Shown piece by piece: positions 1-64,000 of a stretch of 64,000 nt of DNA; the first letter of the stretch is position 1, and every line of letters begins with the position of its first letter. The stretch spans positions 264,752 through 328,751 of the forward strand of contig CAVWLW010000027.1 in NCBI GenBank assembly GCA_963755715.1, read 5' to 3'. A program made the translations under genes and the position numbers. The DNA is from an uncultured delta proteobacterium (GTDB lineage: Bacteria; Desulfobacterota; Binatia; UBA9968). The notes under the pieces were generated by a model. That model worked only from the letters and a program-made list of their open reading frames with translations. It did not search any database and was not told where the DNA came from.

Positions 1-332
1 CTGTCGACGTGACCGAGAAAGAAGTAACCGACGCCGACGACGATCGCGCCGATCGCCATCAGCCAGCGGCCGCCGTAGCGATCCACCAGCGTGCCGACGA
101 ACGGCGCGAGACAAGCGCCGATGATTCCCTCTCCGGAGCGGAGCAGTGAAAACACGCCGCGCGAAATACCTAATTCGGTTGTTAGCGGTTTAAGAAAGAT
201 GCTCAGCGTACTGGCGAGCGCGAACGATGAAGCGACGTTGGCGAGAAAGCCGACGCCAACGATGTACCAGCCGTAAAACAAACCCTGTCGCTTGATGCCG
301 TGCGCAACGCTGGCTGCCGTTTCCACATTCAC
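1..332 (-). CDS. MFS transporter, N-terminal part (runs off window edge)
   Basis: Manual translation: ...LFYGWYIVGVGFLANV...FLKPLTTELGISRG...PFVGTLVDRYGGRWLM, with MFS motif A (G-x3-DRxGxR). Not in the ORF track. Confidence 0.85.
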   Translation of the reverse strand, partial: MNVETAASVAHGIKRQGLFYGWYIVGVGFLANVASSFALASTLSIFLKPLTTELGISRGVFSLLRSGEGIIGACLAPFVGTLVDRYGGRWLMAIGAIVVGVGYFFLGHVD

Positions 333-383
333 GGTGTAGCAGGAATCCGGCTGGGCGCGCAATTCAACGCACGAGTCTCTGGT

Positions 384-484
384 ATTATTCCGAGGCGAAG
401 CCGAGGAATCTGAGGTCGAGACCCTTCACTCCATTAGACTATCTGAAACTCCGTTCATGGTTCGACTAAGCTCACCACGAACGG
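384..484. repeat. REP-like palindromic elements (two types, adjacent)
   Basis: ATTATTCCGAGGCGAAGCCGAGGAATCT (384-411) and CCGTTCATGGTTCGACTAAGCTCACCACGAACGG (451-484) are both self-complementary. Confidence 0.55.
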
Positions 485-754
485 AAGAGAGTCGAGAGTC
501 GCCAGTTAGCCGTCAGAACAATCTGTTCGTTTAGTCCCTGAAGATCGACAGCCGGTGTTCGCTCGAGCGCCATGTCCTTGACGCGCCAGGCGAGTTTTTG
601 CCGGTGCATTGAACAAGCGGTGAAGAGAAGCATGCAGATCAGACGGATGAACTTTTTCATACGCTGCGCGTCTAAGCTTTGACCGGTTCTTGACCGTCGG
701 TCATACTCGCGATGTCGCTGGATTTGCTGTAACCTTTTGACGAAAGGAATTATC

Positions 755-1468
755 ATGAAAAACTTTCTGCTTATTGGCGGGATTTTAGTTCTTTTGGCGC
801 CGTCTGCCGGAGCGCAGCAAGACAGGCCCCGGCCGCGAGTGCCGTCGATTACCGTCACGGGCGAAGCGACTATATCCGCCGAACCAAATCAAGCGCAAAT
901 CGATATCGGCGTCGTCACCCAAGCCCGCACCGCGCCCGAAGCGTCAAAAGAAAATGCCGAACGCGTGACCCGTGTGTTGGCCGAGCTTAAAAAACTTTTG
1001 GACAAAGCCGACGAAATCAAGACCAGCGGTTACGCGCTCACACCCAACTACCGCTATCCGCAGGGCGGCAAGCCGGAGATCGTCGGCTACAATGCCAATA
1101 ACACGGTGCGAATCAAGACAAGCAATCTGGATCTCGTCGGCCGCCTGATCGATAGCGCCATGCAGGCCGGCGCCAATAACGTGAATCGTTTGATGTTTAC
1201 TTTGAAGGATGAACAGGGTGCTCAGCTTGAGGCGCTGCGCGCGGCGTCCGCTAAAGCAAGGACGAAAGCCGAAGCAATTGCCGCATCACTGGGGTTGAAG
1301 ATTGTGAAAATCGCATCGGTCACCGAGGGCGAGCGCGCGGTGCAGCCCGTTTTTCGCCAGGCGATGGCCGCGCGCGCTGAAGCGGCGCCCGCGCCAACGC
1401 CCGTTGAACCCGGCACCGTGGAAGTGCGCTCGACGGTTTCGATGACCGTGGAAGTGAGCGAGAAATAG
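755..1468 (+). CDS. SIMPL (DUF541) domain exported protein
   Basis: Signal peptide; SITVTGEA..EPNQAQIDIGV, GYNANNTVRI, AKAEAIAASLG and EPGTVEV motifs; AAAGGA RBS before ATG 755. Confidence 0.9.
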   Translation: MKNFLLIGGILVLLAPSAGAQQDRPRPRVPSITVTGEATISAEPNQAQIDIGVVTQARTAPEASKENAERVTRVLAELKKLLDKADEIKTSGYALTPNYRYPQGGKPEIVGYNANNTVRIKTSNLDLVGRLIDSAMQAGANNVNRLMFTLKDEQGAQLEALRAASAKARTKAEAIAASLGLKIVKIASVTEGERAVQPVFRQAMAARAEAAPAPTPVEPGTVEVRSTVSMTVEVSEK

Positions 1469-1478
1469 CGCCGTCAGA

Positions 1479-1570
1479 TTGGAGTACTGGAGTATTGGAG
1501 TGCTGGGTTTCGGACCGAATACCATATTCTTTGTCTCAGAACCCATTACTCCAACACTCCATCACTCCAA
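1479..1570. repeat. Inverted repeat of 8-bp units (TGGAGTAT-like), 31-bp arms
   Basis: Arms 1479-1509 and 1540-1570 match at 26/31 positions; located between convergent genes. Confidence 0.85.
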
Positions 1571-2440
1571 TTTTCCCGGATCCTTGTAGTAGTGTTTGTA
1601 GTACCACTCGGCGATCTCCCAACCCGTCGTGCGCCATACGCCCTCGTGCGAACACATGTAGTCGAGCGCCTTATCCAAATATTTGATGCGAAAAGGCAGG
1701 CCGATGACGAACGGATGGAGCGGCAAGCAAAGCACGCGACCGCCGGACTCGCTATCTTTGTAAAGCGTGTCGAAGTGATCGCAAACCATCCGGTAATATT
1801 GCTCCGGCGTGTGGTTTTCGCGAATGAACACGCGAATGTCGTTGACGCCCAATTCGTAGGGCACCACGACCATGCGGCCGCTTTTGACACGCATCGGCGT
1901 CGGCTGCTCGTCGTTGCCCCAATCACAGACGTATTCGAATCCTTCCGCAGCGAGATGGTCCGGGGTGTTGTAAGTCTCGCCCAGTCCCGGTCCCAACCAG
2001 CCCTTCGGCGCCTTCCCCGTGGCCTTCGCGATGATCTCCTTCACGTTGTGGATGATCGAGCGCTCTTCTTCGGGCGGGTAATCGAGCATGGAAATACTGT
2101 TGGTCATGCCGTGGCCGAGCCATTCCCACTTGCGCTTGTTGCCTTCTTCGATGATCGGCGGGTGTTTCTCGCAAACCTCGGCGTTCAATAAAACACTGGC
2201 GCGAATACCGTGCTTGTCGAGCACTTCCATGATGCGATAAACGCCCACGCGCGAGCCATAATCGCGCAGCGTGTAGCCCGGCACGTCGGGCGTGTGATTG
2301 CTGCCCGAGCCGCGGATCGGCATGTCGTAGTGAAAATATTCGATATTGGGCGCGACCCACAAAGCTATGCGGCCGTGCTCGGGCCATTCGATTTTCGGTC
2401 GGCGAATGATCGGCGAATAGTCGTAACGTCGGTTGTCCAT
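1562..2440 (-). CDS. Polysaccharide deacetylase family protein (CE4, PuuE/allantoinase-like)
   Basis: DYGSRVG, WLGHG, GWLGP and LPLHPF motifs. Confidence 0.85.
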   Translation of the reverse strand: MDNRRYDYSPIIRRPKIEWPEHGRIALWVAPNIEYFHYDMPIRGSGSNHTPDVPGYTLRDYGSRVGVYRIMEVLDKHGIRASVLLNAEVCEKHPPIIEEGNKRKWEWLGHGMTNSISMLDYPPEEERSIIHNVKEIIAKATGKAPKGWLGPGLGETYNTPDHLAAEGFEYVCDWGNDEQPTPMRVKSGRMVVVPYELGVNDIRVFIRENHTPEQYYRMVCDHFDTLYKDSESGGRVLCLPLHPFVIGLPFRIKYLDKALDYMCSHEGVWRTTGWEIAEWYYKHYYKDPGKLE

Positions 2441-2744
2441 GAGTTGACTACACTCCTGCGTGTGAAATTTATGCGGCTCATTACCGCCGCAAAATTAACC
2501 TATGCCACTTGACAAACGGGCGTCAACCCGCAGTGGAGACTTTTCCCCCTCGAATTTTTCCGCTTGACGGCGCTTCTCTATTCATCCTAGCTTAGCCCCG
2601 GATCAAGGGTCCTGAGGAGGCTGGGGTGCCTGATCTAGTCGTTGTTGTTTACGCGTTCTCTCCGGTTCAGGTGGCCCAGTTGGATTTTGATCGGAATCAA
2701 GCGGGTCGGGAACAGAGTCTCAGATAACCGAAAGGAGAATTGAA

Positions 2745-4370
2745 ATGGCCACAGCGGAGGGAGTTTTACACGCGGGAGACAGCGAAAGGATTATTTCAAA
2801 ATCCGACGAGCGCCGAGTCATCGTCGCCTCTTCGGTGGGAACCGTTTTTGAATGGTACGATTTCTATCTGTACGCGATTTTGGCTCCATTCTTTGCAGGG
2901 TTGTTCTTTCCACCCGGAAACCAGACGGCTGCATTATTGGGGGCCTTCGGCGCCTACGCGGCCGGATTTCTGATTCGGCCCTTCGGCGCCTTGATCTTCG
3001 GACGCATCGGCGACTTGGTCGGTCGAAAATACACTTTTTTGGTAACGATCGTCGTGATGGGCGTCTCCACCGTCTTGGTCGGCTTCATGCCGACGTACGC
3101 CTCCATGGGTTTTGCCGCGCCGCTGATCCTCGTCACCCTGCGGCTCGCCCAGGGGCTGGCCCTCGGCGGAGAATACGGCGGAGCAGCGACTTACGTCGCG
3201 GAACACGCGCCGGATCATAAGCGCGGCTACGCCACCAGCTGGATCCAAACTACCGCGACTCTCGGCATGCTCATGGCGCTGCTCATCATCGGTCTGTGTC
3301 GCTACTACATGGAAGCTAAATCTTTCACCGAATGGGGTTGGCGAATTCCCTTTTGGTTCTCGATCCCGCTGTTGCTCATTTCCATCTATATTCGTTTAAA
3401 ACTCCAGGAATCCCCGATCTTTCAGCGCATGAAGTCGCAAGGCAAGCGTTCCAAGCAGCCGTTGATCGACAGCTTCTTCAGATATCCGAACAATAAGTAC
3501 GTGGCTCTCGCACTGCTCGGCGCGACAGCCGGCCAGGGAGTGGTCTGGTACACCGGCCAGTTCTACGCGCTCTTTTTTATCCTGATCTATCTCAAGCTCG
3601 ACTTCATTCCGACCTACACTCTCGTCGGCCTTTCACTCCTTATTGGCACGCCGTTTTTTTTGGTTTTCGGCGCGCTCTCGGACAAGATCGGCCGCAAAAA
3701 AATTATTTTGGCGGGCTGTCTGATTGCGGCGGTGACTTACGTCCCGCTTTTTCATGGCCTGACACACTACATAAATCCCGACCTCGAAGCCTACCAGGAG
3801 CGGACACCGATCACCGTTACCGCTACGGATTGCAACTTCCATATATTCATCGGCCCATGGTCGCGCCAGAGCGCTTGCGATAAAACCAAGGATTTTCTCG
3901 GCAAGGCCGGGCTCTCGTTTACATCGCTCCCTGCCGTAACCACCGACGACGTCGTCACCAAGATCGGCGACATCGAGATCAAAGGTTGGGATGAAACCAA
4001 GTTTAAGGATGTGCTCAAAGCAAGCGGTTATCCCGCGAAAGCCGACATGGCGAAAGTAAATTGGTTCATGGCCGAGCTTATCCTGGTGATCATGGTGATC
4101 TACGTTACGATGGTCTACGGACCGATCGCGGCATTTTTAGTCGAGCTGTTTCCCGCCAGGATTCGTTACACGTCGATGTCGCTGCCCTATCACATCGGCA
4201 ACGGTTGGTTTGGCGGCATGCTCCCGCTCCTCGCCACCTCAATGGTGGCCAAAGCCGGCAACATCTACTATGGCCTATGGTATCCGATCATTGTCGCCCT
4301 GATTACCTTCGTCATCGGTTTATTTTTCTTGAAGGAGACAAAGGACGTGAAGATCCACGAAGAGCACTGA
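2745..4370 (+). CDS. MFS metabolite:H+ symporter (MHS family)
   Basis: GTVFEWYDF, RPFGALIFGRIGDLVGRK, GGEYGGA and ELFPARIRYTS motifs; AAGGAG RBS. Confidence 0.95.
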   Translation: MATAEGVLHAGDSERIISKSDERRVIVASSVGTVFEWYDFYLYAILAPFFAGLFFPPGNQTAALLGAFGAYAAGFLIRPFGALIFGRIGDLVGRKYTFLVTIVVMGVSTVLVGFMPTYASMGFAAPLILVTLRLAQGLALGGEYGGAATYVAEHAPDHKRGYATSWIQTTATLGMLMALLIIGLCRYYMEAKSFTEWGWRIPFWFSIPLLLISIYIRLKLQESPIFQRMKSQGKRSKQPLIDSFFRYPNNKYVALALLGATAGQGVVWYTGQFYALFFILIYLKLDFIPTYTLVGLSLLIGTPFFLVFGALSDKIGRKKIILAGCLIAAVTYVPLFHGLTHYINPDLEAYQERTPITVTATDCNFHIFIGPWSRQSACDKTKDFLGKAGLSFTSLPAVTTDDVVTKIGDIEIKGWDETKFKDVLKASGYPAKADMAKVNWFMAELILVIMVIYVTMVYGPIAAFLVELFPARIRYTSMSLPYHIGNGWFGGMLPLLATSMVAKAGNIYYGLWYPIIVALITFVIGLFFLKETKDVKIHEEH

Positions 4371-4430
4371 TCGCAGGAGAAGGTAAGGTGAACGGCAACG
4401 GTGTCCCGTGCCGTTGGTGATCTAACTAAA

Positions 4431-4461
4431 AAAGGGGACGGAAGAATATTCCGTCCCCTTT
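4431..4461. terminator. Intrinsic terminator-like hairpin
   Basis: AAAGGGGACGGAA-GAATA-TTCCGTCCCCTTT, a perfect 13-bp stem with A/T flanks downstream of the MFS gene. Confidence 0.7.
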
Positions 4462-4602
4462 CTTCGAACCGCCGTTGTCTGCTAGAGAAATTTCCCCCAC
4501 AAGATAACTTTGAAATTATCGCCACGTGATCCGAAGATAATAATGTTGACTCACCTCACTTTATGAGGCTATAGGTACGCCAACGTCTCCGGGTCAGCTA
4601 GT

Positions 4603-5595
4603 ATGACGATGGAAGGAAAAACGTTGCTCCTGCCGTTCATTACGGCGGTTCTTTTTAGCGGCTCATGGTTCGCGCCCGCGTGGGCTCAGAATTATCGGCC
4701 GAGCCGTCCCGTCGAGCTGGTCGTTCATAGCGCCCTTGGTGGCGGCTCGGATGTCTTTGCCCGCGAAGTCGTCGCGATGGCGGAGCGGGAAAAACTCCTC
4801 ACGCAGCCCATCCGAATTGTCAACAAGACCGCAGGCGCCGGTTTGGAGGCTATCGCCTATCTCGCTGACAAAAAGGGCGACGATCATACAATCGCGATAT
4901 TCACCAACACCTGGATCGCCACTCCGCTCACCAATAAAGAGGCCAAATACACCGTCACGGATTTGACTGCGATTGTTCGTCTGGTCCTCGAACCGACGAT
5001 CGTCGTGGTCAGAGCGGACTCTCCTTATAAGAACATGAACGATTTTGTCGCTGCGGCGAAGCAAAATCCGCTCGGTCTGAAACAGGCTGGCGGCTCAGTC
5101 ACTGCGATCGAAAGCCTGAGCGGTCTATTGATCCAAAAAGCTACCGGAGTCCAATGGACGTTCATTCCGACGCCGGCGATCAAGGACAGGATCGCCAATC
5201 TGCTGGCGGGCAACGTCGACGTCATTATCCCTCAGCCGCAAGATGTCAACGAACATATCACCGCCGGAAGAATGCGGCCTATCGCTGCTCTCACAGAGAA
5301 GCGCCTCGCCGTATTGCCGGACGTGGCAACGATCAAGGAGCAGGGGATCAACGTTCCCATCATCGCCAACGCCCGGGGTCTCCTCGGACCGCCGGCGATG
5401 CCGAGAGAAATCGTCGAATACTGGGAAGACTTTTTCTCCCGCTTGGTGCAGACGGCGAGCTGGAAAAAGTATGTGGAAGAAAACCAGGTTCAAGACGTGT
5501 TTTTGAAGAGCCGCGAGGTGGCGCCGTTTCTCGAGGAACAAAACCAATTGATGCGATCGGTCCTGCAAGCAGCGGGCGTGAAAGTCGCGCGCTAG
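4603..5595 (+). CDS. Tripartite tricarboxylate transporter substrate-binding protein (TctC/Bug family)
   Basis: Signal peptide; YRPSRPVELVV..GGGSD and NKTAGAG motifs; LPDVATIKEQG. Confidence 0.9.
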   Translation: MTMEGKTLLLPFITAVLFSGSWFAPAWAQNYRPSRPVELVVHSALGGGSDVFAREVVAMAEREKLLTQPIRIVNKTAGAGLEAIAYLADKKGDDHTIAIFTNTWIATPLTNKEAKYTVTDLTAIVRLVLEPTIVVVRADSPYKNMNDFVAAAKQNPLGLKQAGGSVTAIESLSGLLIQKATGVQWTFIPTPAIKDRIANLLAGNVDVIIPQPQDVNEHITAGRMRPIAALTEKRLAVLPDVATIKEQGINVPIIANARGLLGPPAMPREIVEYWEDFFSRLVQTASWKKYVEENQVQDVFLKSREVAPFLEEQNQLMRSVLQAAGVKVAR

Positions 5596-5815
5596 TCGGG
5601 AGAAGCTGAAGGCAGGCAGCGCCGGAGTTCTCCCCCGTCCCTTGTTTACGTATCAACCCGTCAACTACAGGAACTTTCCCACAAGAAATTGGCTGATCTC
5701 CTCCGAGCCGCGCAACGGCTTGCCGTCGACGACCAAGACGCTGGGCGGCAATTCGAACGCACAGCCTGGTTCGGACTGCGGTTCGAATCGCCGGTTTTAA
5801 GCGAGTCGGGTTCGA

Positions 5816-6319
5816 TTATTTGGCGGCGGCGAGAGCGGCATCGTAATTCGGGTGCTCGCCGATGCTGCCGACGTATTCGACGTGTTTGAGCTTGTTGTCC
5901 GGGCCGATGACGAAAACTGCGCGAGCCAGGACGCGATCGAGCGGGCCGCCGGATATCAACAAGCCGTAGTTTTTTCCGAACGAGGCTTCGCGGTGATCGC
6001 TCGCCGTGACGACTTTGTCCGCGTTCGCGGCGCCGCACCAGCGCTTTTGCGCAAACGGCAGGTCCATGCTGACGACAACGACTTCGACATTGCCGAGCTT
6101 GCTCGCCTCCTCATTGAACCTCTTAGCTTCTAAATCGCACACCGGCGTGTCGAGAGACGGCACGGTCGCGATGATGCGCGTTTTGCCCGCGCCGCTCGCC
6201 AAAGTGTAATCGCTCATATCCGCGCTTTTTTGCACTTTGAAGTCCGGCGCGCTCTGGCCGGCTTTCACTTCGTTGCCCAACAGTGTCAAGGTCGTGTCTT
6301 TGAATTTTACCGTCGCCAT
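5816..6319 (-). CDS. tpx: Thiol peroxidase (atypical 2-Cys peroxiredoxin)
   Basis: PSLDTPVC, SMDLPFAQKRWCGA and HPNYDAAL motifs; GGAGG RBS. Confidence 0.95.
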   Translation of the reverse strand: MATVKFKDTTLTLLGNEVKAGQSAPDFKVQKSADMSDYTLASGAGKTRIIATVPSLDTPVCDLEAKRFNEEASKLGNVEVVVVSMDLPFAQKRWCGAANADKVVTASDHREASFGKNYGLLISGGPLDRVLARAVFVIGPDNKLKHVEYVGSIGEHPNYDAALAAAK

Positions 6320-6429
6320 AACGTTTCCTCCTGTTTTGGATTTGTAGTGCAGCTTCGAACCGTTTTAACACTTTGTCTGGAACGATCAAGCGCACAAAAT
6401 TACCACGCGAATCTGGGCCGGTGGATCGC

Positions 6430-7141
6430 TCACGGCAAGTTGAATTCGCGGCAAAGACGCTCCCACGAACCGTGCCGCGCCAACTCGTGCAACACAGTGG
6501 TCGTTGGCGGCAAGATCGGAAAATCGGTTCGGTGCATGCGCGCCAGAGCCTCCTCAGGTTTGAGCCAAAGACTATGAGTGACTTCTTCGGAACGAGTCAA
6601 CGGGACCTGATGGGGCGGCAGCTCGGCGATGTAAAAGCGCGTGTCGAAACGCATCGAATAAATCTCCGGCGTCACCCAGTGATCGAAATAAACCCCGCGA
6701 GATAAATCGCAAAAGAGGTTTTCCGATCTGAAGAAACGCGCCGAAGTCGAGCTGCTTCCGCACGATCGCTTGACGCTGACGTTCAAATCGGTCGCTTGCT
6801 TCGTGATTGCTGAAATCGATCAGAGCGCCGGTGTCATCGACACAAAGCAGGACACCGACTTCTTCGAAGAGTTCCCGAACCACGGCCACCCAGTGGCCGA
6901 GTGCTTGCTCCGGCTCGTGCTGGCTGTCGAGAATTCTTCGTGCCTCCTCGCCGGAAAGCCCGCGGCACCTCGCTAGCACCAGAGGCGAATAGTCGTCTCG
7001 ATGAACCGTGCCGCCGGGGAAAACGTAGTAGCCGCCGAGAAAGCGCATCTCCGCCGGCCGGCGGGTCAACAGAATTTCAAAACTCCCGTCACCGCCGGGC
7101 CGAACCAGCACCACGGTGGAAGCGTCGCGAGGGTAAACCAT
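6430..7141 (-). CDS. NUDIX hydrolase (one frameshift near 6730)
   Basis: RDASTVVL, VFPGG and RELFEEVG in ORF 6572-7141; HWVTP..RFDTRFY and ILPPT continue in ORF 6430-6786. Confidence 0.85.
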
Positions 7142-7149
7142 GAATAATT

Positions 7150-7312
7150 AATATCGAAATCCGAAGCACGAAATCCGAAACAAACAGGGGCCTAAATAAC
7201 CATCAATTGCTAGGAAATTCCAAACCAGCAATCCGAAGCATCTTGTTTTGAGCATCGCGTTTTTCGGTCATTTGGATTTGTTTCGAATTTCGGATTTCGT
7301 GCTTCGAATTTC
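7150..7312. repeat. Inverted repeat of 7-bp units (CGAAATC/CGAAGCA), MITE-like
   Basis: Arm 7150-7184 contains CGAAATCCGAAGCACGAAATCCGAAACAAA; arm 7277-7312 is TTTGTTTCGAATTTCGGATTTCGTGCTTCGAATTTC. Confidence 0.85.
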
Positions 7313-7373
7313 ATCCTTTTCACTTGCGTCTTTGCGTCTTTACGTCGAAAGCTTCGACTACTTACTGTTCCCC

Positions 7374-8421
7374 TCACTTCTTGCCGATTTCCTTGAGCAG
7401 CTTTTCCCATTTCTCGTTTTCTTTTTCATACTTCTCCACGGTCATGCCCGCCTCGGCATAGAAGCGCTTGAAGTCGGGCTTGTTCATGGCGCTATCGAGA
7501 CCGTACTTGCCGAGAAACTTCTGGCCGTCGGCGCTGAGCAGAAAATCTCCAAACAGCAAAGCCGCGTAGGGATGCGGCGCGTTGGCCGGCAAGGCCACGC
7601 CGCCCGCGTTGGTCGGCACCAGGTCCATCGCCACCCACTTGATCGGCGCGCCTTTAGAAATGGAAACTCGCGAGTGGCTGAGAAAAACCGTCGGCGAAAC
7701 GACCGAGCTCGCCCGATATCACCATATCGAGAATCGCTCGGCCCGAGACCGAATGCAGGCTGATCTGTTGCGCCTTCAACTTTTGCACATATTCCGCCCC
7801 TTTGGTGGCGAGCATCGCCGCGATCACGCGGTTGCCGGTGTCGCTCGTAGCAAAACCGATTTTGTCCTTTAGCTCGGGCTTGAGCAGATCGGCAAAATTT
7901 TTCGGCACCGCGTTTCCCTGCACGGAGTTGGTATTGTACGCCAGCCCGATATAGGACTCCCGGTCGGTCGCCCAGAAGACCAGACCTTTGCCGGCTTTTT
8001 CTTTCACGTCATCCGGATACGCAGCCAAATGCGCCGAGAAGTACGGCGCCAGCAGCTTGTATTCCTGCATCACTTTGAGAATTGGAAAAGTCGTCTCAAC
8101 CGAATCGACGATATGGCGCTTCGCCTGCGCCTCTTGAACGATCCGCGAGATCAGCGCATCGCTGTCGCCGCGGTAAACTTCTACCTGCACTCCGGGATAT
8201 TTGCTCTCAAAAACTTTGGGCACGTCCGTATTGGGTCCGCCCGTGAGCGAGGTGTACCACATCAACTTGCCTTCTTTTTTCGCGCCGTCGTAAAGAATTT
8301 TCTCGCGATCGGGTTTGTTGTACGCCGCCAGCTCGGCGATCGACATCGGCTTTGCCGTCTGCGCCAGACCGGAGGACGAGCCCATCAGAAGCGCGAACAT
8401 TAGAATTACGAAACCTTTCAT
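7374..8421 (-). CDS. ABC transporter substrate-binding protein (Fe/thiamine/polyamine-like), frameshift near 7700
   Basis: Signal peptide; GAKKEGKLMWYTS and LAYNTN motifs; C-terminal APHPYAALLFGDFLLS in a second frame. Confidence 0.85.
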
Positions 8422-8554
8422 CTTGTGTCTCCTGTTCGAATCAGTGCAATTTCATTTATCATCAACGCGGGAATCGTCACAATGAGTCCGCGACTCAATC
8501 AACACGGCAAGAAATCGGCCGTCGCCGCGATTAGCGAAACTATCTAAACAAAAA

Positions 8555-9697
8555 TTAGGGGAGAAAATCGAATGTACAGTTTAGTCTTTGAAGACGCAGA
8601 ATGTTGTAGGCAGGAACCGGGCGGTGAAATCCTTTGAGCGTTAACTCTCCCATGGATTCCGCCTCGACCATAGATTCGATGCTGCCGAGCAGGCGCTGGG
8701 AAACTAAAATTTCTCCCGGCTTCGCCTCACCACACAGGCGCGCCGACAGGTTGGGCACGCTGCCGATGGCGCCGTACTCCCAACGCCCTTCAAAGCCGAT
8801 GGCGCCGATCGTCGCATAGCCTTGCGCGATGCCGACACCGAAATCGAGATCGTGGCCGAGCTTGCGCCACTTGATTGTTAATTCCTTGACGCGCTCGCGC
8901 ATCGCCAGCGCCATGCGTGCGGCCTGTTCGGCGGCGTTCTCGACCGGCACGGGATCGTTGAAAAAAATCATCATGCCGTCGCCGGCGAAGTGTTCCAGAG
9001 TTCCCTCATATTCGAGAATCAATTTGCCCATGGCGGCGTGATACTCGTGTAAAATGTCCATGACCTCTTCGGGTTCGGCGGTTTCAGCGAACGCGGTGAA
9101 GCCGCGGAGATCCAGATAGACAACCGTTAATTCGCATCGGTGAGTTTTGAGAGGATCGTCAGTCTCGCCGTTGACGATCAATTCTGCGAGCTGTGGGGAG
9201 AAGAAGCGTTTGAGGCGACCGAGGCGTTCGAGCTGGCCAACTTGCTCCTGGACGCGCTGCGCCAAATTTTTATTCCAGTCCGCGAGCTCAACAGCTTGAG
9301 CTTCGACCTGATCGTGGAGCTGCTTGATCCGAAGCAGCGAGCGAACGCGAGCAAGAAGCTCGGCTTGATTGATCGGCTTGGCGAGAAAGTCGTCCGCACC
9401 GGCTTCTATACCCTTGATCCGTTCTTCCGCCGGATCAAGCGCCGTCACCATCACCACCGGGAGAATCCTGGTCGCTGCGTTCTCACGAATCTTGCGGCAA
9501 ACCTCATAACCGCTCATCTCCGGCATGACAACGTCCAACAATACGAGATCCGGCCGTTCCGCTTCCAATTGAGCCAAAGCTTCTCGGCCGGACTCCGCGG
9601 TAACGACGCTGTAACCTTTTACCGCCAACAGATCGGCAAGCAGTTTAACGTTCTTGAGCGTGTCGTCGACAACGAGAATTTTAGCGGGATTATTCAC
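8555..9697 (-). CDS. Receiver domain + class III nucleotidyl (adenylate/guanylate) cyclase
   Basis: ILVVDD..LLDVVMP..KP receiver domain; cyclase motifs DLRGFT, AGDGMM, NLSARL and LKGF. Confidence 0.92.
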   Translation of the reverse strand: MNNPAKILVVDDTLKNVKLLADLLAVKGYSVVTAESGREALAQLEAERPDLVLLDVVMPEMSGYEVCRKIRENAATRILPVVMVTALDPAEERIKGIEAGADDFLAKPINQAELLARVRSLLRIKQLHDQVEAQAVELADWNKNLAQRVQEQVGQLERLGRLKRFFSPQLAELIVNGETDDPLKTHRCELTVVYLDLRGFTAFAETAEPEEVMDILHEYHAAMGKLILEYEGTLEHFAGDGMMIFFNDPVPVENAAEQAARMALAMRERVKELTIKWRKLGHDLDFGVGIAQGYATIGAIGFEGRWEYGAIGSVPNLSARLCGEAKPGEILVSQRLLGSIESMVEAESMGELTLKGFHRPVPAYNILRLQRLNCTFDFLP

Positions 9698-9713
9698 GAG
9701 CTACTCTGTCTTC

Positions 9714-9779
9714 CTTCGTGACCTTCGCGTCCTTCGTGGTTATTATCTTCTCACCACGAAGAGCACGAAGCACACGAAG
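9714..9779. repeat. Hairpin of 9-bp units (CACGAAGnn)
   Basis: CTTCGTGACCTTCGCGTCCTTCGTGGT, a 12-nt loop, then ACCACGAAGAGCACGAAGCACACGAAG. Confidence 0.85.
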
Positions 9780-9804
9780 TTCGGTCTTTTCGTAAAGACC
9801 TTCC

Positions 9805-10177
9805 TCATGCATCGAGGACACGCTGCACTTCCGCGAGAAAATCTTTCAAGCTGATCGGCTTGGTCTGATAGCCGTCGAATCCTTCGGCCAACATCGATGT
9901 CCGGTTATTCGTCATCGCCGACGCCGTGATCGCGATGATCGATATGGCTCTGCGTCTTCGGGTCGGCCTTGAGTTGCTTCATGGCGGTGATGCCGTCCAT
10001 GCCGGGAAGCTGAATGTCCATGAGAATGAGAGCAGGAGCTTGATCCAGAGCGAGCTTGAGCCCTTCTTCCGCCGTCTCAGACTCGATAGTTTTGTAACCT
10101 TTGACCTGCAGCACATCGCGGCAAAGCCTGCGGTTCTTTTCGTTGTCTTCGATGATCAATATAAGTTCGTTGGCCAT
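9805..10177 (-). CDS. Single-domain response regulator (DivK-like), frameshift near 9945
   Basis: ILIIEDN..LMDIQLPGMDG; after a 1-nt shift it reads IIAITASAM..GFDGYQTKPIS..VLDA*. Confidence 0.9.
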
Positions 10178-10186
10178 AGAACCTCG

Positions 10187-10661
10187 GATTATTTTCCCGC
10201 AAAGGCGCTAAGGCGCAAAGGTCGGGAGTTACAAACATCAAGGTCGATCTTCGAGTCCATTCACCACGCGCGTGATGCCGCGCTTCATTAGCGCTTCACC
10301 AAAGTTAGTAAGAAACCAAGCTTGCATCCGGTTAACCGTAGATAGGTCTGCACTTGTTTTTTATGAGCCTCACTTACTTGTTCGACGGATTTTAACTCCA
10401 CTATCACCTTCTCCGCCACAAGAAGATCAGCGCGGAATGCTTCGTCGAAGGTCATATCTTGATAGCGGATCGGGATTGGCATCTGCCGATTCACGCCAAG
10501 ACCGCGTTGTTGTAATTCATAGGCCAAGACAATTTCGTAAACCGATTCAAGTAATCCAGGCCCCAGCTGTCGATGCACCGCAATTGCGCATTGACGATTA
10601 TTGTCCCAATTTCATTCTCCGTCATAACTTAGCGTCTTTGCGCCTTTGCGGGAGAATATTC
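10187..10661. mobile_element. Inverted-repeat-flanked GxxExxY cassette (putative mobile element)
   Basis: 34-bp arms at 10187-10220 and 10628-10661 (29/34 match, 8-bp CGCAAAGG units) enclose only the GxxExxY gene. Confidence 0.7.
10238..10625 (-). CDS. GxxExxY protein (PD-(D/E)XK nuclease-like), two 1-nt indels
   Basis: MTENEIGTIIV..HRQLGPGLLESVYE..FRADLLVAEKVIVELKS..QVQTYLRLTGCKLGFLL(N)FG..ITRVVNGL. Confidence 0.92.
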
Positions 10662-12176
10662 TTATCTGACCGGCAGCGTGAATATGAACCTGCTGCCCCT
10701 GCCCAGCTCGCTTTCCACCCAAATTTTACCGCCGTGCAATTCGACGAACTTCCGAGTGAGCGTCAATCCTAGTCCCGTGCCTTCGCGCTTCTGCGCGTAG
10801 TCGGTGCCCACCTGGCGAAATTCTTCGAAGATGGTTTCTTGGTCTTGTGGGGCAATGCCAATGCCGGTGTCGCTAACCGAGATCTCGACCACTCCGTCAC
10901 TAGACACGGCATCGACGTCCACTCGTCCGCCTTCCGGCGTGAACTTCACCGCATTGGAAAGTAGATTGAGCAGGATCTGCTTGATCTTTCTTTCGTCGCC
11001 GGTCAACTCGCCGAGACGCTCGTCGACGCTGTGATGGAGCCTGATGCCGTGACGGCTGGCGCGCTCGCGTATGAGAGTCAGCGCGTTGTCGATGGCCATA
11101 GGCAAGTCGAACTTGGTCAACTCCAGCTCCATGCGCCCAGCCTCGACCTTGGACAGATCGAGAATATCGTTGATCAGCGAAAGCAGATGGCGACCCGAGG
11201 AAAGGATGTCATCGGTGTACTCGGCTTGTTTTTCATTGAGCTCGCCGAACATTCTCTCGCCCAAGACTTCAGAGAAACCGATGATGGCGTTGAGCGGCGT
11301 GCGCAGCTCATGCGACATGTTCGCGAGAAATTCCGACTTGTGGCGGTTGGCCATCTCGATCTGCCGGCTCTTTTCCTCGATCTCGCGAAACAGCCGCGCG
11401 TTCTGAATCGCCAGGGCGGATTGAGTCGCAAAGGTCTGAAGCAAGTTGACGACTTCCGCAGAAAAACTGCCCGCCTCCTTGCGCCACACTGTCAACGCGC
11501 CCATGATCCGCTCCTCGCGGAGCAGTGGAACAGCCAGAACAGATCGATAGCCGAGGCGCGCAAGCATGGGCCGCACGCGGGTACCGGTATATTCGCGCTC
11601 CTCTAAAATGTCCGGCACTTGAACGGGCGCGCGGACGGTTGCCGTTTGCCCCGTCGCGCCTTGCCCCGGGCGGACCGGGGTCGTTTGCAGCCCCTCGACC
11701 ACTTCCTTCTCTATCTGATAAGTGGCCCTGAGATGAAACTCCTGCGCAGCTTCGTCGTACTCGTAGATCACGCCGCCGCTGGTTCCGGAGAGCTGGACCG
11801 CGTGGCCAACAATGGCGCTGAGCACCGTCTGAAGATCGAGAGTAGAACTGACCGCTTGGCCGACTTCTCCGAGCGCTTTTAGTTCTCCCACTGATCGCGC
11901 CAGCTCGCGCGTCCGCGCTTCCAGTTCCTGGAACAGGCGCACGTTCTCGATGGCGATGACCGCCTGGTCGGCGAAGGTTTCCAGAAGCTTCACATGCTTC
12001 TCTGAGAACGGGCGCACCTCCGTACGGCGAATATTGATCGTGCCGATGGGAATGCCTTCGCGAAGCAGCGGTGTGACGAGCATAGTGCGAGTGCCAGTAA
12101 CTTTCTGACGTTCTTTCGACTCCGGATACTCAGTTTCAATTTCTGCCGCCAGGTCATGAACATGAACGGTCGCTCG
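10662..12176 (-). CDS. Multi-GAF sensor histidine kinase (5' end truncated at the junction)
   Basis: GAF repeats ([19 protein letters not shown]), H-box [14 protein letters not shown]-box [10 protein letters not shown], and G-boxes DTGIGI and GTGLGL. The frame stays open to about 12176. Confidence 0.93.
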
Positions 12177-13093
12177 CGGACTGGTGGTACGAGAGCACGC
12201 TCGAGTCGCCCGAGGACATCCGCCGCGTCCGCGAGCAGTACTTCTCGAGCGATGACCAGCTGATCACGCTCGCGATGGGCACCCGCGGGCCGGGCTTCTG
12301 CACGCCCGAGGTGGTGAAGCACGACTGGGAGCTCGCGCGCGACGTCGGCGCGCCAATCAGCGTCCACGTCGGGATGGGTCCGTATGCCGGGCGCTTCGCC
12401 ATGGTCTCGCAGCTGAACGACATGGGGCTGCTCGGGCCGGACACCACGTACATCCACTGCAACTACCTCTCTGACGAGGAGTTTCAGCTGATCGCGGACT
12501 CGGGCGGGAAGGTCTCGATCGCTCCCTCCGTGGAGATGATCATGGGGCACGGGACGCCGCCGACTGGGAAGGCGCTCGCTCACGGGCTGCGGCCGAGCCT
12601 GAGCATCGACGTGGTCACGACCGTTCCGGGCGACATGTTCACGCAGATGCGGTTCCTGTTCGCCTCCGAGCGGCTGCTCGCCACGAGGCCGCGTTCGCGG
12701 CCGGGCAACGAGGAGGAGCCGGCGCTGCTCTCGTCGCGCGAGGTGCTCGAGTTCGCGACCATCGAGGGCGCGCGCGTGTGCGGGCTCGAGGACCGAACGG
12801 GATCGCTCACGCCTGGCAAGAAGGCGGACCTGGTGCTGATCCGCTGCGACCACTCCAACACGTATCCGGTCATCGACCCTGTCTCGACCGTCGTGCACCA
12901 GGCCGACACCCGCAACATCGACACGGTCATAGTCGACGGCGGGATCCTCAAGCGGGACGGCCAGCTCGTGGACGGCGATCTCCGACGGGCGCGCGACCTC
13001 GCCGGGTCGGCTCTCAACTATCTACTCGAGCACACGGACGTCCAACCTGAGTGGGTGCAGAGTGCAACGGGGTCTCCTGCACACTCTCACTAA
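12170..13093 (+). CDS. Amidohydrolase family protein (5' end truncated at the junction)
   Basis: ISVHVG, YIHC, LSIDVV, ATIEGA and [11 protein letters not shown] motifs; frame extends upstream as ..[18 protein letters not shown]. Confidence 0.9.
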
Positions 13094-13142
13094 ACGGGGT
13101 CTGACCTTTCGGGTCCAAAAGCGCCATTTGTTAACCGTCTAC

Positions 13143-13170
13143 TTGACCATTTGTTTACCAGTCATATACT
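13143..13170 (+). promoter_or_regulatory. Putative sigma70-type promoter of the sugar ABC operon
   Basis: TTGACC-N16-TATACT in an AT-rich spacer upstream of an AAAGGAGG RBS. Confidence 0.45.
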
Positions 13171-13222
13171 CGCGCGGCCCGTCGAGGCGGGTGCGCGAGT
13201 CCCCACAAAGGAGGCCACGGAA

Positions 13223-14245
13223 GTGAAACAGGATCTCTCTCTCGACGAGGCGCCGTACGACCGCCGCGGTCGTCGTGATCGGCGGCCGTCGCCGCGGCTG
13301 TGATCGGCGTTACCGGCGCCGCGTCGCATACCGCGGCGAAGCCGAAGGTCGCGTACCTGTCGTTCGCGGTCGCGAACAGCTACGACGCGCCGATGCTCAG
13401 CCGCGGCCAAGAAGGTCGCCAAGGCGCACGGCGCCGGGAGCATCGCCGTCTTCGACGCGCACAACGACCCGAACAAGCAGCTCCAGCAGCTGCAGACGCT
13501 CGGTGCAGTCGAAGCAGTACAACGGGATCATCCTCCAGCCCATCTTCGGGCCGCAGCTCCTCTCGACTGTGAGGGCGGCGTTTAAGGCCGGCATCAAGGT
13601 CGTGAACATCGACCAGATCCTGGGGAACGAACCCGGGAACGGCGAGGCCTCCGCTCGCCGGCCTGTCGGGGAACGTCGTCTTCGTCCAGACCCAGATCGG
13701 CGCGTAAGCAGGGCGGCCTCGTCGTGAAGGCGTGCAAGAACAAGAACCCCTGCAAGGTCGGCTACATGTACTCGGTCAAGGTTTCCTCGCTCGACACCGC
13801 GATCAGGAAGGGCTTCGACGCGGTCACCAAGGGCCATCACATCCAGGTCGTCGCCGAGGGGCAGACGTTCTACACCCCGTCGGTCGCACTCCAGGCCGCG
13901 CAGACGATGCTCCAGGGTCACCCGGACATCAACCTGATCGTCGGGGCCGACCAGGCCGCGACCGGCGCTGAGCAGGCGCTCAACGGCAAGAAGGTCACCC
14001 TCGTCGGGTACGGCGGCGGAGCCGTCGGCCTCAATCGCGTCAAGGCAGGCAAGTGGTACGGCACCGTCATGCAGCGGCCGGCGACCGAGGGCAAGCGCGG
14101 GATGCAGTGCCTGATCAAGGCGGTCAAGACCGGCAAGGCGAGCAAGGTCTGCAAGAAGGGCATCGACGTGCTCGCCAACCTGCCCAACGGCGGCGTCGTC
14201 GTGAAGGCGAACGCCAAGAAGTTCCACGCCGAGTGGCCCGGTTAG
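13223..14245 (+). CDS. Sugar ABC transporter substrate-binding protein (RbsB-like), frameshifted
   Basis: AAAGGAGG + GTG; fragments [43 protein letters not shown] and GTVMQRP. Confidence 0.8.
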
Positions 14246-14256
14246 CATCCGGCCTC

Positions 14257-15782
14257 ATGGCCGTAGGCGAGCCTGAAGCTCCCTACCTCGAGCTCCTGGA
14301 CGTCTCCAAGCACTTCGGAGGCGTCCAGGCGCTCGACTCCGTCTCGCTCGGGGTCCGCCGCGGTTCGATCCACGCGCTCGTCGGCGAGAACGGGGCGGGC
14401 AAGTCCACGCTCGGCAAGATCGTCGCCGGCGCGCTGAGCGCCGGACGGCGGCCGATGTTCTGCTCGAAGGGGAGCCGGTCGCGTTCGGGTCGCCGCGCGA
14501 GGCGCTCGAGCGCCAGGTGGCGGCAATCGCCCAGGAGCCGAACGTCGTCCCCCAGCTGACCGTCGCCGAGAACGTCCTGCTCGGCGCCGAGCCCCGCCGG
14601 GCCGGCTTCGTCCGGACGCGGGCGCTCAAGCGGCGCTATGCCCAGCTCGTCGAGGGGCAGGCTTCGACCTGCGCGGAGACGTGGCGGCCGAGGAGCTGGG
14701 GACCGCGGAGCAGCAGAAGGTCGAGATCCTCCGTGCGCTCTCGCGTGACGCTCAGCTGATCGTCATGGACGAGCCGACCGCGTCGCTCGACGCGCGCGAG
14801 ACGGGCCATCTCCACGACGATCGTGCGCGCGCTCGCGGCTTCGGGCACGACGATCATCCTCATCTCGCACTTCCTCAAGGAGGTGCTCCAGCTCGCTGAC
14901 ACTGTCACGGTTCTTCGGGACGGCCGGCTGGTGAAGACGGCGCAGGCGGCGTCCGAGACCGAGGCCTCGCTGATCGAGGCGATGCTCGGGCGGCCGCTGA
15001 CGGCGACGTTTCCGCCGAAGGCGCCGCCGCCGGCGGACGCTCCGGTCGCGCTCTCCGTGCGCGATCTGTACGGGCCCGGCGTCGAGGGAGTGAGCTTCGA
15101 GCTGCGCGCGGGCGAGATACTCGGGCTGGCCGGCCTCGTGGGCGCCGGGCGCACCGAGCTCGCGCGGACGATCTTCGGCGCGGCGCCGTCGGAAAAGGGG
15201 GAGGCCGTCCTGGCGACCGGCGAGCAGCTCGCCCGAAATCCGAGCCGGAGCCTCGACGCGGGCGTGGCGATGATCCCCGAGTCGCGGAAGGACGAGGGCC
15301 TCATCTTCGGCCGCTCGTCGATCGAGAACACGACGCTCCCGCGGCTCGACTCGCTCAGCTTCCTCGGCGTCGTCCGCCGAAGGGCGGAGCGGAAGGCGGC
15401 GCGCAGCGTGCTCGAGCGGTCGCGGCGTGCACGGCGCGAGCTACGGAGCTCCGGTCGAGACGCTGTCCGGCGGCAACCAGCAGAAGGTGCTCCTCGCGCG
15501 GATGCTCCTCTGCGAACCGCGCGTCGTCATCGCCGACGAGCCGACGCGCGGCGTCGACATCGGCGCGAAGCGCGCGATCTACGACTTTCTCGTCGAGCTC
15601 GCCGCGGCGGGCATGGGGATCCTCCTCATCTCCTCCGAGGTCGAGGAGATCATCGGCCTCGCCCACCGCGTGCTCGTCATGCGCCGGGGCCGCATGGTGG
15701 CCGAGCTCGAAGGCGACGGATCACCGAGAACCGCATCCTCGCCGCGGCGTTCGCCGACCAGTCTGCGGAAGCCGCTGCATGA
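14257..15782 (+). CDS. Sugar ABC transporter ATP-binding protein (RbsA-like, two NBDs), frameshifted
   Basis: [35 protein letters not shown] and DEPTRGVD motifs across frames. Confidence 0.9.
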
Positions 15783-16870
15783 CGTCCGACGCCTCGCCGA
15801 TGCGGCGTTGGATGACGCGCGAGCAGATGCGCTCGACGGGCGTGCGCTTCCTCCGCCGCGGCGGGATCATCATTCCGTTCCTCGCGCTCTTCCTCACGCT
15901 CTCGCTGGTCAGCGAGCCGTTCGCGACGAAGGGCAACCTCCTCCAGATCCTCGACCAGCAGTCGGCGACCCTGATCATCGCCGCGGCCGGGACGCTCGTG
16001 CTCGTCGCCGGCGGGATAGACCTCTCGGTCGGCGCGGTCTACGGGTTCGCCGCGGTCACCGCCGGGAACTTCGCGCCCCACCACAGCGCCGGCTTCGCGA
16101 TCGTGGCGGGGATCGGCGCCGGCCTGCTCGTCGGGCTGCTCAACGGAATCGTCGTCACCGTCCTCCGGATCAACTCGCTGATCGCGACGCTGGCGATGGC
16201 CTTCATCATCAACGGCTGCTCGTCGATCGTCGCGGGTGGGAACCTGCTCGTGTTCTTCGACAAGACCGCGTTCCAGGACTTCGCGCAGACCGAGTTCCTC
16301 GGCGTCAGGACCTCGATCTGGACGATGCTCGCCGCCGTGGTCGCCCTCGGGCTGCTGCTTGCGACGACGAAGTGGGGGAGATACATGTACGCGGCCGGAG
16401 GGAACCCTGAGGCGGCCCGCCTGGCCGGCGTACGCGTCGACCGGATCCGCATCCTCACGTTCGCGATCAGCGGTATGGCCGCGGGCCTCGCCGGCGTGAT
16501 CGACACCGCGAAGGTGCTGACGGCGCAGGCCACCACCAACGACACGCTGACCTTCACTGTCCTGGCCGCGATCGTCGTCGGGGGGACGAGCATCCTCGGG
16601 GGCGAGGGTGCGGTGTGGCGGTCTGTCGTCGGCGTGCTCTTCATCGCGCTGATCGGCAACGGCTACGTGCTGCTGGCGCTCGACCCGCTGTACCAGCAGA
16701 TCACCCTCGGCGTGCTGCTGCTCGCAGCGGTCGCCCTGGACGCGTTCGCGCGGGGCCTGCTGCGGCCGGGAGCGGCGATCAAGCAGCTTTTGGCGACGCC
16801 GTTCACGCGCACCGTAGATCGACTAGCGTTCACCCTGACTGAACGAGACGAGAGGAGCTTCCGATGCTGA
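15779..16870 (+). CDS. Sugar ABC transporter permease (RbsC-like)
   Basis: [21 protein letters not shown] and [15 protein letters not shown] motifs. Confidence 0.93.
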
Positions 16871-18072
16871 CGGCAACGAAGGACAGGATTCTTCCGACCA
16901 CCGTGACCGGCTCGTGGCCGCGTCCCACCTGGTACACGGCCGAGCTGCGCGGCAGGCCGTTCTCGGACGCGATGACCGATCTCCAGTTCCGCGAGCAGTT
17001 CACCGACGCTGTCGCGGCGGTCGTCAACGACCAGGAGCGCGCCGGGCTCGACATCGTCACGAACGGCGACTACCACCTGGACGCCGATCACGCCGGCCGC
17101 TCGTGGTTCATCTACCCGACCGAGCGCCTCGACGGGCATGTCGGAGCACTCGCTCTCGTACACGAACCCGATGTGGTCGTACCCGGTCGGCACGTGGCTG
17201 AACGAGATCGTCGGCGGCTGGAAGTTCCCGCTCGTGGTCGGCAAGGTCGGCCCGAGGATCCCGCTCGAGTTCGCCAAGATCTGGCGCGTCGCCCAGGCGC
17301 GCGCCGAACGCCGGTCAAGTTCGGGACGATCTCCGCCGACCTCGCTTCCGCCGTCCTCGAAGTCGGCACCGACGTCTACGACGACGACAAGAAGCAGCTG
17401 ATGTGGGACATCGCGGAGATCATCAACGCCGATCTGCGCGAGCTCGCGGCCGCCGGCTGCAAGGTGATCCAGGTCGAGGAGCCGGCGATCCACAGCTCCG
17501 CCGCGTACGGCGCCGACTCGGACACGCTCGACTTCCTCGTCGACCTCTTCAACCGCCACGTCGAGGGCCTCGACGACGTCGAGGTCTGGGTGCACACGTG
17601 CTGGGGCAACCCCGGCGCGCAGCACTGCTTCGACCCGAACATCTCGTACGAGAACTCGATCGACATCTACCTCAACCGGCTGAACGCGGACGTGTGGACG
17701 ATCGAGTCGAAGGACGCCGGCCACAAGCCGCTCGAGCTGTTCGAGCCGTACAAGGGCCAGCTGGCGAAGAAGGTCGCGGTCGGCTTCATCAGCCACCGGA
17801 CGCTCTCGATCGAGTCGCCCGAGGAGATCGCCGGCGACGTCCGCCGCGCGCTCGAGTACATCGACGCGGAGCACCTCGTCCTCTCGTCCGACTGCGGGTT
17901 CGGCCGCCAGGGCGTCCCGCGCCCGGTCGCCTACTACAAGGCGGCCGCGCTGGCGCTCAGGGGCGAACATCGTCCGCGGCGAGCTCGGGGCCGAGGAGAG
18001 CGAGGTCATCGCGGCCGATCCGTCGGCCTGCAGGTCGACATCCCGGAAGGCGCGCCCGCGCTCGTCAGCTGA
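16864..18072 (+). CDS. Cobalamin-independent methionine synthase II family protein (single-barrel MetE-like), frameshifted
   Basis: PTTVTGSWPRP, QERAGLDIVTNGD, IQVEEP; Zn ligands HTCWGN and SSDCGFG. Confidence 0.88.
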   Translation: MLTATKDRILPTTVTGSWPRPTWYTAELRGRPFSDAMTDLQFREQFTDAVAAVVNDQERAGLDIVTNGDYHLDADHAGRSWFIYPTERLDGHVGALALVHEPDVVVPGRHVAERDRRRLEVPARGRQGRPEDPARVRQDLARRPGARRTPVKFGTISADLASAVLEVGTDVYDDDKKQLMWDIAEIINADLRELAAAGCKVIQVEEPAIHSSAAYGADSDTLDFLVDLFNRHVEGLDDVEVWVHTCWGNPGAQHCFDPNISYENSIDIYLNRLNADVWTIESKDAGHKPLELFEPYKGQLAKKVAVGFISHRTLSIESPEEIAGDVRRALEYIDAEHLVLSSDCGFGRQGVPRPVAYYKAAALALRGEHRPRRARGRGERGHRGRSVGLQVDIPEGAPALVS

Positions 18073-18097
18073 GCTCCGCCTGTAACGAAATCTTTAC

Positions 18098-18119
18098 GCC
18101 GCCCGGGAAACCGGGCGGC
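18098..18119. terminator. GC-rich hairpin after the MetE-like gene
   Basis: GCCGCCCGG-GAAA-CCGGGCGGC, a 9-bp stem with a GNRA loop and no U tract. Confidence 0.45.
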
Positions 18120-18166
18120 TGCATGTCTCCGTATCGCGGAGACAACCGACGAAAGGGGAACGAGTC

Positions 18167-18538
18167 GTGCGACGTAGCTTGCTTGCATTCGGTGTTGCCG
18201 CGATCGTCCTTGCGCTCGCCGGCACCGGCACATCGGCGACCGCGAAGGACCGCTTCCAGCTGAAGGGCGAGGTCTACGGAAACTCGCTCTTCAAGATCGA
18301 GATGAAGAACGCCGCCGGCCGTCCGCTGAAGACGGTCAAGCGCGGCACGTATCGGATCAAGATCGAGGACAAGGCCACGATCCACAACTTCCGCCTGAAG
18401 GGGCCGGGCGTCAACAAGGCGACGTCCGTCGGCGCGCGTGCCGAGACGATCTGGACGGTTCGCCTCCGCCCCGGGAAGTACACGTTCAAGTGCGACCCGC
18501 ACGCATCCACGATGCGCGGGTCGTTCCGCGTGACCTAA
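18167..18538 (+). CDS. Secreted cupredoxin/plastocyanin-like protein
   Basis: Signal peptide; HNF and PGKYTFKCDPHASTMRG give the His/Cys/His/Met type-1 copper ligand pattern. Confidence 0.8.
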   Translation: MRRSLLAFGVAAIVLALAGTGTSATAKDRFQLKGEVYGNSLFKIEMKNAAGRPLKTVKRGTYRIKIEDKATIHNFRLKGPGVNKATSVGARAETIWTVRLRPGKYTFKCDPHASTMRGSFRVT

Positions 18539-18545
18539 CCAGCCC

Positions 18546-19138
18546 TTAGGGGCGCCTGCCGGGCGGCGTCAGCTGTGCGAGCCGCCGCCCGGCGGCGGAG
18601 TCGGCGATCAACTGCTCGAGGCGGCGCGCACGCGTCTCCTCGCGTTTCGCGCTGACGACCCAGAAGATCGCCGTCTTCCGGTAGGACGGCGGCTGTTTCT
18701 GGAAGAACTCCCACGCCGCCGGGTCTGTCGCGAAATCGCTCCTCCTGCTCGGGCTCGAGTCGCGCCGAGTGTCGCTGCTCGAATGAATAGATTCCGGTGC
18801 GCTCCGGCGAGCGCGCCTCGTACGCGGCGAGGCCGGCCGGCCTCATCCGACCCTCGGCGATCAACTCCTCGACGTGCCGGACGTTCCGGTCGCTCCAGAT
18901 GCTGCGCGGCCGGCGCGGCGTGAAGCGGATGGTGTAGCTCTCCTCGCCGAGGCTGCGGCGGATGCCGTCGATCCAGCCGAAGCAGAGCGCCTCGTCGTAC
19001 GGACTCCGTCCACGTCATAGTCGGACGCCCGGTGCTCTTCTTGTGGAAGCCGACGACGAGCTCGTCCGCGGTCGCGTGGTGCTCCTCGAGCCACGCGCGG
19101 AACTCCGCGGGCGTGGCGAAGAAACGAGCCTGGCTCAT
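18546..19138 (-). CDS. YdeI/OmpD-associated family protein, frameshifted
   Basis: FFATPAEFRAWLEEHH, EALCFGWIDG, FTPRRPRSIWS and SAKREETR motifs. Confidence 0.88.
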
Positions 19139-20089
19139 TAGCCGAACGTGAAGCAATAAGCCTCGGCGCCGGGGGCGAGGAACTCGATCTCGAACGTGCG
19201 GTCCTCGATCGATCCCGGCTCGCGGATCAGCTGGTGGAGCCGCTGCTCGCAGCGTCCCGTTCCCCGCCTCGTCCACGTCGAAGCCGCGCGCGTCTCCGGG
19301 CGGCTCGCCGTCGAGGCGCACATGGAAGGGGACGGACGCGCCCCGCTCACGCGGGCCCATGACGAGGTTGACGTCGCGCGCATGGAAGCGGTAGGCGACG
19401 CGTCCGCCTGCGGTCGTTCGACACGCTCAGCCCGCTCTCGATCGTCCAGTCCCCGGCGAGGGCCCACTGATTGCGCTCGAGGCGGTCGGGCGTGGCGTAC
19501 GTTCGCGCCTCGTCGCGCTCCGCGCCGTCCGTGGAAGCGAAGTTCCGGCCCTGCTGGTAGCCGAGGTACGTCTCCGGGGACTCCAGGTTCTCCCAGTCGG
19601 CCTGGACCTCGAAGCCGGTCGGAGAGACGGAGACGAGGTCGTCCCCGACGTCGCGCCCGCTCTCGCGCAGCAGCTTCTGGATGACGCGCTCGCACTCGTC
19701 GTAGCGGCCTTCGCCGAACTGCTGGTGCTGGATCTCGCCCTGCGCGTCCGCGACGTAGACCGCGGGCCAGTAGTGGTTGGAGAACGCCTCCCAGACCGCG
19801 TAGTCGCTGTCGATCGCGACCGGATACGTCACGTTCATCTCCTGCACGGCCGCGCGGATGTTGTCCACGTCGCGCTCGAACGGAAACTCGGGCGTGTGGA
19901 CGCCGACGACAACGAGCCCCTGGTCCTTGTACGTGTCGGCCCACGCGCGCACCCAGGCGAGCGTCCGCAGCCAGTTGATGCAGGTGTACGTCCAGAAGTC
20001 GGTGAGGACGACCTTCCCCTCCAGGTCGGCAGCTGTGAGCGGCGGCGAGTTAGCCAGCCGGTCGCCCCGTCGTAGCCCGGCAGCTTCAT
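19138..20089 (-). CDS. Redoxin with DipZ C-terminal domain, frameshifted
   Basis: DFWTYTCINW, GVHTPEF, NHYWPA, SPETYLGY and AYCFTFG* motifs. Confidence 0.88.
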
Positions 20090-20093
20090 CGTC

Positions 20094-20726
20094 TCAATTG
20101 CTTCTGCCGAAGAGGGAGAGGAAGAGGAGGAACACTTAAGGAGTCCAGGAAGATCGAAGCGGCGAGTAGGGGGCGGCTCTGATGTCCTTCGCGCGGCGCA
20201 GGCGCTGAAGTCGTAGGCCGTCAGGCCGGCGAAGATCACCAGCCCGTCGATCGCGTGGACCAACGAAGATCGCGACGATCCCGAAGATGATCAGCCCGAT
20301 CAGCGCCCAGAAGAGCGCGCGAGCGAGCGGCGCGAGATCGCGGCGAGTCGCGTATCCGGCCGCCCCGAAGCCGGCGATGAAGAGCGCCGTCGCCCCGCCG
20401 GCCTGCCAGACGACCTTCGGGTTGGTGCTCGCGTAGTACGCGATCGTCGGCGCCGTGGCGAAGCCGATGAGCGCGCCGAACGCGAACAACAGTCCGATCG
20501 CCAGCCCCTCGGACCGCTGCGCCGCGAAGTTGAGTGCGATCAGGCACGCCAGCGCCGGCAGGAACAAGGCCCAGCCCCAGCCGTACGAGAGGTCGCGGCC
20601 GAGATATGCGCCGAGCGCGAAGAGCCCGGCCGTGGCGGCGACCAGCCCGAACGTCTGCCCGACGAGGGTCCCGGTCTCGTCCCGCGTAAGCGCGGGCTGA
20701 ACGGTTGCGGTGCTCGACTCCGTCAT
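20094..20726 (-). CDS. Bax inhibitor-1/YccA family membrane protein (3' part disrupted)
   Basis: Seven-TM pattern, GYATRRDL; IFAGLTAYDF and ASIFLD in shifted frames. Confidence 0.8.
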
Positions 20727-21913
20727 CGCAGCGTGCTGAAGGCCGCGCGTACCTCCTCGGAGAAGATCTGCGGCTCCTCCCAGGCTGCGAAGTGTCCGCC
20801 CTTCTCGGCCTCGTTGAAGTAGACGACGTTGGGGTACGACTCGTCGACCCAGCTACGCGGGCTCCGCCAGATCTCGTCGGGGAACGTCGTGAAGCCGGCC
20901 GGCAGGTTGACCGGCGGGGGCGGGTTGGTGGCCGCCTGAGCTCCGAATCGCCCGTTCTCCCAATACGAGCGCGCCGCCGAGGCCCCGGTGCCCGTCATCC
21001 AGTACAGCGTGATGTTGTCGAGGATGTGATCGCGGGTAAGGCCGCCGGTCGGCTCTCCGTCGACGAAGGCACGGGCGATCTTCACGTAGGAGTCCGTGTC
21101 GTGGTCGAGCAGCCAGGCCGCCAGGGCCACGGGAGAATCGAGCTGCGCGTAGCCGATCGTCTGCGGCCGCGTGGCCATCTCGAGGAAGTAGGCGAACCCG
21201 TCGGCCCTGAAGACATCGAGCTGGGCGGTCGCCGCCTTCTCCTCCTCGGTCTCTGCCGGCAGTCGGGCGGCCAGGACAGTGACGAGCAGGTTCGTGTGGA
21301 TCCCGAGCAGACCCTCGGGCGCCTGGCGTCCCATCTGGTCTGTGACGGAGGCGCCCACGTCGCCGCCCTGAGCTACGTAGCGGGTGTAGCCAAGGCGGCG
21401 CATCAGCTCCGCCCATGCGCCTGCGATGCGGCCCACGTTCCAGCCGAGCTCTCTCGGCTCGCTCGAGAAGCCGTAGCCGGGCAGCGACGGGATCACGAGG
21501 TCGAACGCGTCCTCGGCGCTCCCGCCGTGCGCGGTCGGATCGGTCAGCGGCCCGACGACGTCGAGGAGCTCGATGACCGACCCGGGCCACCCGTGCGTGA
21601 CGATCAGCGGCAGCGCGTTCTCGTGTGGAGACTTGACGTGGATGAAGTGGACGTCGACCCCGTCGATCTCGGTCGTGAACTGCGGGTGGACGTTCAGTCT
21701 CGCTGCGACCCGGCCGACGTCGTACTCGGTGTCCCAATAGCGGGCGAGCTCCTGAATCGTCGCGAGCTGCACGCCCTGCGAGCGGTCTTCCACGAGCTCC
21801 TTGGTGGGCAAGCGGGCCGTGGACAGGCGGTTGCGGAGCTCGGCGAGCTCCTCTTCTGGAAAGTCGACCTGGAAAGGATGGATCTCGGTCGCGGTATCGG
21901 CAGTGCTGCTCAT
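20723..21913 (-). CDS. Epoxide hydrolase (microsomal-type, EHN domain)
   Basis: HGWPGS, PSLPGYGFS, QGGDVG and GGHFAAWEEP motifs. Confidence 0.95.
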   Translation of the reverse strand: MSSTADTATEIHPFQVDFPEEELAELRNRLSTARLPTKELVEDRSQGVQLATIQELARYWDTEYDVGRVAARLNVHPQFTTEIDGVDVHFIHVKSPHENALPLIVTHGWPGSVIELLDVVGPLTDPTAHGGSAEDAFDLVIPSLPGYGFSSEPRELGWNVGRIAGAWAELMRRLGYTRYVAQGGDVGASVTDQMGRQAPEGLLGIHTNLLVTVLAARLPAETEEEKAATAQLDVFRADGFAYFLEMATRPQTIGYAQLDSPVALAAWLLDHDTDSYVKIARAFVDGEPTGGLTRDHILDNITLYWMTGTGASAARSYWENGRFGAQAATNPPPPVNLPAGFTTFPDEIWRSPRSWVDESYPNVVYFNEAEKGGHFAAWEEPQIFSEEVRAAFSTLR

Positions 21914-22017
21914 GATGAACTCCTTTCATCGCGCAGCGGCCTGAAGGCGGCGCGCATCTGAGTCATGAAGATCTCGTGGTCGAGGTCGACTTGGATGGAA
22001 CGGATCTCGGTTGCCAT
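21910..22017 (-). CDS. 35-aa peptide resembling fused N- and C-termini of epoxide hydrolase
   Basis: GAGGAGG RBS; MATEIRSIQVDLDHEIFMTQMRAAFRPLRDERSSS*; stop overlaps the hydrolase ATG (ATGA). Confidence 0.6.
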   Translation of the reverse strand: MATEIRSIQVDLDHEIFMTQMRAAFRPLRDERSSS

Positions 22018-22111
22018 CTCGAGCCTCCTCAGTCGTCTAGAGGACGCAGCGAAGATCCGAGGATGACTCTCTCATAGCGGTGGCCATCGGTCAACGCCGT
22101 TCAGGAGCTAC

Positions 22112-23650
22112 TTGTGCCACGGTAGTACCGTCTACATGAGTTTCTTGACCGACGACTCGGACAGTCGTCTCGTGCGCGATTGGGGTCAGCATCGACGTCC
22201 GCCCCGCCGCTGGCCGCCGAGATGGGCTTGGTTGGTGCTCGCCGTCTCGACAGTGGCTGCGCTCGGCCTCGCGGTCTGGCTCCTGCACGGCTCCCAGGCG
22301 TGGCGGCCGCCGAGCGGCATGCCGCGCTTCGTCTCCTGCACCTACGGCGGCTATGTCGACGGACGGTGCGCCCGCCTGCGCGTTGCGTTGGACCCGCGCA
22401 AGCCGCACGGCGCGACGATTTCCCTGCGAATCGCGGTGCTGCCGGCGACAAAGCGGCCGGCGGACGGAGCGCTGTTCTACCTCGAGGGCGGCCCGGGCGG
22501 TGCCGCGACCGCGTCGGCGATACGCGTGAACGCCTTGTTTGCCGAAGTCGGGCGAGACCGCGATCTCGTCATGGTCGACCAGCGCGGCACAGGCGGCTCG
22601 AGCCGTCTTGCCTGCCCCTACTCGTATGTGCGCGGAGCGGATGCGAAGGCCGTAACCGATTACCTGCGCCGGTGCTTAGCCCGGCTCGATACAGATCCGC
22701 GGCTCTTCACGACGAGCGTCGCCGCAAAAGACCTGGAGACCGTGCGGCGCGTGCTCGGGTACGGGAAGATCGACCTGTACGGAGGTTCGTACGGCGCGAC
22801 GCTTGCGCAGGCGTACGTGCGCCGATACCCGGAGTCGGTGCGCAGTGTCGTCCTCGACAGCGGGTCGCTCCCGGACGTCCGGATCTTCGACGTCTCTGCC
22901 CGTAACACAGAACGGGCTCTCGAGGCGCAACTCGCCCGGTGCGCGGCCGCGCCGTCCTGCAAGCACGCCTACCCCCGCTCGAGGCGGCAGCTCGCCGAAT
23001 TGCTCGCCCGCCCGCCGCGCCTCGCCAACGCCGCCACGCGCAGGGTGTTGCTTGGCCCGGACCAAATCGCCTGGACGGTGGAGTGGCTATCCGAGACGGC
23101 CGACAACGCCGCGCTCATCCCCTTCGCGGTGAACGCCGCAGCGAAGGGCGACTACACGACGCTCGCCACAACGTACGCCGACCAACTTGGCGGGTCGAAC
23201 CTCGATCCGCTCGCCCGGCTCGTGCCCTACTGGGTGATCCTCTGCTCAGAGCCGTGGGCTGGGTTCGATCCGGGGGCGACGGCGCGTGCCGGGAGGGGGA
23301 GCTACTTCGCCCGGGCGGCGATCGCGCGTGCTCGGCTCTTCCGCCGCGCCTGCCGGGTCGTCCCCAAGGGACGCGTTCCACCCGACGCGGACAGCCTCCG
23401 AGTCGTGCGCGCGCCGACTCTGCTGCTGGCCGGCAGCGCAGATCCCCTCGACCCGACCGCGAACCTTCGGGGCTGGCGCCGGGTCTTTCCAAACGGCCGC
23501 CTGATCGTCGTGCCCGGCGCCGGCCATGGCACGATCGAATATGCCTGCGTCCAGAAGCTCGTCGCGCGCTTCGTCGATCGCGGCAGCCCGAGAGGCCTCA
23601 ACGCGGAGTGCGGCCGGCACGTCTCGCTACCTCAATTCGTGACGGGTTGA
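22112..23650 (+). CDS. TAP-like alpha/beta hydrolase (membrane-anchored peptidase); start uncertain
   Basis: EGGPGG, DQRGTG, GGSYG, ADPLDP and GAGHG motifs; N-terminal TM helix. Confidence 0.88.
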   Translation: MCHGSTVYMSFLTDDSDSRLVRDWGQHRRPPRRWPPRWAWLVLAVSTVAALGLAVWLLHGSQAWRPPSGMPRFVSCTYGGYVDGRCARLRVALDPRKPHGATISLRIAVLPATKRPADGALFYLEGGPGGAATASAIRVNALFAEVGRDRDLVMVDQRGTGGSSRLACPYSYVRGADAKAVTDYLRRCLARLDTDPRLFTTSVAAKDLETVRRVLGYGKIDLYGGSYGATLAQAYVRRYPESVRSVVLDSGSLPDVRIFDVSARNTERALEAQLARCAAAPSCKHAYPRSRRQLAELLARPPRLANAATRRVLLGPDQIAWTVEWLSETADNAALIPFAVNAAAKGDYTTLATTYADQLGGSNLDPLARLVPYWVILCSEPWAGFDPGATARAGRGSYFARAAIARARLFRRACRVVPKGRVPPDADSLRVVRAPTLLLAGSADPLDPTANLRGWRRVFPNGRLIVVPGAGHGTIEYACVQKLVARFVDRGSPRGLNAECGRHVSLPQFVTG

Positions 23651-23763
23651 GCACGCGTCGTACGTCCGGAACCGTGTCACGGATCCGCATTCCATAACGG
23701 CTTGCCGATAGCGCGTGGCCCGAAGGCGTACGTGTGCGCCACGTCCGTCATCATGAGTCGCGT

Positions 23764-24685
23764 ATGAGCAAGCCGCGCATCTTCCTCGGGTCGTCGGGCA
23801 AGCAGGCGAAGCTGCTCCAGGCGATCACGCGCGGGCTCGCGGACGTCGCCGACGTCGAGCCCTGGACGACCACGTTCAACCCGGGGCGATCGACCCTCGA
23901 CCGGCTGGTCGAGCTCTCCCAGGAGGTCGATTTCGCCGCCTTCGTCTTTGCCCAGGACGACTGGACGGCGACGGATGCATCCCCGTCCGGCGAGGCGGCG
24001 CCGCGGGACAACGTGGTGTTCGAGGCCGGGCTGTTCGGCGGGGCACTCGGCATCCGGCGCACGTTCATCCTCCACGCGAACGGGTCGAAGCTGCCGACTG
24101 ACCTGCTCGGGCTGACCTCCGTCCGCTACGACCCGGCCACCAGCGCCGCGGAGGTTCGCGCCGATCAACCAGAAGCTCCGCAAGGCGATCGAAACCGAGG
24201 GTCGCCGCGGCCCGGTCGAGGGGCTGTGGTGGCAGCTCTCGCTCACCGTGCGGACCGAGGAAGAACCGTCGGCGGTGAGCCTGCTGAGCATCTCGCGCGA
24301 CCGCGACGGTGACCTGAACGTGAACGGCCGGGGCTGGCAGGAGGACGGCATGCTGTCGGTCCGCTACTGGAGCGTGGCTGCGAAGGAGCGCAGGGATCCC
24401 GCCGGCGTCTTCTACTACTGGAACGGCGAGCGCCCTCGGCATCCGAACGCCCCGCAGCTCGAGGGCACGGGGGAGATCAGAGTGGAGAGCGTCGACCGCG
24501 CCACGGGGTTCTGGACCACGCGGTCGGATCGCGAGCCCGGGCTGAATGCCCGCACCTCCGGCGTCTACCTTCGAGCCGACCCGTCAGACCTCCAGGTGCT
24601 GGACAGCGGGAGCGCGGAGGAGCGGGCCGACCTCATCGCGCAGCGGCTCGGCGAGTGGAAGTCGGCCGCGAACGACATGTTCTGA
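23764..24685 (+). CDS. TIR-like (CAP12/Pycsar-effector type) domain + beta-rich C-terminal domain; frameshift near 24160
   Basis: KPRIFLGSS, DFAAFVFAQDD, PRDNVVFEAGLFGGALG and KLPTDLLGLT; continues INQKLRKAIETEGRRGPVEGLWWQ in the next frame. Confidence 0.85.
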
Positions 24686-24698
24686 AGTCTGGGTGACG

Positions 24699-25130
24699 CT
24701 ACCGGCGTTCTCCCGCTGAGGGCTCGGAAATCGCTTCGACGAGCTGAGCGGTCTTGTCGTTGTCCTTGAGGGCGATGTCGGCCTGGGCGACGATGCCGAC
24801 GAGCCTGCCGTTCTCGACCACGGGCAGCCGCCGAACCTGGTGGCGGGCCATGAGTTGGAGCGCTTCATCGAGATCCTCGTCGGGCTCAACGCTGACGAGG
24901 TCCCGGGAGTAGACGTCCTCGACCGACATCGACGTGGGATCCGCGGCCTCGGCGACCACTCTCGTCGTGATGTCTCGGTCGGTGATCATCCCGACGAGCT
25001 TCTCGTCGTCGGTTATCGGGAGCGAGCCGATGTCTTCCTCTCGCATCAGTCGCGCGGCCTCGACCACCGAGGTCGATGCGCCGATCGAACGGGGATTCTC
25101 GGTCATTGCGTCGCGCACGCTCTTAGCCAT
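24699..25130 (-). CDS. CBS domain pair protein
   Basis: IGSLPI, LVGMITDRDI, VRRLPVV and LVGIVAQADI motifs. Confidence 0.93.
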   Translation of the reverse strand: MAKSVRDAMTENPRSIGASTSVVEAARLMREEDIGSLPITDDEKLVGMITDRDITTRVVAEAADPTSMSVEDVYSRDLVSVEPDEDLDEALQLMARHQVRRLPVVENGRLVGIVAQADIALKDNDKTAQLVEAISEPSAGERR

Positions 25131-25171
25131 CGTGCCTCCTCTTCCTTTTGAATGCGATCGGAAAGCCTAGG

Positions 25172-26758
25172 TCACGAATCGGGATTGGCACCCTGGATGA
25201 TGATGTTGCTGCCGGGGCCACCGTCGAGCGTGTCGGTACCCGGACCCCCGATCAGCACGTCGTCGCCGTTGCCGCCGAGGATGACATCGTTGCCGTCGCC
25301 GCCGAGGAGCACGTCGTCGCCGTCGCCGCCGTCGAGCGTGAGCAGCATGGCAGTGGCGACCACGCTGGTCCCGTCGACGACGTCGTCCCCCGCCTGCCCG
25401 TTCACTCTCAGCCGGTCGCTGCCGGCGGTGCCGCCGGACACCGAGACGAGCGCGGCGAGCCCGGCGACCTGCGTGGTGGCCGGTGTGCCCGCGACGGTCG
25501 CTACGTCGTCGCCGGCCGTCCCGTTGACGATCACGTTGTCGGCCGCTGCGTCATCGCCGCCCACGGCCGAGGCGAGGTTGGCGTTCACGTTCGTCACGTC
25601 CGTTCCCGAAAGATCGCCGACGCTGACGATGTCTGCACCGCCGAGCAACTTCGCGCTGACGGTCTCGACATCGTTGATGTCCATGAGCGTGTTGTTGACG
25701 TTGCGCGTCACGCGAACGCGCGGGCCGTTGGCCGAGACGGCAACGGTCTCGTTCGAGTTGCTGGCGTTGAAGATCAGAGTGTCGAAGTCGTCCTGCCCCT
25801 CGACGGTGTCGTTGCCGTCGCCCGGATCCCACTGGAAACTGTCGTCGCCCGTGCCCAGGAACGCGGTGTCGTTGCCCTTCTGGCCGTCGACGAAGTCGTC
25901 TCCGTCGCCACCAAGCAGCGTGTCGGCGCCGTTGCTGCCGGAAATCGTGTCGTTCCCGATTCCGCCGTCGACCGTGATCTGAATCAACGCCGCCAGGTTT
26001 CCGCTGGCCGAGAAGAAGTCGTCGCCGCCGTTCATGTTGAGGACGAGTTTCTCGCTCGTACCGATATCGATGCTGAAGGGCGCCGGGGTGACGCGGTCGA
26101 AACGGACGCGAGTGCCGTTCGCAGTGGTGGTGAAGACTTCCATCCCGTTCCCTCCGTTCACCTCGACCGTGTCGACGACGTCGCCGCCTTCGTTCAGGTC
26201 GGTGTCGTCGCCGGGGTTCCAGATCATCCGGTCGCTGCCGCCCTGGCCGAAGACCTGGTCGTCGGCATCACCGCCTACGAGCGTGTCGTTCTCGCTGCCG
26301 CCGAAAAGCATGTCGAAGCCGCCCTTGCCGAGGAGTGTGTCATTCCCGCCCTCGCCGTAGAGCAGGTCGTTCCCCGAGCCGCCGGTAAGCGTGTCGTTGT
26401 TGGCGCCGCCGAACAGGCGCGCCTGCGGCAGCGCCCCGTTGACCTCGCTCAGCGTGATCACGTCGTCGCCGGCGAGCCCGAAGACCTGGACCCTGATGGT
26501 GTTGGCCACGGTCGGCGTCCCTCCGGTCACCGGGATCGCCCCGCCGTTCACCAGGATTCTTCCCGCGGCATCGCGGCTGAGAACGATCGAGTTGCCGGCG
26601 CTGTCGCCGGTCACGGTCAGGATTCCGGAGCTGAATGTGGCTGTCGTAGCCGCGCTCGCTGAAGCGGCCGTCCCGAGAAACACGGCGGCGCCGAGCGCGA
26701 CGCCCACGAGCAAACGCCGTCCCGCCCGTCGCGGGACGCTGTTCCGTCCGTTCTTCAT
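25172..26758 (-). CDS. Secreted calcium-binding protein with RTX/hemolysin-type GGxGxD repeats
   Basis: Signal peptide ending ASASA; many GGxGND/GGDGDD nonapeptides; duplicated WNPGD/WDPGD modules. Confidence 0.88.
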   Translation of the reverse strand: MKNGRNSVPRRAGRRLLVGVALGAAVFLGTAASASAATTATFSSGILTVTGDSAGNSIVLSRDAAGRILVNGGAIPVTGGTPTVANTIRVQVFGLAGDDVITLSEVNGALPQARLFGGANNDTLTGGSGNDLLYGEGGNDTLLGKGGFDMLFGGSENDTLVGGDADDQVFGQGGSDRMIWNPGDDTDLNEGGDVVDTVEVNGGNGMEVFTTTANGTRVRFDRVTPAPFSIDIGTSEKLVLNMNGGDDFFSASGNLAALIQITVDGGIGNDTISGSNGADTLLGGDGDDFVDGQKGNDTAFLGTGDDSFQWDPGDGNDTVEGQDDFDTLIFNASNSNETVAVSANGPRVRVTRNVNNTLMDINDVETVSAKLLGGADIVSVGDLSGTDVTNVNANLASAVGGDDAAADNVIVNGTAGDDVATVAGTPATTQVAGLAALVSVSGGTAGSDRLRVNGQAGDDVVDGTSVVATAMLLTLDGGDGDDVLLGGDGNDVILGGNGDDVLIGGPGTDTLDGGPGSNIIIQGANPDS

Positions 26759-26769
26759 CGTGCGTCCTC

Positions 26770-28194
26770 CTAGCGGTGAGCCGGGGTCAGTGAAGCCAAG
26801 TCTGGCCCTCCCGAGCACGTGCCGTCAAGACCCAGCTCAATTCTCGGCGGCGAAGCGGTCGTGCGCCTAAAGAAGGCCCACGCGACGAGCGCGCCGCAGG
26901 CGTAGCCGGTCGCTGACGCCGCGGCGGCACCCGCGGCGCCGAACGCGATGACGAGTGGGACGGCCGCGGCGAGCGTGACGAGCATCGCAACGCCGCCGGC
27001 AGCGAGCGACAAGCCGGCGCGCCCACGCCGCACGGAGAGGTAGACGACGAAGACCTGGACCGGCGCATAGGCGACGGCGCCTGGCAGGAGCAAAAGGAGC
27101 GGGGTCGCCGCGTTCCTGAAGTCGCCTCCAAGCGTTGCGGGGATCACGAACGGGGCCGCGACCGCGACCGCGCCTGCCGCGAGGCCCGTGTAGAGCAGGC
27201 TCCTCAGGAGCGACCGTTTGACGAGCGCGACCGCCTCGCGCTCGCCGGCCCGCACGACCGGAGCCGTGATCGCCGTCGCCATCGCGGCCGAAATCAGCCA
27301 CATCGACTCGGCTGTCTGGTTCGCGATCGAGTACACGCCGACCGCAGCGACGCCCTTGATCGCCTCGAGCACGAAGAGCTCGATCCGGTACCCGATGAGC
27401 GCGATCACCTGGAGCGCTCCCATTGTCAGCGCAAGGCGGATTAGTCCCTGTGACACCGAGTCGAGGAGTCGCGCGAAGCGGAACGGCCGCCATATGTCAC
27501 GCGTCAAGACGAGTGCGAGTAGAGCCGTCACGACGTGCGCGCACGTCCAAGCGGCCAGGGCTGCGCGCACGCCTCCGCCCAGCCCGACGACGAGGACCAG
27601 CGTGCCGATGACGGTCAGCAGCGGCGATGCGAGCTGGACGTAATTCCACGCGCGAATTCGGCCGAGCCCGAGCAGGATTCCGGAGGCCGTCTGCCACGTC
27701 ACGTTGGGAACGAGACCGACCGCCGCCACTGCCGCGGTCGCCGCGCCTACGGACGGTGTGAGAGCGCCGATGCCGACGATCAGCACGCCGCCGGCGACTC
27801 CGAGAACGACAGCGAGCCCGAACGCGCGCTGTGTGAGCGAGTGCAACTCGCGCGGCTCGTCCCACTCCGTGTGGCCCATGCGATTCGCGACCGCGACTCC
27901 GAGCTGGCTGAGGAGCCTCGAAAAGATCGACACCGTGAGGACGGCGAGCACGAACGTGCCGCGCCCCTCGGCCTCGAGGAAGCGACTCTGGAGGACCACG
28001 AGGAACAGCGCGAGGGGCGTCGAGAGTCCGCGGAAGAGCAGGATCTCCACGACGTTCGCGCCGGTCTTGCGGGCTTGAGGGACCTGCTTCGCCCGCACCA
28101 ACTCGGGATTGACAGGCGGCGTCGCAGACGCGGCGGCCTCGTTCGAGGTCGCGTCCGTCGCGAGCGGGACGGTCGCAGGCCCGAGCGGTCTCAC
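26770..28194 (-). CDS. Oligosaccharide flippase (Wzx/MATE-like); start uncertain
   Basis: About 12-14 hydrophobic segments; LEAEGRGTF and AAVGVYSIA motifs. Confidence 0.8.
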   Translation of the reverse strand: MRPLGPATVPLATDATSNEAAASATPPVNPELVRAKQVPQARKTGANVVEILLFRGLSTPLALFLVVLQSRFLEAEGRGTFVLAVLTVSIFSRLLSQLGVAVANRMGHTEWDEPRELHSLTQRAFGLAVVLGVAGGVLIVGIGALTPSVGAATAAVAAVGLVPNVTWQTASGILLGLGRIRAWNYVQLASPLLTVIGTLVLVVGLGGGVRAALAAWTCAHVVTALLALVLTRDIWRPFRFARLLDSVSQGLIRLALTMGALQVIALIGYRIELFVLEAIKGVAAVGVYSIANQTAESMWLISAAMATAITAPVVRAGEREAVALVKRSLLRSLLYTGLAAGAVAVAAPFVIPATLGGDFRNAATPLLLLLPGAVAYAPVQVFVVYLSVRRGRAGLSLAAGGVAMLVTLAAAVPLVIAFGAAGAAAASATGYACGALVAWAFFRRTTASPPRIELGLDGTCSGGPDLASLTPAHR

Positions 28195-28317
28195 GCGCGC
28201 AAACTATGGCCCGCCCAGGCAGCACGTGCACGAAGTAGAACGCGTCGTCGAGTACGAGCTCGAAACGGGGCGAGCCTATAGGCTTCGCGCGGCGCCCCAC
28301 TCGGAGGGAGATGCGGT

Positions 28318-29064
28318 ATGGCGACGTCGGATATGGCAGGTCAGGTCGCCCTCGTCACGGGTGGAATTCGGGGGATCGGCCTTTCCATCTGCGCGCGGCT
28401 GATCGGGCGAGGCGTACGTGTCGCCGCGGGTTACTCGCGCAATGAGGAATCGGCGAGGATGTTCCTCGACACCCACGGCGATACGGGCGCGACAGTCCAC
28501 CAGGGCAATATCGGCGTCTACGAGGACTGCGAGCGCGTCGTCCGCGAGGTGATCGAGCAGCACGGCCGGCTCGACATCCTGGTCAACAACGCCGGGATCA
28601 CGATGGACAAGACCGTCCGCAAGATGGCACCCGAGGAGTGGAGTCACGTGATCGAGGTCAACCTCAACGGCGCCTTCTACATGTCCCGGTCCGTGCTCTC
28701 GCAGATGATCGACCAGGGCTACGGTCGCATCATCCACATCAGCTCGGTGATCGGTGAGACCGGGAGCATCGGGCAGGCGAACTACGCGGCGGCAAAGTCA
28801 GGTCTATTCGGCTTCACGATGAGCCTCGCACTCGAATGCGCGAACAAGGGCATCACCGTCAACTGCGTGGCACCCGGCTTCATCAAGACTGCGATGGTCG
28901 CCGCCGTACCCAAGGACCTGCTCGACCGAGTCATCGCGCAGATTCCGACCGGTCGGCTCGGGGAGCCGGACGAGGTGGCGCGCGTGGTCGAGTTTCTCGC
29001 CGATCCCGAGTCGAGCTACATCACCGGCCAGGCATACTCGGTCAACGGTGGACTGAACATGTGA
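28318..29064 (+). CDS. phaB: Acetoacetyl-CoA reductase (SDR)
   Basis: TGGIRGIG, NNAGITMDK and GQANYAAAK motifs, NGGLNM end; clustered with phaC. Confidence 0.85.
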   Translation: MATSDMAGQVALVTGGIRGIGLSICARLIGRGVRVAAGYSRNEESARMFLDTHGDTGATVHQGNIGVYEDCERVVREVIEQHGRLDILVNNAGITMDKTVRKMAPEEWSHVIEVNLNGAFYMSRSVLSQMIDQGYGRIIHISSVIGETGSIGQANYAAAKSGLFGFTMSLALECANKGITVNCVAPGFIKTAMVAAVPKDLLDRVIAQIPTGRLGEPDEVARVVEFLADPESSYITGQAYSVNGGLNM

Positions 29065-29127
29065 CACTTCGCCTCGCCTCACGCCGGCGATCGCGAACCT
29101 GCGAGCGACGTCAAGGAGGCGAGAGCC

Positions 29128-29613
29128 ACGACACGAGAGCCGATCGAGAAAAATAGCCTGGCGGGCACCGTCGTCGACATCGGCGACCTGGCGAGCCTCG
29201 CCGGCCGCCACCTAGGCACGAGCAGCTGGCACGTGATCACCCAGGATCAGGTCGACCGCTTCGCGGAGGCGACCGGTGACCGCCAGTGGATCCACGTCGA
29301 CCGCCAGCGTGCGATGACGGGACCGTTCGAGGGCACGATCGCCCACGGCTACCTGACGCTCTCGCTCGGGCCCGCCCTGCTCGACGAGGTGATCAACGTC
29401 GTCGGGGCTACGCGGATCATCAACTACGGTCTCAACAAGGTGCGTTTCCCGGCGCCGGTCATGACCGGTTCGCGCGTTCGGCTCGGAGCGGGACTGCGCG
29501 AGGTGGACGAGGTCCCCGGCGGACTGCAGGCGGCGTTCGAGCTCACGTTCGCCACCGAGGGGCGGGAGAAGCCGGCCTGCTACGCCGAAGCCCTCTTCCG
29601 CTACTACAGGTGA
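29128..29613 (+). CDS. MaoC-family dehydratase (putative PhaJ-type R-specific enoyl-CoA hydratase)
   Basis: FAEATGDRQWIHVD, TIAHGYLTLS and NYGLNKVRF motifs; AAGGAGG RBS precedes an in-frame ACG at 29128. Confidence 0.85.
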   Translation, partial: TTREPIEKNSLAGTVVDIGDLASLAGRHLGTSSWHVITQDQVDRFAEATGDRQWIHVDRQRAMTGPFEGTIAHGYLTLSLGPALLDEVINVVGATRIINYGLNKVRFPAPVMTGSRVRLGAGLREVDEVPGGLQAAFELTFATEGREKPACYAEALFRYYR

Positions 29614-31350
29614 GCGACCGAAGCGAGACCACGACGAACGGTGCGGCGCAGGCGGCTGCGGCCGAGGCTGCGGAGGCGCTCGAGCCGGAGGCGGACCTCT
29701 TCGATCTCCTCGACCCGATGGCCTTCGGCCAGGCGCTGGCGCAGGTCGGCGCCGGTCTCGCCCTCCACCCGCTCGAAGCCTTTCGCGCCGGTACGCGCTT
29801 TGCGAGCGGCCTGGTCGAGGCGGGCGCGGCCGTTGCGGTTCGGGCGCTCGGCGGCGACGCTGCGGGGCCCGTCGCTCCCGCCGCCAAGGACCGCCGGTTC
29901 ACCGACCCCACGTGGCAGGAGAATCCCGTCTACTTCGGGCTGATGGAGGCCTATCTCCTGTCCGCGCGACTCGCACATGAGCTCGTCGAAGCCGCCGACC
30001 TCGAAGAGCCGGCGGCGGGAAAGGCGCAGTTCGCAGCCGAGCTCTTCGTCGACGCCCTCGCACCCGGCAACTACCTCTGGGGCAATCCCGCCGCGATCAA
30101 GCGAGCGTTCGAGACCGGCGGGATGAGCCTGACCAGCGGGTTCCGCAACTTCCTCGAAGATCTGTCCGAGAACGGGGGAATGCCGAGCCAGGTCGATCTT
30201 TCGGCGTTTGCGGTGGGAGAGAACCTGGCGGCGACGCCAGGGGAAGTCGTCTTCCGCAACGAGTTGATGGAGTTGATCCAGTACGCGCCGCAGACGGAGT
30301 CGGTCTTCGAGATCCCGCTGCTCTGCAGCCCGCCGTGGATCAACAAGTACTACATCATGGATCTCGCCCCCGGGCGGAGCTTCATCGAGTGGGCGGTCAA
30401 GCACGGTCACACGGTCTTCGCGATCAGTTACCGCAACCCCGATGAGTCCCTGGGGCGGCGTTTCTCTGGATGACTACCTGCTGCGCGGGCCCGACACGGC
30501 GCTCTCGGTCGTGGAGGAGATCACGGGTGCGCCCCAGGTGAACGTCGCCGGGCTCTGCATCGGCGGGACGCTCACGGCGATGCTCCTGGCCCAGTTCGCC
30601 GGCGCAGGCGCCGACAGCGGTTCGCTCCGCGACGCTCCTGAACACCCTGGTCGACTTCAGCGAGCCAGGCCCACTCGGCGCGTTCGCGGACGCGAAGGCG
30701 GTGTCAGGCCTGGCGCGGAAGATGGAGCGGAGGGGTTACCTCGACGGTGCGGAGATCGCCCGGACCTTCAACGTCCTCCGCGCGAACGATCTGATCTGGA
30801 GCTATGTCGGGAGCAACTGGCTGATGGGCGAGCAGCCCCCCGCGTTCGACATCCTCGCGTGGAACGCCGACAGCACCAGGCTTCCTGCGGCCCTCCACTC
30901 CTTCTACCTCCGCTCGTGCTACGTCGACAACGAGCTTCGCACGCGGGGAGCTCGAGCTGGACGGAACGCGGCTCGACCCGGCCGCGGTCACGCCCGACCT
31001 GTACGTGCTGGCGGCGAAGGATGACCACATCGCGCCGTGGCGTTCGAGCTTCGAGGCGGTGCGTCTCTTCTCGGGCAGCGACGTCCGCTTCGTCCTGACG
31101 CTCGTCCGGCCACATCGCCGGAATCGTGAACCCGCCGAGCGCCAAGAGCTCGCACTGGACTGACGGGAAGCCGGCGGCGGATCCGGAGAGCTGGCTCGCG
31201 AGCGCGACTCGACATGAAGGATCCTGGTGGGAGGACTGGGCCACGTGGGCCGAAGCCCATGCCGGAGGCCGGCGCGAGGCTCCTCCGATGGGCAGCGAGG
31301 CGCATCCCGTGCTCGGCGAGGCGCCCGGCACGTACGTCCACGAGAAGTAG
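29610..31350 (+). CDS. phaC: Polyhydroxyalkanoate synthase (class I/II-type), frameshifted
   Basis: DRRF, LAATPGEVVFRN, PPWINKYYIMDL, lipase box GLCIGG, DDHIAPW, SGHIAG, GSWW and APGTYV. Confidence 0.93.
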
Positions 31351-31361
31351 GTCGGTTTGCG

Positions 31362-31398
31362 ATAGTACGCGGTTGGGTACTATACTTATCAGAGTAAG
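31362..31398. promoter_or_regulatory. Candidate operator/promoter palindromes before the phasin-like gene
   Basis: ATAGTAC-N8-GTACTAT (31362-31383) and CTTA-N6-TAAG (31385-31398) overlap TATACT. Confidence 0.4.
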
Positions 31399-31416
31399 CA
31401 AACCTCAGGAGGAATC

Positions 31417-31734
31417 ATGACCACCACCACCACCACATCGAACGATTTCATGCGGACCGCGCAGGACGCGACCCTGGACGCCGTTCAGAAGAGCCAGGAG
31501 ACCGTGGTCGAAGCGGTACGGGTCTGGGCGAAGGCCGTCGAGAAGGCTGTTCCGACCATGCCCGTCTCCGCTAGCAAGGAGCTGCCGACCGCCGGAGAGC
31601 TCGTCGAGTCCTCGTTCCAGTTCGCAGAGCGTCTGCTGAACGCTCAGCATGAGTTCGCCCGCCAGGTTCTCAAGGCGGCCGCACCGGTGATCGAGAAGAC
31701 CACCCCGAAGGCGACGAAGGCGACCTCCGCCTGA
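31417..31734 (+). CDS. Small amphipathic helical protein, putative phasin
   Basis: AGGAGG RBS; 105 aa, A/Q/E/K-rich with a K/A/T tail; lies next to phaC. Function is inferred from context. Confidence 0.6.
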   Translation: MTTTTTTSNDFMRTAQDATLDAVQKSQETVVEAVRVWAKAVEKAVPTMPVSASKELPTAGELVESSFQFAERLLNAQHEFARQVLKAAAPVIEKTTPKATKATSA

Positions 31735-31779
31735 GCTGGCGCTTTAGCCGGGAGGGTCACGCCCTCCCGGCAGCTAGCC

Positions 31780-32208
31780 GTGGGTGACTCGAAGATGGAG
31801 GACGCTTGGAAGGGGCAGATGGAGGCGCTCGGCGAGTTCATCCGCACACAGCGGAGTCTCGCCCGGCTGTCGCTGCGCGAGCTGGCCGGCTTGACCGATC
31901 TCTCGAACGCATACCTGAGTCAGGTGGAGCGCGGTCTTCACGAGCCGTCGGTCCGCGTCCTGAAAGCGATCGCCGAGGCCCTCGATCTCTCCTCGGCGAC
32001 TCTGCTCGCCCAGGCCGGTCTTCTCCGCGACGACGAGCCGCGGCCAGAGGGCGCCTCTGTCGAGCGGACGGAGGCAACGATTCGCGCGGATCCGACGCTG
32101 AGCGAGGATCAGAAAGAGGCGCTCCTGGCCGTATATCGGAGCTACTCGACGCGGCGGCGGCTCCGAGTAGACCGTCCACAGGGCACCAACACGCGAGTCC
32201 GGCGCTGA
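31780..32208 (+). CDS. XRE-family HTH regulator (Rv0474-like)
   Basis: LGEFIRTQR..LSLRELA..SNAYLSQVERGLHEPS..AIAEAL; C-terminal IRADPTLSEDQKEALLAVY. Confidence 0.9.
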   Translation: MGDSKMEDAWKGQMEALGEFIRTQRSLARLSLRELAGLTDLSNAYLSQVERGLHEPSVRVLKAIAEALDLSSATLLAQAGLLRDDEPRPEGASVERTEATIRADPTLSEDQKEALLAVYRSYSTRRRLRVDRPQGTNTRVRR

Positions 32209-32285
32209 CCTTCGTCTTGTCGGGATGCGCTCGGCCCGCGGCAAGCCGACAAATGAAAACCCACCGGTTCCAGCGGGTTTCAGAG

Positions 32286-32331
32286 CGGGAGCGACGGGAC
32301 TCGAACCCGCGACCTCCGGCGTGACAGGCCG
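32286..32331 (-). repeat. 46-bp duplicate of the tRNA-Asp 3' part (att-like direct repeat)
   Basis: Identical to 35926-35971. Confidence 0.92.
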
Positions 32332-32420
32332 CTCGTTCTGTCGCCAGCTGTGCCGTTAGTCCGGAAAAACTGAAGTCGCCTCCAAGTGTCGCGGGGTTAC
32401 GAACAGGGGCCAGTGCATGA

Positions 32421-32456
32421 GGCGGAGGAAGCCCCGTCGGTCGGGCTTCCTCCGCC
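32421..32456. terminator. Hairpin downstream of the secreted-protein gene
   Basis: GGCGGAGGAAGCCC-N8-GGGCTTCCTCCGCC, a 14-bp perfect stem. Confidence 0.6.
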
Positions 32457-32466
32457 ATTCATCCGA

Positions 32467-32991
32467 CTAGTAGCTCGCGCGGGCGAACTGCTCGCTATAG
32501 GCGTGCCACGATCCGTCCGGGCTGTCCCAACAGAACTGCACGTAGACCGTGCCGGGAACGAGGGAACCATGCTGACCGTAGTCGTCCGGGGGCGGCTCGT
32601 GCGAGGAGATCTGCCACGTGCCGGTGTGCCAAGTGCCGTCGCAGGTGAACTCGGTCGGGCCGGGGTGGCGAAACAGCCATGCGCCGTCCGGGTAGGTAAG
32701 CCCGCTGCTGCCTTCGAGTTTGAGGGCGGGATCCGGCAGGCCGCCAGCGACCTGCTTCACCGACACGAACAGGTGCGCCGGATCGGTTGATGCCGGACAC
32801 GTGTACCTGCCTGTCACATAGGCGACAGACGGGTTGGTCGGATCGATCCGGACGACGCCGATCTGGTTGGCATTTGCACCGCCACTGTGGCTGCTCGTGG
32901 GCTTGTCGGAACTGGCCAACGCGACTGACGTCGCGATGACGGCAAAGGTTGCCATCGCTACACAGACGGCGAGGAACCGCCTCTTGTTCAT
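32467..32991 (-). CDS. Hypothetical secreted protein
   Basis: AAAGGA RBS; signal peptide MNKRRFLAV..VALA; beta-rich mature part with three Cys. Confidence 0.75.
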   Translation of the reverse strand: MNKRRFLAVCVAMATFAVIATSVALASSDKPTSSHSGGANANQIGVVRIDPTNPSVAYVTGRYTCPASTDPAHLFVSVKQVAGGLPDPALKLEGSSGLTYPDGAWLFRHPGPTEFTCDGTWHTGTWQISSHEPPPDDYGQHGSLVPGTVYVQFCWDSPDGSWHAYSEQFARASY

Positions 32992-33230
32992 TGGATTTCC
33001 TTTCGTTGTCGCTGCGTTGCCGCTGAAGCGCGAGCATCGCACACTTTCGATCGTCGCGCGGCACCAGCTTCCGGCCCGCATTTTTTCCCTTCAGTTCGGG
33101 GAACTTCGATAGCGGTCAGCCGCCGTAGAAGGATGAGCGGGTAGAACCAGCGGCAGCGCGACCGGGCATAAGGCCGATCTCCATAGGGCTGGGGCGGCCC
33201 AAAGCAGAATGGAGCCGTATCGAAGTCGCC

Positions 33231-33843
33231 CACCCGTGCTTTGCCGGACTAGGAACTCCTCACAAAGGTGTTGGGCGCTGCAAGTACCACCTTGGCAATG
33301 CCCCGAATCACATGAAGGCGGCGGTGCGGCTTCAGGCCGAGAAGGAAATCGCCAAGACACGAGCCCAGTTCGGCGACAAGATCCCCGTCGAACCGAGCGA
33401 GGCCCTGTTGAGCGTCCTACACCTATCCGCCGGGCAGCTGGCCTGGCTCCACGCAGAGCTGGAGGAGCGGGCGGACAAGACAGGCGACTTCGAGAGCCAA
33501 GTGCTCATGCTGTGGAACGACGAGCGCGACCGCGTCGCCCGCGTCTCGGAGGCCGCGCTGCGTGCCGGGGTGCAGGAACGCGCGATCCGCCTGGCAGAGA
33601 ACTACGGGCAGCAGCTGGCCGAAGTCCTGCGCGCGATCTTCTACGACGCCCGAGCTCGACATGAGCGACGAGCAACGCGAGCTTCTGCCCACGGTCCTCG
33701 GGCGGCACCTGTTCACAGCCGAGCGACAACCCACTGGATTCCTAGCCGCCGGGGAGAACGGGGCCAGCGCCGAAGACAACGGCAGCAAGCCCAAGCCCAA
33801 GGCCAAAGGAAGCGGACGCAAGCCCAAGGCGAAGGCAAAGTGA
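33231..33843 (+). pseudogene. Phage terminase small subunit-like (HGGxSTG-related) remnant
   Basis: AGLGTPHKGVGRCKYHLG..EPSEALL..LWNDERDRVARVSEAALRAGVQERAIRLAE; no clear start and a frameshift near 33650. Family assigned from memory of actinophage genes. Confidence 0.5.
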
Positions 33844-33979
33844 GGACAAGGCTGCGGCTGGCTATCGGCGTGCCAGGCGCAGATGGGGTGAGGCATGGTC
33901 GCTGCGCACAGGGTGGTCTCAGGTGGAATGTTCACCCGAGAAGGACTTGAGTAGCAGGGTTTGCAGGACGACCGCCGCA

Positions 33980-34015
33980 CTGTCACGCCGGAGGTTCGAG
34001 GTCCCGTCGCTCCCG
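33980..34015 (+). repeat. Degenerate inverted copy of the tRNA-Asp 3' part
   Basis: CTGTCACGCCGGAGGTTCGAGGTCCCGTCGCTCCCG versus tRNA CTGTCACGCCGGAGGTCGCGGGTTCGAGTCCCGTCGCTCCCG. Confidence 0.8.
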
Positions 34016-34077
34016 TCTCTATTTGCAGGGATTTCCTCGGAGCTGTGGCGTCGGCGCGGACCTTCGCCACACTGGAT

Positions 34078-34140
34078 CCCCCCACGCGCGGCGCGCACGA
34101 GCTCCTTGGCTTGCTTGCGAAGCTGCTCGAGATTCACCAC
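34078..34140 (-). pseudogene. Truncated N-terminus of an NLEQLRKQAKEL-type protein (often ankyrin-repeat)
   Basis: GGAGGAGG RBS and MVNLEQLRKQAKELVRAARGG, after which similarity stops near the tRNA fragment. Confidence 0.5.
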
Positions 34141-34310
34141 GACCTCCTCCCACGAAGAGCCCGCGGTCCGCGGCGCCGGGCGGGAAGAAGATCGTCTGGT
34201 GCTGCAGGTCGCTACTTACCATCCGTGTAGTGGTGCTCGTTTGGCCGTGTCGCGGAGCCGCCGCTTCGTCGCGCTTTGCAGACTCGTGCGACCTTGGTGC
34301 GACCTGCGGC

Positions 34311-34995
34311 CTATCGCCCGAATCTGGGAGCGTCGCTGAGTGCCGATGGTGTCTGGCACCCGACGATCGCGGGTGCCTCGTGGATCAGGTCGTTGTTCGT
34401 GAGCGCTTCGACCATGAACAGGGCAAAGTCTGTGCGGCGGGTGATGTTGCTCTCGAGGATCGGATCGCCCACATGCCGACTCCAGACGGGAAGGCCTTGG
34501 CTCTCGCCTTCCTCGAGGTCGCTGCCGCGTACGACCGTCCAGAGTGTGTCGCTGGCGAATATGCGCCGCGTCGCCTCGACCTGGTCGTCGATGTCGACGA
34601 CACGGGCGGTGCGTGCGGCCCAGGCCAGTGCCCTGTCTTTCAGCGTCCAGCGGAAGACGTCCTGGCCGTCACGTGTGATGTGCCAGCCACACGAGAACAC
34701 CAGACGAGCTCCGGTCGGAGCGGAATCGAGCACCGCCTGGGCCGTTCCGGACGCATAGTGGTGCATCCCCCACGGGACGAGCACGACCAGCACCCCGTCG
34801 CAGCCGGCGACCGCACGTCTGATCACCTCGGCGTCGTCGGTTGCCCGGCACGACCATGATCCGCCCCTTGTAGCGGTCGAGCTTCGCGACGCTCTTCTCG
34901 CGGCAGACGCCGACGACGTCGTAGCCTCGGTCGAGCGCGTGCTGAACCATGTACTGGCCCAGCTTCCCGGAAACCCCAACGACGCAGACCTTCAT
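34311..34995 (-). CDS. NAD(P)H-binding (flavin/biliverdin reductase-like) protein, frameshift near 34840
   Basis: VCVVGVSGKLG Rossmann motif; WTVVRGSDL and ITRRTDFALFM. Confidence 0.85.
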
Positions 34996-35203
34996 TCCGC
35001 GAAGGGTTGCATGCGTGACAAATCGCTGGCAACCGCCCCGGCGACGAACAGCCCGATCGAACCCGTCAACCGCCAGGAAAGCCCTGCTGTCAGCCGGTGA
35101 TTCCGGGTCGTAGCCGGTTGTAGCCGGTTGCGCCGTGCCGGCGTGTCACGCCGGACTGGAGCGGCAGCGACGAACCGGGCGTTGATTCTGCCTGCCGGAT
35201 CGG

Positions 35204-35491
35204 TTAGGCGGCGGGCGCCCGGTAACGGTTCTGTGCGGCCCGCGACGAGTAGGTGAGTAGATCCAGCAGGATGCCGACGGCGACGACGAACCAACCAACG
35301 CCGGAAACGCCATGCACCGGCCCCCATGCGAGCGTGTACATCAGCGCGGTCCAGGGCGCGAAGATGATCCCCAACACGGGCCAGATCGTCGACGAGAAGG
35401 CCGCATTGACCCGGTCCGTGTCGAAGATCCAGAGAAGGAAGAACGCGAAGCGCGGGCCGATGAAGGCCATTACGAGACCCAGGCAGCACAC
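35204..35491 (-). CDS. Small hypothetical membrane protein
   Basis: Three hydrophobic helices, GPRFA..WPVLGIIFAPWT. Confidence 0.7.
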   Translation of the reverse strand: MCCLGLVMAFIGPRFAFFLLWIFDTDRVNAAFSSTIWPVLGIIFAPWTALMYTLAWGPVHGVSGVGWFVVAVGILLDLLTYSSRAAQNRYRAPAA

Positions 35492-35925
35492 AGGAAAGGC
35501 AGATTCTGCTAGGGCGGCGCGGCGGTGTCAAACATTCGACGAGCACCCGCACCCCTTGTGAGGCATCGCCGGAGCAGTTGAAATGCGTTTTTCCGGCGCT
35601 CCCCCAGTCCTCGCGGGTCATCTCGTAACCGACCTCGCCCTCCTCGGCGCCCTCCACGTCGGTCATGGAGCCATGGCCGCTTCTGTCGTCGATCGTGGTC
35701 GGCGGCGCCATCGAGACGTCTTATCTCCTGCCTCTCGTCGCGTGCCACGCGTCGCCCCGACGGAATTCCCCCTTGCAGCGCCCTTGTGGACTGTCAAAAC
35801 CCTTGCTTCGCCCTTGTCAATAAGGGCAAGCGCGCCGGTACGCGCTCGTCCGTGCCGGTACGCGCAAGACGTCAATTAGGCCGATTTTCGGGGAGTTTCG
35901 CCCGTTTCGGCTTGCCTAGCGGGAA

Positions 35926-35999
<74 letters not shown>

Positions 36000-36044
36000 G
36001 AGCGCTGCAAGTGTATCGACGGCCCCTGGGAGTAGCCTGGCCTC

Positions 36045-37178
36045 GTGAACCTGTTCGACTGGATCGCGATCGCGCTCGTCGCGCTGCTCGCGATCGCCGG
36101 CTACTTCCGCGGCCTGCTCACCGCCGCGCTCTCGCTCGCCGGAATCGTCGGAGGGGCGCTGCTCGGCGCGCGGCTCGCGCCCTACTTCCTGTCCGGCGGG
36201 AGCACCTCTCGCTACGCGACGCTCTTCGCCCTCGGCGGCGCGGTCTTCTGCGCGATCGTGCTCGAGGCGGTCGGCAGCTACCTCGGCTCGAGGATGCGCT
36301 CCTCGATGCGACTCAAGCCGTTGCGCGCAGTCGACTCGGCCGGCGGCCTCCTGATCGGAGCGGCGACGGGCCTCGCGGTCGTCTGGGTGCTCGGCACCGT
36401 GGTGCTGCTCATCCCGGGCCAGACGAACCTCCGCCGCAACGCCCAGCGCTCGGTGATCGTTCGCCAGCTCAACGACCTGCTGCCGCCGTCGACCGTCCTC
36501 CACGCGCTCGCGCGCATCGACCCGCTGCTCGCGATCGAAGGCCCGCTCGCCATCGGCCCGCCGCCGAACCCCGCCGTCCTGAACCGGCCCGGTGTCCGCG
36601 AGGCGGCGCCGAGCGTCGTAAGGGTGCTCGGAAACGCCTGCGGGCTCGGAATCGCGGGTACCGGCTGGGTCGCGCGACGTGGGCTCGTCGTGACCGCGGC
36701 GCACGTCGTCGCCGGAGAGGAGGCGACCACCGTCGAAGCTCCCGGCGGCCTCCCGCTCGACGCCGAGGCGGTCGCCTTCGACTCGAGGAACGACGTCGCC
36801 GTGCTTCGCGTGCCCGGGCTTCAGGCGCGCCCGCTTCGGCTCGTCGACCCGAGACCGGAGACCCCGGTCGCGCTCCTCGGCTATCCCGGCAACGGCGCCT
36901 TCGCCGCCGAGCCGGGCCGCATCGGCGAGACCGCGCGGATCAGCACTGACGACGCGTACGGACGCGGCCCCGTCTCGCGCCGGATCACGAGCCTGCGCGG
37001 GAAGATCGAGCACGGTGACTCCGGCGGCCCGGCCGTCGACGCGCAGGGTGCCGTCCAGGCCACGATGTTCGCGGCACGCGTCGGCGCGGCGGGCGGCTAC
37101 GGCATCCCGGCCGATGTCGTCCGGCACGCGCTCACACATGCGCGCCGGCGCGTCTCGACCGGCCCGTGTGCACGCTGA
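36045..37178 (+). CDS. MarP-family membrane serine protease (CvpA-like TM region + trypsin domain)
   Basis: Four N-terminal TM helices; TAAHVV, DVAVL and GDSGGP motifs. Confidence 0.92.
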   Translation: MNLFDWIAIALVALLAIAGYFRGLLTAALSLAGIVGGALLGARLAPYFLSGGSTSRYATLFALGGAVFCAIVLEAVGSYLGSRMRSSMRLKPLRAVDSAGGLLIGAATGLAVVWVLGTVVLLIPGQTNLRRNAQRSVIVRQLNDLLPPSTVLHALARIDPLLAIEGPLAIGPPPNPAVLNRPGVREAAPSVVRVLGNACGLGIAGTGWVARRGLVVTAAHVVAGEEATTVEAPGGLPLDAEAVAFDSRNDVAVLRVPGLQARPLRLVDPRPETPVALLGYPGNGAFAAEPGRIGETARISTDDAYGRGPVSRRITSLRGKIEHGDSGGPAVDAQGAVQATMFAARVGAAGGYGIPADVVRHALTHARRRVSTGPCAR

Positions 37179-37249
37179 GGCCGGATCCGCGCTTTCGCGG
37201 ATGACGTCCCGTCGCGCCCGTGGTCTGCTTGCGGTGAAAGGAGGCAGAG

Positions 37250-37760
37250 ATGAGAGCGACAGTGATCTGCGAGTCGTCGTTCGGCAACACGCGCGCGATC
37301 GCGGAGGCAATCGCCGAGACGCTCGACGCCGAGGTGCTTTCTGCCGGGCGACCCGATCGAGCTGGAGGAGGTCGACCTGCTGGTCGTCGGAGCGCCGACC
37401 CACGTGCACGGGATTCCGGGCGAGCGCAGCCGCAAGGCAGCGGTCGACCAGGGAGGCAGCGATGGGCCCGGCGTGCGCGACTGGCTGGACGATCTCCCGC
37501 ACGGGCAGAGCCGCGCCGCGGCGTTCGACACGCGCTTCGACAAGCCGGCATTCCTGACCGGGTCGGCCGCGAAGGGCATTGCCAAACGGCTGCGGCGACG
37601 CGGCTTCGAGCTGGTCGCCGAGCCGGAGAGCTTCTTCGTGCTCGGCACCGAGGGCCCGCTGAAGGACGGCGAGCTCGAGCGCGCGGCCGAGTGGGCCGTA
37701 GCGCTACGCAATCAGGTTCAGGATGTTGAGCGGCTGGCGGTAGGGAGCCACGAGGTAGAC
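37250..37760 (+). CDS. Flavodoxin-like protein, frameshifted; 3' end uncertain
   Basis: AAAGGAGG RBS; ESSFGNTRAIA, LVVGAPTH, AAAFDTR and GPLKDGELERA motifs. Confidence 0.85.
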
Positions 37761-39511
37761 GCCGCGCCGCGCGCTCCTTGGCGGCCGCGTACAGCTCCTT
37801 CGCGGCCGCCATCCCGACCTCGGCCGCGTTCGGCCCCGCGTCGCGCGAGCGCGTTCCTGCAGCGCCTCGGGGACGACGATCCCCGGCAGCTCGTTGTGGA
37901 GCCGCAGCGCGAGGCGGTAGCTCGCAGAGCGGGAAGACGCCGACCAGCACCGGGATCGGCGAGGTGCCGCCGAGCCGTCGAAGAAGCGGTCGAGATGGTC
38001 GAGGTCGAAGACGATCTGCGTCATCGCGAAGCGGCGCCTGCCTCGACCTTCTGCCGGAAGCGCTCGAGCTCGAGGTCGAGGTCGTCCGCGGTCGGGTTGA
38101 CGGCGACGCCGATGAAGAACGACGTCGGCGCGTCGATCGGCCGGCCGTTGTAGTCCTCGCCGCGGTTCAGCTGGGACATGAGCCGGTGAGCCCGATCGCG
38201 TCGATCTCGTAGACGCCGCTGCGAGCCCGGGTAGTCGCCGACCTCCGGCGGGTCGCCGGTGACCGCGAGCACGTTGCGGACGCCCTCGGCGTGCGCGCCG
38301 AGCAGGATCGCCTCGAGGCCCATGATCGTCGTAGTCGCGCGTCGTCAGGTGCGGGATCGTCTCGATCCCGCCTCGCGCTCGATCGCGGCGGAGACCATCA
38401 TCGCGCTCATGCCTGCGCGCGCGCCGTCGCGTTGTCGTTGATGTCGACGAAGCCGACCATGCCGGACGTCCTTGCAGCGCCGCGACAGCTCGACGAGGCC
38501 GCCGATGTCGCCGCCGAGCGGCGGATCGAGCTGGATGGAGACGACCCACTCGCCCTCGCGCAGCGCGCGGGCGAGCCGGGTCTCCCGCTGCTCCTCGCCG
38601 AGCGAGACGACGAGCTCGCGCTCGTCGAAGTCGAGCGCGCGCGCGCGGCTTGCGCTCCTCGTCGACCGCGCGAGCGGATCGCGGCGATCTCGGTCGGCGT
38701 CGTCCCGCAGCAGCCGCCGATCGATCCGCGCGCCGAGCTCGCGCGCGTGGGCGGCGAACTCGGCGAAGTACTCGGGCGTGGCGTGCGGGTAGATGACGCG
38801 GCCGCCGGCGAGGCTCGCGAGGCCGATGTTCGGCAGAGCCGCGAGCGGCTGCCCGTCGCCGGCCATCTCCTCGAGCGCGGCGAGCGCCGCCTGCAGGCCG
38901 GCGCCGTGGTTCGCGCCATCGCGGCGACGTCGAGCTCGCCAGGCGCTCGCCGCCTCGCGCGGCCTTCACCCGCGCGAGCGTCTCGGCGTCCTCGTCGAAG
39001 GTCATCAGCGCGACGATCGGGAGGAGCGGACACGCTGCGCACGGCCTCGATCGCGCGCACGAGCTCGTCCAGGTCGTAGAACGTCTCGACCATGAACAGG
39101 TCGACGCCGCGACCCTCGAGCACGGCGCCTGCTCGGCGAGAGCTCGCGCCGCACGCGCCGCGTCGCCGGCTTCGCCGAGCGGGCCGATCGAGCCGGCGAT
39201 GAAAACGTCCCGTCCGGTGACCTCCCGCGCGTCCCGGGCGAGCTTCACGCCGGTCGAGTCGATCGGCTCGAAGTCGTCTCGAGGAAGTGGCGCGCGAGCT
39301 TGCGCCGGTTCGCGCCGAACGTGTTCGTCTGGATCAGCTCCGCGCCGGCGCTGATGAAGCCGAGATGGAGCGAGACGACCGTGTCGGGTGCGCGCAGGTT
39401 CGCCTCCTCCGGGCAGCGCAGGCGCCGACCGCGCTCGAGAGAGCGCGCCCATGCCGCCGTCGGCGACGACGGTAGGCCCGTTCTCCATTCGCTCCAAAAT
39501 CTGCTTGCCAA
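37704..39511 (-). CDS. yitJ: Bifunctional homocysteine S-methyltransferase/methylenetetrahydrofolate reductase, heavily frameshifted
   Basis: DGGMG, TNTFGAN, GSIGPLG, IGGCCGTTP, NVLAVTGDPP and FAMTQ motifs across frames; AAAGGAG + TTG start. Confidence 0.88.
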
Positions 39512-39539
39512 CGAACTCCTTTCCTCCCGCGCTCGGCTC

Positions 39540-39657
39540 GCTAGCCGTTGCGCCCGTTAGCCGAAGGCCGGCGGGGCCGCATCGTCTTTGCCACCTTGCG
39601 ACTAGGCAGGTTGGCGGGCGAGCCGGGCGCGGGCCCTCTCGACCTCTCTTGATGCGG
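39540..39657 (-). ncRNA. SAM riboswitch (SAM-I/IV variant)
   Basis: P1 CCGCATC/GATGCGG, AAGAG junction, P3 CCAACC..GGTGG with no P4; L3 CTAGTC can pair with 3' GGCTAG; directly upstream of a methionine synthesis gene. Confidence 0.8.
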
Positions 39658-39691
39658 GACGGATCCTAGCGGGTTAGTGTCGCGGCCGGCC

Positions 39692-40743
39692 GTGGAATCC
39701 GTTCAAGATCGGAAAGCTCGAGGCTGTCGTCGCCACCGGTGTTCCGGGCGCGGTGGTCGTCGCGGTGAGGCCGGACCAGCGAATCGAGGCAGCGGCGGGG
39801 ATTGCCAACGTACAGACCGGGGAGGCCCTGGCACCGGGCCACCGTTTCCGCATCGGAAGCGTGACGAAGATCTTCGTGGCGTCCCTCGTCCTCCGGCTCG
39901 TCGCGGACGGGCTGCTCGAGCTTGACGGGGAGGCGGCGCCTTTGTCGAGGGCGTCACGATCCGCCAGCTCCTGAATCACACGAGCGGTCTCGACGATTTC
40001 AACGGCGACATGGTGGTGTTCTTCGAGCCGTATCGGCGGGATCCCGGCCCATCGCTGGGAGCTCGCGCCGCGCGACGAGCTTCAGCTGGTCCTGGAGAAG
40101 CCGCGCTGTTCCCACCCGGCGAGGGCTGGGCGTACCACGGCAGCAACTACATCGTGCTCAGGCTCGTCGTCGAGGAGGCGACGGGCATGGGGCTGCGCGA
40201 CGCGCTCCGGCAACGCGTCTTCGGGCCGCTGGGTCTGAGCAGACCGATCTGGTGGAACGTCCGCTGCGTGGCGCGTGCGCGCATGGCTACCTGGCGTCGG
40301 ACAACCCGATCTTGCCCGGCGGGCCGGGGGCCTGTCGATGTCACCGAGCTCGACCTTCCGTTCTACCGCGCCGGAGGCGGCATCGTTTCGACCGCCGGCG
40401 ACGTCGTCACGATGCTCGGCGCCCAACTCCGAGGCGAGCTGCTTCCCGCCGACCTCCGCCGGGAGATGCTCGACCGCCGTCGAGTCCGACTGGGAGAGAA
40501 CGGACCGCTACGGATGGGGCATCGGCGAGATCACGGGCGTCTGAGGAGACGGGCGGCGTTCGCCGTGCGGACTGCCTGGGGACATCTCGGCTTCTCCCTC
40601 GGATATATGGCGTCGCGCTGTCGAGCGAGGACGGCGAACGGCAAGTCGTGGTCTGCACCAACTGGTCATTCACCACGGAGGAGACCGAAAAGGCGTTCTT
40701 CGACGCGGCCGGCCGTCTCATGTGGCGCCTGTACTGCATGTAA
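39692..40743 (+). CDS. Serine hydrolase, beta-lactamase/D-Ala-D-Ala carboxypeptidase family, frameshifted
   Basis: FRIGSVTK (SxxK), LLNHTSG, WAYHGSNY, AGGGIVST and WGHLG motifs. Confidence 0.85.
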
Positions 40744-40781
40744 CGGCCCCGTTACAGAAACGTGTGACGTTTGCCGCGCCG

Positions 40782-41330
40782 GTGGCGTATACAGGGCTGA
40801 GTGAACGCAACGACCTGGGCCGACCGCAGCATGCGGGCGCGGAGCGCGAGAGCTTCGCCACCGCGGCTGAAGCCCACCTCGACGACGTCTACGCCTACCT
40901 CCTCTACCTGACCGGAGACCCGACCGTGGCCGAAGACCTGACCGGAGAGACGTTCGAGAAGGCGCTGCGCAAATGGCGTCGCTACGACCCGCGCCGCGGC
41001 TCGACCAAGACGTGGCTCTGCCAGGTGGCGCGCTCGACCGCGCTCGACCACCTCCGCTCGGAGCGGCGGCGCCGGCGGCGGGAGGAGGTCGCCGCGCCGC
41101 CGAGCGGCAGGAGCAGGCGTTCGCTCGGGACTTTCCCCCGAGCTCGAGCAAGCCGTGCTGGCGCTGTCCGCCGCCGAGCGCGAGGTGATCGCGCTGCGCG
41201 TGATCCTCGACCTCGACGGCAAGAGCGCCGCGCGCCTGCTCGGGATCAGCCCCACCGCATGTTCCACCCGATTGAGCCGTGCCCTGAAGAAGCTGGAGGA
41301 GATGGTGACCGATGTCGAGCGTTGACCTGA
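40782..41330 (+). CDS. ECF RNA polymerase sigma factor, frameshifted
   Basis: AEDLTGETF, TWLCQVARSTALDHLR; region 4 EREVIALR..AARLLGIS..RLSRALKKL. Confidence 0.88.
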   Translation: MAYTGLSERNDLGRPQHAGAERESFATAAEAHLDDVYAYLLYLTGDPTVAEDLTGETFEKALRKWRRYDPRRGSTKTWLCQVARSTALDHLRSERRRRRREEVAAPPSGRSRRSLGTFPRARASRAGAVRRRARGDRAARDPRPRRQERRAPARDQPHRMFHPIEPCPEEAGGDGDRCRALT

Positions 41331-42381
41331 CGAACGAGCTGCGCCTGGCCAAGCCGCGCGCTCCCGAGCAGCTGCGCGAGCGCGTCCTGGCGCTAAGCGA
41401 GCGGCCGGTGCGCGAGCCGCGCTTCAGCTTCTCGCTGCCGTCCCGGTACACGGTGCGCCGCGTCGCGTTTGTCGCGGCTCCCGCGATCGTCGCAGTCGCG
41501 CTCGGGCGGCGCCGCTATCCACGGGATCGCAACTCGGGGGCGGCCAAGCTGCGGTTGGTCGCGCCGGGCCCGCCAGCTAAGCCAGGACGCCCCGCTACTT
41601 GAGGCGGCAACGTCAGAGCCGGCGGAAGTCGACATCGGGGAGTGCATTCAGCTCGAGAAGACTTGAGGCTCACCGGCGCCAACGTTCCGACTGCGACACG
41701 GACCTAGGAACCGGCTCCAGCAGTACCAGGCGGCGATGGTCGTCCGGGTCGAGGGCTTGACGAGCTTTCACCCTCGACCCAGAAGGCGATGCGGATCACG
41801 CGCGCCCTCGGCGGCTAGCGTCGTCTCCCGGCACGTTCAGATCCGCCGGAGGAGGGCACGTCTGCCCTGGTCGTCAAGATCCCGGTCGGCGCGTCCAGCA
41901 GGCGATAGCGAAGTTCTCGGCGCTGGGAACGATCGCTGCGCAGAACATCCGGATCACCGATCTCAGGCGCGTTCAACCAGCTCGTAAGCGGATCGGGGCG
42001 CTGCGCGTCGCGATCGCGAAGGTGGACGACAGGCTCGCCGACACGTCGGCTCTCGAACGAGGAGCGGGTGCGCCTGGAGCAGCGGCGCGCACGGCTCGCG
42101 GCACGCTGGAGGCACTGAGGACGAGCAAGGCCCGCACGCGCACCGCGCCGCGCTCGCCACCGTCTCGCTCGGCCTCACCACGAAGGAGGCCGCCGCGGTC
42201 GTCAAGCCGGAGCATCGCGGCCCGCTCGGCGCGCCCTCCACGACGCCGGCAACATCCTCGCGAAGGAGGCGTCCTGGGCCCTTACGCGCTGATCGTCCTC
42301 GGCCCGATCTCTCTCGTCGCGCTGCTCGCGTGCCTGCTTGATTCGGGGCGGGCGTCGCCTCTCCGACCGCCGCCTGCTTGA
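41312..42381 (+). CDS. DUF4349-like membrane protein (putative anti-sigma partner), heavily frameshifted
   Basis: Overlaps the sigma gene; fragments RNRLQQYQAAMVVRVE, LVVKIPV, QNIRITDLQ, ATVSLGLTT and a C-terminal TM helix. Confidence 0.55.
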
Positions 42382-42387
42382 ATCTTC

Positions 42388-43141
42388 ATGAATGCGTTGA
42401 CAGTACTCGGCACGAGTCGGCGGATACCCGCCCCCGGTTCCGCCTGCTCGGGCTACCTCGTCGAGGAGGATGACACCCGCGTCTGGATCGACGCCGGCTC
42501 GGGCACATTCCCGCGCCTGCTCGAGCATTGCGCGCCGAACGAGCTGACGGCGATCCTCATCAGCCACCTGCACGCCGACCACTGGACGACCTCGTCGCTC
42601 GGCCTCCACGCCTGCGGTTCGCCTTCGAGCGCGAGCGGCCGCTGCCGGTCTACGGCCCGGCGGGCTGGATGGAGGCGATGGGCGTCGTCGCCGAGTGGGC
42701 GGTCGAGGACGAGGCCGGCTTTGGAGGCCCACGAAGTCCGCGCGAAGGGGGAGACGATCAGCGTCGGGCCGCTGAAGATCATTCGCGATCCCGGTCGAGC
42801 ACACCCCGGATCTCGACACGTACGGGTTCCGCATCGTCAACGGCGACTGCTCGATGGCGTACTCGGCGGACTCCGGGCCCATGCAGAGGCGCTCGTAGAG
42901 CTCGCGCGCGGCGTCGATCTGTTCGTCTGCGAGGCGGGCTCGCCCGGCGAGCAGGAGATGACGATGCACCTGAACGGGCGGCAGGCCGGCGAGGTCGCAG
43001 CTCGGGCGGGCGCGGAGAGGTTGCTCGTCACGCCATCTGGCGCCGGGAATAGCTTGTCGCGGTCGACACGCTCGCGCACGCGCGCTCAGGGTTCGGAGGT
43101 CGGTCGAGCTCGCCGCCGAAGGCCTGACGATCGAGCTCTAG
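42388..43141 (+). CDS. MBL-fold metallo-hydrolase (RNase Z/BN-like), frameshifted
   Basis: LTVLGT..ACSGYLV..IDAGSG, SHLHADH, YSADSG and DLFVCEA motifs. Confidence 0.85.
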
Positions 43142-44065
43142 CCGCCGAAGGGCGCGCCGCTCATGTACTTGAAGCCGCTGTCGACGGCGAGCGTGACGAT
43201 GACCGCGTCCGGGCCGAGCCGCTCGGCGAGGCGCAGCGAGCCGACCACGTTCGCGCCGGTGGAGACGCCGGCGAAGATCCCTCCTCGCGCGGCCAGCCGC
43301 CGCGTCATCGCGATCGCCTCCTCATCCTCGATCGTGCTGAAGCCCGTCGACCCATCGGGATCCCAGTGCGGCGGAACCATCCCGACCAGCCCTGCATCGC
43401 GAACGTCCCGCTCTCTCCGCCCGAGATCGCAGCCGAGCGGCCGGCTCGAGCGCCTGGACCAGACGCCTTCCGGCTTGAGCGCGTGCCGCCGATGCCGACC
43501 ACAGAGCTCGCGGTCCCGATCCCCTGGCAGAAGGCCGTCACCCGTCCTCCCGCCTGGTCCCAGATCTCCCGGGCGAGGTGCGGCTCGTGGCCCAGGGACG
43601 ATGTACGGGTTGTTGAACTGGTCGGTCGCGTCGTGGCCGGGCTCGGCGGCCAGTTCGGCGGCGCGGGCGATCATGCCGCCGAATGTCCTCGTGCCGTCAC
43701 GTTCGGCTGGCCCTGGACGGACGCGATCACGATCGAGGTGCCCCGGCGAGCGCGCGCATCAGGCGCAGTCGCTCCTCGGAGAAGCAATCGGCGATCACGA
43801 TCTTGCGCGCGGTATCCCTTCGCGCCGCAGACGAGCGCTAGCGCCGGGCCCTTGCTCTCGCCGGTGTACTCGACGACGATGATGCCGGGGCCGATCGAGA
43901 CCGTTGCGCTCGGCCCCTTCGATCATCGCGAGGGCCATGCGGTCCTTCGTCGAGCGGGTCGGGTTCGTGTACTCAGCTTGATCCAGAGCTCGGCGCCGTT
44001 CGCGGGGACGCAGTGGCGGAGCGGACGAGCGGCGTGTTCCCGATCTGCTCGAGGATCGAGCTCAG
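43138..44065 (-). CDS. PLP-dependent cysteine synthase family protein, frameshifted
   Basis: IGNTPLV, NPTRSTKDRMA, DQFNNP, GIGT, GIFAGVSTGAN and VDSGFKY motifs. Confidence 0.85.
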
Positions 44066-44995
44066 AGCTCGCCGTCCCGGTAGTCGAGCTGCTCGATCCG
44101 GGCGATCAGGCCGACGCCGCGGAAGAGACCTTGTTCGAGCGCGGGTAGTAGCAGATGTCGTTCGGCTCGCCGGGTGCCGTAGGCCAGGAGACTCAATGCC
44201 GTCCTCGCCGCCGCGGAAGCGTGCGCGACCGCGTCGCCGGCCGGGCCGCGCGACGACGTGACCCGCGCGGCGGATGTTCCTCGTCGCCGAGCAGGCACAC
44301 GCCGTCCCCGTCGAGCACGACGAAGAGCTCCTCCTCGGCGGAATGGCAGTGCAAGGGCGGCGTCCGCTTGCCCGGGTGGATCCGGTCGATGTTCAGGCCC
44401 GTCTGCTGCGGCGCCGCGCGGCGGCGCGCGAACCAGCCGGACGGTGATCGCCGAACGTCGCCGCCGGGACCCAGTCCTCCCACTCGGCGTCATTCACGTT
44501 CAGGATGTTCGACGGTCGCGGCTCGGGCTCGCCTACCTCGGGCTCGCCGGCGGCGACCTCGCGCGCCCAGGGATGGTCGCCGGTGCCCGCGTCCGTCCAC
44601 GTGGGGAAGATCCAGGCGACGTCTCCGCGCGGCAGGTCGGCGATCTGCAGAGGACGCGCATGCCGTAGATGAGGACGTCGAGCCCGTCGTCGCCGGCGCG
44701 CAGCGTGTGCGCCCAGGCGCTCGGCGGATGGACGATGCAGTCGCCCGGCCCGACCTCGTAGACGCTTCCCGTCCTGCCAGGAGAGGCCGGAGCCGCCGAG
44801 GACGTAGACGATCTCCTCCTCGGCGCCCTCGACGTGCGCCGGCGTCGACCACTTGCCGGGGTCGATCTGGAGCCGCTTCAGCCCGACGGTGACCGTCCCG
44901 GCCGCGCGTCCGAGGTCGCGCCAGACCGCGCCCAGGTGTCCGCGCTCGCTGCGGCGGCCCTCGACGTCGTCCCAGTGCGCGATGAACTCAGTCAT
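44062..44995 (-). CDS. Bicupin protein, frameshifted
   Basis: Two cupin motifs: PAHVEGAEEEIVYVLGGSG and PLHCHSAEEELFVVLDGDG. Confidence 0.82.
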
Positions 44996-45750
44996 GGACG
45001 ACACGCCCCTCCATCCCGCCGGCGACCGTGATGACCTGCCCCGTGACGTGCCCGGAGATGTCGTCGGAGGCGAGGACGACGACCTGGCGCGCGACGTCCT
45101 CCGCAACGGCGACCTTGCGCAGCGGCATCGTCCGGGTGATTCGCTGGACCAGCGTCGTCGTCGATCGCGCCGCGCGTCATCGGCGAGTACGTCCAGCCCG
45201 GCGCGACCACGTTGACGCGGGCGCGCGGAGCGACGCGCACGACCTCGTTCTTCAGGCTGAGCAGCAACCCGTATGCGATCGCGGACTTCGCCGCCGCGTA
45301 GTCGGCGTGGCCGGCCTCGCCGAAGAGCCCGGCGGTCGAGCCGACCATGACCAGGCTGCCGTGGCCGCGTCTCGGCGACGCCGCGCAGGAAACCGCGCGC
45401 GGTCAGGAACGTCGCGGTCAGGTTCGCCGCAGCGTCGTCCTCCCACCGCTCGAGCGGCAGCTCCCAGACGGGCTCGTCCGGGCGTCGGCCAGACGCCGGC
45501 GACCGCCGCGCAGACGTCGAGCGCGCCGGCCTCGGCGAACAGGTGCTCGACCTCGGCCTCGCTCGTCAGGTCGGCCTGGACGAGCGCGCCGCCGATCTCG
45601 TCCTGCAGCGCCTCGGCCCGCTCCTTGCCGCGGTGGTAGTGCAGCGACGACCTCGCAGCCCTCCGCGGCGAAGGCGCGGGCGCAGGCCGAGCCGATTCCG
45701 CCCGAGGCGCCGGTGACGAGCACGCGCTTCCCTTGCAGCCCGGTCTCCAC
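44992..45750 (-). CDS. Short-chain dehydrogenase/reductase, frameshifted
   Basis: TGASGGIG, YAAAKS and RVNVVAPG motifs. Confidence 0.88.
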
Positions 45751-45768
45751 GTTTGGGAGGCTACAAGC

Positions 45769-46580
45769 ATGCGTGTCCACATCATCAGCGACATGGAGGG
45801 CGTCGCCGGGATCGTCAAGTGGGAGCAGGTCACCGGCGGCGACGAGATGTACGAGGAGGGCCGGCGGCTCTAACCGGGGAGATCAACGCCGCCGTGCGCG
45901 GGGCGAAGGCGGCCGGGGCGACCGAGATCGTCGTCATGGACTGCCACGGCGCGGGCAAGGGCTGGAGCTTCAACTCGCTCATCCCCGAGGAGCTCGACCC
46001 CGACTGCGAGTGCGTCGTCCAGCAGGAGTGGACCGGAGTACACGGAGTTCCTCGAAGAGGGCTGTGACGCCGCGCTCTTCGTCGGCGATGCACGCGATGG
46101 CGGGAACGCCGACGGCGTGCATGAACCACACGGTCTCGGGCAGCAATGGCAGAACCTCTGGTTCAACGGGACGCTCGTCGGCGAGACAGGCATCAACGCG
46201 GCGCTGTGCGGCCAGTGGGGCTGTCCGGTGCTGCTCGTCACCGGCGACGACGCGGTCTGCCGGGAGGGGACGCGCGCTGCTCGGCGACGGCCTGACGACC
46301 GTGGCGGTCAAGCGCGGGCCTCAGCAGCTTCAGCGCCCGCCAGATCCGGCAAAGCGGGCTCGCGAGGTGATCGAGGAGGGCGCGAAGCAGGCGCTGAAGG
46401 ACCTGAAGGCGGTCGAGCCCTACGTCCCGGGCCGTCCTGCCGAGATCAAGGTCGAGTTCAAGGTCACCGACGCCGCCGCGCAGCTACGCGCGGAAGGCGG
46501 GCGTCGAGCAGCTCGACGACCGCATGGTGGTCTCGCGTGCCGACGACTGGTGGTCAGCGTGGAGCCAGTTCTTCTTCTGA
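45769..46580 (+). CDS. M55 family D-aminopeptidase (DppA-like), frameshifted
   Basis: ISDMEG, VMDCHG, NHTVS, GETGINAA and VTGDD motifs. Confidence 0.88.
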
Positions 46581-47131
46581 GACGACGTTCAGCTCCTCGA
46601 CCAGCGTGAAGAAGGCCTGGGCGAACGGCGACTCGCTCGTCCGTTCGCGCACGCTCGGCCAGTCGATCTGCTCGCGCAGCGCCCGCGCGACCTCGAGGAT
46701 GGCCTTGTAGTCGAGCACCATCTCGTCGAGTGCGAGGAGCTTCGAGACGATCAGGTCGTCGGGGTGGAGCACGAGCATCGGCACGGCGTAGACCTCCATC
46801 TCGGCCGCGCGGTCGATCACCTCGTCGGTCACGTCGCCCTCGGACGTCCGGAAGATCAGGTCGACGAAGACGTCGCCGTCCCAGGCTTTGTACAGCCATC
46901 CCTCCGGCGGCTTCTCCGGGCGGAAGCCCGCGTCGTCGAGCACGGCCAGGGCGCGGTCGGCGTCCTGCGGCCGCAGGAGAAGGTCGACGTCATGGTCCGA
47001 CTCGGGCCCGCCGCGCGCAGCCGAGGCGATTCCGCCGCCCAGCACGAACGGTGATGCCGGATTCGCGCAACGCTGCCGGCTGCCTTCTTCAGGCTCTCGA
47101 TCAGGTCCGCAAACGTCGGCCCCCCGCTCAT
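46554..47131 (-). CDS. Nucleotidyltransferase family protein (Pol-beta fold), frameshifted
   Basis: FVLGGGIA..DHDVDL (GG..DxD), WLYKA and FVDLIF motifs. Confidence 0.85.
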
Positions 47132-47193
47132 GGGTGAGTGGATACCCCGCGCCGCCGTTTGCGAATCCGGCCTGTCGTGGTAGATCGCAGCGA

Positions 47194-47973
47194 ATGAGCT
47201 GCATTCGAATCGCCGCTGCAGGCGACATCACTGCAGCGAGGAGAACCGTGTAGCGGTAGCGGCCGCGTTCGACGAGGCCGAGCGCGACGCCGACCTGATC
47301 CTGCTCGCGGGTGACCTGACGACGTACGGCGAGCCGGAACAGGCGGCGCTTGCTCGCCCAGATACTGCACGGAGATCTCGACGGGCCGGTGATCGCGGTC
47401 CTCGGCAACCACGACTGGCACGCCGACCGCTGCGCGGAGATCACGAGTCTTGCTCGAGGACGCCGGGGGTCGGGGATGCTCGAATCGCACCCGACACCGT
47501 GCGCGACGTGCGCGGAACCCGGATCGGGGATCGTCGGCACCAAGGGTTTCATCGGCGGCTTCCCCGATTCCGAGCTGCCCGGACTTCGGCGAGCCGATCC
47601 TCCGCCGCGTCTACGCGGAGACGACCGCCGAGGTGGCCGCGCTCGACGCCGGCCTGGCGGCGATCGCGGACTGCCGGCTGCGGATCGTCCTGATGCACTA
47701 CGCGCCGACGACGACGACGCTCGTGGGCGAGCGCCGGTGATCTGGGCCTTCCTCGGCAGCAGCCGGATGGGCGTCCCGATCGCGCGCTACCACCCCGATC
47801 TCGTGCTCCACGGCCACGCCCACGGGGGCACCTTCGAGGGCTCGATCGACGACATCCCGGTCTACAACGTCGCCGTGCCTGTGCTCGGCCGGGACTTCTG
47901 GATATTCGAGCTCGAGGGCGCGGAAGTGAAGGTCGAGGCGGAGCCCGCCGAGCCGGTCGCGGGCCCTCACTAG
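47194..47973 (+). CDS. Calcineurin-like metallophosphoesterase, frameshifted
   Basis: IAAAGDI, LAGDLT, LGNHD, MHYAP and HGHAH motifs. Confidence 0.88.
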
Positions 47974-48072
47974 GCGTTCGTCGCCCCGGCGGCGCAGCTC
48001 GCCTCCAAACAAATCGTTTACATGAAGAAAAGCTCATTGCACCTGCTCGAAGTTACGTGCGAAAATGTCAGC

Positions 48073-48793
48073 GTGCGTGCGCACGTCGTTCACGAGACCG
48101 AGGTTCGCGGCCGCCGGGCCGGGACGGACACCGCAGAGGTACGCGTCACCCTTGACTCGGCGGTCGGCTCCGACCGGCTGGAGCAGCGTGTCATCCGCTT
48201 CGGCCGCGGGAAATCGCAGCCGCAAAAGCTGGACGGGGTGCAGGGCATCCTCTACGCGGTCTCCGGCCGCGGCGTGATGGAGGTCGACGGAGAGAGCCAC
48301 GAGCTCGAGCCCGAGACGGGCGTCTACCTGCGACCGGGCGAGCACTTCGCGATCGAAAACCCGGGGCCGGACGAGCTCGTCACCGTGCTCGTCACCACCT
48401 GGCCCACCGACGGGATGCTGGCCACGCCGAACCCGCGCGTCGTCCGCTACGGCGAGCGACCCACGCTTCCCGCCGGCAAGGATCGCGAGTTCCGCTACCT
48501 CGTCCATCGCGACACGGGCTCTCCGGACGTGACGCAGTTCATCGGGACGATCCCACCCGGGCGCTCGCCGCACCACAGCCACGTCTACGACGAGGTCATC
48601 TACGTGCTGACGGGCGAGGGAACCCTCCACGTCGAAGGGCGGGAGTTCCCGATCCAGGCCGGGACGTGCATGCATCTCCCGCCGCTCGTCGAGCATGCGC
48701 TCGAGAACGGAGGGGAAACGCCGATGCGCGTGCTGGGCGTGTTCCACCCCTCCGGTGACCCCGCGTCACGCGCGTACGAGGCAAACGAATTAG
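48073..48793 (+). CDS. Bicupin protein; ends approximate
   Basis: GILYAVSGRG..PGEHF and PHHSHVYDEVIYVLTGEG..EHALEN motifs. Confidence 0.82.
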
Positions 48794-48856
48794 CCAAGAA
48801 CGGAGTCTCAGACGCAATATGCTGCAAAACTGCATTATCCAGTGAGGAGGAGAAGA

Positions 48857-50074
48857 ATGAAGAAATCATCAATCGCGGCGGTTGCCGTCTCTGGCCGCGC
48901 TCGTTACTGCAGCAACGGGCGCGGCCAGGCGGCGTTCAGGCCCGCTGCGGACAACAGGCCGGCTCGGCGCTGGTCGATTGCGGAACGACGCAGACGATCG
49001 GCGTCGCGTACCCGGCGACGGGCCCCGCGGCCTCGATCGGCGTCTGCCAGATCCATTGGGCGCAGTTCTTCGCGTCGCAGTGGAACAAGACCCATCGAGA
49101 GGAACAAGATCCGCATCGTCCAGGGCGATACGAAGCTGCCGGACACGGCTTCGGCGCTCTCGGTCGCGCACCAGTTCGCGTCCAACTCGAACATCCTCGG
49201 CCTTGTCGGCCCGGCCGGCAGCCAGGAGGTCCAGGACACGGCCGCAGTCTTCAAGAGTGGCCGGTCTCGCAATCGTCACCGGCTCGGCGACCCGCGTCAC
49301 GCTAACGCGTGCGCAAGGCGGGAAGCCGCGCGACACGCCCAAGGGCTTCTTCTACCGGACGGTTCCGAACGACGGGCAGCAGGGCGACCGCGTGCGCGGT
49401 CTGGATCGCTGGAAAGCTGAAGGCGAAGCGCGTCTACATCATCGACGACGAGGAGAGCTACAGCACGGGCCTCGCCGACCAGGTGCAGCGCGACCTGCAG
49501 TCGAACGGCGGCCTCACCGTCAACCGCGACCACGTGAACCAGAGCGTGTCCGACTTCTCGTCGGTCATCACCCGCATCCCGGGCGAACACGCAGGTCGTG
49601 TTCCTCCCGTGGCAGCTCGCGGGGAAGGCCCAGCTCTTCTACACGCAGCTCCGCGCTGCTGGGAAGAGAGCGATCGTGTTCGGCTCGGACGGGACGTTCG
49701 CGCCCGGCACCTTCACCGGCGCCGGCTCGTACGTGTCCTCGTTCCCGGTCGACTACAACAGCGCCCTGCTCAAGAAATTCAAAGCCCAGCACGGCGGGCA
49801 GGACGAGGCGTTCGGTCTCCCGACCTACACCGCAGCTCTCGTGAACGCGACCGCGATCATGAAGGCGTGCAAGAACGGGACCGCGTCGCGGGCCGAGGTG
49901 CGAAAGAACGTCGCAAACGTCAAGCTGTCGAAGAAGGCCTCGCTGCTTGGGTTCCCGGTGACGTTCCTGTCGAAGAACAGGGGCTCGCAGCTGGGTGCCG
50001 GCGACATGGGCCTCCCCGCCGACTTCGGCATCTACAAGATCGGCGCGAACGGGAAGTACAACCGCGTCGGCTAG
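48857..50074 (+). CDS. Branched-chain amino acid ABC transporter substrate-binding protein, frameshifted
   Basis: GAGGAG RBS; YPATGPAASIG, LVGPAGS, FYRTVPND and IIDDEESYSTGLAD motifs. Confidence 0.85.
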
Positions 50075-50095
50075 GTAACGGAAAGTGACTCGACT

Positions 50096-50123
50096 CGAGC
50101 GGCCCACCCCGGTGGGCCGCTCG
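50096..50123 (+). terminator. Hairpin after the binding-protein gene
   Basis: CGAGCGGCCCACC-CC-GGTGGGCCGCTCG followed by CGTTTCT. Confidence 0.6.
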
Positions 50124-50145
50124 CGTTTCTGACAACCTTTCGCCG

Positions 50146-51140
50146 TTGCACCCTCCGCTCCTCAGCATCTGGGACACCATCACGCAGCTCGGCTGGGGCG
50201 GTGCCTTCGAGCTGCTGCGGAACGGCCTGGTGCTGGGGAGCCTCTACGCCCTGATCGCGCTGGGCTACACGATGGTGTACGGAATTCTCAAGCTCCTGAA
50301 CTTCGCCCACGGCGAGGTCTACATGGTCGGGGCATTTCTCGGATACGGGATCCTCAGCGTCCTGGGCGGCCCTCTGGCGCCGGCGGTCGCGCTCGTGCCG
50401 CTGATCCTGTTGATGTTCGCCGGCGGGATGCTCGGCGCCGGCGCGCTCGGCATCGTGGTCGAGCGCTTCGCGTACCGGCCCTTACGAAACGCGCCGAGGA
50501 TCGCGCCGCTGATCAGCGCGCTCGGCGTGTCCTTCTTCCTCGCCAACAGCGTGCTCCTGCTCACCCACGGCCAGCGCTACAGCTACGCCGCTTACCAGCT
50601 AGGCGGCAATCCGAACACCGGCGAACCTGGCTCCCTGTTCCAGCCCGCCTTCAACGTGATGGGCCGGCCGGTCACCGTCGTCCAGCTGGTTGTGGTCACG
50701 ACCAGCATCGCGCTGATGATCACGCTCACGCTGGTCGTGTCCCGCACGAAGCTCGGAAAGGCGATGCGCGCTGTCGCGTTCGATCGCGAAGCAGCATCGA
50801 TGATGGGCATCGACACCGACCGCGTGATCATGTTCACGTTCTTCATCGCGTCCGTGTTGGCCGGGGCGGCCGGTGTCATGTTCGGCCTCTACATCGGCGA
50901 GACGTACTACCTGATGGGTTTCCTCGCCGGGCTGAAGGCGTTCACGGCCGCGGTCGTCGGTGGGATCGGCAGCATCCCCGGAGCGATGGCGGGCGGGCTC
51001 CTGATCGGGGTGACGGAGTCGTTCGCCGCGGGTTACGTCGGAGGCCAGTGGTCCGACATCGTCGTCTTCGGGATCCTGATCCTGTTCATGCTGCTGCGCC
51101 CGACGGCCTGTTCGGGACGAAAGCGATCCAGAAGGTCTAG
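50146..51140 (+). CDS. livH: Branched-chain amino acid ABC permease
   Basis: YALIALGYTMVYGILKLLNFAHG, GKAMRA and KAFTAAVVGGIGS motifs. Confidence 0.9.
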
Positions 51141-51144
51141 TGGG

Positions 51145-52619
51145 ATGACGGGCGAGACCCCACTAGCTCCCGTCCCGCCAGACGAGGTCGATCGTCCGGC
51201 GATCGGCGTCGACGAATGGGTCGCGAGCGCAGAGGAGCGTCATGAGCGACGGGGAGGCCTCGGTGGGCTGATCTCCCGCGGCTGGGACGTGTCGCCGCCG
51301 CCGGCCAAGCTGATTGCCTTCGTCGCGCTTGCCTCGACGCTGCCGTTCTGGATGAACGAGGGCGAGCTCTTCTCGTACGGCCTGTACACGCTGATCTTCG
51401 CCTTGCTCGCCCTCGGCCTGAACGTCGTCGTCGGGTTCGCGGGCCTCCTCGACCTCGGCTACGTGGCCTTCTACGGGATCGGGGCCTACGGCTACGCGCT
51501 GCTTTCCTCGAGGCACTACGGGATCCACTGGCAGGCCGAATTCTCGATCCCGATCGTGGTCGCCGGGACGGCGCTCGTCGGGCTCTTGCTCGGGTTGACC
51601 TCGCGCCGGCTCCTCGGGGACTACCTCGCGATCGTGACGCTCTTCTTCGGCCAGGCATTCGTCGCGTTCGTCAACAACGCGAACCCGAAGGTGGCCGGAG
51701 AGGGGCTGACAGGCGGTCCGAACGGAATCCCCGGTGTCGACCCGCTGAACTTCTTCGGCTACAAGCTCCACTCGACCAAGCAGTACTACTTCCTCCTGCT
51801 CATCGTTTTTCGCTCGCGATGGCCGGCCTCTACTTCCTGAGCCACTCGCGCACGGGCCGCGCCTGGAAGGCGCTGCGGGAGGATCCGCTCGCCGCCGAGA
51901 CGATGAGCATCCCCGTCAACCGCCTGAAGATCATGGCCTTCATGTTCGGCGCCGGGACTGCCGGGCTCGCGGGTTGCATCTTCGCGGCGATCCAGACCGG
52001 GGTCGTTGCCGGGCAACTTCGACGTCGCGCTGTTGATCACGCTCTACGCGATCGTCATTCTCGGCGGGCTCGGGAGCATCGCCGGCGTGCTCGTCGGCGC
52101 GATCGTCATCGATGTCGTCCTTGCAATTCCTCGCGCCGTCGAACGACCACCCGGAGCTCAAGCGGTGGCTCTTCTACGGCGTGATCGTCCTCATCGTTGC
52201 GCGGATCAGGCCCTGGGCCCGCTGGCCCTGTCGCCGCGGGCACGGTCGCGTTCGGCTTCGTCTTCCATCGCGGTCGCGGGTGCCATCGACTCCTCGTGGA
52301 CGGCCGGGACCGCGATGGACGCGGGGTCCGCCGGAACCGGTATCGAGCACTGGGTGGTCATCCCCCAGGGCCACCCGGGGTTCGACACATGGGCGTACAT
52401 CATCCTGGTCGCGCTGATCATCGCGGCCGCGCAGGTGCGCGGCTGGTGGCGGTACGGATTATGATCCCGACGCTGTACTGGGTCGCCGTCGTCTGGGAGA
52501 ACGTCCTCGTCGAACAGCCGGCGGTGACGGCGCTCATCCTCTTCGGCGCGCTGCTGATCGCGCTGATGCAGGCCAGGCCCAGGGCTTGCTCGGCACGGCG
52601 CGGGTGGAGATCGTATTAA
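51145..52619 (+). CDS. livM: Branched-chain amino acid ABC permease, frameshifted
   Basis: GLNVVVGFAGLLDLGY, GDYLAIVTL, GRAWKALRED and VILGGLGS motifs. Confidence 0.88.
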
Positions 52620-53430
52620 TGGCGCCCCTGCTCGAACTCGAGGGCCTGACAAGTCTTCGGCGGGCTGCGGGTGATCGACGAGCTCGACCTCCTGGTGAAC
52701 GAAGGGGAGGTGGTCAGTGTCATCGGACCAAACGGCGCCGGCAAGACCACGCTCTTCAATCTCGATCACCGGCATCTACCGTCCGGACGAGGGCGAGATC
52801 CGCCTTGACGGCGAAACGTCGTCGGCCTCGCGCCCAACAAGATCACGAAGCTCGGAGTGGCGCGAACGTTCCAGACCCTTCGCCTCTTCCTGAACATGTC
52901 CGTCAAGGAGAACGTGATGGCCGGCGCAGTACGGCCGCACACAAAGCGGGGCCGCTGCGCTCGATCCTGCGGACTCCCGGGCATGCGCCGCGAGGAGCAG
53001 GAGATCGCCGCAGCAGGCTGAGGAGAAGCTCTCCTTCTTCGGCCAGCGGCTGATGGGTTACCGCTGGGACCAGCCCGCCTACAGCCTCTCCTACGCGAAC
53101 CGCCGGCGGCTCGAGATCGCGCGGGCGATGGCGACCGAGCCGCGCATCCTCCTGTTGGACGAGCCGGCTGCGGGGATGAACCCGGTCGAGACGCACGAGA
53201 TCACCGAGCTGATCGGCCAGCTGCGCGACGAGGCCGGCTACACGATTCTCGTGATCGAGCACGACATGCACGTCGTCGAGGGGATCTCCGACCGCGTCGC
53301 CGCGCTCGACCACGGCGTCAAGATCGCCGAGGGCTCCTTCGAGCGAGGTGGCGACCGACCCGCGCGTCGTCGAGGCGTACCTCGGGATCAAGGGTGCGGG
53401 AGGGAGAGAGCCGATGCTGCTCCGACTTAG
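52619..53430 (+). CDS. livG: Branched-chain amino acid ABC ATP-binding protein, frameshifted
   Basis: [24 protein letters not shown] and IEHDM motifs. Confidence 0.88.
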
Positions 53431-54120
53431 CGGGCATCGACACCTATTACGGCCAGATCCACATCCTCTCGGGCGTCGACCTGGAGGTGGGGGAGGGCGA
53501 GCTCGTCTGCCTGCTCGGCGGCAACGCGTCGGGGAAGTCGACGACGCTGAAGACGATCCTCGGGATCGTCGGCCGCGCAACGGGACGGTCGAGTTCGCCG
53601 GCGAGAACGTCACCGAGCGGCACACGAGCTACCGGATCCGCCAGGGGATGGCGATCGTCCCGGAGAACCGGCGGCTGTTCGCGCCGATGACCGTGCTCGA
53701 GAACCTGGAGATGGGCGCGTACCTGCGCGGCGGCGGGCGCGAAGGAGGACTTCGACCGCGTCTACGACGCTCTTCCCGCTGCTGCACGAGCGGCGCAATC
53801 AGCTCGCCGGGACGCTGTCAGGCGGCGAGCAGCAGATGGTCGCGATGGGCCGCGCGCTGATGTCGCGGCCGAAGCTGCTGCTGATGGACGAGCCGTCGAT
53901 GGGGCTCGCGCCGATCCTGGTCGAGCGGAACTTCGAGATCATCAAGGAAGTGCACGAGGCCGGCGTCTCGATCCTGGTCGTCGAGCAGAACGCGAACATC
54001 TCGCTCTCGATCGCCGACCGCGGCTACGTCCTGTCGACCGGCCGCGTCGTGCTCACGGGCCCGGCGAAAGAGCTGCTCGCGCACGAAGACCTGAAGAAAG
54101 GCGTACCGTAGGGCCGCTGA
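53414..54120 (+). CDS. livF: Branched-chain amino acid ABC ATP-binding protein, frameshifted
   Basis: [27 protein letters not shown] and VEQNA motifs. Confidence 0.88.
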
Positions 54121-54400
54121 GGCGCATAGCGCTGGCGCCGCGGCAGCGCCGTGCCCGCGGCCCGGCCGCCCGTTCCACTTCCGCCGCTACACGAGCGGCA
54201 TGGTCGAACGATCACCAGTACGTCGTACTGAACGAGAAGAGGAACGGGTCCGGCTGAGAGGAACTCACAGGGTCCTGTACCGTTCACGGCCACGCATGTT
54301 ACGAGCACGGCGCTCAATCTCGGGCCTGCAGCTGAACGGGGAGACTCCCTCGTCCGGGAGGCGGCGCGCGAGCGGCCGCTCCAGGTCGGGCCGCTGCCAG

Positions 54401-55527
54401 ACCGCATCCGGCACCGCTTCCCGATCTTCCGCAACCGCATCTACATCAACTCCTGCTCGCAGGGGGCGCTCTCCGACTCGGTGCGCGAGGCGTACGAGCG
54501 CTACCTCGAGGACTGGGACGAGCGCGGCGCGCCGTGGGATTACTGGGTCGAGAAATCGGAGGACGCGCGCAACGCCTTCGCCGGCCTCGTCAACGCGGAC
54601 GCCGACGAGGTCGCCGTCACGACCTCCGTCTCGGCCGGCCTGAGCGCTATCGCGACGGGCCTGCGCTACGCGCGCCGCTCGAAGATCGTCACGACCGACT
54701 GGGAGTTCCCGACGGTCGGACAGATCTGGCACGCGCAGGAGCTCCGCGGGGCGCGCGTCGTCCACATCGAGGCCGACGCGGACGGGACGCTCCCGCTCGA
54801 GCGCTTCGAGCGGGAGATCGACGAGGACACGGCGATCGTCTCGGTCACGCATGTCTGCTACCGGAACGGGGCGCGCGTCGAGTCGCCGAGGTCGCGCGGA
54901 TCGCGCACGAGCGCGGCGCGCTCGTCGTTCTCGACGCGTACCAGTCCGCCGGCTCGCTCCCCCTCGACGTGCGCGAGCTCGACGTCGACTTTCTCGGCGG
55001 CCGGAGCGCTCAAGTACCTGCTCGGCTCGGCCGGGCTGGCGTTCCTGTACGCGCGCCGCGAGGTCGTCGAGCGCGTCTGGCCGACCGCGACCGGCTGGTT
55101 CGCCGACAAGAACATCTTCGAGATGGACCACCGCGACTACTCGCCGGCGCCGACCGCGAGCCGCTTCCAGTCGGGGACGCCGCCGATCCCGGCGATCTAC
55201 GCGGGCGTCGCCGGGATCGAGCTGATGCAGGAGATCGGCGTCGCCGACACGCGCAGGCACGTGAACGAGCTGAACGCGCGGCTGATCGAGGGCCTGGACG
55301 AGCTCGGCGCGCAGATCGCGACTCCGCGCCGGCCGAAGCGGCGCGGCGCGCTGATCTGCGTCGCGTTCGAAGGACGCGCCGGAGCTCGTCGCGCGCTCGG
55401 CCGCGAAGGGATCGTCACGTCGGATCGCGACGGAAACCTGCGCGTCTCCGCGCACGCGTACAACTCCGTCGACGACGTGGACGAGCTGCTCGCCGCGCTC
55501 GAGCGGCACGAGAAGCTCCTGGCGTAG
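54401..55527 (+). CDS. Aminotransferase class V (PLP; desulfurase/kynureninase-like), frameshifted; start uncertain
   Basis: YINSCSQG, DAYQSAG, GALKYLLG, RFQSGTP and RVSAHAYN motifs. Confidence 0.88.
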
Positions 55528-55533
55528 TCGCGC

Positions 55534-55952
55534 TCAGGCGCCCGCGAACTGCGGGCCGGCGATCTCCGTGAGCGCGTCAGTGACCTTCGACGACGACCCG
55601 AGGTAGACGGCGACGCCGCGGCCGCTCCGGTACCAGTGCGGCGGCGCCGACCAGTCCACGGCCTGGTTGATTCCCGCCGTGTTCTGCACGGTGTACCCGT
55701 CGGGCTTCACCCGGGCCGCGGCGATCTTCGCAGCCTGCCCGTCCGGGAACGTGAACACGTGGAGGATGCCCCCCGGCACTTGTACATGGTCGAGCTCGAC
55801 CTCGAGGATGCCCGGCGGCTCGGGTTGCGGCGCTCTCACGTCGATGCCGTGGCTCTCCAGGCCGGCCAGGAATCCCTCGTTGCTCGTTCCTCCGCTCCTC
55901 CGCCGCAGCCGGCGAGGAGGACTACGGTGCCCAGCAGCGTTGCGCGCCTCAT
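55534..55952 (-). CDS. Hypothetical lipoprotein
   Basis: MRRATLLGTVVLLAGCGG lipobox, then one shift to ..DWSAPPHWYRSG..GPQFAGA*. Confidence 0.7.
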
Positions 55953-56392
55953 GCGAAATGCACGTACGCCGCTTCGTCCTCGTCGACCGCGCGCTCGCAG
56001 GTCGGGCAGTACCAGCGCGCCTCGAGCGGTGTGCCGCAGGAGCGCGTGCCGCGAGCGGCTCCGGCGCCGTCGCGCGTGCCGCGCGCCCCAGTCGGCCAGC
56101 AGCCGCAGGGCGCCGGCCAGCTCCCGCCCCGACGCGGTCAGCTCGTACTCGATCGCGCGGCGGCCGCTCCGAGTACGGCTGGGCGACGACGAGGCCGTCC
56201 TGCCTCGAGGCCGCTTGAGGCGCTGGGTGAGGATGTTCGACGCGATCCCGCGATGCGCTCGACGAGGTCGCCGAAGCGGAGCGGCCCGTCGAGCAGCGAC
56301 GGCGACGATCGAGCAGCGTCCAGCGGTCGCCCACGCGCGCGGCGGCCTCGGCGAGCGGGCGAGTCCGGGCTCGGTGCGTCACGCGCTCGCAT
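55949..56392 (-). CDS. HxlR-family winged-helix regulator with C-terminal Cys motif, frameshifted
   Basis: VGDRWTLL, LTQRLK, YSERPPR, YELT; tail ACGTPLEARWYCPTC. Confidence 0.82.
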
Positions 56393-56414
56393 CCTACGGG
56401 CTCTGTATGGTACA

Positions 56415-56431
56415 ACTTGCAATTTGCAAGT
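56415..56431. promoter_or_regulatory. Perfect palindromic operator candidate
   Basis: ACTTGCAA-T-TTGCAAGT in the short AT-rich divergent spacer. Confidence 0.7.
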
Positions 56432-56447
56432 GACTGAGGAGCTGAAG

Positions 56448-57343
56448 ATGACCGCAGTTCACGGAGATCGAAGACGCTGATCCGGGGCGTCGGCGGACGC
56501 GTCGGCCCGAAGGTGGTCGGCGTCGGACGGTTCGGCTCGGGCGTGGTCATCGGCGACGGCGGATCCTCACGAACGCGCACACGTCCGCGGCGAGGAGGTG
56601 CGCGTGCAGGTTCGCCGACGGCCGCACGCGAGACCGGCACGCGTCGCGGGAGCTCGACCCGACCGCGACCTGGCGGTCGTCTCGGCCGACACCGGCGACG
56701 TCGCCCCGGTCGAGTGGGCGCGACGGCAACGGCCCGGCATCGGCACCGCCGTCGTCGCCCTCGCGAACCCGGGCGGCCGCGGCCTGCGGGTGACGCTCGG
56801 CTTCGTCGTCCGCCGACCGGAGCTTCCGCGGGCCGCGCGGGCGCCGCATCGCGCGGACGCATCGAGCACACCGCCCCGCTGCCGCGCGGCTCGTCGGGCG
56901 GCCCGCTGGTCGACGCGGACGGACGCCTGCTCGGCATCAACACGATCCGCCTCGAAGGCGGGCTCGATCCTGGCGATCGCTGCCGACGCCGACGCTGCGC
57001 GAGCACGTCGCAGGCGCTCGCGCGCGGCGAGGCGCCCGCGCGCCGCGACGCCTCGGCGTCGCGCTCGCGCCGCCGCGCGTGGCGCGCCGGCTGCGCCGCG
57101 CCGTCGGGCTGCCCGAGCGGGACGGCCTGCTCGTCCGCGGCGTCGCCGCCGACGGCCCGGCCGAGCGCGCCGGGATCGAGCAGGGCGACCTGATCGTCGG
57201 CGGCCGGCGGCGCCGTCGATCGGGGATCGACGACCTCTACGAGGCCGGCTCGACGGCGCGTCGCCGGGTGCGCGGCCTGCGAGCTCGAGCTCGTCCGCGG
57301 GACGGACGAGCGGAAGGTGCGAGGTGACGCCGGGATCGACTGA
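56448..57343 (+). CDS. Trypsin-like (S1C) protease with PDZ domain, heavily frameshifted
   Basis: GAGGAG RBS; GSGVVI, TNAH, DLAVV, GSSGGPL and PAERAGI motifs. Confidence 0.8.
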
Positions 57344-57345
57344 GC

Positions 57346-58311
57346 GTGGCCGCCGAGCGGCGAGGCGCTCGACGCCTATTCGCGGACTCGTCGTCGGCGT
57401 CGCGGAGCGCGCTCTCGCCGTCGGTCGCCAACCTGCGCGTGATGCGCCGCACGCCGCGGCGGCCTCGTCCCGGCCGGCGCCGGCAGCGCCGTCGTCCTGA
57501 CGCCCGACGGCTTCCTGCTCACCTCGGCGCACGTCGTCGCCGGCCGCGGCCGGCGGCGGCCGGGCCGCATTCGCCGACGGGCGCGAGCTTCACGTTCGAG
57601 GTCGTCGGGCGCGCGATCCGCTCTCCGACCTCGCCGTGCTGCGCGCCGAGGGCGACGACCTCGATGCCGGCCGAGCTCGGCGACGCCGAGCGCCTCCGCG
57701 TCGGCCAGCTCGTCGTCGCGATCGGGAACCCGCACGGCTTCGCCGGCTCGGTCACCGCGGGCGTCGTCTCGGCCCTCGGCCGCTCGCTGCCCGCCGCGCG
57801 GGCGCGGCCGCGCGGATGATCGACAACGTGATCCAGACCGACGCCGCGCTCAACCCCGGCAACTCCGGCGGCGCGCTCGCGGACAGCGCTCGGCCACGTC
57901 GTCGGCGTCGAACACCGCCGTCGCCGGCATCGGCCTCGGCCTCGCGGTCCCGATCAACGACGACGCACCCGCCGCGATCATCGGCGCGCTGATGACGCGA
58001 GGGCCGCGTTCGCCGCGCCTATCTCGGCATCGCCGGCGGCCCGCGGCCGCTGCCGCCGCGGCTCGCGCGCGAGCTCGGGCGCGCGCGCGTGCGTGGAGGT
58101 CGTCGAGGTCGTCGGCGGGCAGCCCGGCGGAGCGCGCCGGGCTGCGCGCCGAGGACCTGATCGTCGCGCGTCGGCGGCGAGCCCGTCGAGGGCGTCGACG
58201 ACCTCCAGCGGCTGATGGTCGCCGACCTGATCGGCGCGCGACTGCCGTTCTCGGTCATCCGGAGCGGCGCGACTGATCGAGGTCGAGCTGGCTCCGGTCG
58301 AGCTGCCGTAA
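57346..58311 (+). CDS. Second trypsin-like (S1C/HtrA) protease with PDZ domain, heavily frameshifted
   Basis: [21 protein letters not shown] and [14 protein letters not shown] motifs. Confidence 0.85.
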
Positions 58312-58386
58312 TCGATACGGCTGAGCAGGAGGTCACCCCAGAACCGCTGAGGAGGTCGAGCGCGTATGTCAAAGTGCATGTTGCAC

Positions 58387-58893
58387 ATGTCGCGTTCCCG
58401 CCTGCTCCTGACGGCGCTCGTCGCCGTTGCCCTCGCCGGCCTTGCGGCCGGCCTGCTGGTCGCGCGCGAAAGCAGCGCCGCCGCCGTGCCTTCCGGGTTG
58501 ATCGCGCGTGGAGAGTTCCATTCCCTGTCGTGGGGGACGCGCGGGACGGCATCGATCGTCGGGCGGAACGGCCACGCCGTGCTCGAGCTCCGCGGCTTCC
58601 AGACGCAGAAGGCGCCCGAGCTCTGGATCGTGCTCGAAGGCAAAGAGGGCGTCACCTCGCGCCAGCAGCTCACGCACCTACAGCGGGCGTGGGGGAATCA
58701 GGATTACGCGCTCCCCGCCGGCGTGGCGGCCAATCCACCCGCCCGCGTGCTGGTCTACTGCACCAAGTGCGGGAAGGTCTGGGGCTATGCGCCGCTGCGG
58801 ATCGGCGCACTCGTCCCTGAGCTAGCGACGGGAGGCCGTGGCTCTTCTCCTCGGCGTTCCGAGTGCCTACTCGCTCGCCCGCCGCCGCGCTGA
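58387..58893 (+). CDS. DM13 domain exported protein; 3' end uncertain
   Basis: Signal/TM helix; GEF..TRGTASI..APELWIVL..GNQDYALP..VLVYC..WGYAPL. Confidence 0.7.
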   Translation: MSRSRLLLTALVAVALAGLAAGLLVARESSAAAVPSGLIARGEFHSLSWGTRGTASIVGRNGHAVLELRGFQTQKAPELWIVLEGKEGVTSRQQLTHLQRAWGNQDYALPAGVAANPPARVLVYCTKCGKVWGYAPLRIGALVPELATGGRGSSPRRSECLLARPPPR

Positions 58894-59865
58894 GCGCCAC
58901 GCAAGGAAGCCACGCGGGGCTTGGGCGGCGAGGCGGAAGGGGCGGATGACGTACGCCGCCACTGTCCCAACAGTTCCATGGCGGGCAAGCGGATCGGCCT
59001 TTCGCAGCGTGTCGCGGGGCGGCGCGAGCTCTGACGCGAGATAGCCGAGCTTGCCGGCGAGGCCGGGTGTCCGCCGCAGGCGTTCGAATCCCATCGCCGT
59101 CGGCGGCGCCATGGTGCTGCGCAGGATCACCTCGACCGACGTCGTACCCGTCAGCTCGAGCCGACGAGAGAGGGCGACGCCCTCGGGAACGAATGAGAGG
59201 CCGATGGCCAGCGCCGACTCGGCGCGAAGCCGACGAGCGAGCACGGCGGCTTCCTGCCAGGTCTCGTCGGGCACCTGGTCAACGGCACGTACGAGATCCT
59301 CGAGTGGCGTTCCCGCCGGCCCGTTCGCCGCAGCATGCAGGGCGACGAGAAGTGTGCGCGCGGCCACGCCGGGAACACGCACGACGTCCTCATAGCCGCC
59401 AAGCGACAACGGCTCGGTCTCCCGGACGAGCTCCTCCCACAGCTGCTCATCGCTCGCCTGGATTCCGAGGAAGCCACGGTGCAGCTCGACGCAGACGTTG
59501 TCTCGGGGGGCGGTACCACTTCTCGTGGTGGCTCTCCTGCAGAATGCGCATCGACTCGGAGGACAGGGGCTCGAAACCCAGGCTGTCGGCGACGGCCTCC
59601 GCGCGGTGCAGCTCGGCCGGCGAGACGAGCAGGTCGATGTCCCAGTAGTGGCGGGTTTCGTGGTCGGCGTACAACCAGCGCTGGACCGAGGGGCCTTTCA
59701 GCAGGATGCTGCGGATGCCCGCAGCTTGCAGGGCGGCCATGAGCTCGACCGTCGCGATGTCCGTGCGGCGGCGGTGCTCGACCTCGAACTCGTTCTCGAC
59801 CACGTGCTGAATCACTCCGCGGCTGCGGCGTCCCGGAGGTCAGACTCGGCGTCAGCTGCCGTCAT
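58867..59865 (-). CDS. Nucleotidyltransferase family protein (NTP_transf_5-like), frameshifted
   Basis: ILLKGP..LY..RHYWDIDLLV, VELH and LLVALHAA motifs. Confidence 0.8.
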
Positions 59866-60724
59866 CGGTTGGTCAAGTCGCACAGCAGGACGCGGTAGAG
59901 GGGAATCGTCGACGGACGCAGGGCGAGCGTCGTGCACACGCGACGCCTCAAACCGCCACGATTCGTCGCGACCAAGCGCCCCGCAAGGAGCTGGTGCGTG
60001 GCGTCCTGCAGGCCCAGGCCCTGCCCGCGCCTGAGGAGAGCCTTGTTCGCGTCACCCTCGGGACCAACCCATCGGTGGCCTCTCGCTCCGGTTACATGGG
60101 CATAGTCGTGCCTTTGGTGAATCACCAACGTCGATGGGGAGACATCAACGACGGGAAACCGCAGCTTGCGGGCCTGCCAAATCATCCAGTTGTCCCACCC
60201 GGGTCTGCCAACCGCGAAGGGAGGGATCCGCCCCAAGCTGTTGACACGGAACACGAAAAAGTCAATCCACCAAACGCCGCGCGCGACTCCCTCATCAGCG
60301 ACGCGTCGGCGGAGTTTCTCTTCGCAGCTGTCGTCGAACGGCATGAGTTCTCGATCGATATGGATGTCCCAACTTCGCCCTACAACAAGGAAGAGCCGCT
60401 CCACCGATGACGCCCGGGCGACAGCGTCCATCAGATCACTACCGAAGATGAGATCGGCGTTCGCGTAACAGACGATGTCATGCCTCGCAGCGTCTTGTGC
60501 CTGCTGGAAAGCCGAGTGGAGGAGTGGCGTGCCAAATTCGTTCGTCTCTATCTCGGGGAGGTGGACGGCGCCGAACTCGGCTGCGTTCCGGCAATCCCCA
60601 AGTCGTTCCCGCCGAAGATGATCTCGACGCTCGAGCCGAGGCGTTGCCAGCTGCGGATGGCATTGCGCTGGATTCGCCTGGCGTGGCCCTCAAACGGCTT
60701 CGGCAGAGCGAAGATGGTCAGCGC
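59862..60724 (-). CDS. Putative GT-A fold glycosyltransferase, one frameshift; start uncertain
   Basis: TIFALPKPFEGH..IQRNAIRSW, NEFGTPLL, YANADL and PPFAVGRPGWDNW motifs. Confidence 0.7.
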
Positions 60725-60802
60725 GAGGTCCTCGTTTATCCTGGCTCACCGCTTTCCTGAAAAGCGTCGAAAACGTTCGCCCTCTGACACCGGCGCAGCT
60801 CG

Positions 60803-62165
60803 TCAAGCATCTACGGAGGCGCGGTTGCGGGTTGAAGATCGCCTGCGAGCAGCAGGTCGTTGCCGGCGCGATAGACGGACTGGTTCGTGATGCTGGAGCC
60901 CGTTGGCGACCGAGACGATGTCGAGGTCGCCCACGGCTTCCGTTCCGGCGCCCAGGATGGTCGGCGCGATGCCGACGATCACTCGATCGGCCAGTCTCGC
61001 CTTCAGAAACGACGTGAGGACGCGGGCGCCTCCCTCGACGAGCACGGAGCGAACGCCGAGGCCCGGAGCAGCCGCAACGCCTCGGCGGCGTCCACGCCGG
61101 CCGGATGCGCGGCTGACCGAGTGCACGGCGACACCGTGGTTTCAGAAGGACGAGCCGGCTCTGCGGCCTGCGCCTGCGCTCGTCGAGATGACCATCGTGC
61201 ACGGCGTCGTCCTCGAGGATCCTCGCGTCACTCGGGACGCGGAGCGTCGAGTCGAGGATGACGCGGAGCGGGTGAGGCGCCGGGGACAAGGCGCACGGTC
61301 AGCCGGGGATCGTCGGTGAGGACGGTGCCGATCCCGACGAGGACGGCGTCGCTCGTCGCCCGCAGCGCGTGAGAGATCCGCCGCTCCTCCTCTCCGCTGA
61401 TCCACTTGCTGTCGCCTGTTCGCGACGCGATGCGCCCGTCGAGCGTCTGCGCGTACTTCAGCACGACATACGGGCGCGAGGACGATTCGCGCACGTCCCC
61501 GAGCAGGGCGTGCACGTCAACGGCTTCCGCGATCATCTCCGGCGCGGCCACGGACGCGGCGGCGTGACCGAGGCGGCCCTGTTTCGACCGTAGGTACGTG
61601 AGGTTCCGCGCGTGCGGCGAGGTCGACAGCAGAGACGACCTCGTCGACCTCGATGCCATTTCTCCGCAGGCCCTCCACCTTGCGGGGATTGTTCGTGAGC
61701 AACCGCACCGAGCGGACGCCGACGAGCGCCAAGCATTGCGCCGCCTCCGCGTAGTCGCGCACGTCTGCGGGGAAGCCCAGCAGATGGTTCGCATCGACCG
61801 TGTCGTATCCGTTCTCCTGCAGGACGTAGGCGCGCAGTTTGTTGACGAGCCCGACTCCACGCCCTTCTTGCCCGGTCGCGTATACGAGCACGCCGCGCCC
61901 CTCCTGCCCGATGGCCCGCAAGCGCATTCCGCAGCTGGAGCCCGCAGTCGCAGCGCCTCGACCCGAGGGCGTCTCCCGTCAGGCATTCGGAGTGCACGCG
62001 CGTGAGAACGGATGAGCCGTCACCGAGCTGACCCTTGACGAGAACGACGTAGACGTATCCCGAGGGATACTCGAACGCGCGCAGCTCGAACTCCCCGTTG
62101 TCGGTCGCGAAGAGCGTCCGTGCCACCTCGGCCGGTTTGTCGCCCCCGCGCGTCTCGGCCTCCAT
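60803..62165 (-). CDS. ribA: GTP cyclohydrolase II fused to a RibD C-terminal reductase domain, frameshifted
   Basis: [30 protein letters not shown] and LLTNNP; then [24 protein letters not shown] and VEGGA. Confidence 0.88.
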
Positions 62166-64000
62166 CCGCGGTCGATTCAAGCGGCTTACGACCGGTTTTG
62201 CAAGAGATCGCCGATCATCGGGTCGGCTGGTGGAGGTTCCCTGCGGCTCCCACCGAAGTCGCAGGACGCGATGATGACAGTGGTCGGACACGACAACCTC
62301 CTCTGCCGTGGTCAACTGCGCCCACCTTGGCTGATTGAGGAACGGGAGCCGGGTCCCGGGGATCGAAGCGAGCTCCCACAGCAGCTCGCCCGACTCCGTC
62401 GCCCGCGAGCACACGGTTGTTGCCGGTGTCGGCGACGACGAGAACCCCGGTCGGTGAGACCTCTGCGTAGCGAGGGCCGCTAAAACGAAACCAGGCGGAG
62501 TCCGAGCGGAACGCGCGCAGCTCGGTGACTGCTGCTCCGTCCGCTCCCACCCACAAGACGCGGTGGTTGCCCGAGTCGCAGACGAGGACGAGGTCGTTCT
62601 CGAGGAGCTGGGCGCTGTGTGGATCTTTGAGGGTTTCCGCGCCCGGCGTCGCCGCCGACCGTCCGGAAGATCTGCCCGTTCCAGTCGGCTTCGACGACGA
62701 GCCCGAGAGGCGCGTCGGTGATCAGCAGATGGCCGTTCGGGAGCAGGCGGACGTCGTGCGGGTCGTCAAGCGGCAGCCCGCCGTCGAGCTGGTCGAGCCG
62801 GCGGAGCACCTCGCCCGACGGAGCCACCTCGAGCACGCGCCCGTTCCGGCCGTCGGCGACGAGGAGCGAGCCGGAGGGAAGCATCCGCGCGCATCGCGGC
62901 CAGAAGAGTTGTGCCGTCCGCTCCAGCGGCCACGGGTTGTGCGCGCCGTTCTCCGCGACGACGACTCGATCGTGAGCGGTATCGCAGACCAGCAGCCCGC
63001 CGCCGGCGAGCGTCTCGACGGACCGCGGAAACGAGAACCATCTGGGCTGGGCCGGCGGCTCCCCGTACTGCACCACGACCTCGCCGCCGGCGTCGTACTC
63101 GACGACCCGGCGGTTGCCCGCATCGCAGACGAGCAGGTTCCCGTCCGGCAGCTTGACGGCAAACGTCGGCGAGGAGAGGCCCTCCGCCGGCTGCGGCAGA
63201 ACCTCGACCGTCCCGTCGGCTGCGACCTTCAGGATGCGGTTGTTGCGGGTGTCGGCGACCAGCCGCGTGCCGTCGGCGGCTTCCCACGCCGCGCGCGGGC
63301 TCGAAAGGCGGTTGCCGCGCCTGCCGGGATCGCGCCGGCTTCCTACCTGCTGGACGACCGAGCCGTCACGGGTGAGCTCGACCACGACGTGGCAGAACTC
63401 GTCTGCGATCAGGAGGTTTCCGCTGCGGAGGAGCTGGACGCTGCCGGCGTACCCCAAGCTGTCCAGGTGGGGTAAATACCAGAGGAGGCGCCCGCTCACG
63501 TCGACCTCGACCACATCGACGCCGAAGGGCCGGTCGGCGAACGCCACGAGAAACGTGCCCTGCGGCGTCGGCGAGGCGGTCAGCGGCATCCGCTTCGACA
63601 GCGGGGAGAGATCGAGCGTCGAAACACGCTCCCCGCGGGAGACAGGAGGACGATCTCCCACTGGGTCACACGCAGGATCGCGAGCGATTCGCCCGCGACG
63701 AAGCCGTACGCGTCGTCGTCCCCCCATTCCGCCGAATCCGCGAGCGGCACGCCGTCCGGGTCGAGCCTCAGCGTCCGGTACCAGGCCCGCAGGTGCAGCG
63801 ATTTCTCGATCGCCAACTCGTCGACGATGACCGTCGTGCCGTCTGCGGCGCGCGCTGCGTAGACCGGGTAGCGCAGCGCCGGGGACGGGAGGCGGACGGC
63901 GCGCCCGGGGCGCTTCGGCCGGGCCGTACGTGATGCCCACTTCGTCGACGAGGGCGAAGCCCATCTATGGACGGCCGAGCTCGATCTCGCGATCGCAGCG
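62166..64000 (-). CDS. NHL-repeat multi-beta-propeller protein (runs off window edge), frameshifted
   Basis: Repeated P..A..L.DG..LV.D..N.RV units, for example [18 protein letters not shown] and [19 protein letters not shown]. Confidence 0.82.

Follow-up and report, generated by a model that had tools for sequence, protein, structure and literature searches.

The 64,000-nucleotide stretch of DNA analysed here (the window) contains a kinase-receiver-cyclase operon in which a small gene of the GxxExxY family, enclosed by two inverted repeats, is set between the stop codon of a histidine kinase gene and the start codon of a receiver gene (Table 1). The question raised by this locus is whether the repeats (arms) and the gene (cargo) constitute an insertable unit, and of what kind and age, or whether the hairpin serves the host operon and the gene is an incidental passenger. 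The reading favoured here, with a probability of roughly 60%, is that the element is a copy, long resident at this site, of a selfish, hairpin-bounded minigene cassette that is like the intervening sequences (IVS) of 23S rRNA genes in some respects and like REPINs in others.

Table 1. Features of the operon and its two hairpins, in coordinates of the window.
Feature	Position	Strand	Remarks
Histidine kinase gene (HisKA/HATPase)	10662..12083	-	TAA (10664-10662) abuts the cassette
Upstream arm (operon sense)	10628..10661	-	Starts at the first base 3' of the kinase TAA
GxxExxY cargo gene	10238..10625	-	ATG 10625-10623, stop 10240-10238; profile match
Downstream arm	10187..10220	-	Complementary to the upstream arm at 29/34; ends 9 nt from the receiver ATG
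Single-domain receiver gene	9805..10177	-	GAGG 5 nt 5' of the ATG; one extra base at 9949 in the assembly
Gene-less hairpin, CACGAAG unit family	9714..9779		Fills the receiver/cyclase junction
Response-regulator and nucleotide-cyclase gene	8555..9697	-	Last gene of the kinase-receiver-cyclase operon

Recomputation of the inverted repeat gave the same figures as the earlier note on this DNA, which had described 34-bp arms with a 29/34 match and three 8-bp units: each arm is 34 nt long, 85% of the positions are complementary, and 407 nt lie between the arms. On the minus strand, the upstream arm is composed of an outer A/T-rich part of 9 nt, followed by CTCCCG and then by three 8-nt units (CGCAAAGG, CGCAAAGA and CGCTAAG); the downstream arm contains the complements of these units. 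The arms directly adjoin the stop codon of the kinase gene on one side and the ribosome-binding site of the receiver gene on the other, as had been claimed: the stop codon ends at 10662 and the upstream arm begins at 10661, whereas at the other end the 9 nt CGAGGTTCT separate position 10187 from the receiver ATG at 10177. Equally correct was the claim that they bracket only a single GxxExxY gene (TIGR04256), and no transposase gene is present in the cassette. The ATG of the cargo gene (10625) lies 2 nt past the upstream arm. The statement that this gene has no ribosome-binding site of its own holds in that no separate Shine-Dalgarno sequence intervenes between the arm and the ATG, but purine-rich units of the arm (AAAGG, AAGA) are at a distance from the ATG that would suit them to this role. 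A scan of the operon strand for promoters and terminators found nothing convincing within the cassette. No clear target-site duplication was found at the cassette, and none was evident in the flanks of 38 hairpins; a putative flanking direct repeat, ATCGGA, matches at 6/6 positions in locus L040 but at only 4/6 in the window cassette.

The identification of the cargo as a GxxExxY gene in the earlier note is borne out, but in the window the assembly splits the cargo ORF over three frames and the receiver ORF over two. Metagenome contigs from two independent DNA runs have an additional base at each of 10306 and 10587 and lack one at 9949. The additional base at 10306 is present in two RNA-library contigs as well, and the same two 1-nt gaps appear in the window cargo against 8/8 aligned homologues. 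Because the independent contigs and the homologues lack them, these frame breaks are attributed to errors or variants of the assembly; pseudogenisation of the cargo is ruled out by the same contigs and alignment. With the missing bases, the cargo gene, intact in nature, should be one ORF, and seven of eight close homologues encode 128 aa. The gene is indeed richer in A+T than its neighbours, as the earlier note had it: its G+C content is 0.479, whereas kinase, receiver and cyclase have 0.589, 0.534 and 0.561, respectively, and its GC3 is 0.485, compared to 0.65-0.72.

The middle frame of the cargo matches TIGR04256 (E 3.5e-37, with 127.3 bits where the cut-off is 35), the cargo of the ortholog L001 matches PF13366 (PDDEXK_3; E 1e-42, 145.5 bits against a cut-off of 22), and by profile the cargo is not a member of PF05635, the S23p/IVP family. 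Five residues (E27, D67, E77, K79 and Q91) do not vary among 27 sequences; they correspond to the catalytic set of PD-(D/E)XK nucleases, the E of GxxExxY, the D, ExK and QxxxY. The best structural match to a model of the protein (pLDDT 92.9) is Cas4 (4r5q, E 4e-4), and a search of solved structures by sequence returned 4r5q alone, as a weak match (E 0.33). As modelled, the cargo protein is by its fold a Cas4-like nuclease of the PD-(D/E)XK type. Membership of a defence system is not claimed, as PADLOC gave only weak Cas4 matches (E 5e-4 and worse). GxxExxY/PDDEXK_3 is a large family whose function is listed as unknown in a table of PMC3424549, the three papers found to contain the word GxxExxY mention it only in passing, and the IVS protein family has been termed functionally uncharacterised (PMC11270868).

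One account of the locus, a chance palindrome or a standard terminator beside a random small gene, has nothing in its favour beyond the presence of a stem. Flanking inverted repeats were sought around homologous genes, as the earlier note had proposed: arms flank 31/35 GxxExxY homologues, compared to 4/64 displaced controls, with a period of 8 in 29 of the 31. Homologues of IVP (23S-rRNA-IVS-protein) have arms in 70/78 cases, compared to 1/76 controls, and the period is 7 in 66 of these. The two arms of a cassette co-vary, the unit type being identical in 22 of 31 GxxExxY cassettes when 6.9 were expected and the maximum in 1000 shuffles was 14. This recurrence and co-variation refute the chance or terminator reading, the probability of which is close to nil; also against it, the terminator scan found no T-run terminator at the cassette arms, and a search of positions 9500-10900 against Rfam at E values up to 1 matched no family, rRNA included.

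The kinase/receiver context is common to only 8 of 33 cassettes. One cassette (L002) has a cargo 81% identical to that of the window, although its adjoining kinase is only 49.5% identical and its flanks 45-50%. The length and sequence of the arm units go with the family and clade of the cargo: within one genus and at the same type of junction, clade A cargo has CGCAAAG arms and clade B cargo (about 45% identical to clade A) has CACGAAG or CACGGAG arms. Genes of PF05635 are the cargo of identical hairpin cassettes in the window's genome and at the same operon junctions in relatives. The record titles of close homologues name many phyla, the composition of the cargo is foreign, and a viral contig collection contained one relative only (L260), also flanked by arms, so phage carriage looks rare in that collection. 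From these sequence comparisons, arms and gene hold together as a unit across unrelated contexts, and the cassettes form a large family of insertable hairpin elements, apparently undescribed so far, that are built like the rRNA IVS. A literature search found no description of GxxExxY cassettes; a paper on the TAACTGA heptamer (PMC4679880) deals with direct repeats before start codons and not with hairpin cassettes.

Empty sites in orthologous operons, which the earlier note had proposed to look for, do exist, and the cassette is not fixed. As most homologues also have arms, neither of the two sequence-based outcomes that the note named as refuting it was obtained. The kinase/receiver junctions of 18 congeneric operons comprise 12 that are loaded, three with other content and three that are empty; arms without a gene are found at this junction in L039, and the junction is empty in 18 further homologues. 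In element-free homologous operons, stop and start codons overlap. Two sister kinases have different cargo at the same junction (GxxExxY in L002, IVP in L047), and the kinase tree requires at least two gains of the cassette, which is common to a clade of related operons. The window's genome possesses a single copy of the GxxExxY cassette, and single-copy orthologs are present in 11 of 30 congeneric genomes. The receiver/cyclase junction is occupied in orthologs by five different hairpin types, or by none; in the window, the arms of the hairpin found there are in an unusual order, and their outer ends face each other across a gap of 10 nt. As judged from the phylogeny and the junctions, the window cassette is an old, vertically inherited resident and not a recent insertion, having entered long ago a junction that overlaps in cassette-free homologues. 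The description of the locus as a non-transposase mobile unit is apt for an element that recurs in unrelated contexts without a transposase, but less so for the window copy with its age and vertical inheritance.

No mobility event was caught. The exact empty allele of the window lineage had 0 matches in the metagenome collection, which is not evidence of its absence. Three read joints of run X3 (10220>10628, 10217>10636 and 10220>10636) were considered as candidates for this allele, but they are supported by 27 nt of arm at most and contain 31-37 other letters, and so are ascribed to other gene-less hairpins; a joint at 10024>10774 removes parts of both genes and is probably a fused paralog. 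The orthologous MAG records bear the titles of several phyla, but their kinases are 76-87% identical and cluster in the tree, which speaks against cross-phylum transfer of the operon-resident copy and marks the titles as unreliable bin labels.

Loaded cassettes are greatly outnumbered by hairpins of the same construction that have no gene: in the window's genome there are 87 gene-less tandem-unit hairpins and four loaded ones. The 87 lie at a median of 9.5 nt from the facing stop codon and are depleted in divergent gene gaps (9/87, compared to 775/3357 background gaps), and the tight stop-hairpin-start geometry is general among the hairpins of this genome; it is consistent with the putative excision, looping-out, processing and sparing of translational coupling. 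CACGAAG hairpins, which have arms of the clade-B type, number 38 in this genome. Among congeners, matches to the hairpin pattern range from 0 to 196. The median number of CACGAAG hairpins is 62 in genomes with a clade-B gene and 3 in genomes without one (p 0.0004, uncorrected for kinship), compared to 10 and 7 with and without clade A; CGCAAAG hairpins have a median of 13 where clade A is present and of 1 where it is absent, and the same two medians apply to clade B. The association is thus specific to a clade for CACGAAG hairpins but not for CGCAAAG hairpins, and in all these counts related genomes are not independent. There are exceptions to the association (G000, G040 and G036), and an association of hairpins with the nuclease would also be expected were the nuclease a mere passenger. 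The gene-less loops retain ends that are internal to the cassette, such as ATGACGGA, a remnant of the start, in L009 and TTCTAAAC before the arm, and so the gene-less hairpins look like deletion derivatives of loaded cassettes. Nested or tandem copies were found in L223, L225 and L237: in L225 one hairpin lies within the loop of another, and in L223 a clade-B cassette lies within a clade-A hairpin.

Such nesting shows that loops do serve as insertion targets, and it lends some credit to the unlikely alternative in which the host has REP-like intergenic hairpins of its own, the arms being one of them, and a free-standing, homing-endonuclease-like GxxExxY gene entered the loop. The arms, of about 30 bp, would then supply the homology for gene conversion of empty hairpins by loaded ones. 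The different cargo of sister kinases at the same junction, the similarity of the L002 cargo despite its dissimilar flanks, and the excess of gene-less over loaded hairpins are all in keeping with homing, but the tracking of cargo family and clade by arm family would not be expected of a cargo that lands in any host hairpin, and loops that keep cassette-internal ends are not virgin targets. Homing is compatible with the reading of the element as a selfish cassette, for which it could be a route of cargo spread among hairpins.

Pairing of the cassette arms in the mRNA is predicted by both the minimum-energy fold and the centroid. The mismatches in arms comprise 18 of the G-U type, 20 of the A-C type and 46 others; this comparison of G-U with A-C mismatches as a test of RNA-level pairing found no bias, and with no excess of G-U it does not demonstrate selection at the RNA level. 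The window's genome has a gene for RNase III. One RNA-library contig covers receiver, arm and cargo (10094-10395) and crosses the arm uncut, and DNA may be present in RNA libraries. The end of an RNA contig at 10221 (run X15) was rejected as the end of an RNA, since contigs break at repeats and cannot reveal RNA ends.

If the hairpin acted in RNA for the benefit of the host, it might be an intercistronic stabiliser or processing site of the mRNA, like REP or Correia elements, selected for differential expression of the kinase, receiver and cyclase, with the gene as an incidental passenger. The placement of hairpins shortly past stop codons and their depletion from divergent promoter gaps would fit such a role, as would the retention of the cassette at the kinase/receiver junction across a clade and the precedent of Correia elements, which bind RNase III and are cleaved or protected by it (PMC2649163). 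This host-serving role is nevertheless improbable: homologous operons that have overlapping genes and no hairpin work, occupancy and hairpin family vary freely among close relatives, copy numbers vary as widely as stated above within one genus, and the conservation of the cargo ORF and its catalytic residues is unexpected for a functionless passenger.

The selfish cassette, being promoterless, would be transcribed within the host operon, and pairing of its arms in the transcript could give a stem of about 30 bp. This stem would, as in the IVS, be a substrate of RNase III, and the host and cargo messages may separate; the operon is proposed to tolerate the cassette because the stem would bring the stop codon of the preceding gene close to the start codon of the next. 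At the DNA level, the cassette family may spread or persist through its arms, the most likely agent being the Cas4-like nuclease, which would act on its own clade-specific arms as RAYT does on REPINs, and the gene-less hairpins would be internally deleted, non-autonomous derivatives. The same cassette architecture is found with IVP cargo, which does not have the nuclease fold, and so shared host machinery or trans-acting machinery may move both.

A wider proposal, put forward tentatively as one that is rather less likely to be right than wrong, is that a vast class of mobile hairpins, spread across phyla and free of transposases, has the GxxExxY proteins as its dedicated nucleases, and that the IVS proteins have the corresponding part in a sister class. 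Each protein clade would recognise its own arms, with a period of 8-9 nt for GxxExxY and 7 nt for IVP, and would mobilise loaded cassettes together with a swarm of gene-less hairpins. The elements would target stop-start junctions and hairpin loops, and the RNA stem would span the distance from the stop codon on its upstream side to the start codon on its downstream side, allowing the operon to be expressed despite the insertion. One architecture for GxxExxY and IVS proteins gives each a testable role, namely action on its own arms. If the proposal is true, the rRNA IVSs are one particular form, the long-known tip, of a far more widespread element, and the dense intergenic hairpin repeats of many environmental genomes are explained, as are the spurious small ORFs and the breaks in contigs that go with these repeats. 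For the study of operons, the cassettes offer a natural case of genes that once overlapped and now tolerate up to about 1 kb of foreign sequence between them.

Four known systems invite comparison. Integron gene cassettes consist of a promoterless single gene with a hairpin-forming recombination site, occur in tandem stacks and depend on an upstream promoter for their expression, and in these features the present cassettes are like them. An integron cassette has its attC site on one side only and requires the IntI integrase and an attI platform, whereas the arms described here bracket the gene on both sides and no IntI or attI is involved.

The Correia elements (CREE/NEMIS) of Neisseria and other bacterial MITEs are also short inverted repeats co-transcribed with their neighbours; the Correia hairpin is an RNase III substrate, intergenic and mobile on an evolutionary time scale (PMC2649163). 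Unlike the cassette, Correia elements are geneless and promoter-creating, with defined TIRs and duplication of TA (PMC2649163). The arms of the cassette are arrays of units, some copies bear a gene, and no target duplication has been established.

The resemblance to REPIN/RAYT systems is in the single enzyme gene between inverted copies of a repeat, the scattering of that repeat over extragenic sites as numerous gene-less hairpin doublets, and the tendency of the repeat family to match the gene clade while hairpin numbers differ between relatives (Bertels and Rainey 2011, PMC3116915). The enzymes are different, a Cas4-like PD-(D/E)XK protein in the cassette and an HUH Y1 tyrosine transposase in RAYT, as are the repeats, which are tandem units of 7-9 nt in the arms but a GTAG-type palindrome in REP, and the IVP sister cargo is not an enzyme. 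Transposition intermediates of the cassette were not seen. The window's genome also has true REP-flanked RAYT genes.

The IVS of 23S rRNA differs in its cargo, a four-helix-bundle S23p/IVP protein instead of a PD-(D/E)XK nuclease, in its unit period of 7 instead of 8, and in its location within the rRNA gene (helix 25 or 45), which fragments the rRNA, instead of the kinase/receiver junction of an operon mRNA. Cleavage by RNase III is demonstrated for the IVS, occurring mid-stem in Coxiella burnetii (PMC4990558), and is presumed by analogy for the cassette. Terminal inverted repeats that form a stem of about 28-34 bp are common to both (PMC4990558), as are reliance on host transcription, a sporadic distribution, and one small promoterless ORF of about 120-130 codons in the loop. 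Tandem short direct repeats are placed in both elements within the arm immediately 5' of the ORF's ATG, and the 23S IVS of C. burnetii, with a terminal stem of 28 bp, has three tandem heptamers right before the ATG of S23p (PMC4990558).

The GxxExxY gene (the cargo) at the kinase|receiver junction of the minus-strand operon is bracketed by genuine inverted-repeat arms, as an earlier note had claimed; an inverted-repeat comparison found the two 34-nt arms to be 85% complementary and separated by 407 nt. In the operon sense (minus strand), the 3' end of the kinase gene reads ...GTC AGA TAA and is followed directly by the upstream arm, G AATATTCTCCCG CGCAAAGG CGCAAAGA CGCTAAG. TT precedes the ATG of the cargo, and the downstream arm, CTTTGCG CCTTAGCG CCTTTGCG GGAAAATAATC, is separated from the receiver ATG by CGAGGTTCT. 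In a profile search, the middle frame of the cargo belongs to the GxxExxY family (TIGR04256, E 3.5e-37). The same note's impression that this gene is more AT-rich than its neighbours holds for both GC (0.479 versus 0.53-0.59) and GC3 (0.485 versus 0.65-0.72).

In the window assembly, the cargo falls into three frames and the receiver into two. By comparison, contigs of two independent soil/rhizosphere DNA runs are one base longer at both 10306 and 10587 and one base shorter at 9949; two RNA-library contigs share the additional base at 10306, and the same two cargo gaps are evident upon alignment to eight homologues. Because the metagenome contigs and the homologues lack the breaks, the GxxExxY gene is taken to be intact in nature and the frame breaks to belong to the window assembly. 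Each of the three single-nucleotide differences from the metagenome contigs disrupts a reading frame, which suggests that this assembly carries indel errors, and caution is therefore due over its other apparent pseudogenes. The kinase gene may be split as well, with an ORF at 11990-12898 upstream of 10662-12083.

A homologue search with the 107-aa frame as query returned 38 loci with record titles covering many phyla, 35 of them near-full matches (44-84% identity). When the best ungapped inverted repeat between 200 nt upstream and 220 nt downstream was scored, and scores of at least 14 were counted, arms were found at 31 of these 35 homologues versus 4 of 64 control windows displaced by 500 nt, so that inverted repeats, which the earlier note had proposed to look for at many GxxExxY genes, are indeed general. 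An 8-nt period is present in 29 of the 31 arm-flanked loci; by eye, arms of C-R-C-N-A-A-G units were recognized in 33 of 35 loci (exceptions L019 and L035), with the arm order reversed in L025. Paired arms vary together: the majority unit type is identical between the two arms in 22 of 31 cassettes (expected 6.9, maximum 14 in 1000 shuffles), and both arms agree at unit position 2 (G or A) in 30 of 31. The window's genome has two more hairpins (L119 and L120) that contain genes of the 23S_rRNA_IVP family (IVP; PF05635), a sister cargo in the same architecture. One of these two genes was used to find 80 loci, of which 78 had sufficient flanking sequence: flanking inverted repeats are present in 70 of them versus 1 of 76 controls, and the arm period is 7 nt in 66. 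Since GxxExxY arms have an 8-nt period and IVP arms a 7-nt period, arm unit length tracks cargo family.

Only 8 of 33 cassettes are in a kinase|receiver context; in seven of these the kinases share 76-87% identity with that of the window, which makes the position orthologous in seven loci. At L002, the cargo is 81% identical to that of the window and the kinase only 49.5%. Further junction loci were obtained by a search with the kinase C-terminus, the closest of which (L039, 84%) has arms enclosing a loop of only 40 nt. The junction is occupied by a single intact cassette in L040, by a gene-less hairpin, a loaded cassette and another gene-less hairpin in tandem in L078, and by an IVP gene within GGATTTT-heptamer arms in L047. 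The empty sites sought by the earlier note in related operons were also found: L046 and L049 have kinase-receiver-cyclase operons without any hairpin (in L046, kinase stop and receiver start overlap as ATGA), and a degenerate-pattern search added 18 empty-junction loci, with kinases 68-86% identical in the 16 that could be scored. The typical empty junction is CCGGTGAGGCCATGG, in which the kinase gene extends a few codons past the receiver start. In a kinase tree, six loaded loci form one well-supported clade, adjoined by the window and L034 in no settled order; the GxxExxY locus L002 and the IVP locus L047 are sisters, distant from the loaded clade, and the starred branches require at least two gains. 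Of 39 kinase 3' ends in 18 genomes of the genus, 18 lie no more than 1.4 kb from a receiver gene; 12 of these junctions hold a GxxExxY cassette, three other hairpin content, and three are empty (two 29-nt overlaps and one 55-nt spacer). By comparison of these sequences, the window cassette is a long-established, vertically inherited occupant of a once-overlapping junction and not a recent arrival. The kinase family is strongly expanded across the genus (as many as ~20 DNA matches in a genome, frequently with several in one neighbourhood), which opens many paralogous kinase|receiver junctions to cassettes. Contigs of two DNA runs fuse the kinase ATPase region to the conserved core of the receiver (joint 10024>10774), probably owing to a hybrid kinase paralog in the community.

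The receiver|cyclase junction varies in content in almost every ortholog compared. It holds a CACGAAG hairpin in the window, gene-less CGCAAAG hairpins (the arm type of cargo clade A) in L001 and L009, an IVP cassette with GAAATCCGAA arms in L005 and L040, a GTAAGGNG hairpin enclosing a nested CGCAAAG remnant in L006 and L078, a CGCAAAG hairpin whose loop contains a further repeat in L034, and only a GTGA overlap, free of hairpins, in L046. Gene-less hairpins would derive from loaded cassettes by internal deletion, an origin supported by their retention of cassette-internal ends; that of L009 retains ATGACGGA, the start of the lost gene. A second cargo clade in the genus, clade B, is ~45% identical to clade A and has CACGAAG arms in L230, L239 and L247 and CACGGAG arms in L241. 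In L223, a clade-B cassette is nested within a clade-A hairpin; in L225, the loop of a CGCAAAG hairpin encloses a GAAATCCGAA hairpin, and in L237 a loaded cassette stands in tandem with three hairpins that lack a gene. Recurrence across contexts, empty junctions and varied occupancy support the comparative parts of the earlier proposal of a mobile, operon-tolerated cassette; the mechanistic parts of that proposal, among them the sparing of translational coupling, are putative. The loops of some gene-less hairpins beside the cassette (L005, L002) contain a strong Shine-Dalgarno sequence and a mini-ORF of 5-9 codons, such as AAAGGAGGTGGGAG ATG...TAA in L005; these are candidates for translated remnants or for functional ORFs of a leader-like kind.

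An inverted-repeat scan of the window's genome identified 87 hairpins with arms of tandem 7-9-nt units in about ten sequence families, 38 of them in the CACGAAG family, of which 37 share arm order. The exception is the window's receiver|cyclase hairpin (9714-9779), in which a right-type arm, 10 nt and a left-type arm follow one another with the usual outer ends facing; no partner arms were found elsewhere in the 64,000 nt, and it could be a permuted copy or a junction of two truncated elements. By crude ORF calling, the median distance between a hairpin and its facing stop codon is 9.5 nt (67 of 106 within 15 nt), and 50 hairpins occupy co-directional, 28 convergent and, rarely, 9 divergent gene gaps, against 1730, 852 and 775 background gaps. 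The exact stop/RBS placement noted earlier for the cassette extends to these hairpins, many of which fill the whole stop-start gap.

With a strict pattern, each of 30 genomes of the genus (excluding G005, which is unpublished) has 0-196 CACGAAG and 0-106 CGCAAAG hairpin matches, and the reversed-pattern control has none in any of them. A clade-B gene is present in 11 genomes, where the median CACGAAG count is 62, as against 3 in the other 19 (one-sided Mann-Whitney p 0.0004, related genomes being non-independent); this count is not linked to clade A in the 30 genomes (10 with, 7 without; p 0.22). CGCAAAG is enriched equally with either clade (median 13 with versus 1 without, for each, in genomes likewise non-independent). 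The cognate hairpin family dominates in four of six genomes with clade A only and five of six with clade B only; hairpins are few in the 13 genomes that lack both clades, G040 excepted. A gene that merely rode on an element mobilized by another agent would also be expected to show such an association. Among sampled relatives of the window, the family was found in 13 of 17 genomes of the genus, with G005 excluded, and in 1 of 12 genomes from other families of the order.

Features of the cassette, the window and its genome (G000; C, contig)
Feature	Location	Strand	Remarks
Upstream arm (operon sense)	10628-10661	-	34 nt, inverted repeat
Downstream arm (operon sense)	10187-10220	-	34 nt, inverted repeat
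Tandem-unit hairpin	1478-1571		TGGAGTNN 8-mers between convergent genes
Tandem-unit hairpin	7156-7312		GAAATCCGAA-type arms, 107-nt loop
IVP gene in hairpin (L119)	G000 C14:35777-36221		7-nt-unit arms AGGCAAT; four-helix-bundle cargo
IVP gene in hairpin (L120)	G000 C29:15350-15821		7-nt-unit arms AGTCCTG/AGTAATG; four-helix-bundle cargo
Small GIY-YIG-like genes	G000 C2:68716-69088, C63:20388-20888		by eye from translation
IS200-like or RAYT-like genes	G000 C26:28394-28760, C72:44679-45332		by eye
Near-perfect inverted duplication	G000 C15:13213-14228		~470 nt/arm; three adjoining segments, 93-98% identity

Other repeats are present in the same genome. Each GIY-YIG-like gene lies between inverted copies, ~30 nt long, of further dispersed repeats, which may represent a third pairing of a nuclease with a hairpin. 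The IS200/RAYT-like genes have inverted GTAGGGG-type REP palindromes on their flanks; these classical REP/RAYT units occur alongside the unit-array hairpins. The C15 duplication, a coding-looking region folded back upon itself, may be an assembly artefact, and a run of ~29 T then ~29 A close to a contig end (C68:460-541) is probably a sequencing or assembly artefact.

The predicted GxxExxY structure is a confident model (pLDDT 92.9), of which the nearest solved folds are Cas4 proteins, then TT1808, lambda-type exonucleases and archaeal Holliday-junction resolvases, at modest scores (TM 0.43-0.56); E27, D67, E77, K79 and Q91 are invariant. Because of these fold neighbours and residues, the protein is plausibly an active structure- or end-specific DNA nuclease, and by association would be the agent of DNA-level spread via clade-specific arms. 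The arms are paired in both the minimum-energy and centroid folds predicted for a 511-nt transcript segment (z-score only -1.8), and an RNase III gene is present in the genome; by analogy, the arms would pair in the transcript and RNase III would then process the stem. A 303-nt RNA-library contig that runs over the 5' end of the receiver, the downstream arm and the 3' half of the cargo is compatible with co-transcription; contigs cannot show ends, and such libraries may hold DNA. Arm mismatches among 829 pairs in 30 cassettes (18 G-U-type, 20 A-C-type, 46 other) speak against an RNA-specific constraint.

No description of GxxExxY hairpin cassettes was found in the mostly open-access full texts searched, where the papers that mention GxxExxY deal with other topics, nor any occurrence of TIGR04256; one table row enters PDDEXK_3/PF13366 as 'Unknown' (PMC3424549). 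The cassette architecture offers a testable role for two large uncharacterised protein families, GxxExxY and the IVS protein. The closest system in architecture is the rRNA intervening sequence (IVS). In the best-studied ORF-bearing IVS, that of Coxiella, terminal inverted repeats make up a 28-bp stem cleaved at its middle by RNase III, and three tandem heptamers directly precede the ATG of the S23p ORF, according to PMC4990558; cargo, unit period and host molecule differ from those of the GxxExxY cassette. Correia elements share RNase III targeting (PMC2649163) but are gene-free. REPIN/RAYT systems are closest in population structure, although enzyme class and repeat type differ (PMC3116915). 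The GxxExxY cassette thus combines an IVS-like architecture with a REPIN-like population structure.
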